Part shown: positions 1 to 64,000 of the stretch, piece by piece
Numbering within the stretch: the first letter of the stretch is position 1
How the letters are laid out: each line of letters begins with the position of its first letter
Sequence record: PP355091.1
DNA from: Escherichia phage 235Ecol030PP
Strand: one strand, 5' to 3'
DNA: 64,000 nucleotides
Program-made: the position numbers and the translations under genes
The notes under the pieces: model-generated
The model's input: only the letters and a program-made list of their open reading frames with translations
Databases searched by the model: none
What the model was told of the DNA's origin: nothing

Positions 1-11
1 AATTTTCCTTA

Positions 12-2189
12 TTAGGCCGCAAGGGCCTTCATAGTTTTAGCGATTTGGGAAACTTCATCATCACTTAAAGAACTGCGATATCCGATGAAGTCGGAAACAA
101 TACGGAATTTCTTGGTAAACTCAGCAACCATTTTATCACTGTTTTTTGAAGCATTATTTGATAATACATCAAAAAGATTAGTTACTGTCCAGATGTCATG
201 ACCAATGGTATCTTTTCCACCATTAAAATATACACCGCGCAATGAACTAACTATATTAGCGAGTCGTGTATATTCTTCAGAAACTTCATCTGTACTGAAG
301 TACTTCATCATAAAATCTAGTTCAGGATACTTGATAATTTTATCAATATATCGTTGAGCTGAACTTGAATAACCTACATACTTATCATAATCTACATCAT
401 CAAAAGCATCTACATATAAATCACGCAAAGCTTCAAAAATACATTGGCACTGACCGAGTTCTTTTACCTTTTTCTGCAAAAGCGGACGAATAACATAAAA
501 TTCATTAATGCCAATAAGATTAGCCATACGAATCAAAATATTCATAGATGGATGACAAAGAGATGTAGTACCATCCATAGAGAAAATATCAGAACGATGC
601 ATATACGCTACATACCCAGTAATTTCATCTGCTTCTGATGTAAGCGTAAATAATTCCTCTTTTTCCCAGCGCCCGTCTTTAATTTCAAACTTAAATGCTG
701 TAGCAGCTTTAGGACGAGGAGCTTTACTTTTAACTACCTTTGGAATATAGCTTTTAACTAAAGCTTCAATTTCTGACAAATAATGAATGTTAACTTCATC
801 ACTTTCAAACATTGCCATAATATCAGGAAGCAAATCAATCTGCGATTCTACTTCTGGGTTAATAAACAGAAGACGCTCATTGTGATGAATATTCAAAGTG
901 TTATTAAATTCACTATCATCTAACGCATGTGCTAATCCACGGACAATATTAACACGATTTTTAATATTATCAATAACGATATTAATTTTTGTTGTATTAA
1001 TACCAAACAGACGATAACTTGATGCAACGGCTGAAGTTTCATGACTTTGCTTAATGCGCTTCAGTCGAGGGTCAAGATTTACTTCATACACAACCCCTGC
1101 ATTACATAACTTACTGTCAGGTTCAAACATGCTCTGCATCTTTTTATATGACAGATTTTTAGTCGTGAATTTGACTGAATTGCTAATCATATAATCTCGA
1201 GCAGAATACCCCATCTTCATCAATTCACGATATGTGTGACGAGGAGATGTAGATTCTTTAAATCGTTTTACATCTTCATTAAATGCTTTCTCACTAAGCT
1301 CTTTAACTCGTTCAATAATATTTTTACGAGTACGATCATCCAGTGAAAGAGCTTCACGTGATGGAGCAATATCAAGTGAACCCATTGGAAACTTAATGTA
1401 ATTCACTTCATTGCGAATGCTTAGCCAGTTACGGTCTCTAATAACACCATCGATAGGATAAACAATACCGCCGTAGATAGCATATAATCCGCCACGATCA
1501 GGCCAGTATCTTTCTGGATTTACACCATAATAATCATCAAAATCCGGAAAATAATCAATTTCGCGGTCAAGACCATTAATGATAGCCAAATCTTTGAACG
1601 GTCGCATGATATAAGAAACTTCATAAGCAAAGTTTCTAAAGTCTTTTTCTTCAACTGGAACTACGATTTCAATACCAGTTTTATCATCTGGACCCATTTC
1701 TTTTACGAATGTAGGTTTAATCTGTGGACCATCACCATCCATGTAAGCTACATAACCACGAATTTCACCTTTATGATACGAAGTAATACTAAACGTATCA
1801 GTATAACTAAACGGAGATTTAGAACCTAAACCAAATCCGCCAATGAAATCGTTAGATTCAGCCTTAGATGAACTGAAGTATGAATTATACAACCCAGGAG
1901 AATTATCATCACCCTGAATATCAAAATCACTCATACCCGGACCAAAATCTCGGCAAACAAATCGTGGATCTAAACGTCCAGGAACTTGTATGATAAATTT
2001 TTCAGGATTTCCATTGAGAGCATGGGCATCAATCATGTTGGTAATTAATTCACGGACTACTGCGCGAATCTTGTTTGTATACAAATCAGATGATAGAATT
2101 TTAAATACTTTAGGAGATGCTGTGATGCTAAATGCTTTTGATTTAGAACCATTACCAAGAATTGTTTCTTTTTCAGTGGTGATAATCAT
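12..2189 (-). CDS. rIIA: rIIA-like protein, 725 aa
   Basis: 725-aa ORF with GHKL/Bergerat-like N-terminal segment ([10 protein letters not shown]); size and position next to topoisomerase gene match T-even rIIA; recalled, not searched. Confidence 0.85.
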
Positions 2190-2199
2190 AATTTCCTCA

Positions 2200-2403
2200 T
2201 TAATTCATATTGCGTTTAATAACTTCAGCAACTTCTAGTAGTTCATCTTTAGTTGCGGTGTCGGATTGAATTTTATCTCTAATATCTTTAAAGCGGTTTT
2301 TAAATTCTTCGGCTTCTCCCATATCGAAAAAGCGTTGAATGATTCTATATTCTCGATGAACTGCTTTATCAAAAAGTTCTAAATTTACTTTATATGATTT
2401 CAT
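2200..2403 (-). CDS. hypothetical protein, 67 aa (positional equivalent of rIIA.1)
   Basis: compact ORF between topoisomerase gene and rIIA, downstream of an early promoter. Confidence 0.55.
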
Positions 2404-2428
2404 TTCAATATCCTCATTTGCCCAATTA

Positions 2429-2458
2429 ATTATACCACATCCTTGTGGTAAAGTAAAC
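2429..2458 (-). promoter_or_regulatory. T4-type early promoter (GTTTAC -35, TGnTATAAT -10)
   Basis: minus strand GTTTAC-18nt-TATAAT with TGG extension. Confidence 0.7.
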
Positions 2459-4278
2459 TACTGGCTCATCCATTCTTTACGAAGGTCAGCATTATCTCCC
2501 ATGAGCATTTCAAAAAGCTCTTTCCAGTTCTCAGGAAGTTTAACAACATCATATACTGGGTTTTGAATCATCTCACGATATTCAGATTTTTCCAAAGAGC
2601 CAAGTCCCTTAATATAACGGATGCTATGTTTAGGTAGAGTATCTTTGGCACTCTCATATTCAGCGACTGTATAAAACCATTCTTGTTTTTTACCGACCTG
2701 AGCGATGATTACAGGAGTTTTGACAAAGCGAATTCGTCCTTGCTCAAACAATTCTGGCCAATTACTAAAAAATCCGAGCAGAGAAGGATAAATGCTTCCT
2801 AGACCATCATGGTCAGCATCAGTCATAATAGCGATATTATGATAATTCAAGTTTTCAGCTTTTTCACCAAGAACTAGACCAGTTATTGCGCAAATATCAA
2901 ACAGTTCTTTGTTTTTAAGCATATCTGCATAAGACATACCCCAACTGTTGAGAACTTTACCACGTAATGGATAACCACCGTGAAGTTCTTTATCACGAAC
3001 ATCAATAAGATATCCGATAGCCGAATCACCCTCAGTCAAGAAAAGAGTAGTGTCAGCATCTTTACCACAAAGATTCGCTTTAATATGTTTATGAACCTTA
3101 GCTTTAGAAGCCTTTTTAGCCGCTTTAGTTTCTGCTGCTTTTTCTGCCGCCAATTTACGAGCTAATGCTGCTTCAATAATCGGCATTAAAATTGCTTCAT
3201 TATTTAGAATAGCACGTGAAATCTTTTTAGCATCAAGTTGAATATGACTACGGATTTCACCAAATGGAGAAGTCAAACGCTCTTTAGTTTGAGAATCAAA
3301 TCGCATGTTTTTCATATCACGAACAAACATAACGATAGTCAAACATTCTTTGACACGCGCTTTAGTTACATCAATTTTGAATTTACGTTTGATTTGTGGA
3401 ATAAGGTCTTCACAAATATCATCCATAACACAGTCAATGTGATGGCCACCATTCTTAGTGTGAATGTTATTCACATAAGTTAATTGACGAAAACCATCCG
3501 GTGAACGACCAACCGCAATAGAACAATTTTCTTGTTCTTGAACGATAGCATGTTCATCATACTGTCGTGCATATTTCTTAAAATTGCCCTGAACCTTTTT
3601 ACCATTAAAGGTAAATTGAATATCAGGATAAACTACTGCAAGTGTCTGGAGACGATCCAGTGTAATGTCAAGATAAACTTGGGACAGCTCATTAGTTTCA
3701 AATGACATAAAATCTGGAATGAAAGTAACACGAGTTCCTTTCCATTTTCCAGGAATAGTTTCCCAGGATTTATTTTCCATGCCATTTGAACAACGAACTA
3801 CAATATTATTTTGACCATCGCCAGTTTCACCAACAAACATCACAGAAAAAATGTTTGTCAAACTAGAACCAACACCATTCATACCGCCAGTGACGCGTTC
3901 TTTATCATCACCGAAGTTACCACCTGCTTTTGGAATAGTCCATGCAGCAACAGGACCAGGAATTTCTTCACCGGTAGGTGTTTTAACCATCGCCTGTGGA
4001 ATACCACGACCGTTATCTTCAACTGTTACTTGATTGTTTTTAATAGTAACATTAATTTTATTTGCGAATTTAAACTTAGTACGAATACCTTCATCTACTG
4101 AGTTATCGATAATTTCATCAATAAGCTTAACAAGACCAGGTACATACTGAACACTTTCCCATTTACCAAACAGAAAGCGCTCATGCATTTCATTAGCAGA
4201 AGAGCCAATGTACATGCCGCTACGCTTTTTGATATGTTCAATATCGCTCAGAATTTTAATTTCATTCTTAATCATCAC
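2458..4278 (-). CDS. 39: DNA topoisomerase II large subunit (GyrB-like ATPase + Toprim), unsplit 606 aa
   Basis: KRSGMYIGS ATPase N-terminus, GHKL motifs, Toprim LTEGDSA and DxD (TDADHDG); continuous ORF, no internal stop or bypass gap. Confidence 0.9.
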   Translation of the reverse strand: MMIKNEIKILSDIEHIKKRSGMYIGSSANEMHERFLFGKWESVQYVPGLVKLIDEIIDNSVDEGIRTKFKFANKINVTIKNNQVTVEDNGRGIPQAMVKTPTGEEIPGPVAAWTIPKAGGNFGDDKERVTGGMNGVGSSLTNIFSVMFVGETGDGQNNIVVRCSNGMENKSWETIPGKWKGTRVTFIPDFMSFETNELSQVYLDITLDRLQTLAVVYPDIQFTFNGKKVQGNFKKYARQYDEHAIVQEQENCSIAVGRSPDGFRQLTYVNNIHTKNGGHHIDCVMDDICEDLIPQIKRKFKIDVTKARVKECLTIVMFVRDMKNMRFDSQTKERLTSPFGEIRSHIQLDAKKISRAILNNEAILMPIIEAALARKLAAEKAAETKAAKKASKAKVHKHIKANLCGKDADTTLFLTEGDSAIGYLIDVRDKELHGGYPLRGKVLNSWGMSYADMLKNKELFDICAITGLVLGEKAENLNYHNIAIMTDADHDGLGSIYPSLLGFFSNWPELFEQGRIRFVKTPVIIAQVGKKQEWFYTVAEYESAKDTLPKHSIRYIKGLGSLEKSEYREMIQNPVYDVVKLPENWKELFEMLMGDNADLRKEWMSQ

Positions 4279-4330
4279 TTATCCTCGTTTGGTTTCGGGA
4301 ATATTATACTCCGGTAATCATAAAGTTAAA

Positions 4331-4342
4331 GGCCCGAAGGCC
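4331..4342 (-). other. UUCG-tetraloop hairpin upstream of the topoisomerase gene
   Basis: GGCC-UUCG-GGCC. Confidence 0.5.
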
Positions 4343-4344
4343 TT

Positions 4345-4605
4345 TTATTTAAAACGAATAGTTGAATCCTTAAAGAACAGCCCAGAACATACTGTTCCTT
4401 CTACTTTCTGCCCGGTAGGTCCAATAGCACGAAATCCAGTATGTTGGAAATCATTTTCAGAGCAACCGAGCCAGTTATATCCAGTGATTTCAATATTAGT
4501 AAAACCACTTGAAGACAAAACTTTGGTTGCATTATCAGCATCAGTACATCCTGCTAAAGACACTGCTAATACTAATGCTGCAATAGAACGATTAACATAT
4601 TTCAT
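4345..4605 (-). CDS. putative lipoprotein, 86 aa
   Basis: N-terminal signal peptide with lipobox (LAGC). Confidence 0.6.
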   Translation of the reverse strand: MKYVNRSIAALVLAVSLAGCTDADNATKVLSSSGFTNIEITGYNWLGCSENDFQHTGFRAIGPTGQKVEGTVCSGLFFKDSTIRFK

Positions 4606-4607
4606 AA

Positions 4608-4784
4608 TTACCCTTTAAGCAAGTCGTAAAATCCGCCATTCACATGCTTAGGAGCGGAAACTAACCGAATAGCAATCCGATGACAATCAGGACATACATC
4701 AGTATCCCTTTCAGAAATTTTCTTGATTTTTTCGTATTCTTTTGCGCAGTCTTTGGATTGGCATTTATAATCATAAAGCGGCAT
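4608..4784 (-). CDS. small zinc-ribbon protein (FmdB-like CxxC...CxxC), 58 aa
   Basis: ATG start 3 nt after upstream stop; two CxxC pairs (CQSKDC, CPDC); below ORF-track length cutoff, translated by hand. Confidence 0.45.
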   Translation of the reverse strand: MPLYDYKCQSKDCAKEYEKIKKISERDTDVCPDCHRIAIRLVSAPKHVNGGFYDLLKG

Positions 4785-4786
4785 AA

Positions 4787-5206
4787 TTATTCCTTAAAGT
4801 GAGCTTTCAACATCTGATACAAGGACCATGCTTGTTCATTATTTTCAATAGTAATTTTCATGACTGGGAATTCTGTGAAATCTTCTATTTGTTCTTGCTC
4901 TTCCTGCTCTTGTTCTTCAGCTGCCTGGTATGGATTTTCAACTTCATTAAAGAACTCGGCTTCGTTGCTAGAAAGCCAGATAAAGTTTTCGTCAATGACT
5001 GTACCTCGTGATGAATATCCAACTGTGCCAGTAGATGTCACAATTTTAGTAGGACGCCCGTAATAGTCAACATCTAAAATTTTAAAAGGTTCCATACCTA
5101 AACGCCGCGCATAGATTCCGTTATCAGTATGGTCTTTAATAAAATTTTCTTGAGCTTGTTTATTTTTAAATTGATACCATTTATTAACTTCAAATTTAAT
5201 AGCCAT
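4787..5206 (-). CDS. hypothetical protein with acidic EQ-repeat, 139 aa
   Basis: ORF with [10 protein letters not shown] low-complexity segment; coupled to downstream gene. Confidence 0.6.
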
Positions 5207-5421
5207 TAATAAATTTCCTTCCAGTAAGTTGTGCCATCTTCAGTAATTTCACGAAATACACCATAAATTGGCTGTTTATCGCCGACTTTCTCATACACAT
5301 AAACAGAAGTCAAGTGAGTAAACTTGCTAGTATGTTCCTTTTGAACTACTACCAAATCTGGATCGAATAATACATCTTCAAATTCGTCATTAGTGCAGTT
5401 CTGAACAATTTTACGTTTCAT
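5206..5421 (-). CDS. hypothetical protein, 71 aa (size and position resemble T4 cef)
   Basis: SD GAGGAAA before ATG; early promoter-like element upstream at ~5539-5568. Confidence 0.55.
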
Positions 5422-5592
5422 TACAATTTCCTCATTAATTGAACATTGGAGCGATGCGTTTCAGAAGAGTATCAGCACCTTTAGCGAATTTCCATTTTAT
5501 TCTCCAAGTTGTTTTCTATATCAGTAGTTGATATTGATATAGTACCATAATCAACTACTGATGTATATAGTTTTATGAAAAAATTTTAAACT

Positions 5593-6090
5593 TTATGCAC
5601 AGCGAGCTTTGCTATAGTGTTTAATCCAACTTTCAGGAATGACTTTGTATGTTCCTAAAAATACCGCGTTGTACAGCTTAACACCATCTTCTACCCACTG
5701 ATCGGTAATGTATGCGCACATAGCACGAGTACGGTGTTTTTGAACAACCCCTTCCTCATCTTCAGTAAATTCAAACTCATAAGGAGCAATGAACTTGATA
5801 GCTTGACCAAGTTTCCACTTAAAGTCTACACCTACATGCGAAGTATCAATCGTTTCAATTCCTTTAGCGGGAACAGCTTTCAAAAACGCAGATTCAAGAA
5901 ATTTCGCGCGAACATAACCAAACTGAGGTTTAGACTTTCCATCTTTAGGAATGATACGCACTTTTACTTCAGAATCTTCATCTTTAACGCCGTGTTTAAG
6001 CTGAATGCTTACAATTTCGACCAATTTTCCTGCTGCTTTAGAACGGGATTTATCAGATACACGAGCAATTTCACCAATATTAATAATCAT
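5593..6090 (-). CDS. hypothetical protein, 165 aa (paralog of 6167..6706)
   Basis: ORF; C-terminal block TDQWVEDGVKLYNAVF shared with neighbour. Confidence 0.65.
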   Translation of the reverse strand: MIINIGEIARVSDKSRSKAAGKLVEIVSIQLKHGVKDEDSEVKVRIIPKDGKSKPQFGYVRAKFLESAFLKAVPAKGIETIDTSHVGVDFKWKLGQAIKFIAPYEFEFTEDEEGVVQKHRTRAMCAYITDQWVEDGVKLYNAVFLGTYKVIPESWIKHYSKARCA

Positions 6091-6166
6091 AGTTATCTCT
6101 CACTTGTTAAAAAGATTTTATACTCCACGGGACCATTATACTCTGGTCCCAAGAGTTTGTAAACTA

Positions 6167-6706
6167 TTAATTCAAAATAGCTACCACTGCACTACGAGGT
6201 ACTACGCTAAAATCACCTGCATGAACAACGTTCAGAAGTTCAACACCATCTTCAATCCATTGGTCTGTTACCCAACCACAGACCGAAATAAATGGAGTCT
6301 TGATAGCTACCGCATGAGTTAGAAGGTCAGTAGGATCGCATTCTTGGAAGAGAATAAGCTCTGCTTCAAAGACTATAGTTTTAATTACTTCATCATTATC
6401 TAAGCGATGTGCTCGAATCACATAAGCTTTATTCTTATCATGCCAATTACTTTTTGAAAAACTTTTAACCACAAACTCGCCTTCACCAAAAACACTGGTC
6501 AATGCTTTATAACCCAAATTTAGTTCAGTAGTTTTAATTTCAGTTTCAACCAGTTTGTAGGTTTTGCCAATTTCAATAGCGGTAGTCATAGTAGGTTCCT
6601 TAATTTCCAGTGGTTTAACAGGGCATACATAAGTGCTTACAACATCAAAATCAATCAGTTTAGCTACCGGATTTGGTATGTATTCAGGATTATAATTAAA
6701 TTTCAT
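6167..6706 (-). CDS. hypothetical protein, 179 aa (paralog of 5593..6090)
   Basis: ORF; C-terminal block TDQWIEDGVELLNVVH shared with neighbour. Confidence 0.65.
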   Translation of the reverse strand: MKFNYNPEYIPNPVAKLIDFDVVSTYVCPVKPLEIKEPTMTTAIEIGKTYKLVETEIKTTELNLGYKALTSVFGEGEFVVKSFSKSNWHDKNKAYVIRAHRLDNDEVIKTIVFEAELILFQECDPTDLLTHAVAIKTPFISVCGWVTDQWIEDGVELLNVVHAGDFSVVPRSAVVAILN

Positions 6707-6708
6707 AA

Positions 6709-7209
6709 TTATCTCATTTCAATAAAATCTACGAGTTCAGCATGGGATTTACGGAACATTACTTGGTGCCCGCCAATGATAACTTCATCTTCAGGAACTT
6801 CGTATACAGCGAGATAAAATCCTTTAGAAGATAATTCTTCCCGCTCTTCTCGTGTGAACCATCTCATCATATCATATTCGCTAGCGAAAGCAAAATGATA
6901 AAGAGCTATAAACCATCCTGGAATATGATATTCTACTCCAACATAATCTTTCTTGAACTTAGTATTAATTACTATATTAGCGTTTTTAACTAATAGTTTA
7001 TCTTCGTGTGGTAAAGGAATTCTTTTATTATTATCGCTATGATGCATAAAATTAGGTCTGTCATAACCTACGTGTAATAACCACTCTTCACTCCATGAAT
7101 CTATTATACTTCTATATGGCGTTATTTGAACACAAAGATTTCGACGTATTGTTATAGCATCTTCATAATTAAGAATACTAAAAGATGATTCAACACGATA
7201 AATTTTCAT
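6709..7209 (-). CDS. hypothetical protein, ~166 aa
   Basis: start trimmed to ATG preceded by SD GAGGA; the longer track ORF runs into the upstream promoter. Confidence 0.55.
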   Translation of the reverse strand: MKIYRVESSFSILNYEDAITIRRNLCVQITPYRSIIDSWSEEWLLHVGYDRPNFMHHSDNNKRIPLPHEDKLLVKNANIVINTKFKKDYVGVEYHIPGWFIALYHFAFASEYDMMRWFTREEREELSSKGFYLAVYEVPEDEVIIGGHQVMFRKSHAELVDFIEMR

Positions 7210-7234
7210 TTTATTATCCTCAGTAGCTATGGTG

Positions 7235-7266
7235 TTATAATACCACAACTAACCGAGGAAGTAAAC
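7235..7266 (-). promoter_or_regulatory. T4-type early promoter
   Basis: GTTTAC then ~18 nt then TATTAT on minus strand. Confidence 0.55.
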
Positions 7267-7272
7267 AACTTT

Positions 7273-7956
7273 TTATCGTTTTGTTGGAAGAGACAGAGGA
7301 TCGCACTCTTCCTCTGACGGAGCATCTTCAAGACCCATAGCGTATCGCAAAGCATACTTCATCATCAGGATGTCTTTCGCACAGTCATGAATAGAATTAT
7401 GCGCAACGAATCCATCTAAAGTTCCTTTTGGAAGAGGACATGTGGTCATATCACGAACAAGCAGAAGTGCTTCAATTCTGGTACGAATATCACGCTGATT
7501 CCAAAATTTACAAGGTTCTAACTTAAATGTATCAAGCTCATTCTCAGAAACACCATTAAGACGTTGAATATCGCGAATGAGATCGACTAAAATTGGAAAA
7601 TCAAACGACATTCCACGGCACCAGCCTTGAGATTTCCAAGGATCGATATTATGCGCATTGATGTAATCATTAAATTTTACAATACCATCGATAGTGCTTA
7701 CATCTTCATCTGATGGTGCAATATTTTTTCGAGCTTCAGGAGATTGGTTCTTCCACCATTCAATAGTGCTTTTAGTAAAAAGACGATGTCCTTTTTGGCT
7801 TTTTAAATCAAATTTGATTTTAATGCCACGTGAAACTAATTCATCGAATGTTTCAACGACTTCTGGATTAGGGTCAAAAGCAATTACAGCCAAATCAATA
7901 ACAGCTGCTTTTTCGCCGCTTCCCATTGTTTCAAAATCTATAATAAAATCAAACAT
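7273..7956 (-). CDS. dexA: exonuclease A (DnaQ-like DEDDh 3'-5' exonuclease), 227 aa
   Basis: Exo I motif IDFET near N-terminus, Exo III H-x4-D (HNSIHD); size and position match T-even dexA. Confidence 0.8.
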   Translation of the reverse strand: MFDFIIDFETMGSGEKAAVIDLAVIAFDPNPEVVETFDELVSRGIKIKFDLKSQKGHRLFTKSTIEWWKNQSPEARKNIAPSDEDVSTIDGIVKFNDYINAHNIDPWKSQGWCRGMSFDFPILVDLIRDIQRLNGVSENELDTFKLEPCKFWNQRDIRTRIEALLLVRDMTTCPLPKGTLDGFVAHNSIHDCAKDILMMKYALRYAMGLEDAPSEEECDPLSLPTKR

Positions 7957-8159
7957 TAAATTTTCCTTGCTAAATCGCGAATTTGACCTACAGTATAGTC
8001 TTGAATATAAACTTTATTAATGGGCTCATCAATAAATTTTGCCACAGATTCAATGTCTTTTTGTATCTCTTCAAGACTGTATACTATCTTTGAAGCTTTT
8101 TCGCGAATAGTAATATTTTCAGGACCTGGATTTTCTTCAATGACATCTTTAACACTTGT
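7956..8159 (-). CDS. small hypothetical protein (paralog of 8191..8451); start uncertain
   Basis: shares LEEI..D and I.DY..G.I motifs with neighbour; start set at an internal Met to avoid overlap. Confidence 0.45.
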   Translation of the reverse strand, partial: TSVKDVIEENPGPENITIREKASKIVYSLEEIQKDIESVAKFIDEPINKVYIQDYTVGQIRDLARKI

Positions 8160-8190
8160 CATAAGAGATTTAAACTGCCACCAACTTAAT

Positions 8191-8451
8191 TCAATCATTA
8201 ATAACCGCCTTATAAAGATAGCTAATTTCACCTAAAATATAATCACTGATTGTAACAGTTTTTACTTCACCACAAAAGAATTCTAACGCAATCAAATCTC
8301 GTTCAATTTCTTCCAATTGAAGCATTAACTTGCCTGATTCAGTTTTCACATTTTTGCGATTTTTGCTATAAGCTATTTCATAAATTTCGCTTACTTTATC
8401 TTGAAGAAGATAAAACTGATCTTTAGTTATTTCCACGAATAGCTTCCTCAA
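8191..8451 (-). CDS. small hypothetical protein, 86 aa
   Basis: ORF immediately downstream of dda; paralogous to adjacent small ORF. Confidence 0.55.
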   Translation of the reverse strand: MRKLFVEITKDQFYLLQDKVSEIYEIAYSKNRKNVKTESGKLMLQLEEIERDLIALEFFCGEVKTVTISDYILGEISYLYKAVIND

Positions 8452-8457
8452 ATTTAA

Positions 8458-9777
8458 TCATACATAAAATACATCATAACGACCACGGGTAACACCAACA
8501 TAAAGAAGTTGTTGGGCCAATTCAGCATCTGCATAATGAATACAAGGCGTATAAATGAAAGCACGGTCTACAGACATACCCTGAGCTTTATGGAATGTTG
8601 ATGCAGGAAGTGCTTTCACTTTACTAAACTGTGATTTAGCATCCCAAAAATCACTCCATGGAGCTTTTCCGCCTTTGTTCCAATTTTTATAAGTTTCTGC
8701 CGTTTTACCTAAAAATAGGTTAAACTTATATAACTCTTCATCAGATGAAATTATTTTAATCTTTTCACGATAATATTCATCATCGCCATAAGTTTCTACT
8801 GTTAAATCCCAATGACGAATTAGATATTCTCCAGGAACACCACGAGCTTTAACAAATGTTGATGTATATTCTGCTTCTATAATACGAACTAATTGTCCGT
8901 TATTAAAAATAATTTCTGACACAGGCTTTCCATCAATTTTATATGTTTTAATTAATGGTTCCTGCATTACAATAATTTCACCGACAATAAAATCTTTATC
9001 AGTTTCAAAAATCTTTTTACGAATAATGCTATTTAACTTATCAACAGATTTATTCGTAAATGCCATTACGCGATTTTCAAACAAATCATCTAGAGATTTG
9101 ACGATTGAAAAATAATTTACCATAAAATCGCGTAAAGCGGTATCACCAGTAAATCCACGTACTCCATGCCCGTCAACAACTTTATCATAAATCCACTTAC
9201 CGCTACGAACGTCAGTAGCTACATCAATAATAGGAGCATTACTGCGTTTAACTTCAGTGAGTTCACACTGATAAAAATCTTTATGTGTAAAGAATGGACT
9301 GATATAAGCAGTATTTTCTCCTGGGTCAACAGGTCTAATTTGCTTATTATCACCTATTCCAATTATAGTACACCACGGCGGGATAGTTGAAAGCAGAATT
9401 TTAAATAGCTTTCTATCATACATTGACACTTCGTCGCAGATTAATACCCTGCATTTAGCTAAATCTGGTACTTCCTTCTGTTCAAAAAGAACATTTTCTT
9501 CATATGTTACTGGGTTAATTTTAAGAATACTATGAATAGTACTCGCTTCTTTCCCTGATAGTTTTGAAAGAATCTTTTTAGCTGCATGTGTAGGAGCTGC
9601 TAAAATAATACCAGTTTCACCCGTAGATATTAAAGCTTCAATGATGAATTTAGTAAGAGTAGTCTTACCAGTACCAGCAGGTCCATTAATAGTTACATGA
9701 TGTTTCTTTTCTTTAATAGCCCTCATAACGATGTTAAAGGCATTTTTCTGGCCTTCGGTCAAATCATCAAATGTCAT
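8458..9777 (-). CDS. dda: Dda-like SF1B DNA helicase, 439 aa
   Basis: Walker A GPAGTGKTT, Walker B LICDEVSM, SF1 helicase motifs; size matches T4 Dda. Confidence 0.9.
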   Translation of the reverse strand: MTFDDLTEGQKNAFNIVMRAIKEKKHHVTINGPAGTGKTTLTKFIIEALISTGETGIILAAPTHAAKKILSKLSGKEASTIHSILKINPVTYEENVLFEQKEVPDLAKCRVLICDEVSMYDRKLFKILLSTIPPWCTIIGIGDNKQIRPVDPGENTAYISPFFTHKDFYQCELTEVKRSNAPIIDVATDVRSGKWIYDKVVDGHGVRGFTGDTALRDFMVNYFSIVKSLDDLFENRVMAFTNKSVDKLNSIIRKKIFETDKDFIVGEIIVMQEPLIKTYKIDGKPVSEIIFNNGQLVRIIEAEYTSTFVKARGVPGEYLIRHWDLTVETYGDDEYYREKIKIISSDEELYKFNLFLGKTAETYKNWNKGGKAPWSDFWDAKSQFSKVKALPASTFHKAQGMSVDRAFIYTPCIHYADAELAQQLLYVGVTRGRYDVFYV

Positions 9778-10085
9778 CGTAAATTCCCTGCAATTGGTAT
9801 ACTAACAATACGCCCAGTATCTAAAATTCGCTGATATAATCTTTGTGTGTCTACGTCAGGCTTAACATGTTTAACTTCTATTTTATTAAACCAAAACTTG
9901 CGTGGAGTCTCAACTAATCTTGGAATTCCCTTGCCTAAAGCTAGTTGATACTGCTCTTTAAGAGTGGTAAATACTTTGTCAGCAATATTCCATTCAAAAA
10001 ATACAGCAGGACGATGTTCATCAAGTGGAACTGGCGCCGTAAATCCGTCTTTGTCTCGGTAAACTATCGCATACACATAAACCAT
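9774..10085 (-). CDS. hypothetical protein, 103 aa
   Basis: ORF coupled to dda start. Confidence 0.6.
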   Translation of the reverse strand: MVYVYAIVYRDKDGFTAPVPLDEHRPAVFFEWNIADKVFTTLKEQYQLALGKGIPRLVETPRKFWFNKIEVKHVKPDVDTQRLYQRILDTGRIVSIPIAGNLR

Positions 10086-10086
10086 A

Positions 10087-10833
10087 TTATCCTCGGATAA
10101 GTTTAAAAATTGAACAATTTAGCGGGTATCCTCTTTTCAGTTTAAGTTTATCAATAAAAGACAAGTTTTGATACCGCTCTACACCTTGAATAATTTTATC
10201 ACACATATCATATTGCATTTCTGCTTCTGACAACTTTTTCACAATTTTCCAATCCGAGCCTTTAAGAAGAACGTTCAATTTAACAACTTCAGCGCCTTCG
10301 GCTATGCGAGAACCATCAATACGTGCTTTAAGTGCTATAATCCTTAGCTTAATGTCAGAGGTCTGTTTTGATTTAGAAAGCTGAGAAATGTGTTCAATTC
10401 GGTTTTCACGTTTTTTCTGTATAGCTTTAATTTGATTATAAGTCTTTTTGATTTTAGCCCATTTCTTTTCATCTAAATTTAGTTTATGAACTTTTTTCGC
10501 AGATGAACGACCAATTCGCAAAGCAAATAAATCACGCTTTTCAATCAACTCTTCTAAAGTATAATCAGAACGAAATGTATTATACTTTTTCTTTACTGCA
10601 ATAACATTCCCTTTAATGTATCCAACGTTATTATCAAAACGTTCTAATGATAATTTCTCTCCTTCAATACGATTATCAAAAGGTTCTCCCGAGTAAGCAC
10701 AAACTTTCTGATCTAAAATGTTCTTAATGTAATTGAAGTCTAAGTTAAAATCTTTAGAACGTCTTTTTGCAGATGCCTGAGTATGCTCTAAACGACGTTT
10801 AATTTTACGAATTTGATTATTAGACAGCTTCAT
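10087..10833 (-). CDS. hypothetical basic protein, 248 aa (position of T4 srd)
   Basis: Lys/Arg-rich ORF downstream of modA; assignment by position only. Confidence 0.55.
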   Translation of the reverse strand: MKLSNNQIRKIKRRLEHTQASAKRRSKDFNLDFNYIKNILDQKVCAYSGEPFDNRIEGEKLSLERFDNNVGYIKGNVIAVKKKYNTFRSDYTLEELIEKRDLFALRIGRSSAKKVHKLNLDEKKWAKIKKTYNQIKAIQKKRENRIEHISQLSKSKQTSDIKLRIIALKARIDGSRIAEGAEVVKLNVLLKGSDWKIVKKLSEAEMQYDMCDKIIQGVERYQNLSFIDKLKLKRGYPLNCSIFKLIRG

Positions 10834-10914
10834 ATTTTTCTCACATCTTACGGTCGGTTAACTACTTATACTATAACATTTTTACCTTAACTTGTAAACA
10901 ACTTTATGTAAAAA

Positions 10915-10939
10915 TGCTTTAAAACTTTCATGGTATAAT
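10915..10939 (+). promoter_or_regulatory. plus-strand MotA-box middle promoter candidate, antisense to modA
   Basis: plus-strand TGCTTTA-12nt-TGGTATAAT. Confidence 0.35.
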
Positions 10940-10956
10940 GAATCTAAGTCCTTCCA

Positions 10957-11559
10957 TTATAGATTAAATCCTTCAAAATCAAGAGTATAGATAGTATATG
11001 TTGAATACTTTTTGTACTCATATCTATCTGCAATTCTAAATACACTTCCAGCTGGTATCATTACTTCTTGTTCATCTGAAACTAATTCCATATTACGATA
11101 ACGATGGCTATCCGGAAACTTAAAGTTTGGATTGTATTCTTTACAGCGTAGAGCTTTTATAGCATACTCCTGGAAATTGAATACCATAGGAGCTTTGAAT
11201 TCAAAAATAACTTGTGTGTTATACTCTAAACCAGAAGCAAAATGTAGAGCTATATTTTTATCATATGAAGCTGATACTACTTTATCAAATGTAATAATAT
11301 CAATTCCTTGATTTAACACTTGCTTAGTCTCGACTGGAACACCTCTCCAAAGAGGTTTATCGTTTGGTTCCAAACGAGATTTGATTATTTCATTTAACCA
11401 AGTATGGTCATCTGGTTTGTTGGTAATACAATGAATTAAAAGTTCAATTTCAGATAAATTAAACCCTTCAGAAAGTAATTCTTCACGAATAGAAGCACGC
11501 ACCGATGCATCCATTGATTTTATTTTAAAATCTTTTAGTTGCATTACTGAGTATTTCAT
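10957..11559 (-). CDS. modA: ADP-ribosyltransferase (R-S-ExE type), 200 aa
   Basis: ART triad: LWRG, SASYD, DEQEVMIP; size 200 aa matches ModA; which of the pair is modA vs modB is by size only. Confidence 0.6.
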   Translation of the reverse strand: MKYSVMQLKDFKIKSMDASVRASIREELLSEGFNLSEIELLIHCITNKPDDHTWLNEIIKSRLEPNDKPLWRGVPVETKQVLNQGIDIITFDKVVSASYDKNIALHFASGLEYNTQVIFEFKAPMVFNFQEYAIKALRCKEYNPNFKFPDSHRYRNMELVSDEQEVMIPAGSVFRIADRYEYKKYSTYTIYTLDFEGFNL

Positions 11560-12179
11560 TCAACTACCTCAATATCATAAACTTTAAATGTTCCAAATGA
11601 ATCGTGTAATTTTTCTTTTGAAATAGAAGTTATTTTATACTTTCCAATTGGAATCATCCATTCTTGTTCACGCACAATCATCATTAAGTTATCAGTACGC
11701 TCTGAATCTAGCCCATCAGTATCTTCATACGTGTACTTAAACTCAGTATTAGGAGAAGAAAGTATAATATCGCTGATATGGTCAGAATAATTAAAAGCTT
11801 TATCAGTTTTTAAGCGAAGTATTATTTTAGTAAAATATTCAGCGTAAGAAAAAGAACATGCTGTGAGCAAACTAGTAGTAAATGAATCTACTCTATTCGT
11901 TGAAAACACTTCTCCAACTTGTAAATCTTTAATAAGTTCTTCTGTTGATTTTGATATACCACGATATAACTGATAAGGTGATTTAGTTAAATGCTTTTTA
12001 ATGATTTTATTCAATTGCCGATGAAGAGCTTCATTCTTTTTGGCTTCCATACATTGCCAAAGAACAGACTGCTCAAAATCAGTAAATTTTTCACAGACCT
12101 TTTTATACATATCATATTGAAAATCAACGCTTTCAGCTTTTATAGATAACTGTTCAACATCTGCAAGATTAATAATCAT
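11556..12179 (-). CDS. modB: ADP-ribosyltransferase paralog, 207 aa
   Basis: ART triad: LYRG, FSTNR, REQEWMIP; paralog of the adjacent gene. Confidence 0.6.
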   Translation of the reverse strand: MIINLADVEQLSIKAESVDFQYDMYKKVCEKFTDFEQSVLWQCMEAKKNEALHRQLNKIIKKHLTKSPYQLYRGISKSTEELIKDLQVGEVFSTNRVDSFTTSLLTACSFSYAEYFTKIILRLKTDKAFNYSDHISDIILSSPNTEFKYTYEDTDGLDSERTDNLMMIVREQEWMIPIGKYKITSISKEKLHDSFGTFKVYDIEVVE

Positions 12180-12205
12180 GATAGCCTCCGTATACTTCAG
12201 AAGCT

Positions 12206-12235
12206 ATCATATCATCGTTAGGAAGGAAAGTAAAC
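12206..12235 (-). promoter_or_regulatory. T4-type early promoter
   Basis: GTTTAC...TATGAT. Confidence 0.5.
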
Positions 12236-12246
12236 AACTTTTTGAA

Positions 12247-12429
12247 TTATTTTGCCCAGGGAGCCCAAGGCGGAGGGTCAAGATGGTATGAAGCTAGTTC
12301 TTCTAGAAGAGCATCTGGGGCTTCAATTCCATAATTCTGTAATACTATACGGTACTCTTTCTTATAATCACTGGAATCATTCTGGATATTCGTAGAATGA
12401 TTATCTTCTAACATCTCAAATAAATCCAT
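12247..12429 (-). CDS. hypothetical protein, 60 aa
   Basis: ORF downstream of an early promoter. Confidence 0.45.
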   Translation of the reverse strand: MDLFEMLEDNHSTNIQNDSSDYKKEYRIVLQNYGIEAPDALLEELASYHLDPPPWAPWAK

Positions 12430-12437
12430 ATTAATTC

Positions 12438-12908
12438 CTAGCGATAAAAACCAAAATGACGATTAGCTTCAGCAATCTTTCTTTCTTCTTCGGACATTCT
12501 CCAGCGTAGTCCAACATCAAAATGAGCCCAGACCATCCTAACAAATGCATTTATATCTTTAATATCTTCAATAATGAATGTTTTACTTTTAGAAGGTTGA
12601 CTCGCTAATTTAACTTTATCGTCTTCAAACATGTCAAAAAGACCATATTCATGAGCTCTTTTATAGCCTTTAATAGTTAAAGCTTCAGAAGAAGAAAATG
12701 GTGAATCTGTATTCTGCAAAATATCTTCAGTATGCTTTATAATTAGAATAATATTTTCTGGATATTTTCTTTCTTTTATATCTTTAATTAAAAAATCCGG
12801 ATTTTCTGCTAAAGGAATAATTAACGAGCAATTTTTATCAAGTGTATTTACTGATTTACCTTCTTTAGACATAAATTCTATTGAATAATGTTTTGCTACT
12901 TCAATCAT
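12438..12908 (-). CDS. hypothetical protein, 156 aa
   Basis: ORF. Confidence 0.55.
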
Positions 12909-13061
12909 GGGATTTCCTTTTGCCTACTAATGGACCATCGGGAATTTTGTTTTCCTGGATATATTTCTCATTTTCTTCCATCATTTTACTGCCAATTTTA
13001 AGAAGCAAATCCATTGCTTCATTTGCTTTAGCCTTTGCCTCTTCTAACGTCATATCTTTGC

Positions 13062-13265
13062 TCATGATTTATCACCATAGATGTCTCTCATCAATTTAAG
13101 CGCTGAGCGTTCTAATTTCTTTTCTTTCTCAGCACTAATCATTGATTTCATCCATTCTTCCGATTCGTTCTGCATTTCTTTATTTGCTTGTTCAACCCAA
13201 CCATCATCAATGTACATTGAGTTTGGTCTATTGAACCATTCAAACATTTTCTTCAGAACTTTCAT
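13062..13265 (-). CDS. hypothetical protein, 67 aa
   Basis: ORF. Confidence 0.45.
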
Positions 13266-13725
13266 TTATTTTACCTAAAACAATAGTAGGAGCATCGTCA
13301 AATTCATGAATTTTTAGCAATTTTGGATTTAAATTATTCCATACATAATAAATGAAGTATGATAAAGCATCTTCACTCGCAATTATAAATTTATTTCCTT
13401 TATCTATTTTCCAGTCATATACTGAATCGTACGAATAAAAAGATAAAGGGTTATCATTATACTGTTCTGCGCTAACATTAATGTATTCGGATTTAGTAAA
13501 TGCTTCAATTGCTCTAAACGGACTATTTGGCACAGTTTCAATAATTCCGATCTTTTTAAGTTTTATTTCAACATCTTCTGGAACTGGCATTGAAACGAAA
13601 TTTTCTACGAGATACATAGGGTTACAATAACCCTTATCAATCACTACGGCTACAGTAATTGGAACATCTTTAGCAAACGACATGCTATTACTGCTAATAT
13701 ACATTTCAAATAAAATCGCTTCCAT
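13240..13725 (-). CDS. hypothetical protein, ~161 aa (start trimmed)
   Basis: ORF; internal Met chosen to remove overlap with upstream gene. Confidence 0.5.
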
Positions 13726-13733
13726 AATTTTCC

Positions 13734-14228
13734 TCAATCGCAAGATGTAGATGAACAACCAGAATCACAAGAACTTCCACATGAATCACCAGTCCAAGAA
13801 CTAACAGCCGTGGCTGTTATAATAGGAGCGGTATCGATATAGCTTTCTGAACGTCTTGAATCTAAATGTTCTTTTAACTTTTTAGAATTCAATGGAAGCG
13901 CACCTGCACCAACATTACCAGCTTTTTCTGGTTGACGAATAATTTCTTCCATCGTATCGTCGCTCGCATAAACATTAGTATCATATGAATCAGAACTAGA
14001 CTGTGTATTAGATGATGTAGTAGGTACTGACCAGCGCCAAGGATTTTTATAATATTCTTGGGCTTCTTCATAAGTCATAGTAACTGCTTCTACTGTTCCA
14101 TCTCCCATATAAACATACTCAACTACAGTTAAAGGAAGGTAGTCATTTGAAATAGGAACTACACCTTCTCCAGGAGTTGTAGAGAAAAAATCCGTAAAGA
14201 AACTTTTAAACCAATTAAAGATAAACAT
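13734..14228 (-). CDS. hypothetical protein with Cys/Ser-rich C-terminal tail, 164 aa
   Basis: C-terminus [22 protein letters not shown]. Confidence 0.55.
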
Positions 14229-14434
14229 TACAAAAAGCCTCTCTTGAATTCGACTTGCTTTTCACCATAATCATATCGAATCTCTGCATTAAATTCAACA
14301 GAACCATCTGCGTACATCATAAATGAATGCACAACAACTTCTGTAGACCATGGTTGTAGTTCATATTTCTTCATTACATGTCGTGAAATGATAATATCTA
14401 AATCTTCATTTGGTTTAATCCAGCGATTTAACAT
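14228..14434 (-). CDS. hypothetical protein, 68 aa
   Basis: ORF downstream of early promoter at 14461-14490. Confidence 0.5.
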   Translation of the reverse strand: MLNRWIKPNEDLDIIISRHVMKKYELQPWSTEVVVHSFMMYADGSVEFNAEIRYDYGEKQVEFKRGFL

Positions 14435-14460
14435 AGTGCTCTCCTCTATAAGATAATTCT

Positions 14461-14490
14461 ATTATACCATACTCATTTTGGAAAGTAAAC
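14461..14490 (-). promoter_or_regulatory. T4-type early promoter
   Basis: GTTTAC-18nt-TATAAT. Confidence 0.7.
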
Positions 14491-14500
14491 CATTTAAATG

Positions 14501-14525
14501 AAAAAAAGGACTCCCGAAGGAGTCC
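14501..14525 (-). terminator. rho-independent terminator after soc
   Basis: GGACUCC-UUCG-GGAGUCC hairpin followed by U7 on the minus-strand RNA. Confidence 0.7.
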
Positions 14526-14533
14526 TTGAATTA

Positions 14534-14770
14534 TTAACCACCTATTGATGTAGGCGTAAACATTGCAGCATTCTTAGTTTTCCAAGTTGCTGCATCGGAA
14601 ACTACATCAGAATATGCTGCCTTTTCAGAAGGAAAGGTCTGATAATGAGAATCTGCAATACGATGCTCGTTAGAATAGATTTCAAATGGAACAGAAACTT
14701 CCATACCTTTAACTTCTTTGCCTTCACCCGCTGGATGAGTAAAGGTCTTGATGTTAACGAAACCACCCAT
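14534..14770 (-). CDS. soc: small outer capsid protein Soc (RB69-like variant), 78 aa
   Basis: MGGFVNIKTF...HYQTFPSEKAAY matches Soc family; late promoter TATAAATA upstream; terminator downstream. Confidence 0.8.
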   Translation of the reverse strand: MGGFVNIKTFTHPAGEGKEVKGMEVSVPFEIYSNEHRIADSHYQTFPSEKAAYSDVVSDAATWKTKNAAMFTPTSIGG

Positions 14771-14801
14771 AATAAACTCCTTTATTGTTTAATTACAGGT
14801 G

Positions 14802-14809
14802 TATTTATA
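14802..14809 (-). promoter_or_regulatory. late promoter (TATAAATA) for soc
   Basis: exact TATAAATA on minus strand ~35 nt upstream of soc ATG. Confidence 0.65.
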
Positions 14810-14951
14810 ACTTACAATTTAGCGGCTTTCCAGAGTTGTTCAATAATCTCTTGGTCTATTTCTTTAGTTATTTCATTACGTAATAAAGCAGTAAGGGCTT
14901 TCGCCCTTTTCTTATTCAACTTTTTGAGTTGGCGTTTATTTAAACGGGACA

Positions 14952-15470
14952 TTAATAACCTCGGTCTTGACGTGCGAAATTTTCAGCATTTTTCAGATAA
15001 TAAAGTTTAAAGATTTCTTCTGCTGTAAGACCAAGACCCTGGAACATATTCAGAACGAAATGAAGAATATCAATCATTTCGAATTTAATTTCCAACTGGT
15101 CTTGTGGAGACAAATCAGTAATCAGAGTTTCACGTCGTTCACCATGTTGTGCCTTCCACGGCTTCCATACACTGCTGGCGGCTTTTTCACCATTGCTCAT
15201 ACCACCAAGTGAAGTCAGCAGTTCACGGAATTCATCATCAATATAATCTTTCTGATTACGCAGCCAATCAACAACATCACCAGCAGTGGCCAATTCATCA
15301 GGATGTTTGTTATGTTTAGGCTTGTCATTTGCCAGACGAACCTGTAGAGATTTCTGCATGTCAAGCATTACCTGCAGCGGGTCTTTTTCATCACCGAGAA
15401 TATCCCAATATTCATTTTGAGCTTTATCAGCGCCTTCGATCAGATGACTACATTCGTTGAAATGTGGCAT
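14952..15470 (-). CDS. 56: dCTP pyrophosphatase (MazG-like), 172 aa
   Basis: size and position between soc and primase region; MazG-like helical fold assumed; recalled T4 gp56 ~171 aa. Confidence 0.7.
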   Translation of the reverse strand: MPHFNECSHLIEGADKAQNEYWDILGDEKDPLQVMLDMQKSLQVRLANDKPKHNKHPDELATAGDVVDWLRNQKDYIDDEFRELLTSLGGMSNGEKAASSVWKPWKAQHGERRETLITDLSPQDQLEIKFEMIDILHFVLNMFQGLGLTAEEIFKLYYLKNAENFARQDRGY

Positions 15471-15471
15471 G

Positions 15472-16122
15472 TTATTTTTCCTTTCTTATGAAGTTTTCTA
15501 TCATATGTCTATAGCAGATATTAGGATAACCTGCCTTGACAGCTATTTTATTAAATTTTGTGCGCTTAGGTCTATTATTATAAACCCACAACTCGTAAAG
15601 CGAATCATACGAATTCCATATCTCACCACGTCTTGGATTCGGTAAACCATATCGAGGTGAATTTTTACCGCTAAATCTTCCTTTTCGGGCTTTACTCATA
15701 TTAGCCTTGGCTTCATCGGATATAATTTTACCTTTATGAGCTAGACGCATTTTAGCCTTAGTTTCTTCAGGTGTTTTTAACCCCTTTATCCACGATGGTT
15801 TTCCAAACCTTGGATTATTTTCACCCGAGAAAAGAGCAGAGTTTTGGATTTTAAGAGTTTCTATTAATCTACTTGTTAATTTAACACCTTTATTATATCG
15901 CATTAAATTTACAGCATAATGCAATCCTCTCACATCTGGATATATTTTAGTTAATAATCTATGAGCTATAAAATGCTCACGCGCAGTTAACTCAACAAGA
16001 TTGTTTTTGCCATCTTCTCCTCCCATACATCTAGGAATTATATGATGGCGTTCTTTATATCCGCCAAGATTCCGGCATTTAGCTTTTGTAATTAAAGCCG
16101 AGTAAATTTTTTGGTAATTCAC
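15472..16122 (-). CDS. HNH (His-Me finger) homing endonuclease with NUMOD3-like repeats, 216 aa, GTG start
   Basis: motif ERHHIIP...N...EHFIAH; basic GK/KG repeats; C-terminal helix-turn-helix-like tail also seen in the other endonuclease ORFs in this window. Confidence 0.7.
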   Translation of the reverse strand: MNYQKIYSALITKAKCRNLGGYKERHHIIPRCMGGEDGKNNLVELTAREHFIAHRLLTKIYPDVRGLHYAVNLMRYNKGVKLTSRLIETLKIQNSALFSGENNPRFGKPSWIKGLKTPEETKAKMRLAHKGKIISDEAKANMSKARKGRFSGKNSPRYGLPNPRRGEIWNSYDSLYELWVYNNRPKRTKFNKIAVKAGYPNICYRHMIENFIRKEK

Positions 16123-16155
16123 ATATATCCTTTCAATTCATGGGTTAGTAGATTA

Positions 16156-16179
16156 ATTATACAATAAATATATAAAGCA
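16156..16179 (-). promoter_or_regulatory. MotA-box middle promoter candidate (TGCTTTA-11nt-TATAAT) upstream of the HNH gene and gene 56
   Basis: minus-strand TGCTTTA followed 11 nt later by TATAAT. Confidence 0.5.
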
Positions 16180-16192
16180 ATAAGGAGGATAT

Positions 16193-16393
16193 ATGGTACA
16201 AAAATTAATGGCACTTGTTAATGCCATCAAAGGTAATAAAAAGCGTATAGCTTTTACTATTTCTGCTATGGTAGGAATTTTACTCTGGAACTTTATTTTA
16301 TCACCTGTTGCTATTGCTCATGGCGTTAGTATTCCAGTAGTTACTCTTGATACATTCGTAGATTTAGCATTTGCTTTAGTTGGGTTAATTTAA
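16193..16393 (+). CDS. plus-strand small hydrophobic protein, 66 aa (putative 2-TM membrane peptide)
   Basis: strong SD AAGGAGG 4 nt before ATG; hydrophobic segments; lone plus-strand ORF in a minus-strand region. Confidence 0.4.
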   Translation: MVQKLMALVNAIKGNKKRIAFTISAMVGILLWNFILSPVAIAHGVSIPVVTLDTFVDLAFALVGLI

Positions 16394-17418
16394 ATCTTAG
16401 CATATTTAGATAGCCGCATTTTAGCCATTAACCCCTGGGCAATATTATTTTTCATATATTCCATAATTTGTTCAGGGGTTGCACCTTCCTTTCTAATCAT
16501 ATCATTAACATCTTTTGATTTCCAGGGAGATTTATCCCAAAACATAACCCTTTCTCCTGCATCAACTAATTTAGTCATTCGCTTAATAGTGTCAGGATGA
16601 CGAGGTTCATTATCTAAAACCCACACTCGTCTATCTTTAAATGGAACAACTTCTAGGTCTAATTGACCACCCGTAATAGCTATACCATTTTCAATAAAAA
16701 GTGAATCTATAGGTCCTTCTAGAACATATACATCGCCATCTTTAACTCGTTCGACTCCATAGATTTTTGTTGCTTCAGGATAAGCTTTGATGGTGATATA
16801 TTTTTGAGGAGCATCTTTCTTTAATGCACGTCCTTGAAAAGACTCAGCTTTTCCATTAGCATTATAAATTGGAATAACAAGACGAGGCTCAGAAATTTCC
16901 TTTTTATATGTTCCCGGTGCTATGCTATTAACCAATTTAGGCCATTCGGTTGTAAACCAAAGATATTTCCATTTATCCTTTGGAATACAACGAGCTTTTA
17001 CGTATTTTATAATTGGATGGTCTTCCGCCAATTTATCTAATCTAACGCATGACGGAAGAGATTTAATTATTTTCTTTTCAGGTTGTTTAGGAAGTTCTTT
17101 AGGTTTTTCTACTGGACGACTTTTACCTTTTTCTTTTCTTATTTCAAAGATATACTCACGATATAAATCAGGTTCAAACTCCTTTAAATATATTCCGATT
17201 GGTGCATGATAATTACAGTTATAACAATGAATATTTCCTTCATTATTATCACCATAATACCATCCACGGGCTTTATTTTGGTCGGTTTTTGAATCTCCAC
17301 ACACTGGGCATCTAAACCGTAATTTAAAAGTTGAACTATTATTTACTTGTGTGAATTTAGGTAAATGAGCTAATGCACGGTATGCAAACTCATTATCAAT
17401 CCAAGGTATTGATGACAT
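16390..17418 (-). CDS. 61: DNA primase (zinc ribbon + Toprim), 342 aa
   Basis: CPVCGD...CYNC zinc ribbon, Toprim acidic motifs; size matches gp61. Confidence 0.9.
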   Translation of the reverse strand: MSSIPWIDNEFAYRALAHLPKFTQVNNSSTFKLRFRCPVCGDSKTDQNKARGWYYGDNNEGNIHCYNCNYHAPIGIYLKEFEPDLYREYIFEIRKEKGKSRPVEKPKELPKQPEKKIIKSLPSCVRLDKLAEDHPIIKYVKARCIPKDKWKYLWFTTEWPKLVNSIAPGTYKKEISEPRLVIPIYNANGKAESFQGRALKKDAPQKYITIKAYPEATKIYGVERVKDGDVYVLEGPIDSLFIENGIAITGGQLDLEVVPFKDRRVWVLDNEPRHPDTIKRMTKLVDAGERVMFWDKSPWKSKDVNDMIRKEGATPEQIMEYMKNNIAQGLMAKMRLSKYAKI

Positions 17419-17583
17419 TTTTACTCTTCTTTTTCTTTAGATTCCTCTTTTTTCTTTTTAGGAATCTGTTCAGGACCTTTATTTACTACAGCGCCTGATG
17501 TTGTTCCAGTAGAGATATTTTCAGGACTACCACCTGAATCTCCAGCGACCATATCTTCTTTGATAAATTCTTTATATGTTTTC
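17419..17583 (-). CDS. small acidic/basic protein, 54 aa (position of T4 61.1)
   Basis: hand-translated ORF MKTYKEFIKEDM...; below track cutoff. Confidence 0.4.
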
Positions 17584-17586
17584 ATA

Positions 17587-18213
17587 TTAACCTCTATTCA
17601 TAAAAGCATTAAAAATTTGGTCATCAATAGAAACATTTGCTTTAGACTGTTTTTCGGATGGTAATTCATATCCACATATTACAATTTTATGATCAATATC
17701 AAAATACACAGAAGCAATATGATTAATGCTGTTTTCAGTAAAGTCTAAATCAACATCAATATCTTTTTGACCACAGCCCAAAGGATAAATAATGCGAGTA
17801 ATTCGATTATCTTTAACAAAGATTCCACCGACATACTCTGTGCTGCGTTTAAAGTCTACACGCCGACGAAATGAAAAATATTCAGGCTCTTTATGAGCTC
17901 GGCTCATAGGGCATAACGAATAACTAGAATAAGAGATGTCAAATCCTACGCCTTCAATATGAACTAAATTGTCATGATTAAACCAATTATAATCATATGC
18001 CAAGTCCATTAGATTGTCATATGTGAAAGGCACCGGATTAACATCATTGGTCACAAGCATATAATTAGCAACTGCTATAATTTCATTATTTTTAACGAAT
18101 ACAAACCGTGATTGATGCGAATGGCCTGGACCTGCGTTTTCACGATTAATGATATAACACTGGGCACCTTTATATTTGTATGTATCTTTGCACTTGTGCA
18201 TTTGATAAAGCAT
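17587..18213 (-). CDS. hypothetical protein, 208 aa (position of T4 61.2)
   Basis: ORF; its first 39 codons and 5' leader are duplicated in tandem upstream. Confidence 0.7.
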   Translation of the reverse strand: MLYQMHKCKDTYKYKGAQCYIINRENAGPGHSHQSRFVFVKNNEIIAVANYMLVTNDVNPVPFTYDNLMDLAYDYNWFNHDNLVHIEGVGFDISYSSYSLCPMSRAHKEPEYFSFRRRVDFKRSTEYVGGIFVKDNRITRIIYPLGCGQKDIDVDLDFTENSINHIASVYFDIDHKIVICGYELPSEKQSKANVSIDDQIFNAFMNRG

Positions 18214-18377
18214 TATTCACCTACCACTTCAGCGATCGAATACAAACCGTGATTGATGCGAATGGCCTGGACCTGCGTTTTCACGATTAATGATATAACA
18301 CTGGGCACCTTTATATTTGTATGTATCTTTGCACTTGTGCATTTGATAAAGCATTATTCACCTACCACTTCAGCGAT
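18096..18377. repeat. perfect tandem direct repeat, 2 x 141 bp (18096-18236 and 18237-18377)
   Basis: the two copies are identical base-for-base on inspection. Confidence 0.95.
18238..18354 (-). pseudogene. truncated duplicate of the 5' end of the 208-aa gene (41-codon reading frame)
   Basis: inside repeat copy 2; ATG overlaps the stop of the spackle-like gene; frame closes after 41 codons at the repeat junction. Confidence 0.6.
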
Positions 18378-18647
18378 GATATTTTTATTATTAAAGTTTT
18401 TATCGCAATACAGAACATAATTATACTGCATTACACCACCAGACTTAAGCTGTTTTTGCACTTCAGCTTTCATTTCAGGACGATCACGCTTAACGATATT
18501 CATAATATCTGCTTCAATTTGAGTTTCAACCTCAGTCTGATCTGCAGTCATAGACCATTCGCACAAATCTTTATCATAACCTGCCATAGCAGGCTGAGCA
18601 GCACAAGAAGCTAAAGCAAAAATTGTAGCAAAGATAAATTTTTTCAT
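18354..18647 (-). CDS. sp: periplasmic protein with signal peptide, 97 aa (spackle-like, position of T4 61.3)
   Basis: signal peptide MKKFIFATIFALASCAAQPAMA; SD GAGGAG; size 97 aa matches spackle. Confidence 0.65.
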   Translation of the reverse strand: MKKFIFATIFALASCAAQPAMAGYDKDLCEWSMTADQTEVETQIEADIMNIVKRDRPEMKAEVQKQLKSGGVMQYNYVLYCDKNFNNKNIIAEVVGE

Positions 18648-18676
18648 GATTAATCTCCTCAGTAGTTTATGTTTAT

Positions 18677-18706
18677 ATAGTATCTCAATTTCCAATAAAA
18701 GTAAAC
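18677..18706 (-). promoter_or_regulatory. T4-type early promoter
   Basis: GTTTAC-18nt-TACTAT. Confidence 0.55.
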
Positions 18707-18708
18707 AG

Positions 18709-18966
18709 TTATTTTAAAACTTTTGCGTAATCACATGTTACAAACTGTTTCTCTAGCTTAACGATCTTACGAAAATACCTTTTACACTGACGAATCTGCC
18801 GCTTCGTAGGACGTACAACAAACTTAATAAATTCCACTCGACCAGATGGAGGACTTTCTTCTGGTGGAATATCTAGCACCAATTCCCACGTATCTGCAAT
18901 AAGTGCTTTGAATTGAGTATTTTTCCTGACGTTATACGGAGTAGGTTTAAATAAAACAATATGCAT
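18709..18966 (-). CDS. hypothetical basic protein, 85 aa (position of T4 61.4)
   Basis: ORF; positional assignment only. Confidence 0.55.
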   Translation of the reverse strand: MHIVLFKPTPYNVRKNTQFKALIADTWELVLDIPPEESPPSGRVEFIKFVVRPTKRQIRQCKRYFRKIVKLEKQFVTCDYAKVLK

Positions 18967-18967
18967 A

Positions 18968-19150
18968 TTATCCTCGGCAATCTACTTCACATACTTTCTT
19001 GTCATCAATGAAAGCTTTAACTAATGCTTTATTAACTTCAGCATACTGAGTAGTAGCCCATTGAACGTCATCTTTCATCATTGTGATTTCTTTAGTAAAC
19101 ATGCTTTCATTCTTAAACCACCCCATAAAAACTACCTTTACCAATTCCAT
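18968..19150 (-). CDS. dmd: small protein, 60 aa (position and size of T4 Dmd antitoxin)
   Basis: 60-aa ORF immediately downstream of an early promoter and upstream of the 61.x cluster. Confidence 0.55.
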   Translation of the reverse strand: MELVKVVFMGWFKNESMFTKEITMMKDDVQWATTQYAEVNKALVKAFIDDKKVCEVDCRG

Positions 19151-19178
19151 AACAATCTCCTATTTAACCAACAAGACT

Positions 19179-19208
19179 ACTATACCATAGTCTTGTCAGC
19201 TTGTAAAC
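19179..19208 (-). promoter_or_regulatory. T4-type early promoter upstream of the 60-aa dmd-position gene
   Basis: GTTTAC-18nt-TATAGT with TGG. Confidence 0.65.
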
Positions 19209-20635
19209 TAAAATTTTAATTCATTTGCCAAAGCATCTAACTGAGCTCGAGTCGATTCATTTCTTTGATAGCGATTCTGTTCAGCTTGTATCTGTTGTGA
19301 ACCTGCTACTTCATTCACTTCAGTTGGAGTAGAATCTTGTTCAATTTCTACCCATTTCTGATTTCCTTTTTGAACACCCATCAAAAACTTATTCCACTTA
19401 TTCTTATCACCATATCGTGATTTGATTTGCTTAATGAGTTGTTGTTCAGCAGCTGCTAGCTCCTCGGTTTCAATGACCGCAAGCATAAAATCAGCTGTTG
19501 CTGGAAGACCAGCAGATTCTGCAATATCGCTCATGTTAACATCGGAAGAGTCCCAAGCTTGTTTACCAACCTGTGCTGCAGTCCAAAGAACAGTTTCGGT
19601 TTCAACAGCCAGAGCACGCAATTCCTCTGCAATAGCTTTAACAGTTGTGTAACTATTTTCTGAATAAACTCTAATGCGGCAAGATTTACAAATACCTAGA
19701 TAGTCGACAATAATGATTGTTGGAACAAAATTCTTCTTGAGCTTCAATTCGTTTAAAAGTGATCGAAATGTATTAGCGTCTGCTCCACCAGTAGGATACT
19801 GTTTAACGATTAAACGACCAAGAGTAGATTTCTCACGCCATTTTTCCATTTTTCCTTTATACTCAGCGTAAGAAATATGCCCATCATCAATGTCATCAAG
19901 AGAAACATCAAGCATATTAGCATCAATACGCTTAGCGCAAACTTCTTCAGCCATTTCCATGGAAATGTAAAGAACATTATGTCCGAGCTGTAAATAATCT
20001 GCTGCCAATGAACACAATCCTAATGACTTACCAACGTTAACACCAGCCATTAAAACGTTCAGTGTTCCAGTCTCAGCTCCGCCTTTAGTAATTTTGTTCA
20101 GAATTCTGAGTTTAAATGGAACCTTACGAGCTTTATTCATATAAGATAACCAACGTGCTTCGTAGTCATCCATCCAATCATGACCAACATAGCTATCAAA
20201 TGAAATTGATAATGCCTGGCGCATGATGTCAGGAATAGCACCAACATCCGGCATTTTCTTATTTCGTTTTTCCGGAGGAAGTTCAGCATTGGTTTGAATT
20301 TCGATTATTTTAGACGTAGCATTAAACATCGCCCTTTGCTGAACATATTTTTCTGTTTCTTTTATTAACCAGCTGTGGTCTTCCGGAGAATCAGCTAGTT
20401 TTGAAATAAGTGTTTTTACACCAGAATATTCTGTTTCAGTAAATGAACTATTTTCTAATGCAACATTTAACGCATTAATAGATGGAACGCTATGATACTC
20501 ATTAACATGAGATTTAATTAATTTGAATGTATTTTTAGCTGGACCACTTTCAAAATATTCTGAATCCATATATGGCCAAACTTTTGAAAAATAAGCTTGA
20601 TCAAATATGAGATGAGAAAGAATAATTTCTACCAC
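19208..20635 (-). CDS. 41: replicative DNA helicase (DnaB-like), 475 aa
   Basis: Walker A GVNVGKS, RecA-like core; size matches gp41. Confidence 0.9.
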   Translation of the reverse strand: MVEIILSHLIFDQAYFSKVWPYMDSEYFESGPAKNTFKLIKSHVNEYHSVPSINALNVALENSSFTETEYSGVKTLISKLADSPEDHSWLIKETEKYVQQRAMFNATSKIIEIQTNAELPPEKRNKKMPDVGAIPDIMRQALSISFDSYVGHDWMDDYEARWLSYMNKARKVPFKLRILNKITKGGAETGTLNVLMAGVNVGKSLGLCSLAADYLQLGHNVLYISMEMAEEVCAKRIDANMLDVSLDDIDDGHISYAEYKGKMEKWREKSTLGRLIVKQYPTGGADANTFRSLLNELKLKKNFVPTIIIVDYLGICKSCRIRVYSENSYTTVKAIAEELRALAVETETVLWTAAQVGKQAWDSSDVNMSDIAESAGLPATADFMLAVIETEELAAAEQQLIKQIKSRYGDKNKWNKFLMGVQKGNQKWVEIEQDSTPTEVNEVAGSQQIQAEQNRYQRNESTRAQLDALANELKF

Positions 20636-20644
20636 ACTTACTCC

Positions 20645-21007
20645 TTAAAAGAATTTAAATTTTTTCTTTGACCTTTTATTAAATGCATCTTGTAGTTGCA
20701 TTGTAATACATTTTTCTACATGAGGAGCTAACTCAGCTTTTCTTTCTTGGTCAAGAACAGCAAAGTCCATTACAACCTTTCCATCAACCCAATCCAGTTT
20801 TGTTACATACACTATATGTGTAGAACCATCTTCTAGTTTAATGACAATCTCCTGGATAACATTTTCCATAGCAGATTTAATTATCTTAAGAGACTCATTA
20901 AAAAGACGTTCTTTTCTTTCTTCTTCCCCCTCCGAAGAGGGGGATTCGTCGATAATTTCTAGATCTAAATCTAAATCATCTTTATTCATTAAATTCTTCC
21001 ATATCAC
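20645..21007 (-). CDS. hypothetical acidic protein, 120 aa (position of T4 gene 40)
   Basis: ORF overlapping the uvsX 3' end; contains a GC hairpin in its 5' region. Confidence 0.5.
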   Translation of the reverse strand: MIWKNLMNKDDLDLDLEIIDESPSSEGEEERKERLFNESLKIIKSAMENVIQEIVIKLEDGSTHIVYVTKLDWVDGKVVMDFAVLDQERKAELAPHVEKCITMQLQDAFNKRSKKKFKFF

Positions 21008-22157
21008 TTAACTGTTCTAGGTCAGTTTCTAAATCAGCTGCTGATTTACTTTTACTTTCTGGAGATTTAAATTTTTCAACCTTTGAGTTAATCAATTCAT
21101 CAACTTCAGCTTCAACAATTTCATTACTATCAATAGCACCTAACTGATAAGCACGTTTAATAGCATCTCGGAATGGTTGATGCTTAAATAAAGGACCCCA
21201 GAATGTAGTACAGTTGGTATCTTTTGCACGCCAAGATTTTTCTTCGCGAATCATCTCGCCGGTTTCTTCATCAAGAAATTCACGAGCATACCAGCCATTT
21301 TTAGGTTTTACTACAAATCCTAATTCTAGCGCCATATCTAACAATCCAGAATAAGGATCGATACCACCGTCAAATTTAACATCAATAAAGAATTTACTTT
21401 TTTCTTTAACGGTACGAGATTTTTCTACATTTAGAACAAATTGATACCCCTGAAGATCAGAACCATCTTTAATTTGACGTTTACCGATAATGAATACAGT
21501 ATCAGCCGAATACATCGGTCCAGTACCACCTCCCATAACTGTTTTACTAAACATTTCTTGTGTTTCGTATGTATGGTTAATAGCAATACATGGAATATTT
21601 TTAGTACTAAAATAGGGAGTTACGATACGAAATAAGCTTTTCATTGTTTTAGCTCTAGTCATATCACTAACAACTTTTTCATTTAAAGCATCTTCAGTTT
21701 CTTTCTTAGAAGCTAAGTTACCAAGTGAATCGATAAAAACGACTACCTTTTCGCCGCGTTCAATTGCATCCAATTGATTAACCATGTCAATACGTAATTG
21801 CTCAAGTGATTGAACCGGAGTATGAATTACTCGTTCTGGATCGACTCCCATAGACCGCAAATAAGCAGGAGTAATACCAAATTCACTATCATAAAACAAA
21901 CATACTGCATCAGGATATTGACGCATGTAAGATGACACCATTGTTAATCCAAAGTTTGATTTAAATGATTTTGATGGACCTGCCAAAATTAACAGACCAG
22001 ATTGCATACCACCAGTAATTTCACCAGAAAGTGCAATATTCATCATAGGAATTTTTGTTCGAACTACATCTTTTTCATTAAAGAATTTAGATGCTGTTAA
22101 TTCTGCAGTCAATTTAGAAGTAGAAGCTTTAATCAAACGAGATTTTAAATCAGACAT
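20982..22157 (-). CDS. uvsX: RecA-like recombinase UvsX, 391 aa
   Basis: RecA fold with Walker A GPSKSFKS; size matches UvsX. Confidence 0.9.
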   Translation of the reverse strand: MSDLKSRLIKASTSKLTAELTASKFFNEKDVVRTKIPMMNIALSGEITGGMQSGLLILAGPSKSFKSNFGLTMVSSYMRQYPDAVCLFYDSEFGITPAYLRSMGVDPERVIHTPVQSLEQLRIDMVNQLDAIERGEKVVVFIDSLGNLASKKETEDALNEKVVSDMTRAKTMKSLFRIVTPYFSTKNIPCIAINHTYETQEMFSKTVMGGGTGPMYSADTVFIIGKRQIKDGSDLQGYQFVLNVEKSRTVKEKSKFFIDVKFDGGIDPYSGLLDMALELGFVVKPKNGWYAREFLDEETGEMIREEKSWRAKDTNCTTFWGPLFKHQPFRDAIKRAYQLGAIDSNEIVEAEVDELINSKVEKFKSPESKSKSAADLETDLEQLSDMEEFNE

Positions 22158-22165
22158 ATAATACC

Positions 22166-22843
22166 TTATAGTAGTGTTCTTGTTCCACGAAATACTTCGA
22201 GCATTCTTGCATAAGATTTATTTGGAAATCCAGCTTCAATTGCTAATTTTTTAAGCTTAATAGCACCGGGTTTTCCAGAGTTTTCCCATATTTCTTTAAT
22301 CTTTTCAATGTTATCCCACATTATTGGGTCACGTTTATGTGATGGTTTATTTCTATTATAACCATATGGATTATTAAGCAAAGCTTCTTTTCGTTTTGCT
22401 TTAGTTTCTTCTGACTGCTTTTTGCCTAGCTGGGCTTTCCGGCAAACATCACTAAATCCAAGATGTTTTGGTTTTCCTTTTTGAGCTTTTGAAATTTTTT
22501 CTTTGGTTTCTGATGAAACTCTATAACCAATTCTTCTACCACCCTCTCCACCAATTTTTAAATTATAAGTCATAGGATCATTTACCACATCTATTGTTAC
22601 TAATTCTCTTTCAGCATCACGGGCTGATTTAAAATCTTTATAAAACCCAAGAATGCTTAAATTAAAATTTTTCTTACCATACTTTTTCTTGGCTTGTGCT
22701 AATAAAGTTCCTGACCCCATATAACCATCATTTAAATCATCGGTTGAATGAGTTCCATAGTAAATTTTATTATTAACTAAATTAGTTATAACATAAGTAT
22801 AATTATATTTCTTTTCTTTATGTCTTTTCATGTCATTAATCAA
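22166..22843 (-). CDS. GIY-YIG homing endonuclease (Seg-like), 225 aa
   Basis: N-terminal YVITN...KIYYGTH (GIY-YIG), basic NUMOD-like repeats, C-terminal DNA-binding tail. Confidence 0.75.
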   Translation of the reverse strand: MINDMKRHKEKKYNYTYVITNLVNNKIYYGTHSTDDLNDGYMGSGTLLAQAKKKYGKKNFNLSILGFYKDFKSARDAERELVTIDVVNDPMTYNLKIGGEGGRRIGYRVSSETKEKISKAQKGKPKHLGFSDVCRKAQLGKKQSEETKAKRKEALLNNPYGYNRNKPSHKRDPIMWDNIEKIKEIWENSGKPGAIKLKKLAIEAGFPNKSYARMLEVFRGTRTLL

Positions 22844-23684
22844 CTGCTATTGGATGAATAGCATTAAACTTATGAAATGCTTCTGATTTTTCTTTACGCG
22901 AAACGCACATGCGAAGAACCTTTAGTGGTTCATCTTCTTCACCCAACGATTTTCGTTTTTCAATATTAGAAGTTTTCCAACGAGCTTGCTCTGGAAACTC
23001 TCTATTGATTTGTTCAAGCGCTCTATTATGTTTAGAATTACTACGAATTGAACTACACCCACCGGGAGCGTGTGATTTTCCAGATACAACCAGATATTTG
23101 AACAAAGCCAAATGTGGATAACCTTGATTAATTAAATTGAGAAATGCATACATATCTTCACATAAATCAATTTTTCCATACCCAATTTGTTCTGTCGTAA
23201 GTTTTCCGAGGTCATACCATGTATTCGTGAATCCATATGAATTTTCACGATAATTACCCCAAGATGAAGTAATTTTAAAAATAGGTAGACGAGCATGACC
23301 GTGATAATACCCGCAATCCATGGCATCTTCAACATATTGAATCAATTCATAGAACTGTTCACGAGTTAATTGATTAATTTTATCTACGCGCCGTTTATCG
23401 TCTCTCTTTCGTATTGAACTCATACGAATAGTAGTATCATCATCAATCATCCATATTCGTTGACCTGCATACATATCAGTAATTGCTTTACGAGTACCGG
23501 AAATTCCATTAACATCATCAGGAATAGTTACAATTTTAGCTCTAGACCCATAGGCATCATAATAAGCTTTTTCTTCATGTTCACGCACTACAATATGGGG
23601 TTCATAATCAATCGGAAACATATCAAGGGCAGAAACTGCCCCTACACGTTGATAGCTCGGAATTACGAATTGAATCATTTCCAC
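22836..23684 (-). CDS. GT-A-fold glycosyltransferase, 282 aa (at the beta-gt locus)
   Basis: N-terminal VIPSYQR and DxD-like IWMIDDD; does not match my recollection of T4 beta-gt (351 aa). Confidence 0.5.
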   Translation of the reverse strand: MEMIQFVIPSYQRVGAVSALDMFPIDYEPHIVVREHEEKAYYDAYGSRAKIVTIPDDVNGISGTRKAITDMYAGQRIWMIDDDTTIRMSSIRKRDDKRRVDKINQLTREQFYELIQYVEDAMDCGYYHGHARLPIFKITSSWGNYRENSYGFTNTWYDLGKLTTEQIGYGKIDLCEDMYAFLNLINQGYPHLALFKYLVVSGKSHAPGGCSSIRSNSKHNRALEQINREFPEQARWKTSNIEKRKSLGEEDEPLKVLRMCVSRKEKSEAFHKFNAIHPIAVD

Positions 23685-24415
23685 TCACCTTTATAGTCTT
23701 TTTTCACAATATGAGTTTCGCCAGTATTCCACCAATGATCAACCAAGTAAAAATGACGAGAATATACATGAAGACTTCCAACATTCCATATAATAGAACC
23801 TACTTTATACTGACGAGTTGAATCGCCTGCATTCAAATCAGATACTAATTTATCTAATACGTATTTTTGCCATGCATAATCATTACGGAATCCGAAGACC
23901 ACGTCATTTGAGCGCATGCTTACTACTGCATTGACTTTCTTATCACGAATCAGGTACTGTACTGTATTCGTACACATGAAATCTGACATACCATCTTTAT
24001 TGTAGTCAAATTGCATGGATGGACGAGTATAAATCATGATACCACGTCGAGAATCAGGATTTTGACCAAGTTCAGCTAAACACATGTCATATTGAGCATA
24101 GTTATCTTCTGACCAGATAGCCCAACCATAATTCGAGTTAATTTCACCTTTAGAAGATGCTACTTGTTGCCAAATCTTTGGTGTTTCACCCGGAATATCT
24201 TTAACGAACAAGCTCTTAGATTTATACCATTCAAGTTCACGCTGAATGTATTCATCATTAAGAGCGCCAAAAATAAACGGTTCATCTGCTACAAATGATG
24301 CGCCAATAATTTCAATAGTTTTAACACCAGTTTTATCAATTACGAAATCTTTTTCCTTTAATGCAATTCCCAAATGAAGACGGATTTCTTCAACTGTCAA
24401 AGAGTCATTAATCAT
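23675..24415 (-). CDS. 42: dCMP hydroxymethylase (thymidylate synthase fold), 246 aa
   Basis: size 246 aa; position upstream of the glycosyltransferase. Confidence 0.8.
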   Translation of the reverse strand: MINDSLTVEEIRLHLGIALKEKDFVIDKTGVKTIEIIGASFVADEPFIFGALNDEYIQRELEWYKSKSLFVKDIPGETPKIWQQVASSKGEINSNYGWAIWSEDNYAQYDMCLAELGQNPDSRRGIMIYTRPSMQFDYNKDGMSDFMCTNTVQYLIRDKKVNAVVSMRSNDVVFGFRNDYAWQKYVLDKLVSDLNAGDSTRQYKVGSIIWNVGSLHVYSRHFYLVDHWWNTGETHIVKKDYKGEWK

Positions 24416-24568
24416 TTAAACCTCAATTGATACATTCATATTTAACTTGTAACAGTAATAAACCCCAACCTAAAATAATAGTTGGAATCATAAGAGGAAC
24501 CGTTACACTATAGTATATACTTATTATAACCATCAAGATTAAAAGCAATGCTGTTATAATTTTGCTTT

Positions 24569-24820
24569 TCATTCCTTCTCTCTGATGATAATTACCTGAT
24601 TTGGCTGCGCAGACTTTTTAGTTTCACCTGCAATTGACCAAATAAATGTAATAAACCAACCAATAATTGACCAGTTAAACAGTAAAGACGTGAAAAAGAT
24701 TCCTACTGTCGATTTTGACCCACGCATCAAGGCGATAAACCATGGAAGCATGTATATAATAATAGCCAACACGCCTGAAACTAAAACCATAAAAATTGAA
24801 CCTGCTACTAAAGTTTCCAT
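24569..24820 (-). CDS. imm: small membrane protein, 83 aa (Imm-like superinfection immunity)
   Basis: two hydrophobic helices; size and position match T4 imm. Confidence 0.7.
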   Translation of the reverse strand: METLVAGSIFMVLVSGVLAIIIYMLPWFIALMRGSKSTVGIFFTSLLFNWSIIGWFITFIWSIAGETKKSAQPNQVIIIREKE

Positions 24821-24827
24821 GTTTTCC

Positions 24828-25208
24828 TCACTTAGTCAAATTTTTTACACATGAATTATAAGAATTCACTACATACTCCATCGGAGCATTTTTACCTGTA
24901 CGCCATTGGTAATTATTAGCCCAATTTGCCCAAAGTTCTGCGCAGTAGTTTTCAATTTTTTCTTCGCGTGTAATTACATCAGAATTACGATATGCTTGAG
25001 CAGATTCATCTGGACGAATAGCTTCGTCAAAATTCGCCTGCATTTGTTCTACTGTTTGCTTTGGAGCTTCTTTATAACACTTGACATTAGGATTATAAAA
25101 TTTGTTTGAACAGTTTACAATTTTTCCTACATCAGACTGATTTACTACCGGTCCTTGAGCTACACAACCAGTAAGACCTAATGCAATAACCAAAATAGCG
25201 ATTTTCAT
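24828..25208 (-). CDS. putative lipoprotein, 126 aa
   Basis: signal peptide with lipobox LTGC. Confidence 0.6.
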   Translation of the reverse strand: MKIAILVIALGLTGCVAQGPVVNQSDVGKIVNCSNKFYNPNVKCYKEAPKQTVEQMQANFDEAIRPDESAQAYRNSDVITREEKIENYCAELWANWANNYQWRTGKNAPMEYVVNSYNSCVKNLTK

Positions 25209-25218
25209 AATAATTTCC

Positions 25219-25467
25219 TCAAATGCAAGTAGTAATTACTCCAGTAGTGCTTATGCAGGTATTACCCATTTGCACACCTAAAGATCCATTTGTATTCACA
25301 TGAAGATTATCATCAATTTTAACTGATATTTTACCATTAGTGTGAATAACGGTGCTAGATTTAATCACAGGTTGAGTATCATTTTCAACACTAACAAATG
25401 GAACTGCTGCTAATGCAACTAAACACACTGCTAAGCAACCATAAACAATTTTCATTTCATTCTCCAA
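25219..25467 (-). CDS. secreted/membrane-anchored small protein, 82 aa
   Basis: N-terminal signal-like hydrophobic segment; early promoter and conserved leader upstream. Confidence 0.55.
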   Translation of the reverse strand: MENEMKIVYGCLAVCLVALAAVPFVSVENDTQPVIKSSTVIHTNGKISVKIDDNLHVNTNGSLGVQMGNTCISTTGVITTCI

Positions 25468-25492
25468 ATCCGTATCAGTAGTTGATAGTTGT

Positions 25493-25522
25493 ATAGTACC
25501 ATAGAAGAACAGGGATGTAAAC
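25493..25522 (-). promoter_or_regulatory. T4-type early promoter with conserved leader
   Basis: GTTTAC-18nt-TGGTACTAT, followed by ACAACTATCAACTAC leader. Confidence 0.7.
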
Positions 25523-25595
25523 AGTTTTGTGAAAAAATTTTTAGGGAATCCAAAGGGTCCAGAATCATCTCTTTTTCATAAGTATAGATTTATAT

Positions 25596-25616
25596 TACTT
25601 GTATGAAAAAGGGACC
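25596..25616 (-). terminator. rho-independent terminator after gene 43
   Basis: GGGACCUCCAGGUCCC hairpin followed by U5. Confidence 0.65.
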
Positions 25617-25639
25617 TGGAGGTCCCTAGATTTATTCTA

Positions 25640-28336
25640 TCAGCCAAACAGGAAGTCTAACGAAGCTTTTTCTTCATAGTCCATGCCAGCCGATTCACAC
25701 ATACCCGCAAGCGGTTTAACAAACGATTTTTGGAACAAAGTTGAGTGGTCAATCCAAGATAGCACATCAGAACGAATTTCTTTTGGAAGTTCTGTACCCG
25801 ATGGCCAAGCAATGCACTTGTCACCAAATGGATTTCCTTCACGTAATGGAAGAACCATTACTTTATTTCCATCCAAAATTGGAGCTACACCCAGACCACT
25901 AACAGCTCGACGATAAGTTAGCACACCACGAATATGGAACGGACATTTAAATCCTGGCCAACCTTTATCATCATATTTCGCTATATCGTTCGCAGTTTTT
26001 ACTTCAGCAATAACTTTATAGTCAAGTTGACGATATTCTTTCTCGAAGTTCTTGTAATATTCTTGGACAGACTCTTCACCTTCCTGAAGAATACGACGAA
26101 TACTTTCTTCGAGAGCTTCTTGTACTGCTTTTGGTGTTGAACTCTGCTGAGTTTCCATACCCATGATTTTTAGATGCGGTTCAGCAAATCGCTTATCTTC
26201 CATATCATAAACGTTCAGAGCATAACGCTTTTTCGCTTTCCAAAATCCGCCAATGCCCTTTGAACCAAGTGGAGGGCAAGAAATAGCTTCACGGTCCATA
26301 TGCATCAGATGCTCGCGGTTATTCATATAATCACATAACTCACGATATGCAACATCAATCATAGGTTCCATCTTTTTCTTACCGAACTGATTCATAAATT
26401 CAACCAAATCGTTCTGCTCTTTGAATCGGTCAAGACCAACTTTTTCAATAACTTTATCTACACAAACATATACCGAATCAGTATCACCTGCTGCAATGAA
26501 ATCTTCGCCATTAGTTCCGCATACTTTATTCAGATATTCATTAATTTTACGAGCAATCCACTGAATACCAACTTGGCCGAAAATTGTGATAGCAGTAGCA
26601 TTTCGCAAATCATAGTAACGAAAATGAATATTACCAAGAGCACCGTAAAGACTGTTAATAAGAATTTTACGGTTCAGCTGATTTGTGTTAGCAAGTGTAG
26701 CTGCTTTTTCACATTCCTCAATCAGACTATTGAGAACAGATTCAGTATAATTCGATAGTTCATTTAAGAAATCATCACTGAACTTAACATATCGTTCAAC
26801 TTCTGGTTTAGTTGAACAAGACCCTGCGCCTTTCATAATAATCTTTTTAATAGCTTCGGCATTCATTTCTTCAGCGAACATTTTCTTTTTCCAATCTTTA
26901 CGTTGGAAAAATACTTTAGCGATTTCCTTTGGAATGATACCTTCTTGATGCTTATCATACATCCATCCATTCGGAGAACAAGAATATTCTTCACTTGGCT
27001 TAGGAGCTGTTCCTGCGATATATTCATGGATTGGATGAACTTTAAATTGTCCACGAATAGTCTCAGGACTAATGTTAACCTGACGAATAATGCTCGGATA
27101 CAGAGACGTCAAGTCAAAACTCATAATATATCGACGAGCAATTGGTTTAGGTTCAAACACAAATGCACCCGGAAAACTTTGTTTAACGTGCGAACCTTGT
27201 TGAGGAATAACCTTATGTTCACCTTTCAATGAGTTAAAAATAATAGCATCCCAAGTTTTAATAGGACTCATTACACCGGAAAAAGGCATTTTAGCGTAAT
27301 AAGACATACTTAAAACTAGATCGATAAACCCGCGAATTTTATCAATTGCTTGAACTGATTCTACGTCAATGATGTTATAACTAATGTATCGTTGATGATT
27401 AGTCTCACGAAGTTTATTAATAGGACCGTCGTATGGTAATTTACCTTTTTTGGTTTCATGCTGAGCAACTGATTCCAAAGAGAATGACGGCAAATTAGTA
27501 AATGCGAATTTCTTATACAAATCTAAATAATCAAGAATAGATACGCCATCAATAGAATAAATTTCTTTGCTACCGTACACATTTTGAATTAGTTTAGATT
27601 TTACTCGACCGATTGGAGAGAAGCGTTTCATACTGCGTTCACCGAGAACCATTTTAACGCGATTCATGATATATGGAACGTCAAACCCCTCAATATTCCA
27701 ACCAGTAAAAATAGCAGGTCGTTTCTGTTCCCAGAGATTGATATATTCCATGAGCATATCGCGCTCATTGTCGAATGGCATATAAATTACTCGGTCAAGA
27801 ATTTCTTGAGGAACTTCATCGCCACCTTCACAGTCAAGCTTAGCAGCTAACTTTGCATCCCATTTTGATACTGAACCATACATTGAATTCAAAAGGTCGA
27901 AAACATAAAAACGATCATCAATTGAATCATAATGAGTGATAGCATCAATTTCATATTCAGCTTTCATTGGGTCAGGAAATTTATCACCAGTAACCTCAAT
28001 GTCACAGTTAGCTATACGAACAAATTTTCGGTCATAAACAATTTCTGAACCATATGTATCACTGATATAAGCGAGTTTAAAATCGTTCATACCGAGAGCT
28101 TCGAGACCGATGTCTTCCATTCGTTTCATCCAATCTCGAGCATCTTTCATTGATGGAAATTTTTGAGGAGCGCAGTTTTTACCATAGATGTCTTTGTACT
28201 TTGACTCTTCCTTACAATGCCTAAACATAGTTGGAAGATATTCTACTTCACGAGTACGTTCCTTTCCGTTTTCATCAATATAACGTTCAACAATGTTATT
28301 TCCGACTGTTTCAATAGAGATATAAAATTCTTTCAT
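25640..28336 (-). CDS. 43: family B DNA polymerase, 898 aa
   Basis: exonuclease and polymerase motifs incl. YGDTDS; size matches gp43. Confidence 0.95.
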   Translation of the reverse strand: MKEFYISIETVGNNIVERYIDENGKERTREVEYLPTMFRHCKEESKYKDIYGKNCAPQKFPSMKDARDWMKRMEDIGLEALGMNDFKLAYISDTYGSEIVYDRKFVRIANCDIEVTGDKFPDPMKAEYEIDAITHYDSIDDRFYVFDLLNSMYGSVSKWDAKLAAKLDCEGGDEVPQEILDRVIYMPFDNERDMLMEYINLWEQKRPAIFTGWNIEGFDVPYIMNRVKMVLGERSMKRFSPIGRVKSKLIQNVYGSKEIYSIDGVSILDYLDLYKKFAFTNLPSFSLESVAQHETKKGKLPYDGPINKLRETNHQRYISYNIIDVESVQAIDKIRGFIDLVLSMSYYAKMPFSGVMSPIKTWDAIIFNSLKGEHKVIPQQGSHVKQSFPGAFVFEPKPIARRYIMSFDLTSLYPSIIRQVNISPETIRGQFKVHPIHEYIAGTAPKPSEEYSCSPNGWMYDKHQEGIIPKEIAKVFFQRKDWKKKMFAEEMNAEAIKKIIMKGAGSCSTKPEVERYVKFSDDFLNELSNYTESVLNSLIEECEKAATLANTNQLNRKILINSLYGALGNIHFRYYDLRNATAITIFGQVGIQWIARKINEYLNKVCGTNGEDFIAAGDTDSVYVCVDKVIEKVGLDRFKEQNDLVEFMNQFGKKKMEPMIDVAYRELCDYMNNREHLMHMDREAISCPPLGSKGIGGFWKAKKRYALNVYDMEDKRFAEPHLKIMGMETQQSSTPKAVQEALEESIRRILQEGEESVQEYYKNFEKEYRQLDYKVIAEVKTANDIAKYDDKGWPGFKCPFHIRGVLTYRRAVSGLGVAPILDGNKVMVLPLREGNPFGDKCIAWPSGTELPKEIRSDVLSWIDHSTLFQKSFVKPLAGMCESAGMDYEEKASLDFLFG

Positions 28337-28394
28337 AGATATTCCTTAGTTTATAGCCCGAGTTATTAGGCTCTTGATATATTATACTCCAAAT

Positions 28395-28412
28395 AAGGGG
28401 TCGAAGCCCCTT
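28395..28412 (-). other. GC hairpin in the gene 43 upstream region (possible operator/terminator)
   Basis: AAGGGG-loop-CCCCUU. Confidence 0.45.
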
Positions 28413-28414
28413 GC

Positions 28415-28636
28415 TTAAATTAGTACTATTTGCCGGGTGAAAATTGTCAATCCATCTGCATTAATTGACTTAACGACTGCAGTAAAATGTTTTTGTTCTG
28501 GGTGAACTAATTTTTGAAATTCTACCTGAAATTTTAGTTGGAGGTTTTCTGGTAAATCAAAAAGTGTTTCTGTTGCAGAAAGATTATATTTTTCTTTAAG
28601 AGACGCCATGTATTCTTGCGGGGTTATAGCAGTCAT
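28415..28636 (-). CDS. hypothetical protein, ~73 aa (start trimmed)
   Basis: ORF between regA and gene 43; internal Met removes overlap with regA. Confidence 0.4.
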   Translation of the reverse strand: MTAITPQEYMASLKEKYNLSATETLFDLPENLQLKFQVEFQKLVHPEQKHFTAVVKSINADGLTIFTRQIVLI

Positions 28637-28637
28637 A

Positions 28638-29006
28638 TTAATTACCAATCGTATATTTAGGAACGAGTTTCCATTCATGTTTTTGTTTAAAAGAAATAAC
28701 TCGGAAGTTATTAGTTAAATCTTTCATAAAAGTTCTTTGACCAGGAACGATTTCAATCAGTCCCCAATCTTCTAACAGCCATGCAATCGAATCACGACGA
28801 ACTTCATCTTCTTCTGTCATTTCAACTTGACGGCCATCCATACGAAGCATTTCTTTAAAATGAACGATATAGTATAGTCCTTTTTTCTGAAGAATATGAC
28901 AGGACTGATACAGAACTTTATCTTTATTATTAGCAATTCCCATACGAGTCAAAGTTTCTTTTACTTTCAGAAAATCTTCAGGTTTTTTAAGAGTAATTTC
29001 AATCAT
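28638..29006 (-). CDS. regA: translational repressor RegA, 122 aa
   Basis: size 122 aa and position between 62 and 43. Confidence 0.85.
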   Translation of the reverse strand: MIEITLKKPEDFLKVKETLTRMGIANNKDKVLYQSCHILQKKGLYYIVHFKEMLRMDGRQVEMTEEDEVRRDSIAWLLEDWGLIEIVPGQRTFMKDLTNNFRVISFKQKHEWKLVPKYTIGN

Positions 29007-29007
29007 T

Positions 29008-29571
29008 TTACCATTCCAATGCTAGTTTTTTGAGTTGTTTCTGTTCTTTTACGTTCTTAGTCACTTCTTTCAAAAAATCATCCGTGACTAAACCTTTTAG
29101 TTCTTTTAATACTAAAGGAAGTTTTCCATTTTTAGTAAGAATTGATTTATAGTTAATTGCATCATTTGTATTAACTTGATACCGCTTAGCAAGTAACTTA
29201 ATAATCAATACTTCGGTGGAATCTTCAACTAGTTTTGCCCATTTACCATATCTTTTACCACGAGGAACTGCAGCCATTAGATAATTAAAATGGGCTTCAT
29301 CACTTAAGCCTGATCCAATTAAATTCATAGCATATACAGCTGGCATGCATTCAGGAAATTGTGATAATGCATTCTCAACCATGTATTTTGAATAATCTTT
29401 TTGAACAATAGAGCATTTAGTTTTATTATTAATAGCTCCAATTATTTCAAAAAACTCATTTTCAGCTTTTTCTTTAAAAGAATCAGCAGCGGATTGGACA
29501 GCTGTCCAATCTTTTGAATACCAAGCAACTTGATGCTCGTTTAATTGAATATCATCTTCAAATAAGCTCAT
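29008..29571 (-). CDS. 62: clamp loader small subunit, ~187 aa
   Basis: start set at MSLFEDD; position between 44 and regA. Confidence 0.8.
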
Positions 29572-29572
29572 A

Positions 29573-30532
29573 TCACTTCCACTGCATTTCACATGCCAAT
29601 TGAATGAAAAGATATGCTAAATGTAATTCAGTATTAGCCGCAATTCCATGATACTGGTTATTTTCACCAACAATTTCATACATACGAATAATACTTTGCG
29701 GAGTTACGCGTGTATAGATTTCTTCGGCAAGTTTACCCACGAACCACGAATAATCAGCCGCGTATTTTGGTGCTAAAGCTCTGAGTTGTTTAACATCTTT
29801 ATTTTTGAGAGACTCAAGAACATCATCAATAGCACCACGATCGTTAGTAACCAGTGATAAAATACCAGCATCCAAAACACCTTTAGATGAATAACTATCG
29901 AGCTCGCCAATAGTTTTACGAAAATCAGGAAAATTCTTTTTAACCAAAGCTGCTACAACTTTCATATCAGCTATAGCAATTCCTTCACGCTTGCAGATTT
30001 CAGTCAATCGACGAATCATCTGCTTCATCATTTCAATTTTATCTTCATCGGTCGGTTGACCGAATGTAATAACTCGGCAGCGTGACTGAAGCGGTTTAAT
30101 AATACCATCAATATTGTTAGCAGTAATAATAATACTACAGTTTGAGCTATAAGCTTCCATAAAGGAACGAAGATGTCGCTGAGACTCTGCTAACCCTGAG
30201 CGGTCAAATTCATCAATAACGATTACTTTTTGACGACCATCAAATGAAGCGGCGCTGGCAAAATTAGTCAAAGGACCACGAACGAAATCAATTTTACAGT
30301 CTGATCCATTTACAAACATCATATCAGCATTTACATCATGACACAATGCTTTTGCTACAGTTGTTTTACCTGTTCCTGGAGAAGGAGAATGAAGAATAAT
30401 ATGTGGAATCTTACCTTTACTTGTAATAGATTTAAAGGTTTCTTTATCAAAGGCGGGAAGAATACATTCATCGATAGTAGATGGACGATATTTCTGTTCA
30501 AGAATGTGTTCTTTTTCATTTACGGTAATCAT
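29573..30532 (-). CDS. 44: clamp loader large subunit (AAA+), ~319 aa
   Basis: Walker [13 protein letters not shown] box, SRC motif. Confidence 0.9.
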
Positions 30533-30565
30533 AATTTCCTCATTCAAGTTTTAGTGTAAATTATA

Positions 30566-30583
30566 AAGGGCCGAAGCCCTTTA
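30566..30583 (-). other. intercistronic UUCG-tetraloop hairpin between genes 45 and 44
   Basis: AAAGGGC-UUCG-GCCCUUU on minus-strand RNA. Confidence 0.6.
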
Positions 30584-31270
30584 TTAAAAATCGTGGGTAG
30601 AATCAGCTTCAAGAGCTACCACATAATTCGCGTGTTCACCTTCAAATTTAGCAGCACCTTGTTTACCTTTTGCCCAGAGCAGAAGTTTATAATTTCCTGG
30701 TTGCATTTTCATATTTGCCATATTGATAATGAAATTAAATGTATTTTCACCATCATAATCACCAAGAGTCAAAGAATATTTAACACGGGTCAGAGCAGAA
30801 TCTTCTACTTTATTAAAACCGTTAATTACGATTTTACCTTCTTTTACCGTGATAGCAATTGTATCAATTTGCAGACCACGAGATACACGCAACAGTTGTT
30901 GAAGGTCTTCAGCTTTAATTTCAGTAACAACAGATGCTACCGGGAATGGAATTGGTTTATTAGGAGCAACTACTGTACTCGGATCGGCTGCTGGCCAAAA
31001 AATTGTTGAGCGGGCATCAGCAATTTTAATATTTCCATCTTCTGACTGGGAAATTTCTGCATCATCATTAACTAGCGACAGAATACCGAGAAAACCGTTC
31101 AAATCGTAAATTGCTACATCAAAATCAATAACGTCAGAAATATTTGCTTCCGCATAAGTTGTACCATTAACTGCGCGAGTCATAATAAATTGACCGGATT
31201 TAAGCATAATACCAGAGTTAATAGTAGCGAAATTTTTCAAAATATTCAGTGTATCTTTAGACAGTTTCAT
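30584..31270 (-). CDS. 45: sliding clamp, 228 aa
   Basis: size 228 aa, position upstream of 44. Confidence 0.85.
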   Translation of the reverse strand: MKLSKDTLNILKNFATINSGIMLKSGQFIMTRAVNGTTYAEANISDVIDFDVAIYDLNGFLGILSLVNDDAEISQSEDGNIKIADARSTIFWPAADPSTVVAPNKPIPFPVASVVTEIKAEDLQQLLRVSRGLQIDTIAITVKEGKIVINGFNKVEDSALTRVKYSLTLGDYDGENTFNFIINMANMKMQPGNYKLLLWAKGKQGAAKFEGEHANYVVALEADSTHDF

Positions 31271-31325
31271 GTAATTTCCTTCAATTCAAATGAGATTTAA
31301 TTTTATAACTAATTTAATAAAGCAA

Positions 31326-31715
31326 TTAACGATTAAAATCAGCTGCGATTGTTTCGGCAACAATTTGAGCAGCAACAATCAGACGTTCATCTGCATTACC
31401 GCAATAATCATCTTCAAGACGTTCACCACATGAAGTCATAATAAATTTAGCACCGGCGTTTAGGGATTCTGTAGTATGTTTGCGCATTAGTTCAATCCAT
31501 TTATTACTTACTTCACGATCGATAGCTTCATAATACGCATGACGAGCAGGTGCAGATTTAATTTTGTTCTGAATAACTTCCATTGCGTTATCAGAAAGAG
31601 ACAAAACCCATGCTCGACGAATTTTATTTTGGTTTTGTGGATTTGATTCAGAACGCACGTGTTTTGGCTGAATATCTTTTACGTCAACAGTATAATTCAC
31701 AGTAATTTTAGTCAT
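31326..31715 (-). CDS. rpbA: hypothetical protein, 129 aa (size and position of RpbA)
   Basis: positional; 129 aa between 46 and 45. Confidence 0.55.
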
Positions 31716-31724
31716 AATACACCT

Positions 31725-31925
31725 TTAGTCATAATAATCAGTAACAGTCCAAGCTTCATTTCTATTGGACATTATTTTTGTATATTCTGATTTAAATGCA
31801 TTCCTAAGCATAGATTCAGTAACTATATGCTCTTCATTAGAAAAATTATTTCTCAGAATATATCGTTTTATTTCAGGAAAAGTTAATAGATGCTGTCCAG
31901 TTGAATATTCCATTTTTTCCTCCAT
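31725..31925 (-). CDS. hypothetical protein, 66 aa
   Basis: ORF. Confidence 0.45.
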   Translation of the reverse strand: MEEKMEYSTGQHLLTFPEIKRYILRNNFSNEEHIVTESMLRNAFKSEYTKIMSNRNEAWTVTDYYD

Positions 31926-31967
31926 AGAGATTATACTCTAATAAATTAAAGCATAATCTCTTATAAA

Positions 31968-33650
31968 TTAAACCATTACAGTAAATCGACCGACTTTCTT
32001 CATTTGAAGATGCTGACCATATTCTTGCGGGTCATGGTCTTTATGCGAAATTATAAAGACATTAGTGTTTTTCATTGAATTTATAATATTAGCTACACCT
32101 TTAATACCTTCGGCATCAAATGACCCATCAAACACTTCATCGAGTATTAATGTACTAATACTAACACCAGATACGATAGAAGCAATATCACGCCAAGTAA
32201 ATAAAAGAGCAATATCGATTCGTGCCTTTTCACCTTCACTAAATGAAGCATAACTAAAATCTTCACGACCACGGGATTTAATTGTCTCATTAAATTCTTC
32301 ATCTAATGTAAACACATAATCCGCTTCCATTATTTTAAGATAATGGTTAATCTGCTTATTAAATAATGGAATGTACTTTTTAATAATAGCACCTTTAATA
32401 CCAGAATCTTTGAGCATATCAGTCAAAATTCCTCGGTGGTATTTTTCCATTACTAAATTAGTTTTTGTCTTAACAATTTTATCAAGTTCTTCTTGAAGCA
32501 GTGCTATTTCATCAGCATGGTCAATAAACTCAGAAGATGCTTTTTCTATAGCCGCTTTAACCTTTTTGGCTTTATCTACCGTCGTGATTAGAGATTGCTT
32601 TTTATTGCGAATATCATTTGCCAACGACTGCTGGGTTTTAATATTATCTCGGTATTCATCAACAAGAACTTTTAAATTATCACGATGTGTTGAAAGCTGT
32701 TCAAACGAATGCGTGCATTCAGAAACTTTATCTTTAATTTTAGAAACAACTTTATCACCGGAACTTAATTGTGACAAACAGGTTGGACATAATCCACCTT
32801 CGTGATACATATTAATGACTTTATTATACGAGTCAATTTTTGATTTAATTAAAACTGCTTCTTGACCGATTTTATTAAATGCATCAGTCGGGTCTTCATC
32901 TAAAACAATATTAACTAATCTTTCATTAGCTTCTTCTATTTCCGATTTTAGCGTTCTAGCTTCTTTTGCCAAATCATCATACATATTTTGAAGACGAGTA
33001 AGGTTGTCACCCGTTAATTTTTTCTGGCGTTCAACGTTATCATTATATATTTTAATTTGTTGGATAATACTATCTTTTTTAACATCAAGCACTTGGTTTT
33101 GTGAATTTAATTCACGTATTAGTGCTTTATTAAGCTTATCCATTTCAGCTAATGTTCCTACCTCAAGCAGGTCTTCCACAAGCTTTCTTCGCGCAGGGGT
33201 CGACAACCCCATGAAAGGGGTATACCCTGCTGTACCAAGGACAACAATCTGCTTGAAACTGGCATATGACATTCCGATAAGCTGTTCAAATTCTGCTTGG
33301 AAATCTTTACTGCTGGCAGATTCATTAAGACGTGTACCGTTAACGGTGATTTCAAAAACGTTCGGTTTTTGTCCTCTTTTGATATAGTACTTTTTCTCAT
33401 CATATTCCATCCACAGTTCAACTAAAAGTTCTTTCTTATTTGTGCTGTTTATTAATTGACCTTTCTTTACATCACGAAATGGCTTGCCAAAAAGCCCAAA
33501 TGTGATGGCTTCTAGCATAGTAGACTTACCACCGCCATTTCGTCCAGTAATAAGAGTTTTTTGAACCTTATCTAATTGAATGTCAACCCCATTTTGACCA
33601 ACTGACATTATATTTTTATATTTTACTCTATTAAGTTTAAAATTCTTCAC
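31968..33650 (-). CDS. 46: recombination nuclease ATPase subunit (Rad50/SbcC-like), 560 aa
   Basis: Walker A GRNGGGKST, central coiled coil with CPTC zinc hook, C-terminal ABC signature/D-loop. Confidence 0.9.
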   Translation of the reverse strand: MKNFKLNRVKYKNIMSVGQNGVDIQLDKVQKTLITGRNGGGKSTMLEAITFGLFGKPFRDVKKGQLINSTNKKELLVELWMEYDEKKYYIKRGQKPNVFEITVNGTRLNESASSKDFQAEFEQLIGMSYASFKQIVVLGTAGYTPFMGLSTPARRKLVEDLLEVGTLAEMDKLNKALIRELNSQNQVLDVKKDSIIQQIKIYNDNVERQKKLTGDNLTRLQNMYDDLAKEARTLKSEIEEANERLVNIVLDEDPTDAFNKIGQEAVLIKSKIDSYNKVINMYHEGGLCPTCLSQLSSGDKVVSKIKDKVSECTHSFEQLSTHRDNLKVLVDEYRDNIKTQQSLANDIRNKKQSLITTVDKAKKVKAAIEKASSEFIDHADEIALLQEELDKIVKTKTNLVMEKYHRGILTDMLKDSGIKGAIIKKYIPLFNKQINHYLKIMEADYVFTLDEEFNETIKSRGREDFSYASFSEGEKARIDIALLFTWRDIASIVSGVSISTLILDEVFDGSFDAEGIKGVANIINSMKNTNVFIISHKDHDPQEYGQHLQMKKVGRFTVMV

Positions 33651-33862
33651 AAAAGATTCCTTTTAATGTATCTTTTAGACCATTCTATCATATCATCATA
33701 ATCTAAAAAGTATTCATCAAATTCAGCCATGCAAACAACACCTTGTGCTGCTTTTGATGTGATATAAATTATTCCAACATATCTAGAATCTTCTTCGGTG
33801 TAATCAATATTTGCTATGAATTCATCGTTAATGTCAAATGTCGAAAACTTCACAGTATGCAT
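33647..33862 (-). CDS. hypothetical protein (start uncertain)
   Basis: ORF coupled to gene 46 start. Confidence 0.4.
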   Translation of the reverse strand: MHTVKFSTFDINDEFIANIDYTEEDSRYVGIIYITSKAAQGVVCMAEFDEYFLDYDDMIEWSKRYIKRNLL

Positions 33863-34097
33863 CCTTAATACAAGATACAGCCATATCTTGTAATGATTTA
33901 GGTGTGTCATTATCTAAAATGTTGAAGTTAAAAGATACGGCCCAATCAGTGCAGACAGTAACCTTTTTAATACAATTATCTTCAACCTCTAGTGGTTCAA
34001 ACCAATATTCAATAATTTCTTTATGCCCAATATCATCTTTTACTTCGCATTCAAAATGCTGACTCATCATAACATTTTTAAATTCATCAAAAGTCAT
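33834..34097 (-). CDS. hypothetical protein, 87 aa
   Basis: ORF coupled to gene 47 stop. Confidence 0.45.
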   Translation of the reverse strand: MTFDEFKNVMMSQHFECEVKDDIGHKEIIEYWFEPLEVEDNCIKKVTVCTDWAVSFNFNILDNDTPKSLQDMAVSCIKDAYCEVFDI

Positions 34098-35113
34098 TGT
34101 GTTGCCTCTACATATAACTGATTTGCATATTGAATAAGTGCTTCACGGTCAGAATCAGTGATGTCTGGAATTGCATTAATGTATTCTTCCATCAATGTCT
34201 GAAGCGATTGAACTTCAACTTCTTCACTGTCATCTGACTCAACAGAGTTATCAATCTTTGACACAACTCGTAATGAATGCACAACTTTCTCTAGTTCAGA
34301 TTCGAACTTCGTTAGATTTTTGTCTACTTCAGTTACTATAACACGTACTGATAGATTTGTAAAATCTTTATAGTCAATTTTTCCTTTAAATGGATAATGA
34401 ATTCTACGATGCCAGGTAGTGTTGTTTGGAATAAATTCCATTCGTTCTGTTTCTGTATCAAACATCCAGAACCCACGAGGGTCATTCTCGTCACCTGCAG
34501 TTAGTGTCCATGGTGTCCCAATATATCTGACGTTAGCAGCCTCAGAGATAGTATGGAAGTGACCAGACCACACTTCTTTATAAGTCTTAAGGAAATCAGG
34601 TTCAAGACCGTGAGATTTCATTCCTTTATAAAAATAAAATCCATTCAGCTCCCAGTGACCAACACAAAAAGAAGCAGATGAAGTTTTGATGTGCTCAAGA
34701 ATTTCACCAGTATTTTCTTCGCACATCCAAGGAATCAAATCAATCAAACATCCGTCAAAATCTACTGTAGTAGGCTTATCATATACTTTAACATTAGGAT
34801 ATTTAGCCAAAAGCTCAGTAGAAGCATTTGGATGCATTACATTTTTGTAGTGGAGATCGTGATTTCCTACAATAGTATGTAATGTGATTCCAGCACCATC
34901 AAGCATTTGAACTATTTCACGGGCAAACTCCATAGTTTTATGTGTGATTGCTTTTCGCACATCAAAAATATCACCATATTGAATCCATACAGTAATTCCA
35001 TTTTTCTTAGAATATTCTATCGCTTGCTTAATTCCATCAATTTGAATACCGCGAATCCACTCATCATCAGCTTTAACGCCTAAATGCCAATCACCTAAAT
35101 TTAAAATTTTCAT
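34094..35113 (-). CDS. 47: recombination nuclease (Mre11/SbcD-like phosphoesterase), 339 aa
   Basis: calcineurin-like motifs GDWHLG, GDIFD, GNHD, GHWE. Confidence 0.9.
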   Translation of the reverse strand: MKILNLGDWHLGVKADDEWIRGIQIDGIKQAIEYSKKNGITVWIQYGDIFDVRKAITHKTMEFAREIVQMLDGAGITLHTIVGNHDLHYKNVMHPNASTELLAKYPNVKVYDKPTTVDFDGCLIDLIPWMCEENTGEILEHIKTSSASFCVGHWELNGFYFYKGMKSHGLEPDFLKTYKEVWSGHFHTISEAANVRYIGTPWTLTAGDENDPRGFWMFDTETERMEFIPNNTTWHRRIHYPFKGKIDYKDFTNLSVRVIVTEVDKNLTKFESELEKVVHSLRVVSKIDNSVESDDSEEVEVQSLQTLMEEYINAIPDITDSDREALIQYANQLYVEATQ

Positions 35114-35265
35114 ATATCAAGAACCGTCATTGAAATGCAAAATAAAATTATTGAAATAAATCCATCTGGAGTGCTAAAGAACCCAATCCAACATGCTCTA
35201 GCAAATAGATAGAATGCAAGAAAAAGTATCACATATCCAAGAAATATCATTATATCAAACTCCAT
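35110..35265 (-). CDS. small hydrophobic membrane protein, 51 aa
   Basis: hand-translated; stop overlaps gene 47 start (ATGA); two hydrophobic segments. Confidence 0.4.
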   Translation of the reverse strand: MEFDIMIFLGYVILFLAFYLFARACWIGFFSTPDGFISIILFCISMTVLDI

Positions 35266-35274
35266 ATAAAGCTA

Positions 35275-35292
35275 AAGGGCCGAAGCCCTTTA
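35275..35292 (-). other. UUCG-tetraloop hairpin overlapping the a-gt stop
   Basis: same AAAGGGCUUCGGCCCUUU element as at 30566. Confidence 0.6.
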
Positions 35293-36492
35293 TTTTGTAA
35301 TAATGTCAAACTGTTCTTTAAAGCAGAAGCTTGAATCTTGATGCTGATACAAAAATTCATATGCTTTTTCTCGCTCACGGTCATAAAGAGCTCGGTCAGA
35401 TGACAGTTCTTTAATACGCTCGAATGTTGATTCCATATCATTTTCATCAAACCAAATGATACCGCTATCATGTGAGGTCAAAGGAGTATTATCAACACGG
35501 AATTTTAAATTTTCGCCAGTAGATTTCCAAAATACCGGAATTGTTCCACATGCACCAAGCTCGAGATGAGTATATTCTAAAGAACGTTGTAAGTATTTCT
35601 GGTTAAGTTTACTCAACTGATATCCAAAGCCAGATTTACTCATTCGTTCAAGCATTTCACTATTAATATAACAATCTAGGATTTGTGCCGGTTGATTCGG
35701 CGTGAGATTCATTTTATCAATCTCACGATTACCATAATATTCATACGGAATACCTTTTTCCTTAATTGCAATAAAAGCAGGGGAACGTTCAAGACCTTCC
35801 ATTACAGTGGATTTACCAGCAGGTTTTAAGAATTTTTCGTGAAAATCAAACATCTGATAAAAACCTTTCCATGTAGTCGTACGACCAATCCAACGGTTGA
35901 TGTTCATGTTAATTTCAGAAACATCTTTCCAGTAGGTTGATCGAACCTTCGCAATATCCATAGGAGGCTGAAAGTTATATACTGCCGGCGCTTCTTCAAT
36001 ATCATCAAACAAAGAAACTGTTTCAGGATACCATTCTTTCATCAGAACTTTATTAAAATCGCCATTATCAGAATGACTAAAAATAACATCAGCTCGACGA
36101 ACAGTTTCTTCTAATCCCAAATTTCGACGCAAAGAAAGAACAGAATGATCATGCTGATAAACTACAACACGAATAGAAGGTTTAATATTATCTAAAAGTT
36201 TTTTATAGTTATTAATCGTGGCTTCTTGAACGGAAGTAGCAGGAACAGAATTAATAATTAGAATATCACAATCATTTACCAGCTTAAGTGCTTTATCGTA
36301 TTCTTTAGCTAAAATAACTGGAATTGAAAATGATTTGTGGTCATGAGAACTTGTACGAGTAAATGATTTATCTTTAGCATAAACCAAAGTTACTTCATGA
36401 CCATTTTTAATAAACCAATCACGTTGCTCAAGAGAAAATTTAGTTACACCGCAACCTTCAAGACCTCGAGCCAGAAAAATGCATACTTTCAT
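35290..36492 (-). CDS. a-gt: DNA alpha-glucosyltransferase, 400 aa
   Basis: size 400 aa and sequence recalled as T4 alpha-gt; putative middle promoter upstream. Confidence 0.8.
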   Translation of the reverse strand: MKVCIFLARGLEGCGVTKFSLEQRDWFIKNGHEVTLVYAKDKSFTRTSSHDHKSFSIPVILAKEYDKALKLVNDCDILIINSVPATSVQEATINNYKKLLDNIKPSIRVVVYQHDHSVLSLRRNLGLEETVRRADVIFSHSDNGDFNKVLMKEWYPETVSLFDDIEEAPAVYNFQPPMDIAKVRSTYWKDVSEINMNINRWIGRTTTWKGFYQMFDFHEKFLKPAGKSTVMEGLERSPAFIAIKEKGIPYEYYGNREIDKMNLTPNQPAQILDCYINSEMLERMSKSGFGYQLSKLNQKYLQRSLEYTHLELGACGTIPVFWKSTGENLKFRVDNTPLTSHDSGIIWFDENDMESTFERIKELSSDRALYDREREKAYEFLYQHQDSSFCFKEQFDIITK

Positions 36493-36516
36493 TTAATATC
36501 CTCATTGTTTTGGTTT

Positions 36517-36542
36517 ATTTTACCAAAAAAATTTATAAAGCA
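36517..36542 (-). promoter_or_regulatory. MotA-box middle promoter candidate upstream of a-gt
   Basis: minus-strand TGCTTTA-13nt-TAAAAT. Confidence 0.4.
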
Positions 36543-36737
36543 ATATAGGAGCCGAAGCTCCTATCCACATAATACGTCATACAGAGGCTCGTTAGAACTT
36601 TTAAATTTTATGCGCTTATATGTTATAGTTCCTTCTGCTTTAGCTTTATCGTGAGCCTCTTTAAAGCGTCTCATCATTTCCTCTTTAGAGGAACGAATTT
36701 TATTATAATCTATTTCAGAAGTCTGGGTGTTCATCTT

Positions 36738-36944
36738 TCATAACTGCCACCATTTTTTGACTTGATAAGAATCAACCCACACTTTCATATTAGGGTCTGC
36801 TCTTACAATAGGAGGATTAACTTCTTTAATTGAACTATCATGGTATTCTTTTTCAGAAATTTTCACACAAAGATGACCATTCAAAGATTCAGTAAATCCT
36901 GCATTAATTTTAAGACGCTTGAATTTTACGTGTGTAAGCATCAA
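36738..36944 (-). CDS. hypothetical protein, 68 aa
   Basis: ORF. Confidence 0.4.
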   Translation of the reverse strand: MMLTHVKFKRLKINAGFTESLNGHLCVKISEKEYHDSSIKEVNPPIVRADPNMKVWVDSYQVKKWWQL

Positions 36945-37227
36945 TCATATCCTCAATCTGCGATCTAGTAGTCTTCCAAAGAATACTGATGAGTTCATCG
37001 TTATATGGCTGTTTTAGAATATCCCGACTTTTCTTGATAGCATATTCGTATTGAGCAAAATTATTATTTTCAGCTGCAATCTGAGCGTGCTTATAAAGAC
37101 GATTCAGTTCACGTTTGTTTTTAGACAATAACTTATTTGCTTTTCTTTCTGCTTCAAGACGGTTCTTTTCTTCAATAGAAGAAATAAGCTTTTCCACTTC
37201 ATCATTGATTTCGGGTTTATCAGTCAT
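36910..37227 (-). CDS. hypothetical helical protein, 105 aa
   Basis: ORF. Confidence 0.5.
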   Translation of the reverse strand: MTDKPEINDEVEKLISSIEEKNRLEAERKANKLLSKNKRELNRLYKHAQIAAENNNFAQYEYAIKKSRDILKQPYNDELISILWKTTRSQIEDMIDAYTRKIQAS

Positions 37228-37228
37228 A

Positions 37229-37447
37229 TTATTTCTCTAATATAAAATAAAAATCATCATCTGTTAAATGATACCGATAGTTTAATTCTACACCATTAGA
37301 TTTAAAAGCGGTATCATACGGATTTTCTGGATCAATATCAATGTCAAGAGCTAAAACTTCCCTGAGATACATTTTAAGTAAATAGGGAATAGCTTCAACT
37401 TCAGGTATTTCTTCCAAGAATCCGGAGAGGTTAATCGTTAGCCTCAT
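37229..37447 (-). CDS. hypothetical protein, 72 aa
   Basis: ORF coupled to gp55 gene. Confidence 0.5.
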
Positions 37448-37994
37448 ATAAAAAATCCAAACTAGGAGAATCGTCTACAACACTTTTCTTTTCAGCCCCC
37501 GGTGTTCTATAGGTTGATTCTTCGTAATGCGTCATTTTATCGTAGATGTCTTGAATAAAAGTTTCATCTACTAACGCAACCATATCGTCGTCACGGCTGT
37601 CATAGACATTGTGAACGAAGTAACTATATTTCTTTGCAACTTCCTTACGTTCTTTTTTAATACGTTGGACGAATGCATTAAAACAAGCTTGAGTTATATA
37701 CGCATGTGGGTTTTTATATTTCGTTTCATCAAAATTATGAAGCCCCTTAATAGAAGCTTCTATACCATCTGCAATCATTTCTTGTTTCCAAGACTGGGTG
37801 TATCCTGAAAAGTTGAAACGTTTAGATAAGCCTTCTGCAATAAGCATAATGGCTAATCCGATAGTATCATTCTGACGAACTACTTTATTTGGGTCTTTAT
37901 TATTTGCTAATTCTGTTTTCCAATCAATAATAGCTTGTAAAAGCTCTTTATTGTTTACGTAATTATATTTAGGCTTAGTTTCTGACATTTTCAC
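37431..37994 (-). CDS. 55: late-transcription sigma factor gp55, 187 aa
   Basis: size and position; recalled N-terminus of T4 gp55. Confidence 0.8.
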
Positions 37995-38066
37995 CTCTTA
38001 GCTCAATTCATAGATCTATTATATCATAACATTTGAAGATCTATCTTAAAGCATAGAGGATATCAG

Positions 38067-38336
38067 TTATCTAAGTAAGCAGTATGCTTGGAATACTTTC
38101 TCCATCATCTTTTTAAATTCATGAATATCTATATAATGACTAGTTAGATCAGCATGATATAAAAAGTCTAAAAACTTTTCATGTGTGCTAACATATTCGC
38201 TTTCATTTAATTCAGAAACATGGCTTTCCCAATATCCAACACCAGTCTTATTTGGGAAAAATGAAATTTTCATATATTGGTCAACATAGAAAATACCAAA
38301 ATTTTCAATAGCAATAGAAATATTAATAAATTTCAT
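38067..38336 (-). CDS. hypothetical protein, 89 aa
   Basis: ORF. Confidence 0.45.
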   Translation of the reverse strand: MKFINISIAIENFGIFYVDQYMKISFFPNKTGVGYWESHVSELNESEYVSTHEKFLDFLYHADLTSHYIDIHEFKKMMEKVFQAYCLLR

Positions 38337-38548
38337 ACATTCATCAACTTAGCCGCTTCAAGAGCTGCATCTAGTGAATCAAATTGGTCAACGTATTCAA
38401 TCAATTCGCCATAATTAGCGTATAACCACCATTGGCTAAATTCATACTCAAGGATGAATCCATTTCCTTCAATTTGAGTTAAACCAATGCCATTTGTATT
38501 TACTTCGTATCCGGCAAGACGCAAATCATTGATAAGAGATTCATTCAT
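38333..38548 (-). CDS. hypothetical protein, 71 aa
   Basis: ORF. Confidence 0.45.
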   Translation of the reverse strand: MNESLINDLRLAGYEVNTNGIGLTQIEGNGFILEYEFSQWWLYANYGELIEYVDQFDSLDAALEAAKLMNV

Positions 38549-38550
38549 AA

Positions 38551-38877
38551 TTATGCCTTAGTAATTTTCAGATCAGCAAATTTTTTCTTGCGTTGATTTT
38601 TCATACGACGAATAGTTTTATCGGAAATTTCATGTTTTTGATAAGCTTTAGATTCTACACCAAAAGCTTTAACATCAAATTCTGACAAGATATATTGAAC
38701 CAACAATTCACGGACAGTATTGCGTCCAATCTTCTGATCATTCTGTTTCATCATCTGATGAAGCTCTTTTTCCCATTTATCCAAAATTTGAGGAGTTACA
38801 ATATCGTCTTTTTCTAGCAAAGAAACTACTTTATCATATGCGTAAGAATTAATGACGTTTTTAATTTGAATAGTCAT
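38551..38877 (-). CDS. hypothetical protein, 108 aa
   Basis: ORF. Confidence 0.5.
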   Translation of the reverse strand: MTIQIKNVINSYAYDKVVSLLEKDDIVTPQILDKWEKELHQMMKQNDQKIGRNTVRELLVQYILSEFDVKAFGVESKAYQKHEISDKTIRRMKNQRKKKFADLKITKA

Positions 38878-38929
38878 ATATTATCCTCAATTACGTTAAA
38901 ATTTTATTATCCAAAAAGGGCCGAAGCCC

Positions 38930-39130
38930 TTAGCTAAACTTTTTGGCACCCTTCCAGCCTTCATACATCATTGCGGCTGATATTAATATTGCTCCTGAGC
39001 AACTTGAATATTTGTGATTCCAAAACCAGTTCAGAAAAACTTCGTCATCAATACCTTGGGCTATCATATTTTCAAAGAACTGACGACGAGCTTCAGCAAT
39101 TCGCTGCGATAATTTAGATTCAGGATTCAT
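38930..39130 (-). CDS. hypothetical protein, 66 aa
   Basis: ORF following UUCG hairpin. Confidence 0.45.
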   Translation of the reverse strand: MNPESKLSQRIAEARRQFFENMIAQGIDDEVFLNWFWNHKYSSCSGAILISAAMMYEGWKGAKKFS

Positions 39131-39272
39131 TTAAATTTCCCACCAATTGCCATTTTCATCAATAAATTCAATCCAGTCATTTACTGACCACTTAGTTGTA
39201 TCGCCTTTTGGAGTAACATTTAAAGTGTATAATCCTTGTTTAAAAAGCATTCGTTTGATATTCATATTTTCC

Positions 39273-39566
39273 TCAGCTATAACGATAGCACTCGTTTGAT
39301 TTACGCTTAGCAACTCGTTGAGAAGTATTGTAATCAAAATCATCGTCAATGTAAACTGATTTTTTCAACTTTCTTACTTCACCGCGTAATTGACGATTTA
39401 GCTCATCTTTAACTTCTGAATCAATGCCTTTCATTCTACGCCATTTATCTGAGCGAAAAATGTTTTCAACCATATCTTTATGACTTACCCCATCAGGAGC
39501 TTTACGCTTTCCGAAATAGTCATAATCACGCACTTTTAAGTCTTTACGACGATACGTTTTACCCAT
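39273..39566 (-). CDS. hypothetical basic protein, ~97 aa (start trimmed)
   Basis: ORF. Confidence 0.4.
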   Translation of the reverse strand: MGKTYRRKDLKVRDYDYFGKRKAPDGVSHKDMVENIFRSDKWRRMKGIDSEVKDELNRQLRGEVRKLKKSVYIDDDFDYNTSQRVAKRKSNECYRYS

Positions 39567-39741
39567 GGAGTTTAATTTCCTTAGCAACTGAACTAAATAC
39601 AGCACGGTCACAAATCATGTGTTTATGTAACTTAAGTATAAGATAATAAACATCATAACCATTTACGTAAGTAACGCGAACAGCATTACCATTAATAAGA
39701 TAATACTGTCCCTTTTTAATTTCTTTATCAACCACAACCAT
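39559..39741 (-). CDS. hypothetical protein, 60 aa
   Basis: ORF downstream of early promoter 39772-39801. Confidence 0.45.
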   Translation of the reverse strand: MVVVDKEIKKGQYYLINGNAVRVTYVNGYDVYYLILKLHKHMICDRAVFSSVAKEIKLHG

Positions 39742-39771
39742 ATCAAATCCTCAAAGGCAATTCATATGTTA

Positions 39772-39801
39772 ATAATACCACGGTTTGAACTTGTTGTAAA
39801 C
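39772..39801 (-). promoter_or_regulatory. T4-type early promoter
   Basis: GTTTAC-18nt-TGGTATTAT. Confidence 0.6.
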
Positions 39802-39899
39802 AACTTTGTGAAAATTATTTTAGGGAATGATAAGAAGGGAACGATAGCTTAGAATGGTAATATACAGAATGTAAGAAAGAAAGGCCCAGAGGGCCCATC

Positions 39900-40223
39900 T
39901 TAGTCTTCTATGATATCTCTATCATATCCAAGTGAAATGAGAGTTTCTTTGAAGTGTTTAATGTTCTTTTGTCTAGAACCATTGATGAAAATGACTGGAT
40001 AACGAATGTTAAGAGATGTGAATCCAGCACGTTTAGCAAGAGATACAATCAGTGGACGATCATACTCAATCTTACCGTTATTTGTAAGAACTTTATAGAA
40101 AGTAAAAGGAGCATTGAGCTCCTTTAGAAGTTTTGTAACTGATTGACATCCAGGACAACGACCTACTTCTTCGGGGATGCCATAGATTTCAATCTTATTC
40201 TTTAAGTTCGAGTTTTGTTCCAC
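39900..40223 (-). CDS. nrdH: glutaredoxin/NrdH-like thioredoxin-fold protein; start codon uncertain (GTG shown, no in-frame ATG nearby)
   Basis: KIEIYGIPEE...CPGC redox motif; upstream in-frame extension looks like non-coding translation. Confidence 0.6.
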   Translation of the reverse strand: MEQNSNLKNKIEIYGIPEEVGRCPGCQSVTKLLKELNAPFTFYKVLTNNGKIEYDRPLIVSLAKRAGFTSLNIRYPVIFINGSRQKNIKHFKETLISLGYDRDIIED

Positions 40224-40506
40224 GAGAAATAATTCCTTGATAAGCCCAGTATGGCGGGTTAACAGAATCCTCACCAGAGTTTTCTTCAGGAAAATAAACC
40301 TGGATAACAAATCCAGATGCATCAAAGGTAAAATAAACCGTAGGCAGTTCACCTAACAATTCGGCACGAGCATTAATTTCTTCGAGATCTCGTTCACGTC
40401 CAGCCCAAAAACTAGGATTTAGACTACATTCGTAAAAATAATAGTCATTACCGAACATATCAAAACCATTCCAACTCTCTACTACATACCGCTCAAAACT
40501 AATCAT
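40195..40506 (-). CDS. hypothetical protein, 103 aa
   Basis: ORF whose stop lies 1 nt before the conserved start of the glutaredoxin fold. Confidence 0.55.
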   Translation of the reverse strand: MISFERYVVESWNGFDMFGNDYYFYECSLNPSFWAGRERDLEEINARAELLGELPTVYFTFDASGFVIQVYFPEENSGEDSVNPPYWAYQGIISRGTKLELKE

Positions 40507-40508
40507 AA

Positions 40509-40724
40509 TTAAGCCTTTTTATCAAGAACAGCATTCAGCTTGTTAGTAATTTTATCCAGACGCTCATTAAACTCACTAGAAGATAAACCCTTTTCTGGAG
40601 AAATCAAACTAATCACGAAAAATATAGCAATAAAAGGAATAAGGAAAATAGCTCCAACTGCCATAAACAGAAAGAATGTTACAGTTGTAAGAAAATCAGC
40701 TAAACCTTTACGAAATTTATACAT
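40509..40724 (-). CDS. small membrane protein, 71 aa
   Basis: long hydrophobic stretch TVTFFLFMAVGAIFLIPFIAIFFVISLI. Confidence 0.55.
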   Translation of the reverse strand: MYKFRKGLADFLTTVTFFLFMAVGAIFLIPFIAIFFVISLISPEKGLSSSEFNERLDKITNKLNAVLDKKA

Positions 40725-40839
40725 ATTTTACCCTTAATTAATTAACCAAGCATTGATAAGCACTAAACTATACTGCGAATAAAATTCTGGACCAAAATGA
40801 AAAATCATATCATTTATAGTATCCATAATATAATTCAAT

Positions 40840-41310
40840 TTAATCATGTTTCCACACCCCATCGGTATTTGACCAAAGTCGCTGATTATCTGATCCTCGC
40901 CACAGCTTTTTAGTCGGAAGATTTTTCTCATACTTCCCATCAATAATAACATCAACATATTTAAGCATTTCTAGTTGTTTAATATCTTCAAACTTATATC
41001 CTGTCCACAACCAAATGCTTTTATTTGGATAAAGATTTTTTACTGTTTGAACAATGCAATGAATAACATCTCGATTATCAGGATAGAGAGGGTCACCTCC
41101 GGTTATAGTCAATCCTTCTATATAATCATTATTCAAACATTCAATTAATTGTTCTAGTGTTTCACCAGTGAATGGAATACCATTTCTAGCATTCCATGTT
41201 GATTTATTATAACACCCTTCGCATTTATGCAAACAACCTGTAACGAAAAGAACTGTCCTGCATCCAGGGCCATTCACAAAGCAGCACGGGTATATTCTGT
41301 CATAATTCAT
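40840..41310 (-). CDS. nrdG: anaerobic RNR activating protein (radical SAM), 156 aa
   Basis: CxxxCxxC cluster (CLHKCEGCYN), size 156 aa. Confidence 0.85.
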   Translation of the reverse strand: MNYDRIYPCCFVNGPGCRTVLFVTGCLHKCEGCYNKSTWNARNGIPFTGETLEQLIECLNNDYIEGLTITGGDPLYPDNRDVIHCIVQTVKNLYPNKSIWLWTGYKFEDIKQLEMLKYVDVIIDGKYEKNLPTKKLWRGSDNQRLWSNTDGVWKHD

Positions 41311-42139
41311 TTATATATTTCCAATTATAGCCTTCAACACTTTTACGTTCGCCATTTAAACATTTTAAAATATTTCCTTTGCTAGAAATATTAAAATATT
41401 TTGCTGCGTCTGGTATATAATTAAATGTTTTTAAAAGAACACCATCTTTATATGCGCCAAATAAATTAAGAGTATATTTTTCTCGAAGACGTTGATGTTT
41501 CCTTTTCATAACCTCAGGATTTGCATACGCCAACCTCAATGAATTTCTATGTTTTTCTTTTACTTCAGGTTTTTGCATTGCTAACTTAGTTAGCCTGGAA
41601 ATTTTATTTCTAACTTCGTCAGTTTTCATTGCATTTGACAAATTTAATAAAGTTTTATTTCTAACTTCAGGTTTTTGCATTGCTAACTTAGTTAGTTCTC
41701 TATGTCTTTTTCTAAAATCGTCATCCTTCCATATATTTTTCGATAATTTTGACATAGAGCGGTGAAATAATTCCTTTTCACCGGAATACAATTTAAGAAT
41801 TTCATCCAATTCATCTGTATTAAATCTATCGGTATTCGAGTTTATCATTCTATGAAAGGCATAACACATTTTACTATTACTTGTTTTAGCTAAATAGTAA
41901 TGAGCTAACGCGTGGTCATAATATGACAAATTAACAATATTCCATTTATCTGTTTTATATTCAGGAAATATAGATTTGGGAAGCACGTGATGTGCTTCCG
42001 TTTTTCCTTTTATTTTAGGATTATTATAATTTTTTGTTATCAAATCAACATATGACAATAGTAAATCATTATTTTCTTCAAATATTAAAGATAATTTATC
42101 ATTCACAAAATCGCAAGGATAAAATCTATCATAATTCAT
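41300..42139 (-). CDS. HNH homing endonuclease (Mob-like), 279 aa, with NUMOD3 repeats
   Basis: AHHVLP...N...DHALAH HNH motif; duplicated LTKLAMQKPEV units; first 13 codons mimic the nrdG N-terminus. Confidence 0.75.
   Translation of the reverse strand: MNYDRFYPCDFVNDKLSLIFEENNDLLLSYVDLITKNYNNPKIKGKTEAHHVLPKSIFPEYKTDKWNIVNLSYYDHALAHYYLAKTSNSKMCYAFHRMINSNTDRFNTDELDEILKLYSGEKELFHRSMSKLSKNIWKDDDFRKRHRELTKLAMQKPEVRNKTLLNLSNAMKTDEVRNKISRLTKLAMQKPEVKEKHRNSLRLAYANPEVMKRKHQRLREKYTLNLFGAYKDGVLLKTFNYIPDAAKYFNISSKGNILKCLNGERKSVEGYNWKYINEL
41566..41700. repeat. direct repeat of ~27 nt within the HNH gene (NUMOD3 repeat units)
   Basis: aggtttttgcattgctaacttagttag occurs twice about 103 nt apart. Confidence 0.8.
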
Positions 42140-43441
42140 TGGTGTTTAACCCTATGCATGATTTCTTTATTTTTACCGAGATTAAATCCGCGTTCGTTCG
42201 GGTTTCCAAGATATCCGCATGTTCTTCTTATGGTGTTCATCTTTTTAGGATCAGTTTCTCCACAAATAGAACAAACAAATCCGTTTTCAGTAGGAGTCAT
42301 TTCATGGGTACTTCCACATGTAAAACATTTATCTACTGGCATATTAACACCAAAATAATCTAAATGCTGTGCAGCATAATCCCATACGGCCTCAAGACCT
42401 TTTAGGTTATTTTTCATATCAGGAAGTTCAACATAAGAAATGTGACCACCTGTCGCAATGAAATGATATGGGGCTTCGCGAGAAATCTTTTCAAACGGAG
42501 TAATATTTTCTTCTACTGAAACATGGAAACTGTTAGTGTACCAGCCTTTATCAGTAACATCTTTTACACTTCCATATTTTTCTGTATCAAGTTTACAGAA
42601 GCGATAACAAAGGTTTTCAGCAGGAGTCGAATACAAACTAAAAGCAAACCCAGTTCTTTCAGTCCACTGTTTAAGACGAGCATTCATTTTAGTTAAAATT
42701 TCTTGTCCAATATCACGACCGACAAGAATATTCAATTCATGAATACCAATGTATCCTAAAGACACTGAACTTCTGCCATTTTTAAATAACTCAATTATAT
42801 CGTCATCAGGTTTAAGACGAACCCCGAATGCACCTTCTTGGTAAAGAATAGGAGCAACAGTCGCTTTAACTCCTTTTAAGGAACTAATTCTACACATCAA
42901 TGCTTCAAAACATAAATCCATTCGTTCATTGAACAATTCAACAAATTTCTGTTCATTGAACTGTGTTCCAATATAAGAATCTAACGCAATACGAGGAAGA
43001 TTCAATGTTACAACGCCAAGATTATTACGTCCATCAAGAATTTCATTACCAGTCGAATCTTTCCATACGCTCAAGAAACTACGGCAACCCATTGGAGAAA
43101 CAGGAATAGATGAACCGGTGATAGCTTTATTGTTCTTAGCTGAAATAATATCAGGATACATTCTTTTGCTTGCACACTTTAGAGCAAGCTGCTTAATATC
43201 ATAGTTCGGATCGTCTTTGTAAAGATTAACGCCTTCTTCGACGAACATAACAAGCTTAGGGAAAATAGGAGTTATCCCATCACGACCAAGACCTTTAATA
43301 CGATTTTTCAGAATTGCTTTCTGAATCATTCGTTCAGTCCAGTCAGTTCCCGTACCAAATGTAATTGTTACAAAAGGAGTCTGTCCGTTTGAACTGAAAA
43401 GTGTATTTACTTCATCATTATATTCAGCATGAGTCGCAAAT
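42136..43441 (-). CDS. nrdD: anaerobic ribonucleotide reductase NrdD, exon 2 (boundary approximate)
   Basis: C-terminal glycyl radical motif RRTCGYLG and CxxC zinc ribbon; 5' limit set by the upstream endonuclease stop. Confidence 0.8.
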
Positions 43442-44470
43442 TCATGCTCGTTTATATGAAACAACAAAATTTGGATAGTCCATAGATATGCAACGTTCTT
43501 TTATAGTGCTAGGATGAAAATTTAGCGCTTTAGCTGCTTCTATATAAGACGTATACTTAATACCGTCAACAACCACATATTCAGGAACTTTATGAATAGT
43601 AGTCTTAATACTCAAAACAAGAGGATGAGTTTCGACTTCACTTTCAGTGCAATTTAAATATTCCGCTGCTTTTTTAAAACTTCTAAAAGTTTTATTTTTA
43701 AGCTTTATCGATACTTGTTTTTTACTTTTTCGACTATTGATATTATTTTGCACATGTTCCTTAGATCTTCCGTTTTTAGCATAATATTCAGCTACAGAAG
43801 ATTTTATATTGTTTTTATGAGATTCGGATAACACTTTACCCTTATGAGCATCTCTTAATTTTTGAATATGTTCTTCAGTATCCGGATGCTTATAAAACTT
43901 TTTACCGCCTATGGATTTATTTAAACATTTTTTGCTATAAAAATATTTACGTATGACCTCTTCTTCATGTTTTAATGCATCTTTATAACTATCAAATGTT
44001 TTTAAAATTATCCATTTAGTAGGTGTATCAGTTTTTAAGCGTTCATTTATATACTTAGATGACGTTGTGTAAGTTTTCCAGTTTGTGGGCTTGTTTTTAA
44101 TTGTTCTAAATTTTTTATAACCGATATAAATGTCGCCATTAGAAAACTTAACTAAGTATGTAAATGCGTCTTTATCTTTTATTTTAGTACAACGTCTTTT
44201 TATCCATTTCATTGTTTCACCTCGTATTCATAAGATAATCTTATTTATACAAGATGACTGCTGCATGTCGCCATGCAGATTAGACTATATCTTCATCTTT
44301 CGATGCCGGCCGTTTCGAATAGCATTAGCTTCTATTCTACACCGCTACATTCATCACGGTTAGTCGTTAGGCATTTAGTTCAAAAGAACATTTAGCACGG
44401 GATTGTCTACTAGAGAGGTTCCCCGTTTAGACCGGTTTTACATGAGCCTGAATTAAATTAACTCATACGC
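43431..44470 (-). mobile_element. group I intron in nrdD carrying a GIY-YIG endonuclease ORF (boundaries approximate)
   Basis: nrdD frame interrupted; conserved group I core strings (AAGATATAGTC S-element-like, AAACGGGGAAC) at 44213-44452. Confidence 0.75.
43442..44212 (-). CDS. intron-encoded GIY-YIG homing endonuclease (I-TevII-like), 256 aa
   Basis: GDIYIGYKK GIY-YIG motif; located inside the nrdD intron. Confidence 0.75.
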   Translation of the reverse strand: MKWIKRRCTKIKDKDAFTYLVKFSNGDIYIGYKKFRTIKNKPTNWKTYTTSSKYINERLKTDTPTKWIILKTFDSYKDALKHEEEVIRKYFYSKKCLNKSIGGKKFYKHPDTEEHIQKLRDAHKGKVLSESHKNNIKSSVAEYYAKNGRSKEHVQNNINSRKSKKQVSIKLKNKTFRSFKKAAEYLNCTESEVETHPLVLSIKTTIHKVPEYVVVDGIKYTSYIEAAKALNFHPSTIKERCISMDYPNFVVSYKRA

Positions 44471-44998
44471 CTGAAACGCGTCATAGACATCTTTTTCTGT
44501 TTTAGATTGAGCATAATTCAACGCATCAGCGATTTGCCATTTTTCTGCATCCTCAATATGTTTTGCATAGGTGCGTTTAACATAAGGAGAAAGTACTTTA
44601 TCTACATTCGCAAAAGTCGTTCCGCCATATTGATGGGAAGCAACCTGTGCAGTAATTTGTGCCATAATTGCAGTAGCAACGCCAATTGATTTAGGAGTTT
44701 CAATCTGTGCATTACCGAGCTTAAATCCGTTCTCAAGCATTCCTTTTAAATCTACTAAACAGCAATTAGTAAATGGAAGAGCAGGGGAATAATCAATATC
44801 GTGCACGTGAATAATTCCGCTTTCATGCGCTTTCATAATAAAAGACGGGACCATATTTTTGGCAATGTGTTTAGACACAATACCAGCCATAAGGTCCCGT
44901 TGAGTTGGAAAAACACGAGAATCTTTATTAGCATTCTCGTTTAAAAGGTCTTTATTAGTTTTATGAATCAATCCTTCAATTTCTTTTTCAATTGTCAT
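44456..44998 (-). CDS. nrdD: NrdD exon 1 (3' limit approximate; in-frame stop at 44453-44455 lies inside the intron)
   Basis: N-terminal region of class III RNR; frame runs into intron sequence. Confidence 0.75.
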
Positions 44999-45468
44999 TT
45001 TAAACTCTTTCTAAGCTGCTTCTTAAATGAAGCTATTAACTGTGTTTTGGTGTCAGATTCATTATATTCAAATCCTCTTTGAAGCATCTCGGCCATCATT
45101 TCCTCTTTTCCTAAACGAGAAAATTCCTTTGATTTATCTCCAACAAAGTTAGGGTGAATATTATTTTGGGTGTAATCGGATTTTAAATAAGTAAGTAAAT
45201 TTTCTAACCATTCAAGATAATCAACACCTTGTCCCTTTAAGCCAGAACGATTAAATTTATGCTTCATTTGACCTTCTGCGGCATTGCAGAGATTACAAAG
45301 CAATCCACGCACCTTTCCTGCTTTTGGTCCATTTAATTCATGGTCATGGTCGAGGTGATTAGCTTGAACATCAGGATTTAGTTCTCGTTGGCAAATTAAG
45401 CATTTACCGTTTTGTGCATTATAAAATTTCTGTTTTTCTTCTTTATATAATTTGCCAGTCAATAACAT
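44995..45468 (-). CDS. 49: endonuclease VII (Holliday junction resolvase), 157 aa
   Basis: CxxC...HLDHDH...CNLCN zinc/His-Me motifs; size 157 aa. Confidence 0.85.
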   Translation of the reverse strand: MLLTGKLYKEEKQKFYNAQNGKCLICQRELNPDVQANHLDHDHELNGPKAGKVRGLLCNLCNAAEGQMKHKFNRSGLKGQGVDYLEWLENLLTYLKSDYTQNNIHPNFVGDKSKEFSRLGKEEMMAEMLQRGFEYNESDTKTQLIASFKKQLRKSLK

Positions 45469-45507
45469 AATAAAACCCTTACCTTAAATAGATAAGGGTA
45501 TTTATTA

Positions 45508-45684
45508 TTTTCAAGTATTGTAAAACATTCGATGCAATCGTTTATACTGTCGAATCATCTTTTTAGTAGGACGAGAATAGGTTCCTACGCAAGTGGTCAT
45601 ATGAGGGTCCGTAGAATGTCCTTTAATAAAAAGTTTCCAAACCTTACCGCCATTTAACTTTTCAGTATAAACCAATTCGGTTTT
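45508..45684 (-). CDS. small protein, 58 aa, sharing its C-terminal 15 residues with the upstream gene
   Basis: hand-translated; ends ...IRQYKRLHRMFYNT. Confidence 0.4.
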
Positions 45685-45723
45685 CATTAAAATGCCTTGT
45701 CAGAAAAAGAATTTTGAGTTTTT

Positions 45724-46227
45724 TCAAGTATTGTAAAACATTTGATGCAATCGCTTATATTGCCGAATCTTTTGGTCAGAAAAAGAAATTTGATTTTCAA
45801 GCCATTCAATGTATTCTGCGGCAGCTTGCATCAGGTTACCTTCATAGCCATCGTTATTTTCTTGTGCAGCTAATTTAGCTAATGCGTATGAAATACGTTC
45901 ACCTTGAAAATCGGCTTTAGGCTTCTGAACAACTTGATTAGTTTGCTCTACAACTTCTTCAATTTCGCCATTTTCTACTGATTCAGTATTCCACAAACAC
46001 CAATACGTAATTGGCTTATCGTAGATGTTAATAATCTTTCCATCAGAAAGTTCAATTTCAATAATTCCAGTATCAGGTTCTATATCATCTTCACATTCTT
46101 TTGCAAGTTCACGAACTTTAAAGACAGTACCTGCACTAAGTTCCGGCCAGTAATTACATAGCCCTGTATCAGCACGATTAATTCTAAACCACTTATCTAC
46201 TGTAATCATGTCCCATCTCCATATCAA
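45724..46227 (-). CDS. hypothetical protein, 167 aa
   Basis: ORF; C-terminus ...IRQYKRLHQMFYNT. Confidence 0.55.
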   Translation of the reverse strand: MIWRWDMITVDKWFRINRADTGLCNYWPELSAGTVFKVRELAKECEDDIEPDTGIIEIELSDGKIINIYDKPITYWCLWNTESVENGEIEEVVEQTNQVVQKPKADFQGERISYALAKLAAQENNDGYEGNLMQAAAEYIEWLENQISFSDQKIRQYKRLHQMFYNT

Positions 46228-46504
46228 TTAAGTCATTTATCATTGGTTCATTATACACCGTTTCTTCATCAGTGTAAACCGGTTCTTCCGGCTCTGGCTC
46301 TACAGTTTCCCATCTAGCCGCCCACCAAGGTTTAACCCCGAAGCTTATTAAGTTCTTCATAATCAATCCAGGATTCTAATCCTGATGGCAAATCAGATTC
46401 AATTTCCCAAAGAAGCTCTTCAATTTTCTGAAGACGATCTAGTTCTTCGGCTGGAATAGTAACCATTGATGGAGTTCTTGATACACTAATATCGTAAATC
46501 ATAT

Positions 46505-46720
46505 TTACCCCAGTTTGACCATACAATCGCCGTATTTCCACTTAGAAATAGACTTTTCACCGTTAGAATAATAAACTTCGAGTTTAGCACGATTATTTTT
46601 AATTTGAATAACCTTGGCTGTCATCAAAGTTCCATACCCGTAATAAACTGCAACTTCATCACCTACATATACCGCGCTTCCGCGGTAATCATGGATATAA
46701 TCAGTTCCTTCGAGAATCAT
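46505..46720 (-). CDS. hypothetical protein, 71 aa
   Basis: ORF coupled to nrdC. Confidence 0.5.
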   Translation of the reverse strand: MILEGTDYIHDYRGSAVYVGDEVAVYYGYGTLMTAKVIQIKNNRAKLEVYYSNGEKSISKWKYGDCMVKLG

Positions 46721-46980
46721 TTAAAGTATTCCCGCAATTGGTCAAATCCACCAATATGACTTCCATCAGGAGCAAATACCTGAGGCATCGTCAATCCGAT
46801 TTGAGTATCACGACCTAGTTTAGTCAGAAGCTCAGCAATTTTCTCATCATCAAAAACACCTTTTTCCGGCATAATGTTGATAAATTCAAACGGCTGTTTC
46901 TTCACAGTCAAAAGACGTTTTGCATTATCACAATACACACATTTATGAATGTTGCTATCATAACCATATACTTTAAACAT
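46717..46980 (-). CDS. nrdC: thioredoxin/glutaredoxin NrdC, 87 aa
   Basis: CVYC active site, size 87 aa. Confidence 0.85.
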   Translation of the reverse strand: MFKVYGYDSNIHKCVYCDNAKRLLTVKKQPFEFINIMPEKGVFDDEKIAELLTKLGRDTQIGLTMPQVFAPDGSHIGGFDQLREYFK

Positions 46981-47210
46981 ATTATTCCTTAATTCCTAGT
47001 ACTTGTTTAAAAGTCTCGTCGTAATCAAGACTTTGGCCCGTTTGTTCTTTATGTTTGTATATAATATCACTTACTTCTGATAGCATATTTTTATATGAAC
47101 GAGTTAAAGCAGATTTAAGCACGCTGTATCTATCAGGAAATTTACCATGTTCATTATAATAAGCTATTGCTAATTCACGGACTGCCTTTTCAGCAGTCTC
47201 CATATATTCT

Positions 47211-47525
47211 TTACGCTTGGTCATTTTCTTCTCGGTCAAATCGGTGTTTACAATGGCGACATTTATAACGAAGATTACTAGTCTGCCAATGGACCAATTG
47301 CACCTGTTCAGTTCCACATTCAGGGCAATTAGGAACGTTTTTAGAAGCACGTTCGCGACGTTCAACCATGACCATTACAGAATCCCAATTAACAGGAGGG
47401 CTATAATCATCACAACCATGAATCTTTCCACGCATTTCCAGATCGTCTTCTTCACCAGCCATAATAATTTTAATTAGACTGGAATTACTAGAAGCTGCAA
47501 TATCTTCTAATAGACGCTTTTTCAT
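47211..47525 (-). CDS. zinc-ribbon protein, 104 aa
   Basis: CPECG...CRHC. Confidence 0.5.
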
Positions 47526-48448
47526 TTCAATACCTCAATAGCATTACGTAAACCATTTGCTTTGGCGGTTAAAGCCTTAAGAACTTTAGTATGCTCTTCA
47601 ATTTGTTTTTCAACTTCAATCAAACGGGCACTGAGATATTCACGTTCTTCGCTCAAGTTATCAACCTTTTCTACTTTAGGTTCTTTTACAACTGGCTTAT
47701 ACGTATTAGGGTTCTTCAGTTTAATTAGAATGCGTGAACTGTATAACATTGAACCATTATCTTCGGTTTCATCATACATTTCCACTACGTCCATGATTTT
47801 TAACATCATGCGGAGTTTATAAGACAACGAACGAATAGTTTTGTTGTGCTTATTAATTTCTTTAGCTGTCATGGTGCCGAGATTACGTGAGTAATAATAA
47901 GGAACCTGGATATTAATTAATACTGATGAACCACCTGGCTTGTGTGTTACTTCATCAGCAATAACCCAGTCCTTAACATGAACTGTATTTGTACGGTCAT
48001 CGCCTGCGGTAAATAGTTTACGAGCATGCTTAAAAAGCATATTCACTTGGTCATTGAATTGACAAGCAAATTTATCAGCAAATTTAGTTTCAGGAATGGT
48101 AGATAACCAATCAGCCAAATGGGTCTTTTTAACATCGTTAACAATAGTAAATTCAACCAAATCGGTTATAGATGTCTCAGATTTAATGAAGCTCGGCTTC
48201 ATAAAATTTTTAATGTTATCGCGAGCTACAGTAGAAGATAACATACGAGAACGTTTAAACCATTCAAGCAAATTGCCCAACGAATGAGAATAAGCGTTTT
48301 GAGTATCTTTACAGATATGATTTTCCTGGCCAACATATTGAAGGAAATCACGAAGAATATTATTAATTACTGCTCTGTGTCCGATCTGATAATTGCGGTG
48401 TTTAGTAATAAGACTGTCAAAATAATCAATATAATGTTTACGAGTCAT
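47522..48448 (-). CDS. hypothetical protein with C-terminal coiled coil, ~308 aa
   Basis: start trimmed to ATG after SD GAGGAG; amphipathic heptad-like C-terminus. Confidence 0.65.
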   Translation of the reverse strand: MTRKHYIDYFDSLITKHRNYQIGHRAVINNILRDFLQYVGQENHICKDTQNAYSHSLGNLLEWFKRSRMLSSTVARDNIKNFMKPSFIKSETSITDLVEFTIVNDVKKTHLADWLSTIPETKFADKFACQFNDQVNMLFKHARKLFTAGDDRTNTVHVKDWVIADEVTHKPGGSSVLINIQVPYYYSRNLGTMTAKEINKHNKTIRSLSYKLRMMLKIMDVVEMYDETEDNGSMLYSSRILIKLKNPNTYKPVVKEPKVEKVDNLSEEREYLSARLIEVEKQIEEHTKVLKALTAKANGLRNAIEVLK

Positions 48449-48477
48449 ATTAATCTCCTCAGTAGAAAGTAAGAACA

Positions 48478-48506
48478 TTATACCACATCCTTGTGGCAAA
48501 GTAAAC
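48478..48506 (-). promoter_or_regulatory. T4-type early promoter
   Basis: GTTTAC...TGGTATAAT. Confidence 0.7.
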
Positions 48507-49525
48507 TAGTTCAGTGCATTTAGTGCATTGTTCAGTTTAGAACGTTGCTTTGTCAGATTTTGAACCCTTGACTGAGCTTGTTCTAACGCCTTTTCAGCTT
48601 CTAACACTTCATTGGTCGCTTTAACGAGTTCATCATCTACTGCCTTAAGAGACTTCTCAATCGCATCCGCGTGCCATTTTTCAACAGGTTTAAGACTCGG
48701 ATTTTCAATAGGAAGAAAATTCACTTTATTGAATTTCCATGCATCTTTATTACTTGAACTATACATCCAAAATTTAGGATCGTTTGATGAGTAATTAGAT
48801 AAATTTAAGTTATCTTGCACTTCTTGCTTTTTCTCTTGCGGGACTTCGTCCTTTCTCAAAAAATCGTATTTAAATGAAACGATCATATCAAGTTCATATG
48901 TTGTTGTATGTTCCCAATTTCGTTCAAAACGAGGTAAAATCTTAGATTGAACAGCAGCAACAACATCCATATACTTAAATGCTTCTGTCAACTGTGATTT
49001 AAGGCATTCACAAATTGAAAGAGAATTTTTAGTATTAGGCTTAAAGCTAATTCGTGCAGTTCTATTATTTTCTTTTAACGGTCTTACTTCCATCCGAAGA
49101 GTATAACCATCAAATTTCAGATTCTTTAAGTTAATATCAGAACCTTTTAATCGACTAGCCGTCGACAAAATTTGCTTTAATTGTTTACGGAACAGAGCAA
49201 TAAATCTCCATTCAAGACGATAATGATTTGGATTAAAAAATCCTGTTGATAAATCGACCTTACTTTGACCAACGCCTTGAACAAATAGAGGATTTTTATA
49301 ATCAATAGTTTTACAGAAATCGGTGAGCTGCTCACGAGCAGTCATTTGAGTAATATACCCTGCTTTACTAAAATTACGCACCCATTCACTGCTATTCATA
49401 TACTTAAAGTGAATGGAACTATTAACTCTATCAGGGTCTAAATTATTTTGGCACAAAAATGTCATAACATTACGAGTATAGCTGGCATTACGAACCATAT
49501 CTTCAATTTGAGAACGAGTTTTCAT
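48506..49525 (-). CDS. hypothetical protein with C-terminal coiled coil, 339 aa
   Basis: ORF; C-terminal LEAEKALEQAQSRVQNL... Confidence 0.65.
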   Translation of the reverse strand: MKTRSQIEDMVRNASYTRNVMTFLCQNNLDPDRVNSSIHFKYMNSSEWVRNFSKAGYITQMTAREQLTDFCKTIDYKNPLFVQGVGQSKVDLSTGFFNPNHYRLEWRFIALFRKQLKQILSTASRLKGSDINLKNLKFDGYTLRMEVRPLKENNRTARISFKPNTKNSLSICECLKSQLTEAFKYMDVVAAVQSKILPRFERNWEHTTTYELDMIVSFKYDFLRKDEVPQEKKQEVQDNLNLSNYSSNDPKFWMYSSSNKDAWKFNKVNFLPIENPSLKPVEKWHADAIEKSLKAVDDELVKATNEVLEAEKALEQAQSRVQNLTKQRSKLNNALNALN

Positions 49526-49533
49526 GGTGTTCC

Positions 49534-50442
49534 TTAAGATTTAAGTAAATCAACAATTTTAATTAATTTTTCACGTTCAGATTTAGCTTTACTACTCAAT
49601 CCAGATAGTCTGAAAATTTCATCATCATATTGCTGAATAGAAATATTTAGCTCTTCAATCTGCTTATTAAAATAAGCAATTTGTTCAGAATGTTTTTCAT
49701 TACTGCGAACTGGTACAGGTTTTGTAGGTAATTTAGATGAACTGGATTCATCCGGGCGATAAATTAAAATACAATTTGAACCAATCGGACATTTAGCACC
49801 AGACACATATTCTAATGTTCCGGCTTCTTTTAAAACTTCAAAAGCTAAACAGAGATGATGCCCCATATTAACATAATCTGTAGAGCGAGCTCTGATGTAA
49901 TAATCATCTCCACGAGTACTAAATTTAAAGCATTTAAGGTCTTCTGTATTATTAGTTTTAAAAATCATTTGTTTATCTAGACCTTTAGCTAATCGAGCGC
50001 CTAATGCTAATAATCGTCGTTGATTTTCCCACAAATCCGCAATCATTTGGTCAAATGATAATTTCGGCATTAGTCGACCATAAAGGTCGTATCCTTTATT
50101 ATAATTGCGAAGGATTTCACTCGCGTTAATGCGAGACAACGCTCCAATTTTATTAAGGGCTTTCATGATGCGATTAGATAAACCCATTCCAGACCCGTTT
50201 GTTCGTTGTAAATGTTTATCTAATCCAAACCCAATATCAACTTTAAATTTATCTAAAATTTCAGCATGAACATCTCTGTCAATAACATTCAAATCCAAAG
50301 TTGGGTTAAATCTATGAAAAAATTTATCTGGCTCTCCACGACGAAGTACAGTCCATTCATTCAATTTTTTATTAACTAAAGATTTAATTACTGCATTGAC
50401 ATTATTAATTACTACTGACATATTTTCCTCACTCAATTTCAA
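49534..50442 (-). CDS. hypothetical protein with C-terminal coiled coil, 302 aa
   Basis: ORF; C-terminal QIEELNISIQQYDDEIFRL... Confidence 0.65.
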   Translation of the reverse strand: MKLSEENMSVVINNVNAVIKSLVNKKLNEWTVLRRGEPDKFFHRFNPTLDLNVIDRDVHAEILDKFKVDIGFGLDKHLQRTNGSGMGLSNRIMKALNKIGALSRINASEILRNYNKGYDLYGRLMPKLSFDQMIADLWENQRRLLALGARLAKGLDKQMIFKTNNTEDLKCFKFSTRGDDYYIRARSTDYVNMGHHLCLAFEVLKEAGTLEYVSGAKCPIGSNCILIYRPDESSSSKLPTKPVPVRSNEKHSEQIAYFNKQIEELNISIQQYDDEIFRLSGLSSKAKSEREKLIKIVDLLKS

Positions 50443-50836
50443 TTTTACTAAATATACAGAATAAGATGGAACAGACTATATAAGCACCACACACAGATTG
50501 AACTAATACCATTCCAAAGAACCAAACAATATTATCAAACAATGTCTGTTTTACGTCGAAAGGACGTAAACTTACAGTAATATTATCGTCTTTTTCTATT
50601 GAAGAATACATCTCTGGGGAAATATATTCACTAAATCTATAACCGTCTTTGAGTTCATATACGGCAATAAACGATAAACTAGACCCCTTTCCTTGAGTTC
50701 CTGTAAGGGTATTAACTACAGTAACATCATAATCTTTATAATGCATATAATCATTAATTGCGTAATAACCATATGCAACTACTACACATAAACAACATAT
50801 CAATAAATTCAATCTTTTAATTATCAACTGTTTCAT
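50429..50836 (-). CDS. membrane protein, 135 aa
   Basis: N- and C-terminal hydrophobic helices. Confidence 0.55.
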   Translation of the reverse strand: MKQLIIKRLNLLICCLCVVVAYGYYAINDYMHYKDYDVTVVNTLTGTQGKGSSLSFIAVYELKDGYRFSEYISPEMYSSIEKDDNITVSLRPFDVKQTLFDNIVWFFGMVLVQSVCGAYIVCSILFCIFSKIEIE

Positions 50837-50891
50837 AATAATCTCAATTAAAAGGGCTTAGAACCATTATACCATCCTTGGTATAAAGCGG

Positions 50892-51419
50892 TTATGCGAG
50901 TACCGTCTTTAACCGTTCTTCAAACTTCCGAAGAGTATTTTGGCGTTCAGCTCTTTGCTTTTTGTAAGTTTCAATACGCTCTGAAATGAGAGTGTATCGT
51001 TCATTTACTGATTCTTTCATAAAATCAGGAATTTCACGAGAAGCTTTAATCTCGTCAAATTTATCAATAACAGCTTGCTCTTCAGCAATTAAGTTATCAT
51101 ACATCAAAATATCTTTCTTGATGAACTCAATATCTTCTTGAGTTACACGAGATAATTTAGATGCTTTATCCTTTTTGTACTGTTCGTTAGTATCACGAGA
51201 CCAGTGTAATGTACGATTTTTATTCGTATTCTTGTAAATTTCTACAATACCAATCTCATCAATAATAACGATCCAATTCCAACGGGATTTGTAAATTTGT
51301 CCTCCATCAACCGTGATTTCACCTCCGATTGAGATGTCATTAAAGAACTTGCTTTGTGCTTCAGATTTAAATTTACCATCGTTGTAATTTACCAGGTTGA
51401 AAATATCTTTAGCGTTCAT
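50892..51419 (-). CDS. hypothetical protein, ~175 aa (start trimmed)
   Basis: SD GGAGGAA before ATG; upstream track extension is a translated promoter. Confidence 0.6.
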   Translation of the reverse strand: MNAKDIFNLVNYNDGKFKSEAQSKFFNDISIGGEITVDGGQIYKSRWNWIVIIDEIGIVEIYKNTNKNRTLHWSRDTNEQYKKDKASKLSRVTQEDIEFIKKDILMYDNLIAEEQAVIDKFDEIKASREIPDFMKESVNERYTLISERIETYKKQRAERQNTLRKFEERLKTVLA

Positions 51420-51447
51420 TTTGTGTTCCTCCGTAGTTGATAGTTGT

Positions 51448-51477
51448 ATAGTACCACAGAGGAACGGTCTTGTAAAC
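51448..51477 (-). promoter_or_regulatory. T4-type early promoter with conserved leader
   Basis: GTTTAC-18nt-TGGTACTAT. Confidence 0.7.
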
Positions 51478-51479
51478 AA

Positions 51480-51794
51480 CTAAAAGAAACTTCTTTCACA
51501 ATTTTTTCCACTGAACCACGCACTCACTGCTTTCTTAGTCTCAGGAGCAGTGTTATCCATAAACCATTCAAAGGCAGCCTTTTTATGATTCTGGAGGGCT
51601 TCTCGGGCTTTAATCTGCTCACGGTCTATTAACACTAACATATGAGCCTTTCTTGTCACCAGGGGCTTCTTATGATTTTTTGAATACTCCCAATCATTTG
51701 TCCATCGCATCGTTGTTGCGAACTGAAATACTGCTTCTTTAATTTTAGTTTCGTAAATTTCACGAGCCTTTGAGTATAACATCATTACCTCCAT
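51480..51794 (-). CDS. hypothetical protein, 104 aa
   Basis: ORF. Confidence 0.5.
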   Translation of the reverse strand: MEVMMLYSKAREIYETKIKEAVFQFATTMRWTNDWEYSKNHKKPLVTRKAHMLVLIDREQIKAREALQNHKKAAFEWFMDNTAPETKKAVSAWFSGKNCERSFF

Positions 51795-51884
51795 TTACCA
51801 GTTTAATTCTAGTCATCTTTTTGATGGCAGTCCATATAATCTATTTCTGAACTGCCTTTTTGTCTTAGAAGGCCTCTTATGAAT

Positions 51885-52871
51885 TTATTTCAGAAGAGTA
51901 ACCTCAGCGATTTCTTGCCAACCGTTTTTGTCGGTCATAATAAAGTCAGCAAGATAAAGAGCAGTACGCAGTGAAACATTGCGTAAACGATTAACATTAA
52001 CTTTCATCCATGATAATGCTTTATAAGTTTCTTCATCAGAAAGACCGCGCTTTTGCATCATGTCGGTTGAAAGAATAACATCTTCAACCCTGACCATAAT
52101 TTCTTCATTAGTGTGAACACCCAAATCTAAATAAACTGAGCGGGACACTAATGCTTGTAAATGTGGAGCAAGTTTAGTACCACGGTCTAATTCGCGGTCA
52201 ATGTCAACGTTTGTGATAAAAACAATCGTTCCTTTAAATTCAAACTCACGCTCAATGCCTTTTTCTTCTAAGTAAGAAGATGCAGTGCTCCAGCAGACTT
52301 TACGGGTCTCTCCAGTGTCCAGAGCAGCTTTCAGAAGATTAAGAATGTCCATATCAGAGAAAACATCCACATCATCAATCAAAAGGACAGAATTCTCTTC
52401 ACGATTATTCCAAAGCTGTTCATAAAGACCGATACCAGAGATTTTACCATTAATGCTTTTATACTCAATGTATCCAATATCATTTGCTTTATTTAAAGCT
52501 TTATCTAAAGAATACGTTTTACCAATACCTGCTGCTCCCGAGATAATTAATGAACGAATGTTTCCGTTAATAATACCATTCGTCATCATTCCCATAACAT
52601 TAAATCTTTTATTAATGCGGGTTTTCATATCTTCATATGATTCTTTAACTTCTTCAACTTTTACACCATCATATGAAATGTCTGATTTGTAAACCCAAAC
52701 ACCGCGACGTTTACCGTCAATTTCAACAAAAACTTTACCATCTCCTTGTGCATCTACCGGAGCATTATCTGGGAACCATTCGCCTAAGAGCTCAAAAGTT
52801 CCAGAGATTTCTTTACCGAAGTAGATACCCTTATTGATAGTTACAGTTTTCATTTTATTCTCCAATTTCAC
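51885..52871 (-). CDS. AAA-like P-loop ATPase, 328 aa
   Basis: Walker A GAAGIGKT, Walker B VLLIDDVD. Confidence 0.7.
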   Translation of the reverse strand: MKLENKMKTVTINKGIYFGKEISGTFELLGEWFPDNAPVDAQGDGKVFVEIDGKRRGVWVYKSDISYDGVKVEEVKESYEDMKTRINKRFNVMGMMTNGIINGNIRSLIISGAAGIGKTYSLDKALNKANDIGYIEYKSINGKISGIGLYEQLWNNREENSVLLIDDVDVFSDMDILNLLKAALDTGETRKVCWSTASSYLEEKGIEREFEFKGTIVFITNVDIDRELDRGTKLAPHLQALVSRSVYLDLGVHTNEEIMVRVEDVILSTDMMQKRGLSDEETYKALSWMKVNVNRLRNVSLRTALYLADFIMTDKNGWQEIAEVTLLK

Positions 52872-52889
52872 ATTTGTTTTGATAGGGTA

Positions 52890-52919
52890 ATAGTATCACA
52901 CTACTACCCTTCTGTAAAC
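52890..52919 (-). promoter_or_regulatory. T4-type early promoter
   Basis: GTTTAC-18nt-TACTAT. Confidence 0.6.
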
Positions 52920-52922
52920 AAT

Positions 52923-53186
52923 TTATTTTAACATTCGCCAAATTTTTACTGCTTCGCGACGAGATACTTCTACAGCTCCAAGTTCTACAGCTTTTTGGCG
53001 TCGCCGAGCGTGTAAGTCATAATGTTTAATGCGTTTATCTTGAAACCAAGAACGTTTCATTCCTATTGCTTCTGCCATTTCATGAAGCTCTTCAATATCT
53101 CCATCAGTGAACATATGACAATTTTTAGTTGGATGACCGCGAAGTTTCCATCCATGATTCATTAAAACATCTACGTAAACTGTCAT
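52923..53186 (-). CDS. hypothetical protein, 87 aa
   Basis: ORF. Confidence 0.5.
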   Translation of the reverse strand: MTVYVDVLMNHGWKLRGHPTKNCHMFTDGDIEELHEMAEAIGMKRSWFQDKRIKHYDLHARRRQKAVELGAVEVSRREAVKIWRMLK

Positions 53187-53332
53187 TGATTCTTCTCCAA
53201 ATAAGTTTCGATAATTTTCTGGGCGAGATAAACCGCGTTATCTTCAGTTGCGTCTTCTAAGAAACTTTCAAAACACTCTGAAATTTCTTCTGTGTCAATC
53301 AATTTTTTTACTTCAATTGGTGTAATTTTCAT
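53183..53332 (-). CDS. small acidic protein, ~50 aa (start trimmed)
   Basis: ATG downstream of early promoter 53370-53399. Confidence 0.4.
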   Translation of the reverse strand: MKITPIEVKKLIDTEEISECFESFLEDATEDNAVYLAQKIIETYLEKNQ

Positions 53333-53369
53333 TTTGTTTTTCCGTTTAAGTGTTTGTTTTGATAGTTGT

Positions 53370-53399
53370 ATAGTACCATAAAGCTTTATGCTTGTAAAC
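53370..53399 (-). promoter_or_regulatory. T4-type early promoter with conserved leader
   Basis: GTTTAC-18nt-TGGTACTAT. Confidence 0.7.
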
Positions 53400-53420
53400 C
53401 ACTTTGTGAAAAAATTTTTG

Positions 53421-53448
53421 AAATAAAAAAGGGAGCCCGAAGGCTCCC
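53421..53448 (-). terminator. terminator after the nucleotidyltransferase-fold gene
   Basis: GGGAGCC-UUCG-GGCUCCC hairpin followed by U-rich tract. Confidence 0.65.
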
Positions 53449-53450
53449 TA

Positions 53451-54464
53451 TCATTTATAATAACTTCGGTGGTTTTCAAGATAGACCTTCTCAAGGAAGT
53501 CATCCCAAAAACTCATGTCTACTGTTTTAGGCATACCGTTCTTAGAAGCTTCAGTAGATGCTGCTTCTACTTGATCGACCACATCTTCCAAAAACTCTTG
53601 AACTGTTTTAAATGGATGTTTACCCAACTTCACGTCGAGAATAAATGGAGCATCTTGAAGTGGATAGACTAAGTCACCAGTTTTGTAAATTTCCAATAGT
53701 TGGAGTCCACCACGGCAAGCATGACTCAGAGCTTTCCAGTCAATGCCTTCATTGGCTTCGGCCTTACGAGCACGTTCACCGTATTCAGCATCTAATTTGT
53801 TCAGTGACTGCTTAAGCTCAATAAGAGAAAGCGTTGTCTGATATTTACGACCCAACACAGTGTAGAACATTTGTGGGCCTGTTTTCTCATGATTATGGAA
53901 CACCCATTCACAGAACTCGTTTTCAGGGAGTCTGTGTTTGATATCTTCTACCTTAGTACGACGAAGTCTATCAGGGATTCCTTCTTGATAATCAACCCAC
54001 TGATCGGGGATTTGATTAACTACTTTCAATACATCACGCAATGCGGCCAAACGAGAGCCCTTAACACCATATTTAGAAGCTTGCTTGCGAACATATCCTA
54101 AATAGGATTTCATGTTAGTTGTATAAAACCGTGAACGATTGTCTTGAATAAACTTCCATACATCAGGCAAATCAGATTTAACTACCAGTTCAGGTGGAGT
54201 ATGGAGCATATCCAATGCCACAGTTTCACCATCTGCTGCTAATTTAAAGAAATATTTAAGACTGTATAGTTCATGGTCAATATCATCTTTAGTGTTTTTA
54301 GATGATGTGTTGTTAGTGTTTTTACTCATATGCTCTTTAACATTTCCGATAAGAATATCGCGAGCAGGAGGAACAAAGATTTCTTTAAAATCTACATCAG
54401 ATTCTGGAGTAGAAGTTCCATAAAGATGACTACCAAAATAACTTTTCATTACTGTTTTCATCAT
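53451..54464 (-). CDS. nucleotidyltransferase-fold protein (Pol-beta-like GS...DxD at N-terminus), 337 aa
   Basis: YFGSHLYGTSTPESDVDF; terminator hairpin immediately downstream. Confidence 0.6.
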   Translation of the reverse strand: MMKTVMKSYFGSHLYGTSTPESDVDFKEIFVPPARDILIGNVKEHMSKNTNNTSSKNTKDDIDHELYSLKYFFKLAADGETVALDMLHTPPELVVKSDLPDVWKFIQDNRSRFYTTNMKSYLGYVRKQASKYGVKGSRLAALRDVLKVVNQIPDQWVDYQEGIPDRLRRTKVEDIKHRLPENEFCEWVFHNHEKTGPQMFYTVLGRKYQTTLSLIELKQSLNKLDAEYGERARKAEANEGIDWKALSHACRGGLQLLEIYKTGDLVYPLQDAPFILDVKLGKHPFKTVQEFLEDVVDQVEAASTEASKNGMPKTVDMSFWDDFLEKVYLENHRSYYK

Positions 54465-54946
54465 TCAGCCTTATATTCAATAACAGGACATACTTTAGCT
54501 TTACGAGCTTTTAAAAATTCAACGATAATCGATTTCTTGGGTTGAATAGGCTCAAGTCCATTTTTGATTCGTTCTTCGTTTTGTACAATGAGCTCAATTT
54601 CTTTATTGAGCTTTCGGTCGTTATATTTGTCTAACAACCAGGAAGGACCAATTACCGCCCCAACAGCAATAAGAACCATAACCGATAATGCTAAAATGCC
54701 TATACCAATTGAAGCCGGAACTAATGTCCATAGACTACTAAAGACAAAGAATTTAATTAAAATTTCTTGGCCAATTATTGCGGCACCTGCTAAAGTTGCA
54801 AATCCAACAATTGAAACAGCTAATACCGGGAGAAACGTTTTCCAAAAATAAGCACATAACGTTTTTGGACGATTCCATGTGCTATTAAATGCCGAGTAAA
54901 TTTTATAGTGCCAAGAGTTTTCATTAATAATCATAATTATAATCAT
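54461..54946 (-). CDS. membrane protein, 161 aa
   Basis: 2-3 predicted transmembrane helices. Confidence 0.55.
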   Translation of the reverse strand: MIIIMIINENSWHYKIYSAFNSTWNRPKTLCAYFWKTFLPVLAVSIVGFATLAGAAIIGQEILIKFFVFSSLWTLVPASIGIGILALSVMVLIAVGAVIGPSWLLDKYNDRKLNKEIELIVQNEERIKNGLEPIQPKKSIIVEFLKARKAKVCPVIEYKAE

Positions 54947-55464
54947 CCTTTCATTGAAGGTGTAACAGTTGTTAAATACTTAATCATAGCTTCAGCTTCT
55001 GATTTTGATAATGAAATTTCTCCATTGTTTTGACGAATAGAAATAAAATCCGGATGACGGTCACCACCAGCTTTTAAAACACACATATAAGTATCAGTTT
55101 CGCCTTCAATATTTGAAATGATTGAAGCAGTTCCACATGAATGCGGTTTTTGATAAATCAATACAGCTTTTCTTCCACCGTTTGACTGTTCATAGGCTTT
55201 TAATACATCAAGCAAATCAGTTCTTTTATCAATAGCTAAGATGTTATTTTCATCTTCAATATTAAATCCTTCGGATACTTCATAAAGAGTTACCCATAAA
55301 TCACCGATGTCAATAACAGCATTTACTTTTCCACGGCTTTCAAGAGTATGACAAATTTTCTTGATTTCATCATAACTCATTTTAATAATATCATCTCCTT
55401 GAATAAGGAAGATGTCATTTTTAAATTCAACGCGAATTAAACCACTTCCACTTGAAATAAACAT
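54943..55464 (-). CDS. hypothetical protein, 173 aa (paralog of 55471..56034)
   Basis: shared GFNIE and KSEAEAMIKYLTTVTPSM-type C-terminus. Confidence 0.6.
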   Translation of the reverse strand: MFISSGSGLIRVEFKNDIFLIQGDDIIKMSYDEIKKICHTLESRGKVNAVIDIGDLWVTLYEVSEGFNIEDENNILAIDKRTDLLDVLKAYEQSNGGRKAVLIYQKPHSCGTASIISNIEGETDTYMCVLKAGGDRHPDFISIRQNNGEISLSKSEAEAMIKYLTTVTPSMKG

Positions 55465-55470
55465 ATTTCC

Positions 55471-56034
55471 TCACTTTGAAATCATAGTTGGAATGACAGA
55501 ATCAAGATAAGTCTTTAGTGCAATAGCTTCGTCTTTGGTAAATGTGACAATATGTGCTCGAGAATCATCAATTTGACGAATAGTTAAGACATCTCCTTCT
55601 TCATAGCATTTTGATACATTTAAAACAGTTTCATCATTCTGATCGCACTGATCGCAAGCGTTAGTAATAATAGCATTGCAATTTTTAAGCCATTTTAAAC
55701 TGTGTTTTCTTTCATTAGAATAATAAAAATATTTAATGTAAGTTATAAAATTATCCCAATTATTAATTGATAAGCATATTGACTCGCTTTCAATGTTAAA
55801 TCCTGGGCATAAAGAATAGAAATGAATTTTATGCTCATCATTAATGCTTACAATTTTATCAGTGTAAGGTTTTTCAATTTGGGTTAAATGAATAATTTCG
55901 CTAGGCGTAAAATATAGCATATCGTCTTCTTGCGTCAAACGATACATATTATTTACTTTTTCTATAGCCAATTCACCAAAAAGTGAACTAACTTCTAATA
56001 CTAATCGTTTCATATTAATCCTTTTTATTGGCAC
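55471..56034 (-). CDS. hypothetical protein, 187 aa (paralog of 54943..55464)
   Basis: shared motifs with neighbour. Confidence 0.6.
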   Translation of the reverse strand: MPIKRINMKRLVLEVSSLFGELAIEKVNNMYRLTQEDDMLYFTPSEIIHLTQIEKPYTDKIVSINDEHKIHFYSLCPGFNIESESICLSINNWDNFITYIKYFYYSNERKHSLKWLKNCNAIITNACDQCDQNDETVLNVSKCYEEGDVLTIRQIDDSRAHIVTFTKDEAIALKTYLDSVIPTMISK

Positions 56035-56293
56035 GAATTTGTTCTAAAATTTTAGAATATTCCTTTGTATCAGATTTACGTACAATTGATACACTATAAG
56101 GCATACTATCGGTGTCTTTTATAAAGCGTTCCAAATGACACTCTAACAAAATTTCTGGATTATAAATCGTGTACATCAAATTACCTGTTGCTCCACGATA
56201 TTGGCAGATTTCTACTGATTGAACACCATTCCATAATTTTGTTAAAACTAAATCACCTACTTCTAATTTAGGAAAGCCCATGTTATTCACCAA
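56015..56293 (-). CDS. hypothetical protein, 92 aa
   Basis: ORF. Confidence 0.5.
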   Translation of the reverse strand: MVNNMGFPKLEVGDLVLTKLWNGVQSVEICQYRGATGNLMYTIYNPEILLECHLERFIKDTDSMPYSVSIVRKSDTKEYSKILEQIRANKKD

Positions 56294-56468
56294 TTAAAGT
56301 TTCAATATAAGAATCAAGATTTACTTTAGCTTCTTCCATAAGAGTTTTGTATTTAATCTTGTTAGCATGTCCGGAGAAAGCTGATTCATCAATAATTGTT
56401 GATGTATGAACAGCTTTACTATACGTCTCAATTAATTCTCTTAATTTAAAAGCCTGCTCACTTGTCAT
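56283..56468 (-). CDS. small helical protein, 61 aa (family member)
   Basis: N-terminal M.SEQ..KL..LI pattern shared with four other small ORFs. Confidence 0.5.
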   Translation of the reverse strand: MTSEQAFKLRELIETYSKAVHTSTIIDESAFSGHANKIKYKTLMEEAKVNLDSYIETLIGE

Positions 56469-56600
56469 TACATACTCCTTTGAATAATATCAATAATGTT
56501 GTTCACCAGATTATAAGTAAACATTGGGTAATTATATTGAATCATCACATACACAACAAACAAAACTTTCATTCTCTTCTCCTTGGCAGTTGACAAGATT

Positions 56601-56630
56601 ACTATACCATAACCTTGCCAACTTGTAAAC
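56601..56630 (-). promoter_or_regulatory. T4-type early promoter
   Basis: GTTTAC-18nt-TGGTATAGT. Confidence 0.65.
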
Positions 56631-56795
56631 CGTTAAATGTTGTTTTCAATAAAATTTTGAAGCTTTGTGTGAGCATCAACCATGATTTTCATTTCTTCTT
56701 TTGCGAAAGCTGTACCTCTTTCCCGAGCAGAATACTCATAGTCAGAAACTGCATTAGCATATTCTTCAATTAGCTTCATTAAAAACATCTGCTTT

Positions 56796-56990
56796 TCAGT
56801 TTTCATTATTCCACCTAATCATTTCAAGATATTGAACTAACTTAGCTTTAGATTTATCCAAATCCTTTTTAGCTGCTTCTATACCGTCGTATGAATATCC
56901 TTCACAATGCTCAACTGCTAATTGATATGAATCTATTTCAATATCACGTGCTAATTTAATGATTTTTTCAAACTGTTCGCGTGTTAGCAT
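56796..56990 (-). CDS. small helical protein, 64 aa (family member)
   Basis: MLTREQFEKIIKL... pattern. Confidence 0.5.
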   Translation of the reverse strand: MLTREQFEKIIKLARDIEIDSYQLAVEHCEGYSYDGIEAAKKDLDKSKAKLVQYLEMIRWNNEN

Positions 56991-56992
56991 AC

Positions 56993-57175
56993 TTAAACTC
57001 TCGTATTATGATCGATAATTTCATCAAGAAACATATCTAACGCTTCTACAGCATTATCAACTTTAGCTTCAAGTTCTTCAATACCTGATAAGGCAAAGTT
57101 AATGCGTTCCTCATCTGCTTTACGAATTAAAGATACCAATTCCTTAATTTTATCCGCTTGTTCGATACTAATCAT
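56993..57175 (-). CDS. small helical protein, ~60 aa (family member; start trimmed)
   Basis: [17 protein letters not shown]... pattern. Confidence 0.45.
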   Translation of the reverse strand: MISIEQADKIKELVSLIRKADEERINFALSGIEELEAKVDNAVEALDMFLDEIIDHNTRV

Positions 57176-57363
57176 TATTCCACCACATATGAAAGAGAGA
57201 ATATTGCACACGCCATGTGAGTTGCAACTTCATCACACATATTATAACGTTTCTTAAGAAGTTCTACAAGTTCTTCACTAGTAACTTCATCCATGTCGAC
57301 GAAAAAATCACCATTAATGATGACGTAGATATTTCCTTCTTGATTGAGTGCTTCAATTTTCAT
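57175..57363 (-). CDS. small protein, ~62 aa (start trimmed)
   Basis: SD GAGGAG before ATG; early promoter upstream. Confidence 0.5.
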
Positions 57364-57391
57364 GATGTTCTCCTCTTTATCCGATAGTTGT

Positions 57392-57421
57392 ATAGTACCA
57401 CAGCTCAAACGGAAAGTAAAC
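57392..57421 (-). promoter_or_regulatory. T4-type early promoter with conserved leader
   Basis: GTTTAC-18nt-TGGTACTAT. Confidence 0.7.
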
Positions 57422-57432
57422 CGGTAAAATGA

Positions 57433-57454
57433 AAAAAGTCTCCCGAAGGAGACT
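57433..57454 (-). terminator. terminator hairpin
   Basis: AGUCUCC-UUCG-GGAGACU followed by U5. Confidence 0.6.
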
Positions 57455-57458
57455 AATG

Positions 57459-57845
57459 TTATTCGAGGGAAAGAAGATACTTACTCTGGTAAAACATTCC
57501 AGTAATATCATCTATCGTGCTTTGGATGGCTGGAGGCATTTCTTTATAAATGCTGTTAGATTGGTCTAGTATGCGATCAATCATTTTAATTGTGTCGGTA
57601 GGAAGTTTACTGGCATCTGGAATTGAAGGTGTGTATTTTCTACCAGAATACCCCAAATATTGCTCACCAAATTTATCAATCAAATCTGGCAACTCGGAGA
57701 AAATAAAATCGTATGCTTTGTGTCTAGCATAACTTTTAGTTTCAAAATGTGCAGAATGAAAATAAGCTTGTGCAGCCATTAATAAACCTAAGTATTCATC
57801 TGCCTTTGAAGGTTTTCCACTTTGTGAAAAGTCACTGAATTTCAT
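57459..57845 (-). CDS. hypothetical protein, 128 aa
   Basis: ORF followed by terminator hairpin. Confidence 0.55.
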
Positions 57846-58135
57846 TCAGTCTCCAATTTAATGTTCATAATTCTAGCGTATGATTGTGCCATCTCCGCGC
57901 CTCGCTCTATACATTCAAAATCAGAAGAGCACGGGTCATTTTTATAGGTCGTTCTCATAAAACTATAGAATTGTTCAGACGATTCTACGCTTTTATTTTC
58001 AAAAAGCATATAAACATGCCTAATACCAGATTCCATAAATTTATCAAAATGAGGATCAACATTCGCTTCAATCGATGGAGATAAAACAAATGACAATCCT
58101 AGCATGGCAAATAGTGCCGTTGCTTTTAAGGCCAT
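57842..58135 (-). CDS. rI: lysis inhibition regulator rI (signal-anchor protein), 97 aa
   Basis: N-terminal signal-anchor MALKATALFAMLGLSFVLS; size 97 aa. Confidence 0.75.
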   Translation of the reverse strand: MALKATALFAMLGLSFVLSPSIEANVDPHFDKFMESGIRHVYMLFENKSVESSEQFYSFMRTTYKNDPCSSDFECIERGAEMAQSYARIMNIKLETE

Positions 58136-58147
58136 AAAGGCCTCCTA

Positions 58148-58360
58148 TCATTTTTGTCCTGTATTTACTTTATGCCGATGCACGGCCTTAACTTTATCAA
58201 GGTATTTTTCAAAATTTCGCAATCTAGTATAGTCTGCCGGAGATTGGTTGAGTGATACTTCTCGACGCAAAGCTGAAATGATATTTCCAACTTCCCTACG
58301 AATTTCATCTAATTGAAGCACAGTAAGATTGCGAAGTTGCTTTTCAGTTAATTGTAGCAT
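58148..58360 (-). CDS. hypothetical protein, 70 aa
   Basis: ORF. Confidence 0.45.
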
Positions 58361-58402
58361 ATATACCCCTTTAGTTAGATAAACCTATTTATAACTTTTG
58401 CA

Positions 58403-58984
58403 CTAACCGAGCTTTTTAGTTAATTCATTCCAATGTTTTCTACACAAAGAAACATAAATTTCATCACCAATACAGATTTGATTACCTTCTTTAACTGGTG
58501 TTCCATCTTCCATTAATCGAGCTGTCATAATCGCTTTTTTACCGCAATGACAAACTGCCTTTAGTTCAATAAGTTTATCTGCAATCGCTAAAAGTTCTTT
58601 AGAACCTTCAAATAATTTTCCAGCGAAATCAGTCCTTAATCCATAAGCCATAACAGGAACATTATATGTATCAACAATTCGACTTAATTGATGCACTTGT
58701 TCAGTTTTTAAAAATTGGGCTTCATCTACAAATACACAATGAATATCTTTTTGTGCTTCAGCCCATTTATAGAACTCGAAAATATCCATATCATCTGTAA
58801 TAATATTCGCTTCCTGCTTAATTCCAATGCGAGAAACGACTTCACAGACAGAATCGCGAGTATCAATAGCAGGCTTAAGAACTAATACACTCATTCCACG
58901 TTCTTTATAATTATGTGCAGCAGTCAAAAGAGAAGCAGATTTTCCAGCATTCATTGCTGCATAAGTAAAAATTAAACTCGCCAT
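58403..58984 (-). CDS. tk: thymidine kinase, 193 aa
   Basis: P-loop MNAGKSASLL, zinc-binding CHCGK...C motif; size 193 aa. Confidence 0.85.
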   Translation of the reverse strand: MASLIFTYAAMNAGKSASLLTAAHNYKERGMSVLVLKPAIDTRDSVCEVVSRIGIKQEANIITDDMDIFEFYKWAEAQKDIHCVFVDEAQFLKTEQVHQLSRIVDTYNVPVMAYGLRTDFAGKLFEGSKELLAIADKLIELKAVCHCGKKAIMTARLMEDGTPVKEGNQICIGDEIYVSLCRKHWNELTKKLG

Positions 58985-58985
58985 T

Positions 58986-59174
58986 TTAGTCCTTAGTTAA
59001 ATTTTCTAAATATGTTTCTAAATCATTTTCAGCTTTATCGATAGATTTTACTAATTCGTAATATGTTTCGGCATCTCCATATTCAGAAGATATTTCAAAA
59101 GACAAATCCTTTTCTAAACTAATAATTTCACCAACTAAAAATAATATTTCGTTCTTTTGTTCGCGAGTAATCAT
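58986..59174 (-). CDS. small helical protein, 62 aa (family member)
   Basis: MITREQKNEILFLVGEI... pattern. Confidence 0.5.
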   Translation of the reverse strand: MITREQKNEILFLVGEIISLEKDLSFEISSEYGDAETYYELVKSIDKAENDLETYLENLTKD

Positions 59175-59356
59175 AAGGAATTTATATAATCAATGAGTTC
59201 TTGTTCTTTATTATCAAATTCTTTGGAAAGTTCTTCATATTCATTTGCGCTAAAAGGACCGCATTCATTACAAACTTTTTCCAATTCACTATTTTTATCC
59301 ATAATTTCGTGGATAAGAGAAAAGAGTTTGTCTTTTTGTTCTTTGCTTAGGCTCAT
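59171..59356 (-). CDS. small helical protein, 61 aa (family member)
   Basis: MSLSKEQKDKLFSLIHEI... pattern. Confidence 0.5.
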   Translation of the reverse strand: MSLSKEQKDKLFSLIHEIMDKNSELEKVCNECGPFSANEYEELSKEFDNKEQELIDYINSL

Positions 59357-59522
59357 ATATTAATTTCCAGAAGTTTTAAAATAATTCGCTTTTGCTTAAA
59401 TATTTCCACAGTTAAATGATCAGTATCTTTTTGACCAATTCCAATGGCAAAACCTTTATTAACAGCGAGTTCAATTAAATTATCAAGTTCACGTAACACT
59501 TCATATTGTAACTCAGAACTAT

Positions 59523-59735
59523 TCATTTTGGTTTACCTTCTTTAACGAAATCAGGATAAGGATAAAATCCTGAATAAAATCCTTCACCTTTATGATTGAT
59601 GCATCCTTTATTAGAACAATAGCACCAATAATCGAAATCACAAGCCATTTCATCGTTGCATAAAGCAAAAACAACCGGCCACTTACACTTTTCACAGTGG
59701 GCATTTTTAAGAATACTAGTTTGGCTCATAACCAT
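59523..59735 (-). CDS. Cys-rich small protein, 70 aa
   Basis: multiple CxxC-like pairs. Confidence 0.45.
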   Translation of the reverse strand: MVMSQTSILKNAHCEKCKWPVVFALCNDEMACDFDYWCYCSNKGCINHKGEGFYSGFYPYPDFVKEGKPK

Positions 59736-59953
59736 GTCACCTTTAAGCAGTATTCTTCTACATGTTGTTTACGACCTTTCTTATCAATAAAGGTATATTC
59801 AACGAATGTTCCAATGTAGTCTTTATCTACATCATGTGGACTATTAATTGGACATTTAGTACGGCAAATGCGTTCCCATTGACGAATAATTACTGCTTTG
59901 TTTTTAGGATCAAACGGATGTGGATAATGTATATTCATAATAATGGTTCCCAA
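59726..59953 (-). CDS. hypothetical protein, 75 aa
   Basis: ORF. Confidence 0.45.
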   Translation of the reverse strand: MGTIIMNIHYPHPFDPKNKAVIIRQWERICRTKCPINSPHDVDKDYIGTFVEYTFIDKKGRKQHVEEYCLKVTWL

Positions 59954-60402
59954 TCAACAATCACAATTTCTAATTTAGAGGAATATGCATCTAAAATCCC
60001 CTCAATAATATCCCAGTTCCCTTTACCTATGCCTGCACCAATCCTAGGCATATAGATTGTAGGTTTAATTAGTTTATTTTCACCAAACTCATTTAATTCT
60101 AACATACAATTCATTAAAGCGGAATACTCAAAATTTGGCCCTGGCTGAAATTGAGTATAAAGGTTGAAGCAATACGCTTTATGAGTCCTAAAGTATTTTT
60201 CATAAACTGAGTAAGAACCGAGTTTAGTTACATCACCCCATTCAGTCTGTAATTTATCAGCTTCCAAAATTTTAGGGAAAGCTTTGGTTAATTGACCCGC
60301 TACGCCTGAACCCATAGTATGAAAACAATTGCATCCATGCGCAATATTTTTACCTTCAGCGAAAAGGGCGACAATATCGCCCTTGATATATTTTACAATC
60401 AT
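59935..60402 (-). CDS. macro-domain protein (ADP-ribose binding/hydrolase-like), 155 aa
   Basis: N..H...GSGVAG and GAGIGKG glycine-rich loops typical of macro domains. Confidence 0.55.
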   Translation of the reverse strand: MIVKYIKGDIVALFAEGKNIAHGCNCFHTMGSGVAGQLTKAFPKILEADKLQTEWGDVTKLGSYSVYEKYFRTHKAYCFNLYTQFQPGPNFEYSALMNCMLELNEFGENKLIKPTIYMPRIGAGIGKGNWDIIEGILDAYSSKLEIVIVDWEPLL

Positions 60403-60746
60403 CTAGTACTCAATCCTCGATTATAAGAATCTACCAAACGGTCAACCATTGAATGACAAGCGGCTTTATCTTTCTCCTCCGCAACTGAACATTCTAAAGT
60501 ATTCCACTTTTTAGCATATCGTTTTAACAATGTATAGTTTTTGTATCTGCTTGATTTATCCCTTTCTCCGTCTTTATATGCATATATTAATTTCTGTGCA
60601 AATTCAGCTTGGCATGCTTTATTTTTCCCACAATAATCTGCCGCAGTGCGGTTTACATATTCTCTAATTTCAGTATATGATGTATCTGCTGACGCAGAAG
60701 CAGAAAATGAAATTAATCCTATACATAAAACTAAAATTTTAGTCAT
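60399..60746 (-). CDS. secreted protein with signal peptide, 115 aa
   Basis: signal peptide MTKILVLCIGLISFSASASA. Confidence 0.55.
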   Translation of the reverse strand: MTKILVLCIGLISFSASASADTSYTEIREYVNRTAADYCGKNKACQAEFAQKLIYAYKDGERDKSSRYKNYTLLKRYAKKWNTLECSVAEEKDKAACHSMVDRLVDSYNRGLSTR

Positions 60747-61284
60747 TTACTATTTCCAAAAGTTTATTATTTTTAAGGTAATTAGCCTTTTCTAGGACTT
60801 CAGAAGCATATTTAGAACCAGCTTTAACATTCCATCCCGAATTATAAGAGGATATTGCTTTTCTTATATCGCCCTTATGTATATTTAACCAATAAGAAAG
60901 TTCAATGTACGCCCAGGAAGCTGAATTGGATCGTTTATTCAACATTCTTTTTATTTCAGCATCGGTCATATTATAACCAAGTTCCTTAACTCTTGCTCGC
61001 ATAGTAGGCAAATAATTTTGGAACATTCCGTAGGCGTGATGCTTTGGTTTAGATTTTAAATTAACTCCGCCAGAGCTTTCTTGCCATAAAATGGCTGCCA
61101 TTATATGACCTAATCCGCTCTTGTGGATATTTTTGTGTGTTTTATATTTTCCATCCTTAGAAAATTGTTCCCCGAATTGATACGCGTAACGCATGTTATC
61201 GAGTTGGACATTACTGAAAGTATGCTCGGAGCTATGTGCCATCATTGAAATGGCCAATAGACCAGCGAGTAGTGCTTTTCTCAT
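60739..61284 (-). CDS. secreted lytic transglycosylase-like protein, 181 aa
   Basis: signal peptide; SLT-like ...WQESSGG... and YNSG motifs. Confidence 0.55.
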   Translation of the reverse strand: MRKALLAGLLAISMMAHSSEHTFSNVQLDNMRYAYQFGEQFSKDGKYKTHKNIHKSGLGHIMAAILWQESSGGVNLKSKPKHHAYGMFQNYLPTMRARVKELGYNMTDAEIKRMLNKRSNSASWAYIELSYWLNIHKGDIRKAISSYNSGWNVKAGSKYASEVLEKANYLKNNKLLEIVND

Positions 61285-61291
61285 GCTTACC

Positions 61292-61753
61292 TCATTGAGT
61301 TTTAATTACTGCTTTAGAAGCCTTTCCTGGTAAACGACGACTGTTGATAATTGCCATCCTACATTGAAGTGACGGGTCTTTGAATTTCGCATTAGGTTTA
61401 CAAACTGTAAATCCAAGCCAAAGATTTCCATCTGTGATTTCTAAACGTCCAGGACGATATTCAACCCCATCAATAAAATCCTCGTCAATGTCAGGACGCG
61501 GAGGCATACTCAGGAATTCATTAACTTCTAAAACATGGTCTTTTATTTTATGGAATAATTCAAAAACATATGTCTCATCAATCTCCCGTTGAATTGCGCG
61601 ATCAAGAAGATGCTGAGAATATTTTAGATGAAACGATGAGACCCCTGCTGCTTTTGATGCCTCACGAATCTCATTGTTAATTTGACGAAACTCCGACTCA
61701 AAGTGACGACGAAGCTTATTTCGACGGATAAAAACTTCTGTATTGATAGTCAT
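61292..61753 (-). CDS. regB: endoribonuclease RegB, 153 aa
   Basis: size 153 aa; sequence recalled as RegB; early promoter upstream. Confidence 0.75.
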   Translation of the reverse strand: MTINTEVFIRRNKLRRHFESEFRQINNEIREASKAAGVSSFHLKYSQHLLDRAIQREIDETYVFELFHKIKDHVLEVNEFLSMPPRPDIDEDFIDGVEYRPGRLEITDGNLWLGFTVCKPNAKFKDPSLQCRMAIINSRRLPGKASKAVIKTQ

Positions 61754-61780
61754 GTTATTCTCCTCTTAACTGATAGAAAA

Positions 61781-61810
61781 ATTATACCACAGTCAAGAGG
61801 AAAAGTAAAC
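61781..61810 (-). promoter_or_regulatory. T4-type early promoter upstream of regB
   Basis: GTTTAC-18nt-TGGTATAAT. Confidence 0.7.
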
Positions 61811-61812
61811 AG

Positions 61813-62091
61813 TTATTCTTTAAATCTAATCAATTTATTCATAGACTTTGAAACTTCGGCACGAACCTCATGTAGATTTTTGAGCTGTTCAAGACGCTGC
61901 GTATAGTAAGCAATTTCATCTTCTTCGAGACAGTCCTGCGAATCTTCTTTAAGATAACGTGCATAGTCCTGGAAAGCGTTACGGACTACTTCCTGGAAGT
62001 CATCAAGACTTTGAATTTTCTTAGGAGCAACAGATACACGACGAGGGGCAGTATAATACTCATAACCAAACCCTGCGCTTAATTGAGCCAT
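61813..62091 (-). CDS. hypothetical protein (start trimmed)
   Basis: ORF. Confidence 0.4.
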
Positions 62092-62357
62092 TAGTATTTT
62101 TCCTCTGGTTGGAACACTGCACGACAAGCCCACATACTGGCTTCTTTGAGTTTCGTTTTAGCAATAGTTAACTGATCGAGGCTTTCAGCATAATTCTTCG
62201 CGAATTCACAGTCTTCACAATTATCTAGTGCTTCCCAGAATTCATCGTATAAAGCGTCAAAGATAAGTCCTAAACGAACTTCAGCGTCTTTGATAGCATT
62301 CACTTTACCGATTTTCTCTTCAGTATGTGGCTTATAACCCTTAATATCTTCAATCAT
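62091..62357 (-). CDS. hypothetical protein (start trimmed)
   Basis: ORF. Confidence 0.4.
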
Positions 62358-62571
62358 ATTTGACTTCCTCACCAGTACATAAATCATATTCAACTAAACG
62401 AATGGGTTCATGAATGCCATATCCCTGAACAGAAATTTCTGTCGTAGGATAAATTCCATCAATATCACCCATATTCCACGCTTCATTAAATTGCTGTTCG
62501 CCTGAATTACTAAACCACTCGGCGAAAGCATTTAGCACATCTTCAGAACCTTCAATAATTATCTTTGCCAT
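62350..62571 (-). CDS. hypothetical acidic protein, 73 aa
   Basis: ORF. Confidence 0.45.
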   Translation of the reverse strand: MAKIIIEGSEDVLNAFAEWFSNSGEQQFNEAWNMGDIDGIYPTTEISVQGYGIHEPIRLVEYDLCTGEEVKYD

Positions 62572-62933
62572 TACAAACTTTCGGTGAAGGTACGAGCGAT
62601 AACGTCGCGCTGCTGTTCCGGAGTCAGAGAGTTAAAGCGAACTGCATAACCGGATACACGGATGGTCAGCTGCGGATATTTTTCCGGATGCTTAACTGCA
62701 TCTTCCAGAGTTTCACGACGCAGAACGTTAACGTTCAGGTGTTGACCACCTTCAATTTTAACTGTAGGCTGTTGCTCAATTTCAATTTCACGGGCATGCA
62801 AACCATAGAAAATTTCTGGGTCTACAAAAGAGTCCTCTTTAAAGGTTTTAGAAACGATAATTCGTGCTTGAATACCATCTTCAAAATAAATAGTACCTTT
62901 GTGTGTGCCTTCAAGAATTTGATATGCTTTCAT
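62571..62933 (-). CDS. autonomous glycyl radical cofactor (GrcA/YfiD-like), 120 aa
   Basis: C-terminal half matches the PFL/GrcA glycyl radical region incl. RVSGYAV. Confidence 0.85.
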
Positions 62934-62940
62934 ATAAACC

Positions 62941-63270
62941 TCAATTAGAAAATAAATTTATCCAAGATTGTTCTTTAATTAAAAATGGCTCAGAATCATA
63001 TGCCATTAAACTCTGTGTGATTAGTCCTTTAAAAGGCCCATCAATAAATTCCATGGTAAAATATGGAATTTTATTCATTAGCCGTGCATTAGGAGCCGTG
63101 CACAAAACTCTGCATCCTTTGAATACGCCTTTTTGTAATTTGTATTGCTTAGGATAAAATTCGCTCAAAATGTTATTTTTTGCCAAAATTTCAAAATGAT
63201 TCACCAATTTATTTTTAATAGTTTTTGGTGAAAAATAAAGATATTCGAAAAGCTGAGTGTCTGTCATCAT
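62941..63270 (-). CDS. hypothetical protein, ~110 aa (start trimmed to MMTDTQ)
   Basis: ORF coupled to the upstream gene stop. Confidence 0.45.
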
Positions 63271-63806
63271 TGCATTCCGATTACGAAAAACTGTGGACGA
63301 GTAATACCACCAATGCAACATTTAATATTACAGCAGCAGTGTACAGTGTCAATATGGACACTATAAATCTTATCCATATCAGGAGATTTGACAGGCTCAT
63401 CAATTATATATAAAATTCGCGAAAGCTTTAAACCTCTGAACTTGCTTCCTTTATTACCGATAAAACTGCGCACAGAATCAGTAAATAAACGAAAACGTAT
63501 ATCATCATTAGAATAACGCGAAAATTCCTTTTTAATGTTATTTGCAGAAATTTTAGCGTAAGCTGAAGTATTAGAAAGAACAATAACTGTTCCGCCATCA
63601 TACAACCAATTAGCAGCAAAGTTAGTCACAGCAATTGATTTACCGGATTGACGCCCACCATCTAGTCGAAGTGTGCAATACTGTTTAAGTAAGTCTTCAA
63701 ATGGCGGGATATATTCGTTTTTACAAATTTCTTCTACTCTAGCATCAGAATGGTGTGTAAAAGCATTCATCAGGGATAGATAAGGACCAGTTAAAAATGT
63801 TCTCAT
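63267..63806 (-). CDS. P-loop NTPase-like protein with Cys-rich C-terminus, 179 aa
   Basis: Walker A-like DGGRQSGKS, Walker B-like ILYIIDEP. Confidence 0.55.
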   Translation of the reverse strand: MRTFLTGPYLSLMNAFTHHSDARVEEICKNEYIPPFEDLLKQYCTLRLDGGRQSGKSIAVTNFAANWLYDGGTVIVLSNTSAYAKISANNIKKEFSRYSNDDIRFRLFTDSVRSFIGNKGSKFRGLKLSRILYIIDEPVKSPDMDKIYSVHIDTVHCCCNIKCCIGGITRPQFFVIGMQ

Positions 63807-64000
63807 TTCTTCTCTCTAAATTTGGGCCATTCCGTGGCGCATGAATTGTCCATTTCTGTATTTACCCATTACCGCACTTGGGCTCGACCTTATTACAGGT
63901 TGGCGGGAATCCCTCACAGAATCATGAGGTCCAGCTTGTTCCCATTTTATTTGAATGTAAATAGATCTGAGTTAGGAATTACGGGCTGCATTAGCAACGG

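Follow-up and report, generated by a model that had tools for sequence, protein, structure and literature searches.

Gene content and transcription of the locus

The window analyzed is a 64,000-nucleotide stretch of Escherichia phage 235Ecol030PP (PP355091.1), a T4-like phage (Tequatrovirus). Positions 53451 to 56034 are filled by four co-directional genes on the minus strand, which encode, in the order of reading, two paralogous proteins, a membrane protein with two or three transmembrane (TM) segments, and a 337-aa nucleotidyltransferase (NTase). Table 1 lists these genes, the flanking features, and the domain layout of the NTase. The 337-aa protein and T4 NrdC.11 (NP_049709) are orthologs, 95% identical over 337 aa, and the gene holds the same genomic position as in T4, between nrdC.10 and mobD.1. 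Two differences set the locus apart from that of T4. Upstream, T4 has the HNH homing endonuclease gene mobD, whereas this phage has the second mobD.1 paralog and the membrane protein gene in the slot. Downstream, ahead of nrdC.10, this phage carries an inserted 49-aa ORF and DUF4031 gene.

Table 1. Features of the nrdC.11 locus (positions in the window) and domain layout of NrdC.11 (residues)
Feature	Position	Strand	Basis
Promoter-like site just past the terminator, TTTACA-17-TACTAT with TG	53370..53398	-	consensus scan
Intrinsic terminator: 8-bp G+C-rich stem, UUCG loop, U-run	53430..53449	-	directly after nrdC.11
nrdC.11 ortholog, 337 aa, RlaP-family Pol-beta NTase	53451..54464	-	PF10127
Membrane protein, 161 aa, phrog_944 family, 2-3 TM	54461..54946	-	hydropathy, phrog match, family alignment
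Second MobD.1 paralog, 173 aa, T4_y05I family	54943..55464	-	PF24449 + PF24448
mobD.1 ortholog, 187-aa ORF from GTG, T4_y05I family	55471..56034	-	Pfam; PD112 annotation
Phage Tudor-domain protein	56015-56293	-	PF24144; tightly spaced with mobD.1 (PD112 annotation)
Gene for 61-aa protein, upstream	56283-56468	-	ORF list; tight spacing in PD112 annotation
Candidate sigma-70 / T4-early-type promoter, TTTACA-17-TATAGT with TG	56601..56629	-	consensus scan, 10/12 matches
NrdC.11: NTase domain (G11-S12, D23xD25, D61/D63, D85)	residues ~1-115
NrdC.11: long helix	residues 119-150
NrdC.11: beta-rich insert	residues ~155-210
NrdC.11: helical C-terminal domain	residues 214-336

A preliminary description of this DNA had placed the four genes on one transcript closed by a strong terminator, and both points are borne out. 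Two junctions consist of an ATGA shared by a stop and a start codon, one at 54943-54946 between the genes for the 173-aa and membrane proteins and one at 54461-54464 between those for the membrane protein and the NTase, and no terminator-like site was found on the gene strand within the four-gene block. The terminator, read on the minus strand from 53449 to 53430, has the form AGGGAGCC-UUCG-GGCUCCCU followed by UUUUUUAUUU and begins one base past the nrdC.11 stop codon; its free energy is -16.4 kcal/mol, with z = -4.25 against shuffles. By its match to consensus, the candidate site at 56601..56629 is the best promoter-like site upstream of the four-gene unit, and the Tudor-domain and 61-aa genes (56015..56468) probably represent the promoter-proximal part of the unit. 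The block would then be co-transcribed from an early-type promoter and ended by the terminator, beyond which the second promoter-like site is a candidate to drive the next unit, consisting of the 49-aa ORF, the DUF4031 gene and nrdC.10. The most likely start of mobD.1 is the ATG at 56013, which gives a protein of 180 aa as annotated in phage PD112. Rfam and tRNA scans across the whole window returned no matches, and neither did NCBIfam and PADLOC searches with six proteins.

The two proteins called paralogs in the preliminary description are indeed a pair, with 28% identity (E 3e-11) and shared Pfam domains. The N-terminal and C-terminal domains of T4_y05I, PF24449 and PF24448, match the 173-aa protein with E 1.8e-33 and 2.1e-23 and the 187-aa protein with E 4.2e-40 and 1.8e-23, and both proteins match phrog_1502. 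The 187-aa protein is 84% identical to T4 MobD.1. Its 173-aa paralog occurs in 473 phage records and is missing from T4, SP21535 and Mosigvirus. Pfam labels the y05I family a putative transcription factor; an AF2 model of a y05I paralog, built from an 18-sequence alignment, reached a pLDDT of 51.7, too poor for a fold search. The y05I paralogs have no demonstrable link to NrdC.11, and together with the TM protein they make up a variable accessory set in the hyperplastic region.

NrdC.11 as a divergent long form of RlaP

The N-terminus of the 337-aa protein, MMKTVMKSYFGSHLYGTSTPESDVDF, contains G11-S12, ten further residues, and D23-V-D25, that is, GS-x10-DxD. The Pol-beta-type signature reported earlier from the letters alone is therefore present, and it is no chance occurrence, since the Pfam search matches PF10127 (RlaP) at 43.9 bits against a cutoff of 23 (E 3e-11). 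This match spans only residues 7-136 of the protein, against profile positions 23-143 of 249. PF10127 is carried by all of the best 120 database homologs of the protein, which also matches phrog_388, 'nucleotidyltransferase', with E 3e-137. Across 141 homologs with 34-55% identity, G11 and S12 are invariant, and D23, D25, D61, D63 and D85 are each at least 90% conserved. An hhalign comparison of the NrdC.11 clade with canonical short RlaP, in which only 86 columns were aligned, gave 93.5% probability and E 2e-7 and matched GS to GS and DxD to DxD. In the alignment to canonical RlaP, D61 and D63 fall beside the invariant D82, and D85 stands opposite the invariant E104; from these positions, D61, D63 and D85 are the candidates for the third metal ligand.

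Recognition of this gene as an NTase predates our analysis, and the find is real and largely ordinary. The preliminary description could recall no assigned function for such a gene in T-even phages; T4 nrdC.11 was in fact recognized as a COG3541 NTase in 2006 (PMC1524935) and falls under RlaP in Pfam. As later papers describe, Burroughs & Aravind defined the family in 2016 under the name RlaP, for 'RNA ligase-associating Pol-beta'. A 2025 biochemical and structural study names T4 NrdC.11 as an RlaP and places it in a PF10127 similarity network, while still labelling it 'unknown function' (bioRxiv 10.64898/2025.12.29.696909). In that network T4 NrdC.11 belongs to cluster 5 and Pseudomonas RlaP to cluster 1a. 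The two share the Pfam family and the GS/DxD/third-Asp NTase core, and NrdC.11 probably also shares the plan of an N-terminal NTase domain followed by a C-terminal helical domain; in the crystal structure of the P. fluorescens enzyme, PfRlaP, the last helix of the latter packs onto the NTase domain (bioRxiv 10.64898/2025.12.29.696909). NrdC.11 is longer, at about 337 aa against about 260 aa for canonical short RlaPs, and only its N-terminal half can be aligned with them. In its clade about 55 extra residues form a beta-rich insert and the C-terminal domain has diverged, so substrate or product could differ from those of Pseudomonas RlaP.

Sequence searches of the PDB, with the single protein and with the 141-sequence profile, found no match. 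Foldseek against the PDB returned weak, superfamily-level matches only. The closest solved structure is HalB, a DNA-synthesizing NTase, a point against the RNA-repair role proposed below. Kanamycin nucleotidyltransferase (KNT), which acts on small-molecule substrates, and the JCSG NTase-like structure 3c18 show 8-11% identity to NrdC.11 and share no genomic context with it. The C-terminal domain of NrdC.11 is HEPN-like by fold.

Neighborhoods and distribution of NrdC.11 homologs

Cellular genomes supplied 79 full-length NrdC.11 homologs (32-54% identity), which represent 58 lineages. An RNA-repair gene lies within 3.5 kb of the homolog in 20 of the 58. A canonical RlaP is encoded directly downstream in 14 lineages, RtcB nearby in five, a Pnkp kinase-phosphatase-ligase in four, Ro60/TROVE in four, and RtcA in two. 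An RNA ligase is found near the homolog in nine of the 58 cellular lineages; the phage nrdC.11 operon contains none. In Roseobacter phage DSS3P8, the NrdC.11 homolog lies inside a tRNA gene cluster.

Counted by genus in the phage collection, NrdC.11 occurs in 640 Escherichia, 286 Klebsiella, 83 Shigella, 75 Aeromonas, 69 Acinetobacter and 56 Enterobacter phages, and the corresponding counts for Rnl1, in the same order, are 638, 287, 83, 77, 69 and 56, with Pnkp similar. The physical neighbors of nrdC.11 are patchier (for Escherichia and Klebsiella, 524 and 158 for the membrane protein, 557 and 149 for NrdC.10). The genus distribution of NrdC.11 tracks Rnl1 and Pnkp, not its neighbors, a co-distribution that could reflect only the conservation of all three across Straboviridae. 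NrdC.10, the conserved AAA ATPase encoded downstream, was considered as a partner and rejected; it is missing from KVP40, from Slopekvirus and from all cellular loci.

The membrane protein family phrog_944

Strong hydrophobic stretches occur in the 161-aa protein at about residues 37-59 and 75-105, with a weaker one between them (Kyte-Doolittle scale, 19-residue window, values up to 2.7). What had been described as a multi-TM protein is thus a membrane protein, with the count revised to two or three TM segments. Members of phrog_944 share an N-terminal motif, NSWHY...PKTLCxYFW, and a basic C-terminal motif, LKAKKxKxCPxIE, and W12, C31, Y33, K151 and C153 are invariant. The gene has matches in 1329 phage records. 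Distant members of the family came from tblastn and an IMG/VR pattern scan, while a word-based search returned close T4-like relatives only.

Co-occurrence speaks against an obligate pairing of membrane protein and NTase in either direction. T4 lacks the membrane gene, with the mobD endonuclease in its slot, and has kept nrdC.11; no membrane gene lies beside the NrdC.11 homologs of KVP40 or Slopekvirus, or beside any of the 79 cellular homologs. RlaP, in turn, is not nearby in 25 of the 33 lineages that have the membrane gene. A repair enzyme is encoded downstream on the same strand in 11 of the 33 and close upstream in none, and in 21 of them the 10 kb of sequence analyzed contains no repair enzyme. 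Three large unannotated genes downstream of membrane protein homologs were compared with the RlaP profile and are unrelated to it, and PHROGs and Pfam yielded nothing relevant for them.

A proposed role in RNA-end repair

The analysis shows which family NrdC.11 belongs to, its fold, the conservation of its catalytic residues, how its operon is built, and the RNA-repair genes around its cellular homologs. These results can be read together with what has been reported for Pseudomonas RlaP. Enzymes from P. fluorescens and P. aeruginosa, the only two for which the activity has been shown, add one or two NMPs at an RNA 3'-OH, with Mn2+ preferred (bioRxiv 10.64898/2025.12.29.696909). Among E. coli macromolecules, Pseudomonas RlaP labelled RNA only, not DNA or protein; it prefers mimics of cleaved tRNA, and it improves aminoacylation of tRNA missing one nucleotide (bioRxiv 10.64898/2025.12.29.696909). 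For NrdC.11 itself we infer, by analogy with these enzymes, both nucleotide addition at an RNA 3'-OH and the in vivo substrate. We think it reasonably probable that NrdC.11 is an RlaP-type RNA-repair NTase that restores nucleotides on cleaved and trimmed tRNA before repair by Pnkp and Rnl1, in a counter-defense role.

By this model, the GS/DxD/D active site would bind two divalent metals and an NTP, and NrdC.11 would extend the 3'-OH of broken RNA by one or two nucleotides without a template. Its partners in trans would be the end-healing and end-sealing enzymes Pnkp (pseT) and RNA ligase 1 (rnlA), whose genes lie at other sites of the genome, in T4 about 80 kb from nrdC.11; in this NrdC.11 differs from Pseudomonas RlaP, whose gene lies in an rtcBA operon. 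The targets would be tRNAs cut and trimmed by host anticodon nucleases, as in wobble-nucleotide excision of the RloC type, and their restoration would keep translation of phage proteins going. The proposed partner pathway is the T4 repair by Pnkp and Rnl1 of tRNA cleaved by PrrC, which has the same phyletic distribution as NrdC.11 and the same logic of reversing anticodon-nuclease damage. After healing and sealing by Pnkp and Rnl1 a nucleotide that was lost is still missing, and putting it back is the step that NrdC.11 would supply. Excision of the wobble nucleotide by RloC has been proposed to defeat T4 Pnk/Rnl1 repair (PMC2610378), and replacement of such nucleotides in phages has been predicted as a role of RlaP (PMC7824862). 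With this mechanism NrdC.11 would be a counter-defense RNA-repair factor and not a signaling enzyme. The earlier suggestion of an uncharacterized enzymatic or counter-defense function is plausible in its counter-defense part, while 'uncharacterized' gives way to a known family. T4 remains viable on laboratory hosts after deletion of nrdC.11-mobD.3 (PMC9825161), which fits an accessory role and lends the model no positive support.

The classic T4 model system of tRNA repair encodes no RlaP other than NrdC.11. If it does restore wobble-excised nucleotides, this would answer the question, raised in 2008, of whether repair-competent phages overcome damage of the RloC type, and T4 would open the RlaP family, so far with only a proposed role in vivo, to genetic study.

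Alternative interpretations

The membrane protein, translationally coupled to NrdC.11, is perhaps an accessory factor. Under a stronger version it serves the RNA-end repair enzymes of phages specifically and forms a true two-gene RNA-repair module with nrdC.11; its cytoplasmic N-terminal and C-terminal segments and basic tail would tether or regulate RlaP or RNA ligases, or feed substrate to them, at the inner membrane. The ATGA overlap with nrdC.11 is consistent with this, and so is the position of the membrane gene zero to three genes upstream of RlaP in eight T4-like lineage clusters. Other phages show the gene beside different enzymes. In Pakpunavirus the gene next downstream encodes an Rnl1-family ligase (PF09511), which is part of a cassette with an AAA_33 kinase-like protein and a Metallophos_2 phosphoesterase. 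In Aeromonas phage 25 the immediate downstream neighbor is an Rnl2-type RNA ligase gene (PF09414 plus a PHA02142 OB domain), and RlaP is encoded elsewhere in that group. In phiR1-37 the membrane gene lies two genes upstream of an NAD-dependent DNA ligase. The orientation is constant in the 11 lineages, with the enzyme downstream and never close upstream. A rough, post hoc expectation for chance adjacency is about 1% per lineage. Against the module, the 21 lineages without a repair enzyme in 10 kb have neighbors that include VWA, HATPase, primase-helicase and dNMP kinase genes, and T4 and the cellular NrdC.11-like loci do without the membrane gene. Inheritance of a single arrangement probably accounts for the T4-like cases, which leaves only about four independent events, and the category 'end-repair enzyme' was set after the data had been seen. 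On this balance we regard a dedicated module as unlikely.

The only possibly new point at this locus is that the phrog_944 membrane protein also adjoins RNA ligases in unrelated phages. That phrog_944 is a membrane-anchored component of RNA-end repair, recruited independently beside RlaP (T4-like phages), Rnl1 (Pakpunavirus) and an Rnl2-type ligase (Aeromonas phages), is a reading of gene order that we put forward with clear doubt. If it were true, tRNA repair in infection would be organized at, or controlled from, the inner membrane.

It is improbable that the NTase modifies another kind of target, whether a small molecule or antibiotic in the manner of KNT or Lnu, a protein through MNT-type AMPylation of a HEPN partner, or the 3' ends of phage tRNAs in a CCA-like maturation. 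The HEPN-like C-terminal fold and the homolog within the tRNA cluster of phage DSS3P8 point that way, and the insert and diverged C-terminal domain of the clade leave room for a changed substrate. The exclusive labelling of RNA by Pseudomonas RlaP speaks against it, as do cellular neighbors that belong to RNA repair and not to antibiotic resistance or toxin-antitoxin systems. Where the gene of a T-even tRNA does not encode CCA, the tRNA relies on the CCA-adding enzyme of the host, a point against such an activity in the phage.

The preliminary description had taken the NTase and membrane protein for a possible nucleotide-signaling module. A parallel is Hailong, which, as described in PMC13434031, pairs a transmembrane HalA with the NTase HalB, a protein of about 217 aa described as a tetramer making tyrosine-primed poly-dA to keep the HalA channel closed. 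A Hailong- or CBASS-like pair, in which an oligo- or cyclic nucleotide product gates or activates the membrane protein, or a mimic or decoy of such a host system, shares with halA-halB the order of membrane protein gene before NTase gene, but it is very improbable here: NrdC.11 has no detectable sequence or profile similarity to HalB (PDB 9dbh, 9dbj) or any other PDB chain, neither protein matches PADLOC at E <= 0.01 (2023 database, CD-NTase models included), the membrane protein is unrelated to HalA, small, with a tail of only about 55 residues, and dispensable, the pairing is non-obligate, characterized RlaP members act on RNA ends, and cellular homologs sit with RtcB, Pnkp, RtcA, Ro60 or a second RlaP. 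The supposedly uncharacterized NTase beside the membrane protein belongs to a known family and lies in a variable accessory region; the pair is not a new signaling or defense module.

Public annotations of the genes discussed here, among them 'thioredoxin', 'MobD molybdopterin-guanine dinucleotide biosynthesis protein' and 'helicase loader', are widely wrong.

The 337-residue protein and the RlaP family

The 337-aa protein of the block, the NrdC.11 ortholog, almost certainly belongs to the RlaP family. It matches PF10127 (RlaP, "RNA repair pathway DNA polymerase beta family") above threshold over residues 7-136 only, and phrog_388 ("nucleotidyltransferase") spans its full length. A word-indexed search gave 2899 close matches, with PF10127 present in 120 of 120 among the matches listed; clustering of homologs at 50% left 3508 cluster representatives. 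The N-terminus, MMKTVMKSYFGSHLYGTSTPESDVDF, reads GS-x10-DxD, bearing out the nucleotidyltransferase (NTase) signature that the preliminary description had seen there. Invariant positions among 141 aligned homologs (34-55% identity) are G11, S12, Y132, H248, R251 and P268. Conserved in at least 90% are N57, Q128, K131, R138, a DWKA motif and the acidic residues D23, D25, D61, D63 and D85.

No PDB chain related to the protein was found by sequence or profile search. An AlphaFold2 model built from the 141-homolog alignment is confident (pLDDT 94.4, pTM 0.83); in it, a predicted alpha/beta NTase domain at the N-terminus is followed by a long helix, then by a beta-rich insert (about 155-210) and finally by a C-terminal domain of helices. 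The top-ranked structural neighbors of the model are all Pol-beta superfamily NTases (Hailong HalB, score 9.6; 3c18, 9.0; kanamycin NTase, 7.4), with HEPN-like helical domains also matched by the predicted C-terminal half. Profile-profile comparison with canonical short RlaPs (about 266 aa) gives 93.5% probability, placing GS and DxD in register and D61/D63 beside the invariant Asp of canonical RlaP. The short proteins lack about 70 residues relative to NrdC.11 and do not align past the NTase domain. NrdC.11 thus stands as a divergent "long" RlaP branch.

The central gene of the block is thus a member of an already known family. The remark that such a gene is not known to have an assigned function in T-even phages does not hold: nrdC.11 was identified as a COG3541 nucleotidyltransferase in 2006 (PMC1524935), and a December 2025 preprint (bioRxiv 10.64898/2025.12.29.696909) places T4 NrdC.11 in its RlaP similarity network, labelled as of unknown function. 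RlaP NTases have been predicted to replace nucleotides lost from cleaved RNAs ahead of ligation, and in jumbo phages their distribution tracks RNA ligases (PMC7824862). The preprint characterizes two Pseudomonas RlaPs, which extend an RNA 3'-OH by one or two NMPs (or dNMPs) and do not act on DNA or protein. They favor Mn2+ and, in a mimic of cleaved tRNA, the 5' half, and they partially rescue aminoacylation of a tRNA missing one anticodon-loop nucleotide.

Cellular homologs and proposed role

Scanning a single genome for each prokaryotic species turned up 156 relatives, of which the best 80 were taken (32-54% identity, near full length; 58 lineages). ORFs within 3.5 kb were called and clustered, and recurrent clusters were annotated with Pfam. 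A canonical short RlaP lies immediately downstream of the NrdC.11-like gene in 14 of the 58 lineages from these best 80 of 156. Other repair genes within 3.5 kb are RtcB (5 lineages), a kinase-phosphatase-ligase Pnkp (4), Ro60/TROVE (4) and RtcA (2). At least one of these RNA-repair genes is found in 20/58 lineages and an RNA ligase in 9/58, counts that are probably underestimates, since 27 of the 80 loci span less than 7 kb. The membrane protein, y05I, NrdC.10, DUF4031 and Tudor proteins were all absent within 3.5 kb in the 58 lineages.

The tandem pairs of these 14 lineages (among cellular loci L076-L147, e.g. L125:5001-6777) consist of a "long" RlaP of about 326 aa, then a "short" RlaP of about 266 aa matching PF10127 over its full length (E 4e-73). 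Stop and start codons often overlap, and Pnkp, RtcB or RtcA is sometimes close by. Judged by sequence, the two are divergent RlaP paralogs.

By analogy, NrdC.11 would add untemplated nucleotides to damaged RNA 3' ends, and this addition would support tRNA repair by Pnkp and Rnl1; we regard the application of this mechanism to NrdC.11 as reasonably probable. The lesion made by RloC, which cuts out the wobble nucleotide, has been proposed to overcome repair by T4 Pnk/Rnl1 (PMC2610378). T4 survives deletion of nrdC.11-mobD.3 (PMC9825161). Of the preliminary proposal of an uncharacterised enzymatic or counter-defence function, counter-defence is retained as the most likely role, within a family, RlaP, that is already known. 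What remains of value is the T4 enzyme, as a candidate RNA-end NTase, and the possible association of the membrane protein with end-repair enzymes.

NrdC.11 is present in 1565 of 50,697 phage records. Its counts by host genus match those of Rnl1 almost exactly, lie close to those of Pnkp and are unlike those of its physical neighbors, a coarse co-distribution that any gene conserved throughout Straboviridae would show.

Phage records containing each protein, by host genus
Protein	Escherichia	Klebsiella	Shigella	Aeromonas	Acinetobacter	Enterobacter
NrdC.11	640	286	83	75	69	56
Rnl1	638	287	83	77	69	56
Pnkp	679	394	84	77	70	57
Membrane protein	524	158	76	62	47	36
NrdC.10	557	149	76	48	72	36

In Roseobacter phage DSS3P8 (L008:5001-6014), a homolog at 28% identity sits within a tRNA gene cluster, with Met, Pro and Met tRNAs upstream and Ala, Val, Val, Ala, Asn and Arg tRNAs downstream. 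In the window itself, neither a tRNA scan nor Rfam at gathering threshold gave any match (1-64000).

The membrane protein and the signalling reading

The pairing of an NTase with a membrane protein had been read as a signalling module. Hailong, described as such a pair (PMC13434031), offers a parallel, HalB being the top structural match to the predicted fold. We consider it very unlikely to hold here: sequence and profile searches gave no relation to HalB, the NTase and the membrane gene also occur apart, and the setting of the family is RNA repair. No protein of the block matches any defence-system model, which together with the cellular neighborhoods argues against a signalling module.

The membrane protein family, phrog_944, spans 1329 phage records and has conserved motifs outside its membrane spans (invariant W12, C31, Y33, K151 and C153). 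We grouped 67 membrane-gene loci from GenBank and IMG/VR into 33 lineage clusters at 50% identity. RlaP lies at +1 to +4 downstream in 8 of the 33, all T4-like. In Pakpunavirus (Pseudomonas), the membrane gene is followed at +1 by an RNA ligase of the Rnl1 family, which has a Metallophos_2 phosphoesterase and an AAA_33 kinase-like protein as its neighbors, a set that looks like a heal-and-seal cassette. The +1 gene in Aeromonas phage 25 is an Rnl2-type RNA ligase, RlaP lying elsewhere in that group, and the +2 gene in phiR1-37 is an NAD-dependent DNA ligase (loci L009:3001-4337, L012:3504-5099 and L011:3501-6500). Altogether 11/33 lineages have a same-strand end-repair enzyme downstream, a category set post hoc; one further lineage has a distant Rnl2-like gene 12 genes upstream, and 21/33 have unrelated neighbors. 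By chance, adjacency would be expected in about 1% of independent lineages, which makes the roughly four independent events suggestive. Even so, a functional link between membrane protein and end-repair enzymes, as read from gene order, seems rather unlikely.

The arrangement varies among phages with nrdC.11. SP21535 and Mosigvirus have one y05I, the membrane gene and the NTase; the membrane gene lies 3-4 genes upstream in Klebsiella Roth78 and Erwinia FBB1, and two genes upstream in Acinetobacter PhaR5, with an annotated terminator between. KVP40 and Slopekvirus have no membrane gene near their homolog, and T4 lacks it, with mobD upstream of nrdC.11.

Organization and mosaicism of the block

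The feature is confirmed as real and correctly described: minus-strand ORFs of 337, 161, 173 and 187 aa fill 53451-56034. ATGA overlaps join the 173-aa stop to the 161-aa start and the 161-aa stop to the 337-aa start. The terminator also stands, as a hairpin one base past the 337-aa stop with an 8-bp G+C-rich stem, UUCG loop and U-run (-16.4 kcal/mol, z = -4.25). The "multi-TM" protein is a membrane protein by its hydrophobic spans, though with only 2-3 of them. The paralogs are 28% identical (E 3e-11) and share T4_y05I N- and C-terminal domains. The y05I family is restricted to a subset of Tevenvirinae (473 phage records for the 173-aa type), and its AF2 model is too poor in quality for interpretation. 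For the 187-aa ORF, the probable start is the ATG at 56013; this would yield the 180-aa product annotated in phage PD112.

Features of the block and its flanks
Feature	Coordinates	Strand	Remark
NrdC.10 AAA-type ATPase, 328 aa	51885-52871	-	downstream of nrdC.11
DUF4031 gene (87 aa) and 49-aa ORF (phrog_6888)	52923-53332	-	between nrdC.11 and nrdC.10
Early-type promoter-like site	53398-53370	-	beyond hairpin; would serve 49-aa ORF and DUF4031
337-aa ORF (nrdC.11 ortholog)	53451-54464	-	RlaP-family NTase (near-certain)
161-aa ORF	54461-54946	-	2-3 hydrophobic spans, phrog_944
Phage Tudor-domain protein	56015-56293	-	PF24144, E 2.7e-40; directly upstream of mobD.1, probably same transcription unit
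61-aa ORF	56283-56468	-	small gene; with Tudor gene, between first paralog and next site
Promoter-like site	56629-56601		top-ranked upstream of block

Many Tequatrovirus genomes match the region at 94-96% identity; T4 NrdC.11 is 95% identical to the 337-aa protein and T4 MobD.1 84% to the 187-aa protein. T4 has the order mobD.1, mobD (HNH homing endonuclease), nrdC.11, nrdC.10; 235Ecol030PP lacks mobD and carries the second y05I paralog and membrane gene in that slot, and its 49-aa ORF and DUF4031 gene stand where T4 has nothing. On sequence comparison the block is a mosaic. Shigella phage SP21535 shares the NTase (99.7%) and membrane allele (99.4%) and lacks the second paralog; Escherichia phage PD112 shares the NTase (99.4%) and second paralog (96%), with its membrane allele at 58%. 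The membrane allele is 99% identical to those of SP21535 and UGKSEcP2, about 80% to Mosigvirus and only 55-58% to most Tequatrovirus, the flanking NTase being 99% in both kinds of phage. Presence of the second paralog varies independently of this allele.

NrdC.10 (phrog_1250; 1312 phage records) has only weak Pfam matches (AAA_14, AAA_22, nSTAND3). It does not adjoin the KVP40, Slopekvirus or cellular NrdC.11 homologs, and is kept downstream of nrdC.11 in phages ranging from Tequatrovirus through to the Acinetobacter Twarogvirinae (65-99% identity). In GenBank, NrdC.11 and NrdC.10 are often mislabelled "thioredoxin," MobD.1 and MobD.4 [quoted passage not shown] and the 61-aa ORF "helicase loader."

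Follow-up and report, generated by a model that had tools for sequence, protein, structure and literature searches.

The gene nearest to the one described here is known from genetics in phage T4. In a T4 transposon library on a DarTG2-expressing host, one gene alone, tk.4, came out as significant; its clean knockout made T4 sensitive to DarTG2, and it was renamed adfM (HIDEN-SEQ preprint, Nov 2025, bioRxiv 10.1101/2025.11.20.689424). The predicted structure of T4 Tk.4 resembles the DarG macrodomain, and the authors inferred that enzymatic removal of ADP-ribose from DNA by the protein 'seems likely' (bioRxiv 10.1101/2025.11.20.689424). This key genetic result comes from a preprint and was obtained on T4 itself; in the literature that we searched, we found no published biochemistry on T4 Tk.4. 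The name AdfM was also given, independently, to gp104 of phage PhiKZ, which takes DarT2-made ADP-ribose off an oligonucleotide in vitro and protects cells against the toxicity of DarT2, with activity lowered by the N23A mutation (Cell Rep 2026, PMC13309987).

Three further groups of macrodomains bear on the comparison: the lysine-type enzymes DarG and TARG1, the glutamine-type proteins SCO6735 and BT1257, and the phage enzyme Adpp. On DarT-made thymidine-ADP-ribose, SCO6735 is a faster hydrolase than DarG or TARG1, and it protects cells from the toxin; its Q85A and Q85E variants are inactive, N27S is almost inactive, and the authors proposed that the glutamine positions the distal ribose and that a backbone-held water acts (PMC9411070). 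Catalytically dead forms of SCO6735 (Q85A), DarG (K80A), and TARG1 (K84A) were also tested on DarT in vitro, and dead SCO6735 inhibited the toxin efficiently and most strongly of the three (PMC9411070). Adpp, encoded in the NARP1-AP operon, dephosphorylates ADPR-1''-phosphate to ADP-ribose, as followed by LC-MS; this product lets Adps and Namat rebuild NAD+ once the RES-domain defence aRES has attacked (bioRxiv 10.64898/2026.01.28.702374).

The DNA analysed here (the window, a single stretch of 64 kb) comes from a T-even phage (Tequatrovirus), and the 2.8 kb round the ORF under study are 98% identical to the T-even phages RB14, RB18, and T2. The product of this ORF is as long as T4 Tk.4 (NP_049723) and matches it at 154/155 residues; the sole difference, A139T, lies in the C-terminal helix, remote from the loops. 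Genes in RB14 and T4 run in the order tk, tk.1, tk.2, (two small ORFs, in RB14), tk.3, tk.4, vs, vs.1, regB, and the ORF is placed between vs and tk.3, in synteny with both genomes. Sequence and position identify it as the T4 tk.4 ortholog; the T4 gene was recently given the name adfM, for anti-DarT factor Macrodomain. The features of the gene and its surroundings are as follows.

59935..60402, minus strand: tk.4/adfM coding sequence, 155 aa, single macrodomain, ATG start
60399..60402, minus strand: ATGA overlap of the vs stop codon with the tk.4 start codon, read from the sequence
59935..59938, minus strand: ATGA overlap of the tk.4 stop codon with the tk.3 start codon, from the sequence and the tk.3 coordinates annotated in RB14
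61781..61809, minus strand: best sigma-70-like promoter match, just upstream of regB (TTTACT-17-TATAAT, extended TG; 10/12 in a consensus scan)

The gene thus sits in a tightly packed minus-strand run and is probably translationally coupled, with the vs/tk.4 ATGA overlap suggesting coupling within one transcript. Because promoter-like sites in the region occur at chance level (20 sigma-70-like sites found against 16.7 expected, a total not above chance), we only infer that the site at 61781..61809 might be an early promoter for the regB-vs.1-vs-tk.4 run, plausibly for regB to tk. Early expression of tk.4 is probable. A terminator-like hairpin inside tk.4, on the antisense strand, was set aside as most likely due to chance, with the counts of that scan again at chance level. 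A preprint on T2 infection lists tk.4 in its phage proteome and reports RIL-seq contacts between tk.4 mRNA and the host sRNA ArcZ; in an arcZ mutant, the level of the protein stays the same (bioRxiv 10.64898/2026.06.19.733364). The label that this preprint gives tk.4, 'putative thymidine kinase', is a mis-annotation that goes back to the name of the gene. Because of the two ATGA overlaps, the Pfam match and the homologues in phage records described below, and the proteome listing, tk.4 is a real gene and not a chance ORF.

Several neighbours have features of their own. The two small ORFs between tk.2 and tk.3 (59353..59526, minus strand, 57 aa; 59523..59735, minus strand, 70 aa) are missing in T4 and are annotated in RB14 as homologues of RB32ORF110c and RB32ORF111c; the 70-aa product has many cysteines (C..C...C...C.C..C) and may be a small zinc-binding protein. 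Both vs (60399..60746, minus strand) and vs.1 (60739..61284, minus strand) encode signal-peptide-like hydrophobic N-termini (MTKILVLCIGLISFSASASA... and MRKALLAGLLAISMMAHSS..., respectively), which is unexpected for Vs, whose annotated role is to modify valyl-tRNA synthetase, a cytoplasmic enzyme. In the HIDEN-SEQ study, vs was the most strongly depleted gene in minimal medium (bioRxiv 10.1101/2025.11.20.689424).

The first-pass annotation of this DNA had read the 155-aa ORF as a macrodomain-like protein from two glycine-rich segments, HTMGSGVAG and RIGAGIGKG, both of which occur exactly in the translation (residues 28-36 and 120-128). The assignment is borne out at several levels. Tk.4 matches the Pfam Macro family PF01661 with 27.7 bits, against a curated gathering score of 22, over residues 22-132 (profile positions 2-113 of 118). 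An AlphaFold2 model built with 57 homologues (mean pLDDT 95.1, pTM 0.90) has the three-layer alpha/beta/alpha macro fold. When this model was compared with the PDB by Foldseek, the macrodomains of TARG1, Poa1p, BT1257, and DarG led the matches (E 1e-9 to 7e-7), with human TARG1/OARD1 and yeast Poa1p at the top (E 1.3e-9 to 9e-8). Searching PDB sequences with the Tk.4 family profile recovered BT1257 (1e-18), SCO6735 (9e-15), TARG1 (2e-14), Poa1p (4e-14), and M. tuberculosis DarG (5e-13). A non-macro fold or missing ADP-ribose-contacting residues had been named as what would speak against the assignment; the predicted fold is macro, and both loops and the conserved N25 are present. Tk.4 is, under the classification in PMC9411070, a free-standing 155-aa macrodomain of the ALC1-like class, together with TARG1, DarG, and SCO6735. 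The A1pp/macro domain of tk.4 orthologues has been in the literature since 2006 (PMC1524935), and the T4 RefSeq record notes that tk.4 'contains A1pp phosphatase motif'.

By tblastn, Tk.4 homologues occur in 2751 of 50,697 phage records, with Escherichia, Klebsiella, Salmonella, Pseudomonas, Vibrio, Acinetobacter, and Aeromonas among the hosts. Some homologues carry C-terminal extensions: p025 of Salmonella phage FelixO1 (1495-2280 of its locus, L004) is 261 aa long, with ~110 extra residues, and a Kuttervirus homologue (Salmonella phage kage, L008 1429-2034) is 201 aa long with an acidic tail.

To place the active site, we aligned 118 family members (the window protein and 117 database homologues) with reference sequences by MAFFT. 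Three segments were compared.

60298..60339, minus strand: loop 1, residues 22-35 (H-G-C-N-C-F-H-T-M-G-S-G-V-A), including H22 and the conserved Asn N25
60151..60165, minus strand: residues 80-84 (N-L-Y-T-Q), ending in Q84, which stands in the column of the catalytic Lys (K84 in TARG1, K80 in DarG)
60013..60048, minus strand: loop 2, residues 119-130 (P-R-I-G-A-G-I-G-K-G-N-W), the glycine-rich, diphosphate-binding loop

Q84 and N25 are each present in 118/118 family members and H22 in 113/118; G33, A35, P119, and G122 do not vary in the family, and G124 and I121 hardly vary. The conserved elements G31-x-G33, G122-x-G124, and N25 align with their equivalents in TARG1, DarG, and SCO6735, as do P119, G122, G124, I121, and W130 of loop 2, except that DarG has Leu at I121. 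The H22/N25 segment aligns with H24/V25/C26/N27 of SCO6735 and with the corresponding Asn of DarG. The Q84 column holds Lys in TARG1 (K84) and DarG (K80) and Gln in SCO6735 (Q85) and BT1257, a placement given alike by MAFFT, by HMMER (family profile against TARG1), and by hhalign against DarG-like sequences (probability 98.8%, E 7e-17). The column of the second TARG1 catalytic residue, D125, holds Gly or Ala in the family and Gly in Tk.4 itself. The N-x-Y-[T/G]-Q motif is kept in distant homologues from FelixO1, Pakpunavirus, Vibrio phage Ceto, Kuttervirus, Acinetobacter phage Acj9, and Vequintavirus. Two other positions are conserved in the family: D49, invariant in the 57-sequence alignment and present in 117/118 of the larger set, where DarG, SCO6735, and BT1257 have Tyr and TARG1 a gap, and Y82, present in 118/118, where DarG, SCO6735, and BT1257 have Ile or Pro. 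As judged from these alignments, Tk.4 is an ALC1-like macrodomain of the glutamine type whose loop is short, as in DarG and TARG1, and Q84 is probably its key residue.

Tk.4 has the Gln, Asn, and His of SCO6735, with Q84, N25, and H22 of Tk.4 aligning with Q85, N27, and H24. Overall identity to SCO6735 and BT1257 is only about 24-29%, however, and these two come from bacterial genomes (those of Streptomyces coelicolor and Bacteroides thetaiotaomicron, respectively), Tk.4 from a phage. Both bacterial proteins also have an insertion of 5-6 residues just after the Gln, where comparison with the family profile gives Tk.4 a short loop; the mobile loop of SCO6735 is five residues longer than that of DarG or TARG1 and is said to be characteristic of its subclass (PMC9411070). 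Finally, the DNA-positioning K34 of SCO6735 is replaced by S32 in Tk.4 (family consensus Ala), and K89 falls in the loop segment that is missing from Tk.4.

The lysine-type enzymes differ from Tk.4 as well. TARG1/OARD1 has the fold and glycine loops in common with Tk.4, but its catalytic dyad K84/D125 is replaced by Gln and Gly. DarG of Thermus aquaticus and M. tuberculosis has a second, C-terminal, DarT-binding domain and is encoded beside darT, neither of which is seen in Tk.4 and its annotated neighbours, and both DarG and PhiKZ gp104 have their catalytic Lys within F-P-T-K, where Tk.4 has Gln. We considered whether Tk.4 belongs to the DarG antitoxins proper and rejected this assignment, keeping DarG as a functional analogy: the NCBIfam equivalog NF048014 scored 30.4 bits against a cut-off of 250, the match covered the macro half alone (positions 2-147 of 338), and the 155-aa Tk.4 has neither the second domain, nor the catalytic Lys (K80 in T. 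aquaticus) in F-P-T-K, nor an annotated darT neighbour. The annotated neighbours of tk.4 are the phage genes vs, vs.1, regB, tk.3, and tk, with no darT among the annotations. Membership in the subfamily of PhiKZ gp104 was likewise rejected, with a BLASTP alignment of only 23 residues and gp104 being of the lysine type; on these comparisons, two different macrodomain subfamilies now share the name AdfM.

The best explanation, which we regard as likely, is that the window encodes a tk.4/adfM ortholog whose product is a Gln-type macrodomain that undoes DarT2 thymidine ADP-ribosylation on phage DNA. In a DarTG2 host, the DarT2 toxin ADP-ribosylates thymidines in single-stranded phage DNA and blocks replication; in the proposed scheme, Tk.4 would bind the ADP-ribose via its two glycine-rich loops and hydrolyse the thymidine-ribose bond, restoring the DNA. 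The chemistry would probably be other than the lysine mechanism of DarG and TARG1 and more likely glutamine-dependent as in SCO6735, with N25 holding Q84 in place and Q84 positioning the distal ribose. That a T4-type Tk.4 itself removes ADP-ribose from DNA is suggested by the T4 genetics together with class-wide precedent. For this window, the near-identity to T4 Tk.4 (154/155 residues) and the shared gene order tk.3-tk.4-vs-vs.1-regB argue for the DNA-hydrolase function; the lack of equivalents to the longer mobile loop, K34, and K89 of SCO6735 argues against it, as does the nature of the closest biochemically characterised relative that we found, which is no DNA hydrolase.

That relative is Adpp. 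The Adpp of Vibrio phage Gary (KNV71_gp137) aligns with the window protein at 35% identity (E 2e-23), both proteins fall in PHROG 335, and by sequence comparison Adpp is nearer to Tk.4 than SCO6735 or DarG. It has the same size as Tk.4 and the same H-x-C-N-C and N-x-Y-x-Q motifs. Tk.4 could therefore be mainly or additionally an ADPR-1''-phosphate phosphatase, like Adpp and Poa1p, that acts on the product of a RES-type NAD+ phosphorylase (aRES). The relationship to Adpp speaks for such a function, but Adpp is encoded between Adps and Namat, has a small-molecule substrate, and works by feeding ADP-ribose to these two partners, whereas Tk.4 has no NARP1 neighbours and its reported phenotype, the only genetic one reported for T4 tk.4, is under DarTG2. 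We found no homologue of Adps or Namat within the 64-kb window (best tblastn E 0.37) and no T2/T4-type phage among the sampled Namat hits; an Adpp-like role here would therefore be one without the partner enzymes. An association of tk.4 with NARP1 was accordingly rejected, the flanking genes being vs and tk.3. Poa1p has the fold, the glycine loops, and H-x-C-N-C in common with Tk.4 but carries Ser, not Gln, at the Q84 position. Taken with these points, we consider a phosphatase function of Tk.4 possible but rather unlikely.

Other members of the wider family do lie inside or beside NAD+-reconstitution genes, namely distant Tk.4 homologues (31-35% identity) in Ceto, Gary, and PaYy-2. In Ceto (L007 635-3405) and Gary (L010 1629-4659), the order is an Adps-like 'ribose-phosphate pyrophosphokinase', the macro gene, and a Namat-like phosphoribosyltransferase, annotated in Ceto as 'nicotinate phosphoribosyltransferase'; this arrangement is that of the published NARP1-AP operon. 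In Pseudomonas phage PaYy-2 (L006 1-1980), the macro gene lies two genes downstream of a phosphoribosyltransferase gene.

A dual-purpose enzyme would join the two activities, with Tk.4 as a Gln-type macrodomain that takes DarT2-made ADP-ribose off DNA thymidine and whose second substrate is ADPR-1''-phosphate, which it dephosphorylates, or another ADP-ribose conjugate. We put this forward tentatively, as a proposal with a modest chance of being right. If true, the large PHROG 335 family, with T4 AdfM and Vibrio phage Adpp among its members, would represent a single promiscuous scaffold for anti-defence, recruited by different phages against different NAD+-based defences, and lysine-free chemistry would be the trait that its members share.

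Protection against DarT2 might in principle come from binding. Protection without catalysis is conceivable, since SCO6735 remains an inhibitor of DarT in vitro when catalytically dead, and Tk.4 could act mainly by binding or blocking DarT2 or by shielding the modified DNA rather than by hydrolysis. We regard this as improbable: Tk.4 is a single domain of 155 aa with no equivalent of the C-terminal DarT-binding domain of DarG, and about 118 diverse homologues all keep Q84, N25, and the two glycine loops unchanged, which points to a conserved active site and not to a toxin-specific interface.

As to what the macrodomain is for, the first-pass annotation had proposed a counter-defence role, DarTG-type systems among the targets, a link to the phage's own ADP-ribosyltransferases, and degradation of ADP-ribose-derived signals. 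The macrodomain and the action against DarTG stand, the latter through the published genetics on the T4 orthologue (bioRxiv 10.1101/2025.11.20.689424); the other two proposals do not. The window does encode the two ADP-ribosyltransferases that had been noted, modA (10957..11559, minus strand) and modB (11556..12179, minus strand), whose products are 98% and 97% identical to T4 ModA and ModB, and their presence alongside a macrodomain raises the idea that Tk.4 erases or reads ADP-ribosylation by Alt, ModA, and ModB. In T4, arginine is the residue that the Alt and Mod enzymes modify; enzymes of the ARH/DraG type take ADP-ribose off arginine, and macrodomains are not known to cleave this linkage. 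Moreover, tk.4 lies about 48 kb from modA and modB, and the macro family is far wider than the ModB family, with 2751 phage records against 1010, the latter mostly from enterobacteria phages; it extends to Pseudomonas and Vibrio phages, outside the main groups of the ModB search. With no adjacency and this difference in range, we rejected the link as unsupported and hold it to be very improbable. Even less probable is a Tk.4 that breaks down or sequesters immune signals derived from ADP-ribose, for example the cyclic ADPR isomers of Thoeris, a possibility raised by the same annotation: the similarity of ThsA to Tk.4 is well below that of the TARG1/DarG/Poa1p group, and no such tk.4 phenotype was found in the literature searched.

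The gene tk.4/adfM and its anti-DarTG2 role are already known, and the window adds no new system. What the present comparison adds is the apparent replacement of the DarG/TARG1 lysine by Q84 and the position of Adpp as the closest characterised relative found. 'Phosphatase' labels, and the use of the name AdfM for two macrodomain subfamilies, can mislead annotation in a family that is very common, at about 5% of phage records. For the biology of these phages, tk.4/adfM would show phages copying the 'antitoxin half' of a bacterial toxin-antitoxin system so as to reverse the ADP-ribosylation of DNA.

Follow-up and report, generated by a model that had tools for sequence, protein, structure and literature searches.

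Our analysis of a 181-residue protein encoded among early genes of an Escherichia phage indicates that it is the Vs.1 protein of phage T4 and that the gene probably (at about 70%, in our estimate) specifies an early, Sec-exported enzyme of the GH23 lytic-transglycosylase type that would carry out limited remodeling of the host envelope. Vs.1 is thereby a predicted third peptidoglycan-cleaving enzyme of T4, the best-studied virulent phage, and its gene is conserved in >2,000 sequenced myoviruses from three phage groups. Learning its function would close a gap in the understanding of how large lytic phages handle the host envelope after injection and before lysis, the candidates being pre-lysis conditioning of the wall, support of cell enlargement in lysis inhibition, and hindrance of secondary infection. 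The SLT annotation of Vs.1 is in itself ordinary and not new, since the similarity is already in print (Nolan 2006, which cites Miller 2003) and is found in some GenBank records.

The window, by which we mean the whole 64,000-nt stretch of DNA that was analyzed, is that of a Tequatrovirus with an RB14-type gene layout. The open reading frame proposed in the first-pass annotation (60739-61284) is present on the minus strand with an ATG start, its product is 100% identical to T4 Vs.1 (T4 ORF 61.4), and by sequence it is the phage T4 gene vs.1. The gene order in the window is regB-vs.1-vs-tk.4 (Table 1), with the stop codon of regB overlapping the ribosome-binding site of vs.1. Mapping of GGAG motifs revealed no RegB-type GGAG site at that ribosome-binding site, where the Shine-Dalgarno sequence is GAGG. 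No Rfam match was obtained for positions 57000-64000 of the window, and PADLOC returned no defense-system match for Vs.1 or Vs.

The description of vs.1 as an early gene proved right. A T4-early-type promoter is found upstream of regB, at the place where the record X04567 annotates a -10 element, and its predicted promoter function makes it likely that the regB-vs.1-vs-tk.4 transcript starts there. T4 omics data list vs.1 with early RNA and a middle protein that was detected by mass spectrometry (PMC9697503 supplement). In infection, vs.1 would be transcribed together with regB from the early promoter and Vs.1 protein would accumulate from the middle period onward.

Table 1. Positions of vs.1, its predicted parts and neighboring features in the window.
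Feature	Position	Strand	Details	Basis
T4-early-type promoter, upstream of regB	61781..61809	-	GTTTAC-N17-TGGTATAAT	Consensus scan 10/12, extended TG
regB (endoribonuclease), directly upstream of vs.1	61292..61753	-		Pfam REGB_T4 E=1.4e-68; T4 annotation
vs.1 Shine-Dalgarno	61290..61293	-	GAGG, 5 nt upstream of ATG	Read from sequence
vs.1 CDS, predicted exported SLT/GH23-family peptidoglycan glycosidase	60739..61284	-	181 aa, 20.7 kDa precursor	ATG start
Predicted Sec signal peptide	61231..61284	-	Residues 1-18 (MRKALLAGLLAISMMAHS, followed by S)	n-/h-/c-regions, -3/-1 rule
Predicted mature periplasmic enzyme	60742..61230	-	Residues 19-181	18.8 kDa, pI 9.65 (computed)
Motif I, WQESSGG	61066..61086	-	Residues 67-73; Glu69 (codon 61078-61080) the proposed catalytic acid	Conservation, alignments
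Motif II, GMFQNY	61012..61029	-	Residues 86-91; counterpart of SLT 'GLMQ'	Gly86 96% conserved; hhalign mapping
Motif III, SYNSG	60835..60849	-	Residues 146-150; counterpart of SLT 'AYNAG'	Tyr147 99%, Gly150 98%
vs, directly downstream of vs.1	60399..60746	-	8-nt overlap with vs.1 (ATGACTAA)	115 aa, signal peptide (ASA, followed by D), four invariant Cys

The signal peptide that had been proposed for Vs.1 was supported by an n-/h-/c-region reading, in which a basic n-region (MRK) and a 13-residue h-region (ALLAGLLAISMMA) are followed by AHS and then Ser, giving a -3/-1 site of the form A-x-S. An equivalent signal-peptide-like N-terminus is present in 111 of the 120 full-length members of the Vs.1 family, and the AF2 model has its low confidence here, with a pLDDT of ~50 over residues 1-20. 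Vs.1 would be exported via Sec, with signal peptidase I cutting after Ser18, and the product after cleavage is expected to be a soluble, basic periplasmic enzyme of 18.8 kDa. T4 Vs.1 is without cysteine, and distant clades of the family have an invariant Cys pair, one shortly past the signal peptide and one C-terminal, as expected for periplasmic proteins. The short hydrophobic region, with a cleavage site behind it, led us to reject a reading of the N-terminus as that of a SAR endolysin.

Membership of the SLT family, for which the first-pass annotation had suggested a profile search, is supported by Vs.1 scoring above the curated Pfam threshold (PF01464, residues 61-154, 25.1 bits vs. a cut-off of 21.3, E=1.4e-5), and the SLT-like catalytic region that the annotation had described was located, WQESSGG spanning residues 67-73 and YNSG residues 147-150. 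The Pfam SLT model was matched independently by 50 of 96 family members, the best with E=1.6e-10. When the PDB was searched with a 96-sequence family profile the match was to EtgA (E=8.3e-7), with a weak one to the goose-type lysozyme 3gxk (E=0.013). EtgA was reached in the PDB only with this broader profile; the single Vs.1 sequence and a narrow T4-like profile each gave noise only. Profile-to-profile alignment by hhalign linked the family to EtgA with 93.5% probability (E=2.3e-7) and to the catalytic domain of Slt70 with E=2.7e-5, the latter comparison being uninformative with the narrow profile (probability 0.5%). PHROG profiles matched by Vs.1 include endolysin-type SLT domains, NCBIfam had no match for Vs.1, and a cluster look-up of its distant relatives found no names attached to them.

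A GH23 (SLT / goose-lysozyme) fold is also predicted for mature Vs.1 by its AF2 model, which has a pLDDT of 88 and a pTM of 0.82, with pLDDT >90 across most of residues 21-170. Foldseek matches to the model in the PDB include MltD, Slt, LtgA, a GH23 chitinase, g-type lysozyme, the phi6 P5 lysin and T7 gp16. Nearly all of the best 37 are GH23 or related lysozyme-like glycosidases, with a few GH19 chitinases, fungal muramidases and destabilase ranked lower among them. Solved GH23 structures resemble the model only modestly (TM 0.45-0.54, best Foldseek E=7.5e-3), and the viral models that it matches are those of SLT/LT_GEWL proteins.

The three motifs of Vs.1 occur in the SLT order. The absence of a catalytic Glu on alignment had been named as the result that would speak against the assignment, and we found Glu69 in 125 of 125 Vs.1 homologs, aligned with the catalytic Glu of Slt70 (in 'RQES') and with that of EtgA (E42, in 'AWNES'). 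It is followed by Ser70 in 93% of the homologs and by either Ser or Thr in all 125. In motif II, Gln89 takes the position of EtgA Q65 in the hhalign alignment, a position that is Gln in 70 and His in 40 of the 125 sequences and is invariant in the T4-like set, and in motif III Tyr147 and Asn148 are aligned with EtgA Y116 and N117. Six active-site residues have been named for EtgA, including E42, Q65, Y116, N117 and Y133 (PMC10880428), and these five have counterparts in Vs.1 (E69, Q89, Y147, N148 and Y159, respectively). Four of the counterparts, E69, Y147, N148 and Y159, are 84-100% conserved across the 125-sequence family, with Y159 at 98%.

The position of the second catalytic acid of EtgA, Asp60, is occupied in Vs.1 by Ala84, two residues before motif II (hhalign), and is Asp in 20% of the family; classical lytic transglycosylases likewise have no such second acid. 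No conserved acidic residue was found at positions 70-95 of Vs.1, either across the family or in the T4 clade, and this stretch thus has no counterpart of the acidic residue or residues by which goose-type lysozymes, in the beta-hairpin past the catalytic Glu, position the water. Asp or Glu is found at position 82 in 46% of the family and at position 84 in 20%, and the T4 clade has no acid at either position. Both Slt70 and Vs.1, as read from the sequences, have Ala at the second position ahead of the conserved Gly in the GLMQ-type motif, the hhalign alignment of the two being shifted by one residue at this Ala. The lack of a second conserved acid in the Vs.1 family makes lytic-transglycosylase chemistry the most likely, in which Glu69 would serve as the single general acid cleaving the MurNAc-beta-1,4-GlcNAc bond of peptidoglycan and 1,6-anhydro-MurNAc ends would be left. 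As EtgA is a hybrid for which the choice between muramidase and lytic transglycosylase is undecided (PMC10880428), this assignment for Vs.1 is one that we infer.

That hybrid character of its best relative is also a reason to consider Vs.1 a hydrolytic muramidase (goose-lysozyme or EtgA type), which would have the same fold, export and target bond but use water as the nucleophile. Both chemistries occur within GH23, the highest-ranked Foldseek matches include a GH23 chitinase and g-type lysozyme, and the weak profile match to 3gxk points the same way. However, the position of EtgA Asp60, which is that of hen-lysozyme Asp52, is Ala84 in Vs.1, no acid is conserved family-wide from Glu69 to Gly86, and the Ala before the GLMQ-type Gly is as in Slt70. 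We therefore think a muramidase rather improbable.

The proposal that Vs.1, as a lytic transglycosylase, makes limited and non-lethal cuts in the host sacculus, and so has an accessory part in remodeling or conditioning the envelope, is made because its architecture resembles that of small exported 'specialized' wall enzymes such as EtgA. Those enzymes, EtgA of EPEC/EHEC type III secretion (PDB 8urn, 4xp8) and the IpgF/IagB/VirB1 types, are small (~150-180 aa), single-domain, Sec-exported GH23 proteins, and Vs.1 likewise is a small single domain (181 aa) with a predicted Sec signal peptide (residues 1-18). EtgA is its nearest solved relative by profile, with counterparts in Vs.1 for five of the six active-site residues, and the disulfide conserved in EtgA and its relatives (PMC10880428) has a parallel in the conserved Cys pair of distant Vs.1-family members. 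There are also differences, as EtgA has Asp60 where Vs.1 has Ala84, T4 Vs.1 is cysteine-free, and no targeting or activating partner of the EscI kind is known for Vs.1. In addition, EtgA is tied to a secretion apparatus, whereas vs.1 belongs to virulent phages and lies with early genes or genes of nucleotide metabolism. The catalytic domain of Slt70 (family 1, PF01464) shares with Vs.1 its fold, the order of the E-S, G-x-x-Q and Y-N-x-G motifs and a single acidic catalytic residue. The identity between them is only ~20%; Vs.1 is without the superhelical domains (U and L) of Slt70 and carries an N-terminal helix that is specific to its family and in which Gln27 is invariant. The biological role was argued from analogy and gene context, and searches of the literature, several of them swamped by the 'vs. 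1' of clinical papers, found no enzymatic, localization, genetic or functional data on Vs.1. An unregulated wall enzyme in the periplasm early in infection would be dangerous to the infected cell, which implies that Vs.1 has low activity or is under some control.

Homologs of Vs.1 were identified in 2,045 phage records from the Straboviridae, the Ackermannviridae and Felixounavirus, with their genes in early or nucleotide-metabolism blocks, such as among nrd and thymidylate-synthase genes in the Ackermannviridae. They were seen in phage genomes only and not inside the locus of a machine that spans the envelope (T3SS, T4SS or flagellum), and a pattern scan of 185,579 representative genomes, made from one alignment where two others were too divergent for such a search, found no relative. 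A plasmid search with Vs.1 and one distant family member yielded no homolog, which argues against a link to conjugation-type lytic transglycosylases.

The first-pass annotation had suggested superinfection exclusion or DNA injection, rather than lysis, as the role of such an enzyme. In T4, exclusion is explained by Imm and Spackle. These are the known T4 exclusion factors, and Spackle (gp61.3), like Vs.1, is small, early, exported to the periplasm (by prediction for Vs.1) and concerned with peptidoglycan-cleaving activity (PMC7677548). It is, however, no enzyme but a helical protein that inhibits the gp5 lysozyme, and is unrelated to Vs.1 in sequence or fold. That early and, for Vs.1, predicted periplasmic setting, together with the presence of vs.1 and rI in one genome segment, is what favors Vs.1 as a factor for superinfection exclusion or for resistance to lysis from without, whose alteration of the wall would block secondary injection or lysis from outside. 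On the other hand, neither a link of vs.1 to exclusion nor genetic evidence for one was found in the literature searched, cutting of peptidoglycan would be expected to weaken rather than strengthen resistance to lysis from without, and the family extends to Felixounavirus and the Ackermannviridae, in which T4-type exclusion is not described. We regard such a role as distinctly doubtful.

A direct contribution of Vs.1 to host lysis, as an auxiliary or back-up endolysin delivered by Sec, appears just as doubtful. The label 'putative lysin' is attached to its homologs in some records, the PHROG matches include SLT domains of endolysin type, the homolog in Vibrio phage Kuja lies between small proteins that have two transmembrane segments, and that of Felixounavirus finno lies ~0.8 kb upstream of spanin genes. 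Nevertheless, the finno gene is part of a rIIA-rIIB-pnk early block and that phage has a separate gene, elsewhere, annotated as 'lysin'. In T4, vs.1 is on early transcripts beside regB and not with t/e or the late genes, and the 13-residue h-region followed by the A-H-S site matches a cleavable signal peptide rather than a SAR anchor. An endolysin would be recognized by late expression and/or a holin-spanin cassette and by being the sole lysis enzyme, and vs.1 displays none of these. The endolysin of T4 is gp e, and e mutants fail to lyse although their vs.1 is intact. It is therefore reasonable that Vs.1 acts otherwise than in lysis, given its early gene, the separation of the finno homolog from the endolysin and the failure of T4 e mutants to lyse. 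In the envelope-remodeling role that we favor, Vs.1 would be neither the endolysin (gp e) nor the injection enzyme (gp5).

Vs.1 could instead have kept the SLT fold for peptidoglycan binding alone, as an inactive protein; its Pfam score barely exceeds the threshold and activity has never been reported, but we consider this very unlikely as conservation within the family is highest at the residues forming the active site of EtgA and Slt70 (E69 100%, Y147 99%, Y159 98%, S70 93%), which indicates selection on catalysis. The injection muramidase of T4 is gp5. A DNA-injection role for Vs.1 is unlikely because Sec export would take it out of the compartment in which virions are assembled and because gp5 already fills that role, and the notion of a virion-associated enzyme like T7 gp16 or PRD1 P7, opening the wall for DNA entry, has in our view next to no chance of being correct: the remote matches by structure and by profile include T7 gp16 and phage internal-virion and tail SLT domains, but a cleavable signal peptide would remove Vs.1 from the cytoplasm where heads and tails are assembled, the protein is an early-encoded single domain of 181 aa without a structural-protein module, and the T4 tail spike already bears the gp5 lysozyme (PMC7677548). 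Virion-borne SLT domains (T7 gp16, phi6 P5, tail tape-measure and internal-virion proteins) have the catalytic fold in common with Vs.1; they are parts of large structural proteins carried in the particle, whereas Vs.1 is free, early and bears a signal peptide.

A second signal-peptide protein immediately downstream had also been reported, and vs (60399-60746) does have a signal-peptide-like N-terminus; mature Vs would comprise residues 21-115 (11.1 kDa). The two reading frames overlap, and vs is possibly co-translated with vs.1. Potentially, Vs.1 and Vs form a periplasmic pair in which a disulfide-bonded helical protein regulates or targets the wall-cutting enzyme and the two condition the sacculus early, affecting lysis timing, lysis inhibition or superinfection, although we view this as a long shot. 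If it were so, gp e and gp5/Spackle would be joined in T4 by a third muralytic system, a regulated one, and the 'valyl-tRNA synthetase modifier' ORF would be mis-assigned or its product dual-localized. An obligate pairing was rejected because Vs is absent from most phages that have Vs.1, its family being much narrower (795 vs. 2,045 phage records). Pfam and NCBIfam matches for Vs were below threshold. No meaningful structural neighbor was found in the PDB for its AF2 model, and a likeness to Spackle or to a known inhibitor of lysozymes or transglycosylases is thus unsupported. The model itself is a four-helix bundle, and Vs looks periplasmic, which is at odds with its name, 'valyl-tRNA synthetase modifier'.

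Our analyses support the identification of vs.1 as a gene for an exported GH23 enzyme that is produced from early transcripts and whose active site appears, by sequence comparison, to be intact and strongly conserved. Its product is 100% identical to T4 ORF 61.4, that is, Vs.1 (UniProt P13311), and the two motifs named in the first-pass annotation, WQESSGG and YNSG, were both located, at residues 67-73 and 147-150, respectively. The SLT-like catalytic region proposed there was borne out by profile and structural comparisons. Pfam SLT (PF01464) matched residues 61-154 with 25.1 bits, above its curated cut-off of 21.3, and PHROGs assigned Vs.1 to phrog_600 (“unknown function”), with weaker matches to families of tail, endolysin and internal-virion proteins that contain SLT. 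Homologues were recovered in 77 clusters, each of about 170-188 aa, and an exhaustive profile search returned 422 family representatives at E<=1e-3, nearly all of 150-230 aa. PDB searches with the single sequence or a narrow profile found no solved relative; a profile of 96 family sequences matched the EscI-EtgA fusion 8urn (E=8.3e-7) and a goose-type lysozyme (E=0.013). In hhalign the same profile aligned with EtgA, the peptidoglycan glycosidase of EPEC/EHEC type III secretion (93.5% probability, E=2.3e-7), and with the catalytic domain of the E. coli lytic transglycosylase Slt70, taken from the K-12 genome (E=2.7e-5). The AlphaFold2 model, for which a T4-like alignment was the input, is of high confidence (pLDDT 88, pTM 0.82), its PDB neighbors being MltD, a Ralstonia GH23 chitinase, g-type lysozyme, P. 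aeruginosa Slt, Neisseria LtgA, phi6 P5 and T7 gp16, at modest TM scores of 0.45-0.54; its neighbors among viral models are SLT/LT_GEWL proteins.

Absence of the catalytic glutamate on alignment, which the first-pass annotation had named as grounds for refutation, was not borne out. Glu69 lies on the catalytic residue in both alignments (Slt70 “RQES”; EtgA “AWNES”, E42) and is found in 100% of an alignment of 125 sequences, followed by Y147 (99%), G150 and Y159 (98% each), G73 (97%), G86, W132 and Q27 (96% each) and S70 (93%). The active-site residues of EtgA, E42, D60, Q65, Y116, N117 and Y133 (PMC10880428), correspond in hhalign to E69, A84, Q89, Y147, N148 and Y159 of Vs.1, five of the six being retained. 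Four of those five (E69, Y147, N148 and Y159) are among the best-conserved columns of the family, and position 89, a Gln in 70 of the 125 sequences, does not vary within the T4-like set. GH23 encompasses both lytic transglycosylase and muramidase chemistries. We infer that Vs.1 would act as a single-acid lytic transglycosylase because Ala84 occupies the position of EtgA Asp60, Slt70 and Vs.1 both have Ala two residues ahead of the conserved Gly in the GLMQ-type motif (read from the sequences, the hhalign alignment of Vs.1 with Slt70 being one residue out of register there), and no conserved acidic residue was found at family positions 70-95. For EtgA, the choice between the two chemistries is undecided (PMC10880428).

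The N-terminus of Vs.1, MRK-ALLAGLLAISMMA-AHS↓S, is built like a Sec signal peptide, with all three regions and an A-x-S site for cleavage, in agreement with the signal peptide first proposed. This rule-based reading is supported by the low confidence of residues 1-20 in the AlphaFold2 model and by the wider family, in which 111 of 120 full-length members begin with an equivalent signal-peptide-like sequence. Sec export with cleavage after Ser18 would leave a predicted mature protein of 163 aa (18.8 kDa, pI 9.65).

The placement of vs.1 among early genes also held. A T4-early-type promoter is located upstream of the endoribonuclease gene regB, a scan of the minus strand from that promoter to tk.4 found no terminator-like site, and T4 time-course omics class vs.1 as early RNA and middle protein, its product being detected by mass spectrometry (PMC9697503 supplement). 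Over 1.5 kb around vs.1, identity to T4, RB14 and many further Tequatrovirus genomes is 99%, and the T4 gene order (rI - rI.1 - tk - tk.1..tk.4 - vs - vs.1 - regB - vs.3...) is present, with the rI-to-vs.3 genes on the minus strand throughout; plus-strand ORFs are all short (41-49 aa). The vs.1 Shine-Dalgarno sequence, GAGG, lies 5 nt before the ATG and shares bases with the regB stop codon. GGAG, the motif at which RegB cleaves, is part of the regB ribosome-binding site, which fits the known autoregulation of regB, and this motif is absent from the ribosome-binding sites of vs.1 and vs. An Rfam search of 57000-64000 gave zero matches. Two extra small ORFs give the locus an RB14/RB32 layout rather than a strict T4 one; one is of 57 aa and the other of 70 aa, Cys-rich (CEKC...C...C), and their RB14 counterparts are RB32ORF110c and RB32ORF111c. 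Based on its Pfam Macro match, the tk.4 product possibly binds or hydrolyzes ADP-ribose, an activity that would then be encoded in the early operon of vs.1. The tk.4 label differs by record (“phosphatase” versus “macro domain”).

Features of the vs.1 region and Vs.1-like loci of other phages (coordinates of the latter refer to L006, L007, L009 and L010)
Feature	Position	Strand	Details
T4-early-type promoter	61781-61809	minus	upstream of regB; GTTTAC-N17-TGGTATAAT
regB leader	61754-61770	minus	ribosome-binding site AAGAGGAGAA
vs.1	60739..61284	minus	ATG start, 181 aa
vs	60399-60746	minus	“valyl-tRNA synthetase modifier”; 8-nt overlap with vs.1
tk.4	59935-60402	minus	Pfam Macro domain, E=2.8e-6, above cut-off
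Extra small ORFs	59353-59526 and 59523-59735	minus	between tk.2 and tk.3; absent from T4
Det7 gp70 (L006)	2453-3070		distant Vs.1 member
finno_46 (L007)	2501-3049		distant Vs.1 member
VAP7 (L009)	3995-4710		Vs.1-like, Vibrio Ackermannviridae
Kuja (L010)	3597-4650		Vs.1-like, Vibrio Ackermannviridae

The overlapping downstream gene, vs, does encode a second signal-peptide protein, as had been noted, with a textbook Sec sequence, MTKILVLCIGLISFSASASA↓DTSY (…SASASA↓D), and a predicted mature form of 95 aa (11.1 kDa). Its four Cys are invariant in 12 of 12 homologues, its model is a four-helix bundle for which no PDB neighbor was found, and from these predictions Vs looks like a periplasmic disulfide-bonded protein. 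Such features are hard to reconcile with the binding to a cytoplasmic enzyme that its name implies (PMC8076793), and the ORF assignment or the localization deserves a check. An obligate pairing of Vs with Vs.1 was rejected because Vs occurs in 795 phage records versus 2,045 for Vs.1.

With regard to function, we infer that Vs.1 performs limited, non-lethal remodeling of the wall. It is similar in architecture to specialized exported wall enzymes of the EtgA type and by analogy resembles them in how it would work, but it is kept out of their class because it lacks two of their hallmarks, a second acid and a link to a trans-envelope machine. A part for Vs.1 in superinfection exclusion is possible, but nothing supports it. 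The other role put forward in the first-pass annotation, DNA injection, is very unlikely since Vs.1 is predicted to be exported, exported proteins are not packaged, and in T4 that role is already filled by gp5. Vs.1 is not the endolysin, consistent with that annotation's “rather than lysis”, because vs.1 is expressed early, lies outside any lysis cassette, and T4 e mutants fail to lyse although their vs.1 is intact.

The feature is real and its molecular reading correct; both publications and databases already annotate it. Nolan et al. found the SLT similarity of Vs.1 conserved in six of six phages compared and cited PSI-BLAST results from an earlier source, the 2003 T4 genome review; some GenBank records label vs.1 “lytic transglycosylase” or “transglycosylase SLT domain-containing protein”. 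No functional study of vs.1 was found in the literature searched. Our analyses add a residue-level link to EtgA and Slt70, active-site invariance over a much larger family, a signal peptide consistent across that family, and a phage-only distribution spanning three phage groups.

With tblastn, homologues of vs.1 were found in 2,045 phage records, among them Straboviridae of Escherichia, Klebsiella, Aeromonas and Acinetobacter, the Ackermannviridae Det7 and PhiSH19 (VAP7 and Kuja being matched via a distant family member), and Felixounavirus, including finno and others. No homologue was found in the plasmids searched, and no T4-type relative turned up when 185,579 representative genomes of bacteria and archaea were scanned by pattern. 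An alignment of distant members revealed two invariant Cys, one directly following the signal peptide and one close to the C-terminus, a pair that probably forms an N-to-C disulfide, which fits the periplasm; T4 Vs.1 has zero Cys, both having been lost. Aeromonas phage 31 retains the order regB - vs.1 - ... - tk.4, with a 75-aa ORF and a lipoprotein in place of vs. The finno block is rIIA - rIIB - [vs.1-like] - pnk - ... - spanins, and another “lysin” gene adjoins tail genes 17 kb from the vs.1-like gene. In VAP7, the gene is found among nrdA/nrdB and thymidylate synthase, and in Kuja it lies between two small proteins, each with two transmembrane segments. The Kuja arrangement is reminiscent of a lysis cassette, and because of that resemblance the roles of the family may differ between phages. 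The annotation of the Vs.1-like gene in the Vibrio Ackermannviridae reads “membrane lipoprotein” or “hypothetical”.

Follow-up and report, generated by a model that had tools for sequence, protein, structure and literature searches.

Host-identical tract in the radical domain of the T4-type grcA (vs.6) gene of Escherichia phage 235Ecol030PP points to gene conversion from Escherichia coli

In pyruvate formate-lyase (PFL), Gly734 is both the radical site and the site of cleavage (PMC8683613). According to the account of Wagner et al. 2001 (pmid 11444864) given in PMC8683613, the phage T4 protein Y06I and its Escherichia coli counterpart YfiD are "spare part" proteins of about 14 kDa on which PFL-AE installs a glycyl radical, and once activated they form a complex with O2-cleaved PFL and restore its activity. 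These two are the only spare parts validated so far (PMC8683613). Residues 61-127 of YfiD have the fold of PFL residues 693-759 and bear the radical, and the disordered residues 1-60 favour both the binding to cleaved PFL and efficient activation, by about 4-fold (PMC8683613). The phage gene, vs.6, was found by Nolan et al. 2006 to be conserved in six of six T4-like genomes; these authors noted its Gly_radical domain and speculated on a role of its product in nucleotide metabolism.

Here we analyse the counterpart of vs.6 in Escherichia phage 235Ecol030PP (record PP355091.1), of which a stretch of 64 kb, referred to below as the window, was available. An initial annotation of this DNA had referred to a T4 counterpart described in the literature, and this is correct: an exact-sequence look-up identified T4 Vs.6 as UniProt P13316 (GRCA_BPT4), formerly Y06I.

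The gene and its product

The gene is an open reading frame of 120 codons with an ATG start and a TAA stop. It lies on the minus strand, a point on which the initial annotation was silent. Its features, with window coordinates, are as follows.

62571..62933, minus strand: coding sequence of a predicted autonomous glycyl radical cofactor of 120 aa, ortholog of T4 vs.6 (GrcA, Y06I), assigned from the reading frame, profiles and synteny with T4
62756..62933, minus strand: phage-type 5' part, codons 1 to about 60, encoding the N-terminal half, assigned from composition and conservation among T4-like phages
62587..62755, minus strand: host-identical tract of 169 nt, equal to E. coli grcA nt 200-368 and encoding the glycyl-radical domain, assigned from the exact run
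62571..62586, minus strand: phage-type 3' end of the gene, 16 nt
62649..62651, minus strand: GGT codon of Gly95 in RVSGYAV, the predicted radical site, assigned by alignment to YfiD (6OWR) and PFL (1CM5/1H16)
62939..62942, minus strand: putative Shine-Dalgarno sequence GAGG (reverse complement of cctc), 6 nt 5' of the ATG

The tract 62587..62755 begins with the third base of codon 60 and ends with the second base of codon 116. At the end of the gene, the TAA overlaps the ATG of the next, vs.5-like reading frame (62350..62571) as TAATG. The reading frames around the gene form a long block on the minus strand, in which they are tightly packed or overlap, and we claim no dedicated promoter for the gene; a sigma-70 promoter scan near the gene returned 11 candidates against 7.5±2.8 in shuffled sequence, which is no enrichment. 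The surrounding DNA is that of a Tequatrovirus (T4-like) in the order tk - vs - vs.1 - regB - vs.3 - vs.4 - vs.5 - grcA - vs.7 - vs.8, and the neighbours regB-vs.3-vs.4-vs.5-vs.6-vs.7-vs.8 match in T4 and phage G50. T4 vs.6 (AF158101.6 63557..63919) occupies the identical place, between vs.7 and vs.5 and downstream of regB. It is 97.8% identical in nucleotides and 118 of 120 in residues, Q54P and R73H being the sole differences, and the two proteins fall into a joint 90% cluster.

The product matched the Pfam model Gly_radical (PF01228) over residues 60-101 (E=2.5e-18; 67 bits against a cutoff of 22.2). Its best NCBIfam model was GrcA, TIGR04365, with 154.9 bits and an alignment of residues 20-120 to profile positions 25-126 of 126. 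Divergence of the N-terminal half keeps that score under the curated equivalog cutoff of 170; even so, GrcA is the name of the phage protein in both RefSeq and UniProt. An exact-sequence look-up found the identical protein in public databases on 167 contigs, under the name "autonomous glycyl radical cofactor". Among solved structures the best match was the NMR structure of YfiD, 6OWR (E=9e-42), followed by PflB residues 697-759 (E=5e-26). The columns of the 10-residue radical loop around IRVSGYAV match those of 6OWR and PflB, and in this alignment Gly95, as the predicted radical site, is the counterpart of YfiD Gly102 and PFL Gly734. The initial annotation had read this interval as a GrcA/YfiD-type autonomous glycyl radical cofactor, a reading with which the Pfam domain and the best-scoring family model agree.

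E. coli GrcA/YfiD (P68066; 6OWR) and the phage protein have a common architecture, with an N-terminal half of about 60 residues followed by a glycyl radical domain of 60-67 residues. Identity to GrcA, a low value of which the initial annotation had named as the mark against its reading, came to 74 of 100 aligned residues in BLASTP against the 127-aa E. coli protein (E=2e-52). The identity is unevenly spread, as had been noticed from the letters: residues 61-120 (EGGQHLNV...TFTESL), which are the peptide given in the initial annotation, equal GrcA 68-127 at 60 of 60 positions, the RVSGYAV loop included, residues 22-60 are only about 36% identical, and residues 1-21 are unaligned. The phage protein is also seven residues shorter and is without the 22-residue start of the E. 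coli protein. Its N-terminal half corresponds to the disordered region of YfiD; since that region mediates binding to cleaved PFL and activation, the affinity and regulation of the phage protein may differ from those of YfiD. The partners of YfiD, PflB and PflA, would be expected for the phage protein too.

The C-terminal domain of PflB/TdcE is a further close relative. Phage residues 58-120 align to PflB 697-759, which takes in beta-strand 10, the Gly734 loop and the C-terminal helix, and the radical domain of the phage protein is 100% identical to GrcA and about 78% to PflB. Unlike PflB/TdcE, the phage protein is without the catalytic barrel and without Cys418/Cys419, and therefore cannot be an enzyme alone. 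Of the 744 positions of the PFL model TIGR01255 only 680-744, its C-terminal end, were matched, with 89 bits where the cutoff is 994, and the "pyruvate formate-lyase" labels that the phage gene carries in databases are therefore misnomers. On the same grounds, the missing barrel and Cys418-Cys419 pair and a score far under the cutoff, a full-length formate C-acetyltransferase (PflB/TdcE, about 760 aa) was rejected as an identity for this reading frame. Through its T4 ortholog, the gene and its function are already known, as the T4-type spare part GrcA/Vs.6/Y06I for pyruvate formate-lyase.

Origin of the host-identical tract

Compared as DNA with the grcA genes of the 5,426 complete E. coli genomes, nt 179-363 of the gene reach 97.8% identity in every one, and the part upstream has no match. 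The similarity is made up of one unbroken exact match of 169 nt followed by four synonymous differences in the final 16 nt. In a maximum chi-square test the breakpoint fell at gene nt 178 (chi2=118), identity rising there from 47% on the upstream side to 97.8% on the downstream side. When the whole 64-kb window was compared with the 5,426 E. coli genomes by megablast, the grcA tract was its only E. coli-like DNA. The same search also returned a weak 80% match of the tract to pflB; since the tract DNA is about 80% identical to pflB and 100% identical to grcA, the donor would be grcA, not pflB. T4 vs.6 is likewise a mosaic with an E. coli-identical tract. The tract differs from E. coli at no site in the window and at one in T4 (the R73H change), and at the 3' end the host-like run stops 9 nt earlier in the window than in T4 (TTC ACC vs TTT ACT).

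Such a pattern could in principle arise from a single capture of a whole host grcA, which is the plainest sense of the host-derived acquisition suggested in the initial annotation, after which the N-terminal half diverged fast and purifying selection held the C-terminal half. The whole protein does fit the GrcA family model over residues 20-120, and the C-terminal domain is nearly invariant as a protein in all hosts and phages examined. The synonymous sites, however, go beyond what selection on the protein would hold. All 55 of 55 codons in the tract are identical to those of E. coli grcA, whereas in Slopekvirus, whose gene is under equal protein constraint and has no host-like DNA, 29 of 53 codons for the same amino acid match E. 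coli and 24 differ; given the Slopekvirus rate, 55 of 55 would occur with P ~ 4e-15. The composition also changes at the breakpoint: GC climbs from about 0.3 to 0.52 across the tract, and GC3 jumps from 0.22 in the 5' half (GC 0.34, both values phage-typical) to 0.44 in the tract, the value of E. coli grcA. As a further candidate cause of the nucleotide conservation, an RNA element was considered and rejected, no Rfam family being found at E<=1 within 62300..63100.

Comparison with the genus Mosigvirus bears on the age of the tract. Between the window and Mosigvirus genomes, identity is 68-90% in the flanks, 82-92% in the 5' half of the gene and 98-100% in the tract; between Tequatrovirus and Mosigvirus genes the divergence is about 12% in the 5' half and close to nil in the tract. 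Synonymous codon differences between the window and Mosigvirus number 15 of 54 in the 5' half and 1 of 55 in the tract (Fisher p=9e-5). Directly beside the tract the divergence returns, with 5-6 differences in the 25 nt upstream and four of the last five codons of the gene differing. Control pairs (Slopekvirus vs Pseudotevenvirus, window vs Jiaodavirus and others) have equal synonymous divergence in both halves, so a low rate is not a property of the 3' half as such. A between-genus divergence of the tract so far under that of the 5' half speaks against whole-gene capture, as does the Klebsiella version of the tract in Klebsiella phages described below, and we regard such a capture as very unlikely. 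The tract is thus younger than its flanks.

The gene around the tract is old. A 120-aa homolog that has the conserved phage-type N-terminus (a 24-residue sequence) is encoded in every T4-like genus examined, so the gene must have been in these phages for long; conserved copies, whose 5' halves have phage composition, occur in Tevenvirinae and in Slopek-, Pseudoteven-, Krisch- and T5-like phages. The host-derived acquisition suggested in the initial annotation accordingly stands for the 169-nt tract and falls for the gene as a whole, which is an old, phage-specific member of the GrcA family.

The direction of transfer was assessed on a panel of grcA genes from 80 species, over a compared tract of 165 nt. 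Identity to the window was 100% in E. coli, 98.8% in a cryptic Escherichia species, 92% in Citrobacter and lower in all others. E. coli grcA itself is only 88-93% identical to other genera in this stretch (92-93% to Citrobacter, 88% to K. pneumoniae), and its divergence is tree-like in both halves of the gene. Taken with the host composition of the tract, the full identity to E. coli and the tree-like divergence of the E. coli gene lead us to take E. coli grcA as the donor and the phage as the recipient. A transfer from phage to host, or an identity produced by assembly or contamination, would account for the bare identity alone. Against both stand a tract composition that is the host's in the E. 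coli and the Klebsiella systems alike, the tree-like divergence of E. coli grcA from other genera and the presence of the tract in all 5,426 E. coli genomes. An artefact is further contradicted by the occurrence of the tract in 638 independently sequenced phage genomes, the T4 reference among them, always in frame between phage flanks. We give next to no credence to either possibility.

The variation within the tract is also informative. Among 12 related Tequatro- and Mosigvirus genes, five have no tract difference from E. coli, and their 5' halves differ at up to 23 of 178 nt; the remaining genes have mostly private changes, which form a star with the E. coli sequence at its centre. The final 18 nt of the gene fall into at least eight synonymous haplotypes among the same 12 phages, with host-like and phage-like states mixed, as expected if conversion had variable end-points.

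These results show that the gene is a mosaic of an old, AT-rich, phage-specific 5' half and a 169-nt stretch copied from E. coli grcA. The tract combines the features looked for in gene conversion, namely sharp breakpoints, synonymous identity, donor composition, a younger age than its surroundings and a donor that follows the host. Together they point to repeated host-to-phage gene conversion of the radical domain inside an old phage gene, and not to a recent capture of the whole gene. As the best explanation overall, we consider it very likely that this reading frame is a Tequatrovirus ortholog of T4 vs.6 with a gene-converted host tract.

Host matching across phage lineages

E. coli and K. 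pneumoniae grcA differ at 20 sites in the 165-nt tract (the K. pneumoniae reference being a chromosome that is filed among plasmids). Tequatro- and Mosigviruses have the E. coli state at 20 of these 20 diagnostic sites, and three Klebsiella Jiaodaviruses have the K. pneumoniae state at 17-18 of the 20, both amino-acid differences included. The Jiaodavirus tract has 95.8-96.4% identity to grcA of K. pneumoniae but only 86-88% to that of E. coli. Its left boundary is likewise at codon 61, its last 18 nt or so are again phage-type, and its GC3 is 0.60 (0.67 in K. pneumoniae) against 0.25 in the 5' half. In a wider search, 638 phage records were at least 95% identical to E. coli grcA, all of them over nt 200-384 only and none at full length, and 106 Klebsiella/Raoultella phage records were at least 95% identical to K. 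pneumoniae grcA from nt 202 to about 370, a query to which E. coli phages are about 87% identical. The existence of E. coli-type and K. pneumoniae-type tracts therefore requires at least two independent, host-specific conversions.

The matching to hosts does not extend to all lineages, since the genes of Krischvirus, T5-like, Slopek-, Pseudoteven- and Winklerviruses are at most 85% identical to any sampled host. No phage record was more than 90% identical to S. enterica grcA, and a Salmonella-matched tract was hence not found. A 19-kb IMG/VR contig (L122) that is 90.9% identical to Yersinia grcA was considered as a Yersinia-phage case and rejected as bacterial DNA, because it encodes a full bacterial-type GrcA with the corresponding 9-residue N-terminus. 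At the protein level, the Klebsiella-type LLDAVEH is found in Slopekvirus and LEDAVKH in RB43-like E. coli phages, although the nucleotide identity is about 82%. Host matching of this kind in the older lineages was set aside as weak, host GrcA C-termini varying at about two positions across Enterobacterales.

Within the E. coli phages, one conversion per host species could have been followed by spread through phage-phage recombination among co-infecting T-even phages. T-even phages recombine intensely, all 638 E. coli-type records have one left boundary, and no unconverted Tequatro- or Mosigvirus was seen. Phage-phage exchange, however, normally brings flanking DNA too, and the identity between Tequatro- and Mosigviruses ends exactly at the borders of the tract, which argues for more than two conversions. 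The E. coli sequence is moreover the centre of the star, with mostly private variants around it, some tract variants are natural E. coli alleles, and the Jiaodavirus/K. pneumoniae case needs at least one independent event anyway. We hold such spread to be unlikely as the main explanation, although for the E. coli phage group recurrent conversion and a single conversion with later phage-phage spread cannot be fully separated.

Five of 24 phage tract variants match natural Escherichia alleles in both site and base, in a comparison with five Escherichia alleles only, which hints at several donor alleles. In contig L096, at least one of the two variants 192G and 219C occurs in 1,637 of the 5,426 E. 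coli genomes and the two together in none, the best match being 99.4%; no single-donor haplotype for L096 was thus found among the 5,426 complete genomes, and parallel mutation or patchy repair may account for its variants.

On balance we lean, with some reserve, towards recurrent, host-tracking conversion, in which the radical domain evolves in concert with the grcA of the current host. Fragments of host DNA released during infection would pair with the phage gene where homology suffices, which is the 3' half; because of protein constraint, this half is about 80% identical even in unconverted lineages. The heteroduplex would stop on the left at codon 61, where similarity falls to about 47%, and on the right it would need to be resolved before the non-homologous downstream gene, so that the last 16 nt or so remain phage-type. 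Short-patch homologous recombination with host DNA could in this manner overwrite codons 61-116 repeatedly. Once converted, the tract would offer 169 nt of perfect homology, which should make later conversion easier, so that the process would be self-reinforcing and the tract would be reset after a host shift.

A close analogue of this exchange is found in cyanophages, whose photosynthesis genes psbA and psbD reportedly undergo intragenic recombination between host and phage and are mosaics with host-like composition (Zeidner et al. 2005; Sullivan et al. 2006). In both systems the metabolic gene of a virulent T4-like phage has a homolog in the host, with which it exchanges patches. The two differ in that the grcA patch is one defined structural domain with fixed boundaries, that it is nearly identical to the allele of the current host species, reciprocally for E. 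coli and Klebsiella, and that its carriers are phages that degrade the DNA of their host and use modified cytosine. We found no description of a nucleotide-level mosaic or of host-tracking conversion of this gene in the searchable literature, the coverage of which is incomplete.

Proposed repair function and significance

The initial annotation had named host pyruvate formate-lyase or the phage NrdD as enzymes that the protein could repair. For PFL the proposal holds up well, given the match to PflB 697-759 and the PFL rescue reported for the T4 ortholog. By near-identity to that ortholog, the window protein would repair O2-damaged host PFL. In the presumed course of events, O2 cuts active PflB at the Gly734 radical and the small phage protein docks into the damaged enzyme. 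Host PflA (PFL-AE) would then place a radical on phage Gly95, and the C-terminal 60 residues of the phage protein would stand in for the lost radical domain, so that production of acetyl-CoA and formate could continue. The benefit may lie in the T4-type shut-off, after which the host makes no GrcA or PflB; since host synthesis of both ends, a phage-made copy could sustain anaerobic or microaerobic energy metabolism.

In the other reading, the protein would be a spare radical domain for NrdD, the anaerobic ribonucleotide reductase of the phage itself. Both partners are encoded in the window, NrdG at 40840..41310 and the C-terminal exon of NrdD, with its Gly_radical domain, at 42136..43467; homing-endonuclease-like reading frames lie near nrdG and nrdD. 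T4 NrdD is also a glycyl radical enzyme cut by O2, according to a reference listed in PMC12662201, and the role in nucleotide metabolism considered by Nolan et al. 2006 would fit as well. The C-terminus of the window NrdD, however, has no significant similarity to the Vs.6 protein (BLASTP E=1.7), and the motifs differ, RRTCGYLG in NrdD against IRVSGYAV in the 120-aa protein, which is without the RxCGY of class III NrdD. The radical domain follows GrcA (100%) and PflB (about 78%) instead. In addition, according to PMC8683613, the experimental evidence for spare-part rescue concerns PFL only, with the radical placed by PFL-AE. Since the NrdD C-terminus lacks significant similarity to Vs.6, direct repair of the phage NrdD, the second target in the initial annotation, is not supported by the sequence comparison, and we judge it highly improbable.

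An indirect connection is easier to envisage. Formate is a product of PFL. NrdD1-class reductases take reducing equivalents from formate (PMC12662201), and by sustaining formate, PFL repair might supply the reductant for an NrdD1-type reductase like the window's own. A metabolic link from PFL through formate to NrdD is plausible.

In summary, the gene itself is ordinary, being the GrcA ortholog of T4, one of the two biochemically validated spare parts. What the present analysis adds is a radical domain that appears to be a host-copied conversion tract following the host genus, a moderately interesting evolutionary footnote. It also allows database labels of the phage gene such as "pyruvate formate-lyase" and "hypothetical protein" to be corrected. 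The identity of the tract to the host might be selected for a perfect fit of the spare part to host PflB and PflA, although that the matching is adaptive rather than neutral seems to us possible but doubtful.

The pattern would mean that virulent T4-type phages recombine with the host chromosome often enough to hold a domain of about 170 nt identical to that of the host, with a donor that changes with the host genus. If this is true, each phage genome keeps in the tract a trace of the host that its lineage has lately infected (E. coli in Tequatro- and Mosigviruses, K. pneumoniae in Jiaodaviruses), and the tract could serve as a natural and easily sequenced marker of this in Tevenvirinae. The grcA tract may additionally offer a tractable system for host-to-phage recombination rates, and with it one could ask whether an auxiliary metabolic protein of a phage needs to match the host enzyme that it repairs. 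Strictly virulent phages that degrade the DNA of their host would then provide a clear example of gene conversion still going on from host to phage.

Host resemblance of grcA in other phage lineages

Six IMG/VR metagenome contigs (L112-L117, ~33-154 kb) encode a longer, 130-aa GrcA of the phage type. In the tract, the 3' part of the gene that encodes the radical domain, their nearest match in our panel of host genes is grcA of Haemophilus parainfluenzae, with up to 86.7% identity (L114), a value to be read with the caveat that the panel may omit the true host species. The grcA genes of these contigs may show that host tracking has a counterpart in Pasteurellaceae phages.

The match to the host is seen at the protein level in two further groups (L105-L107 and L005/L110/L111 sets). 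On RB43-like (Pseudotevenvirus-type) contigs, the C-terminal 60 residues of GrcA are those of E. coli GrcA, and in the Klebsiella Slopekviruses 60 of 60 C-terminal residues agree with K. pneumoniae GrcA. Nucleotide identity to the respective host is only ~82-84% for both groups. The protein-level match, which is based on two variable residues only, may reflect either old conversions that have decayed at synonymous sites or convergence.

Aberrant copies and doubtful records

The records of two single phages show a frameshifted or diverged copy:

L004:1501-1862, frameshifted grcA homolog, Klebsiella phage KPV15 (NC_055715.1)
L088:601-963, grcA, Escherichia phage vB_EcoM_Nami (Tequatrovirus)

The KPV15 homolog appears in the annotation as two ORFs of 49 and 51 aa, and the sister Jiaodaviruses Shark_ER15, Wolf_ER13 and TU02 have an intact 120-aa grcA. 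The KPV15 copy is either a pseudogene or the product of a sequencing error. In vB_EcoM_Nami, the tract differs from that of E. coli at 11 positions, and among these differences are non-synonymous changes, N66H and I91S (the latter within the TIRVSGY loop), that affect residues which are otherwise invariant. The flanks of the gene are 93-100% identical to those in the window. A decaying copy, relaxed constraint and sequence errors are all possible explanations of the tract changes.

Three kinds of database record (L035, L026, L174 and cluster member P0012) are likely all due to contamination or mislabelling: an enterobacterial grcA on a contig of a 'Vagococcus sp.' assembly, two Klebsiella 'plasmids' that have the size of a chromosome or derive from one (CP125156.1, 5.37 Mb), and a 60-aa fragment of the phage GrcA protein labelled Enterococcus faecalis.

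The anaerobic RNR region and the neighbours of grcA

The anaerobic RNR region of the window (40840-44212, minus strand) is broken up by ORFs resembling mobile elements:

41300..42139, minus, 279-aa ORF with an I-HmuI/NUMOD-like domain, between nrdG and nrdD
43442..44212, minus, 256-aa GIY-YIG/NUMOD ORF, directly upstream of the 443-aa NrdD C-terminal ORF

Together, the two ORFs suggest an intron or homing-endonuclease arrangement, which resembles that of T4 I-TevII.

Around grcA, the window contains the following ORFs:

62091-62393, minus, two genes downstream of grcA, T4 vs.4 by position
62350-62571, downstream, vs.5-like, 73 aa
63267..63806, upstream, vs.8-like, 179 aa

The vs.5-like ORF also has 73 aa in phage G50, whereas T4 vs.5 (L003:1863-2039) has 58 aa; the vs.8-like ORF is shorter than T4 vs.8 (219 aa). 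A Pfam search gave no match for any of these ORFs. In the record of one closely related phage, a gene located in the 1.1-kb query region (window 62300-63400) bears the name 'anti-CBASS protein 2', and the spare-part gene grcA may therefore adjoin a counter-defence gene.
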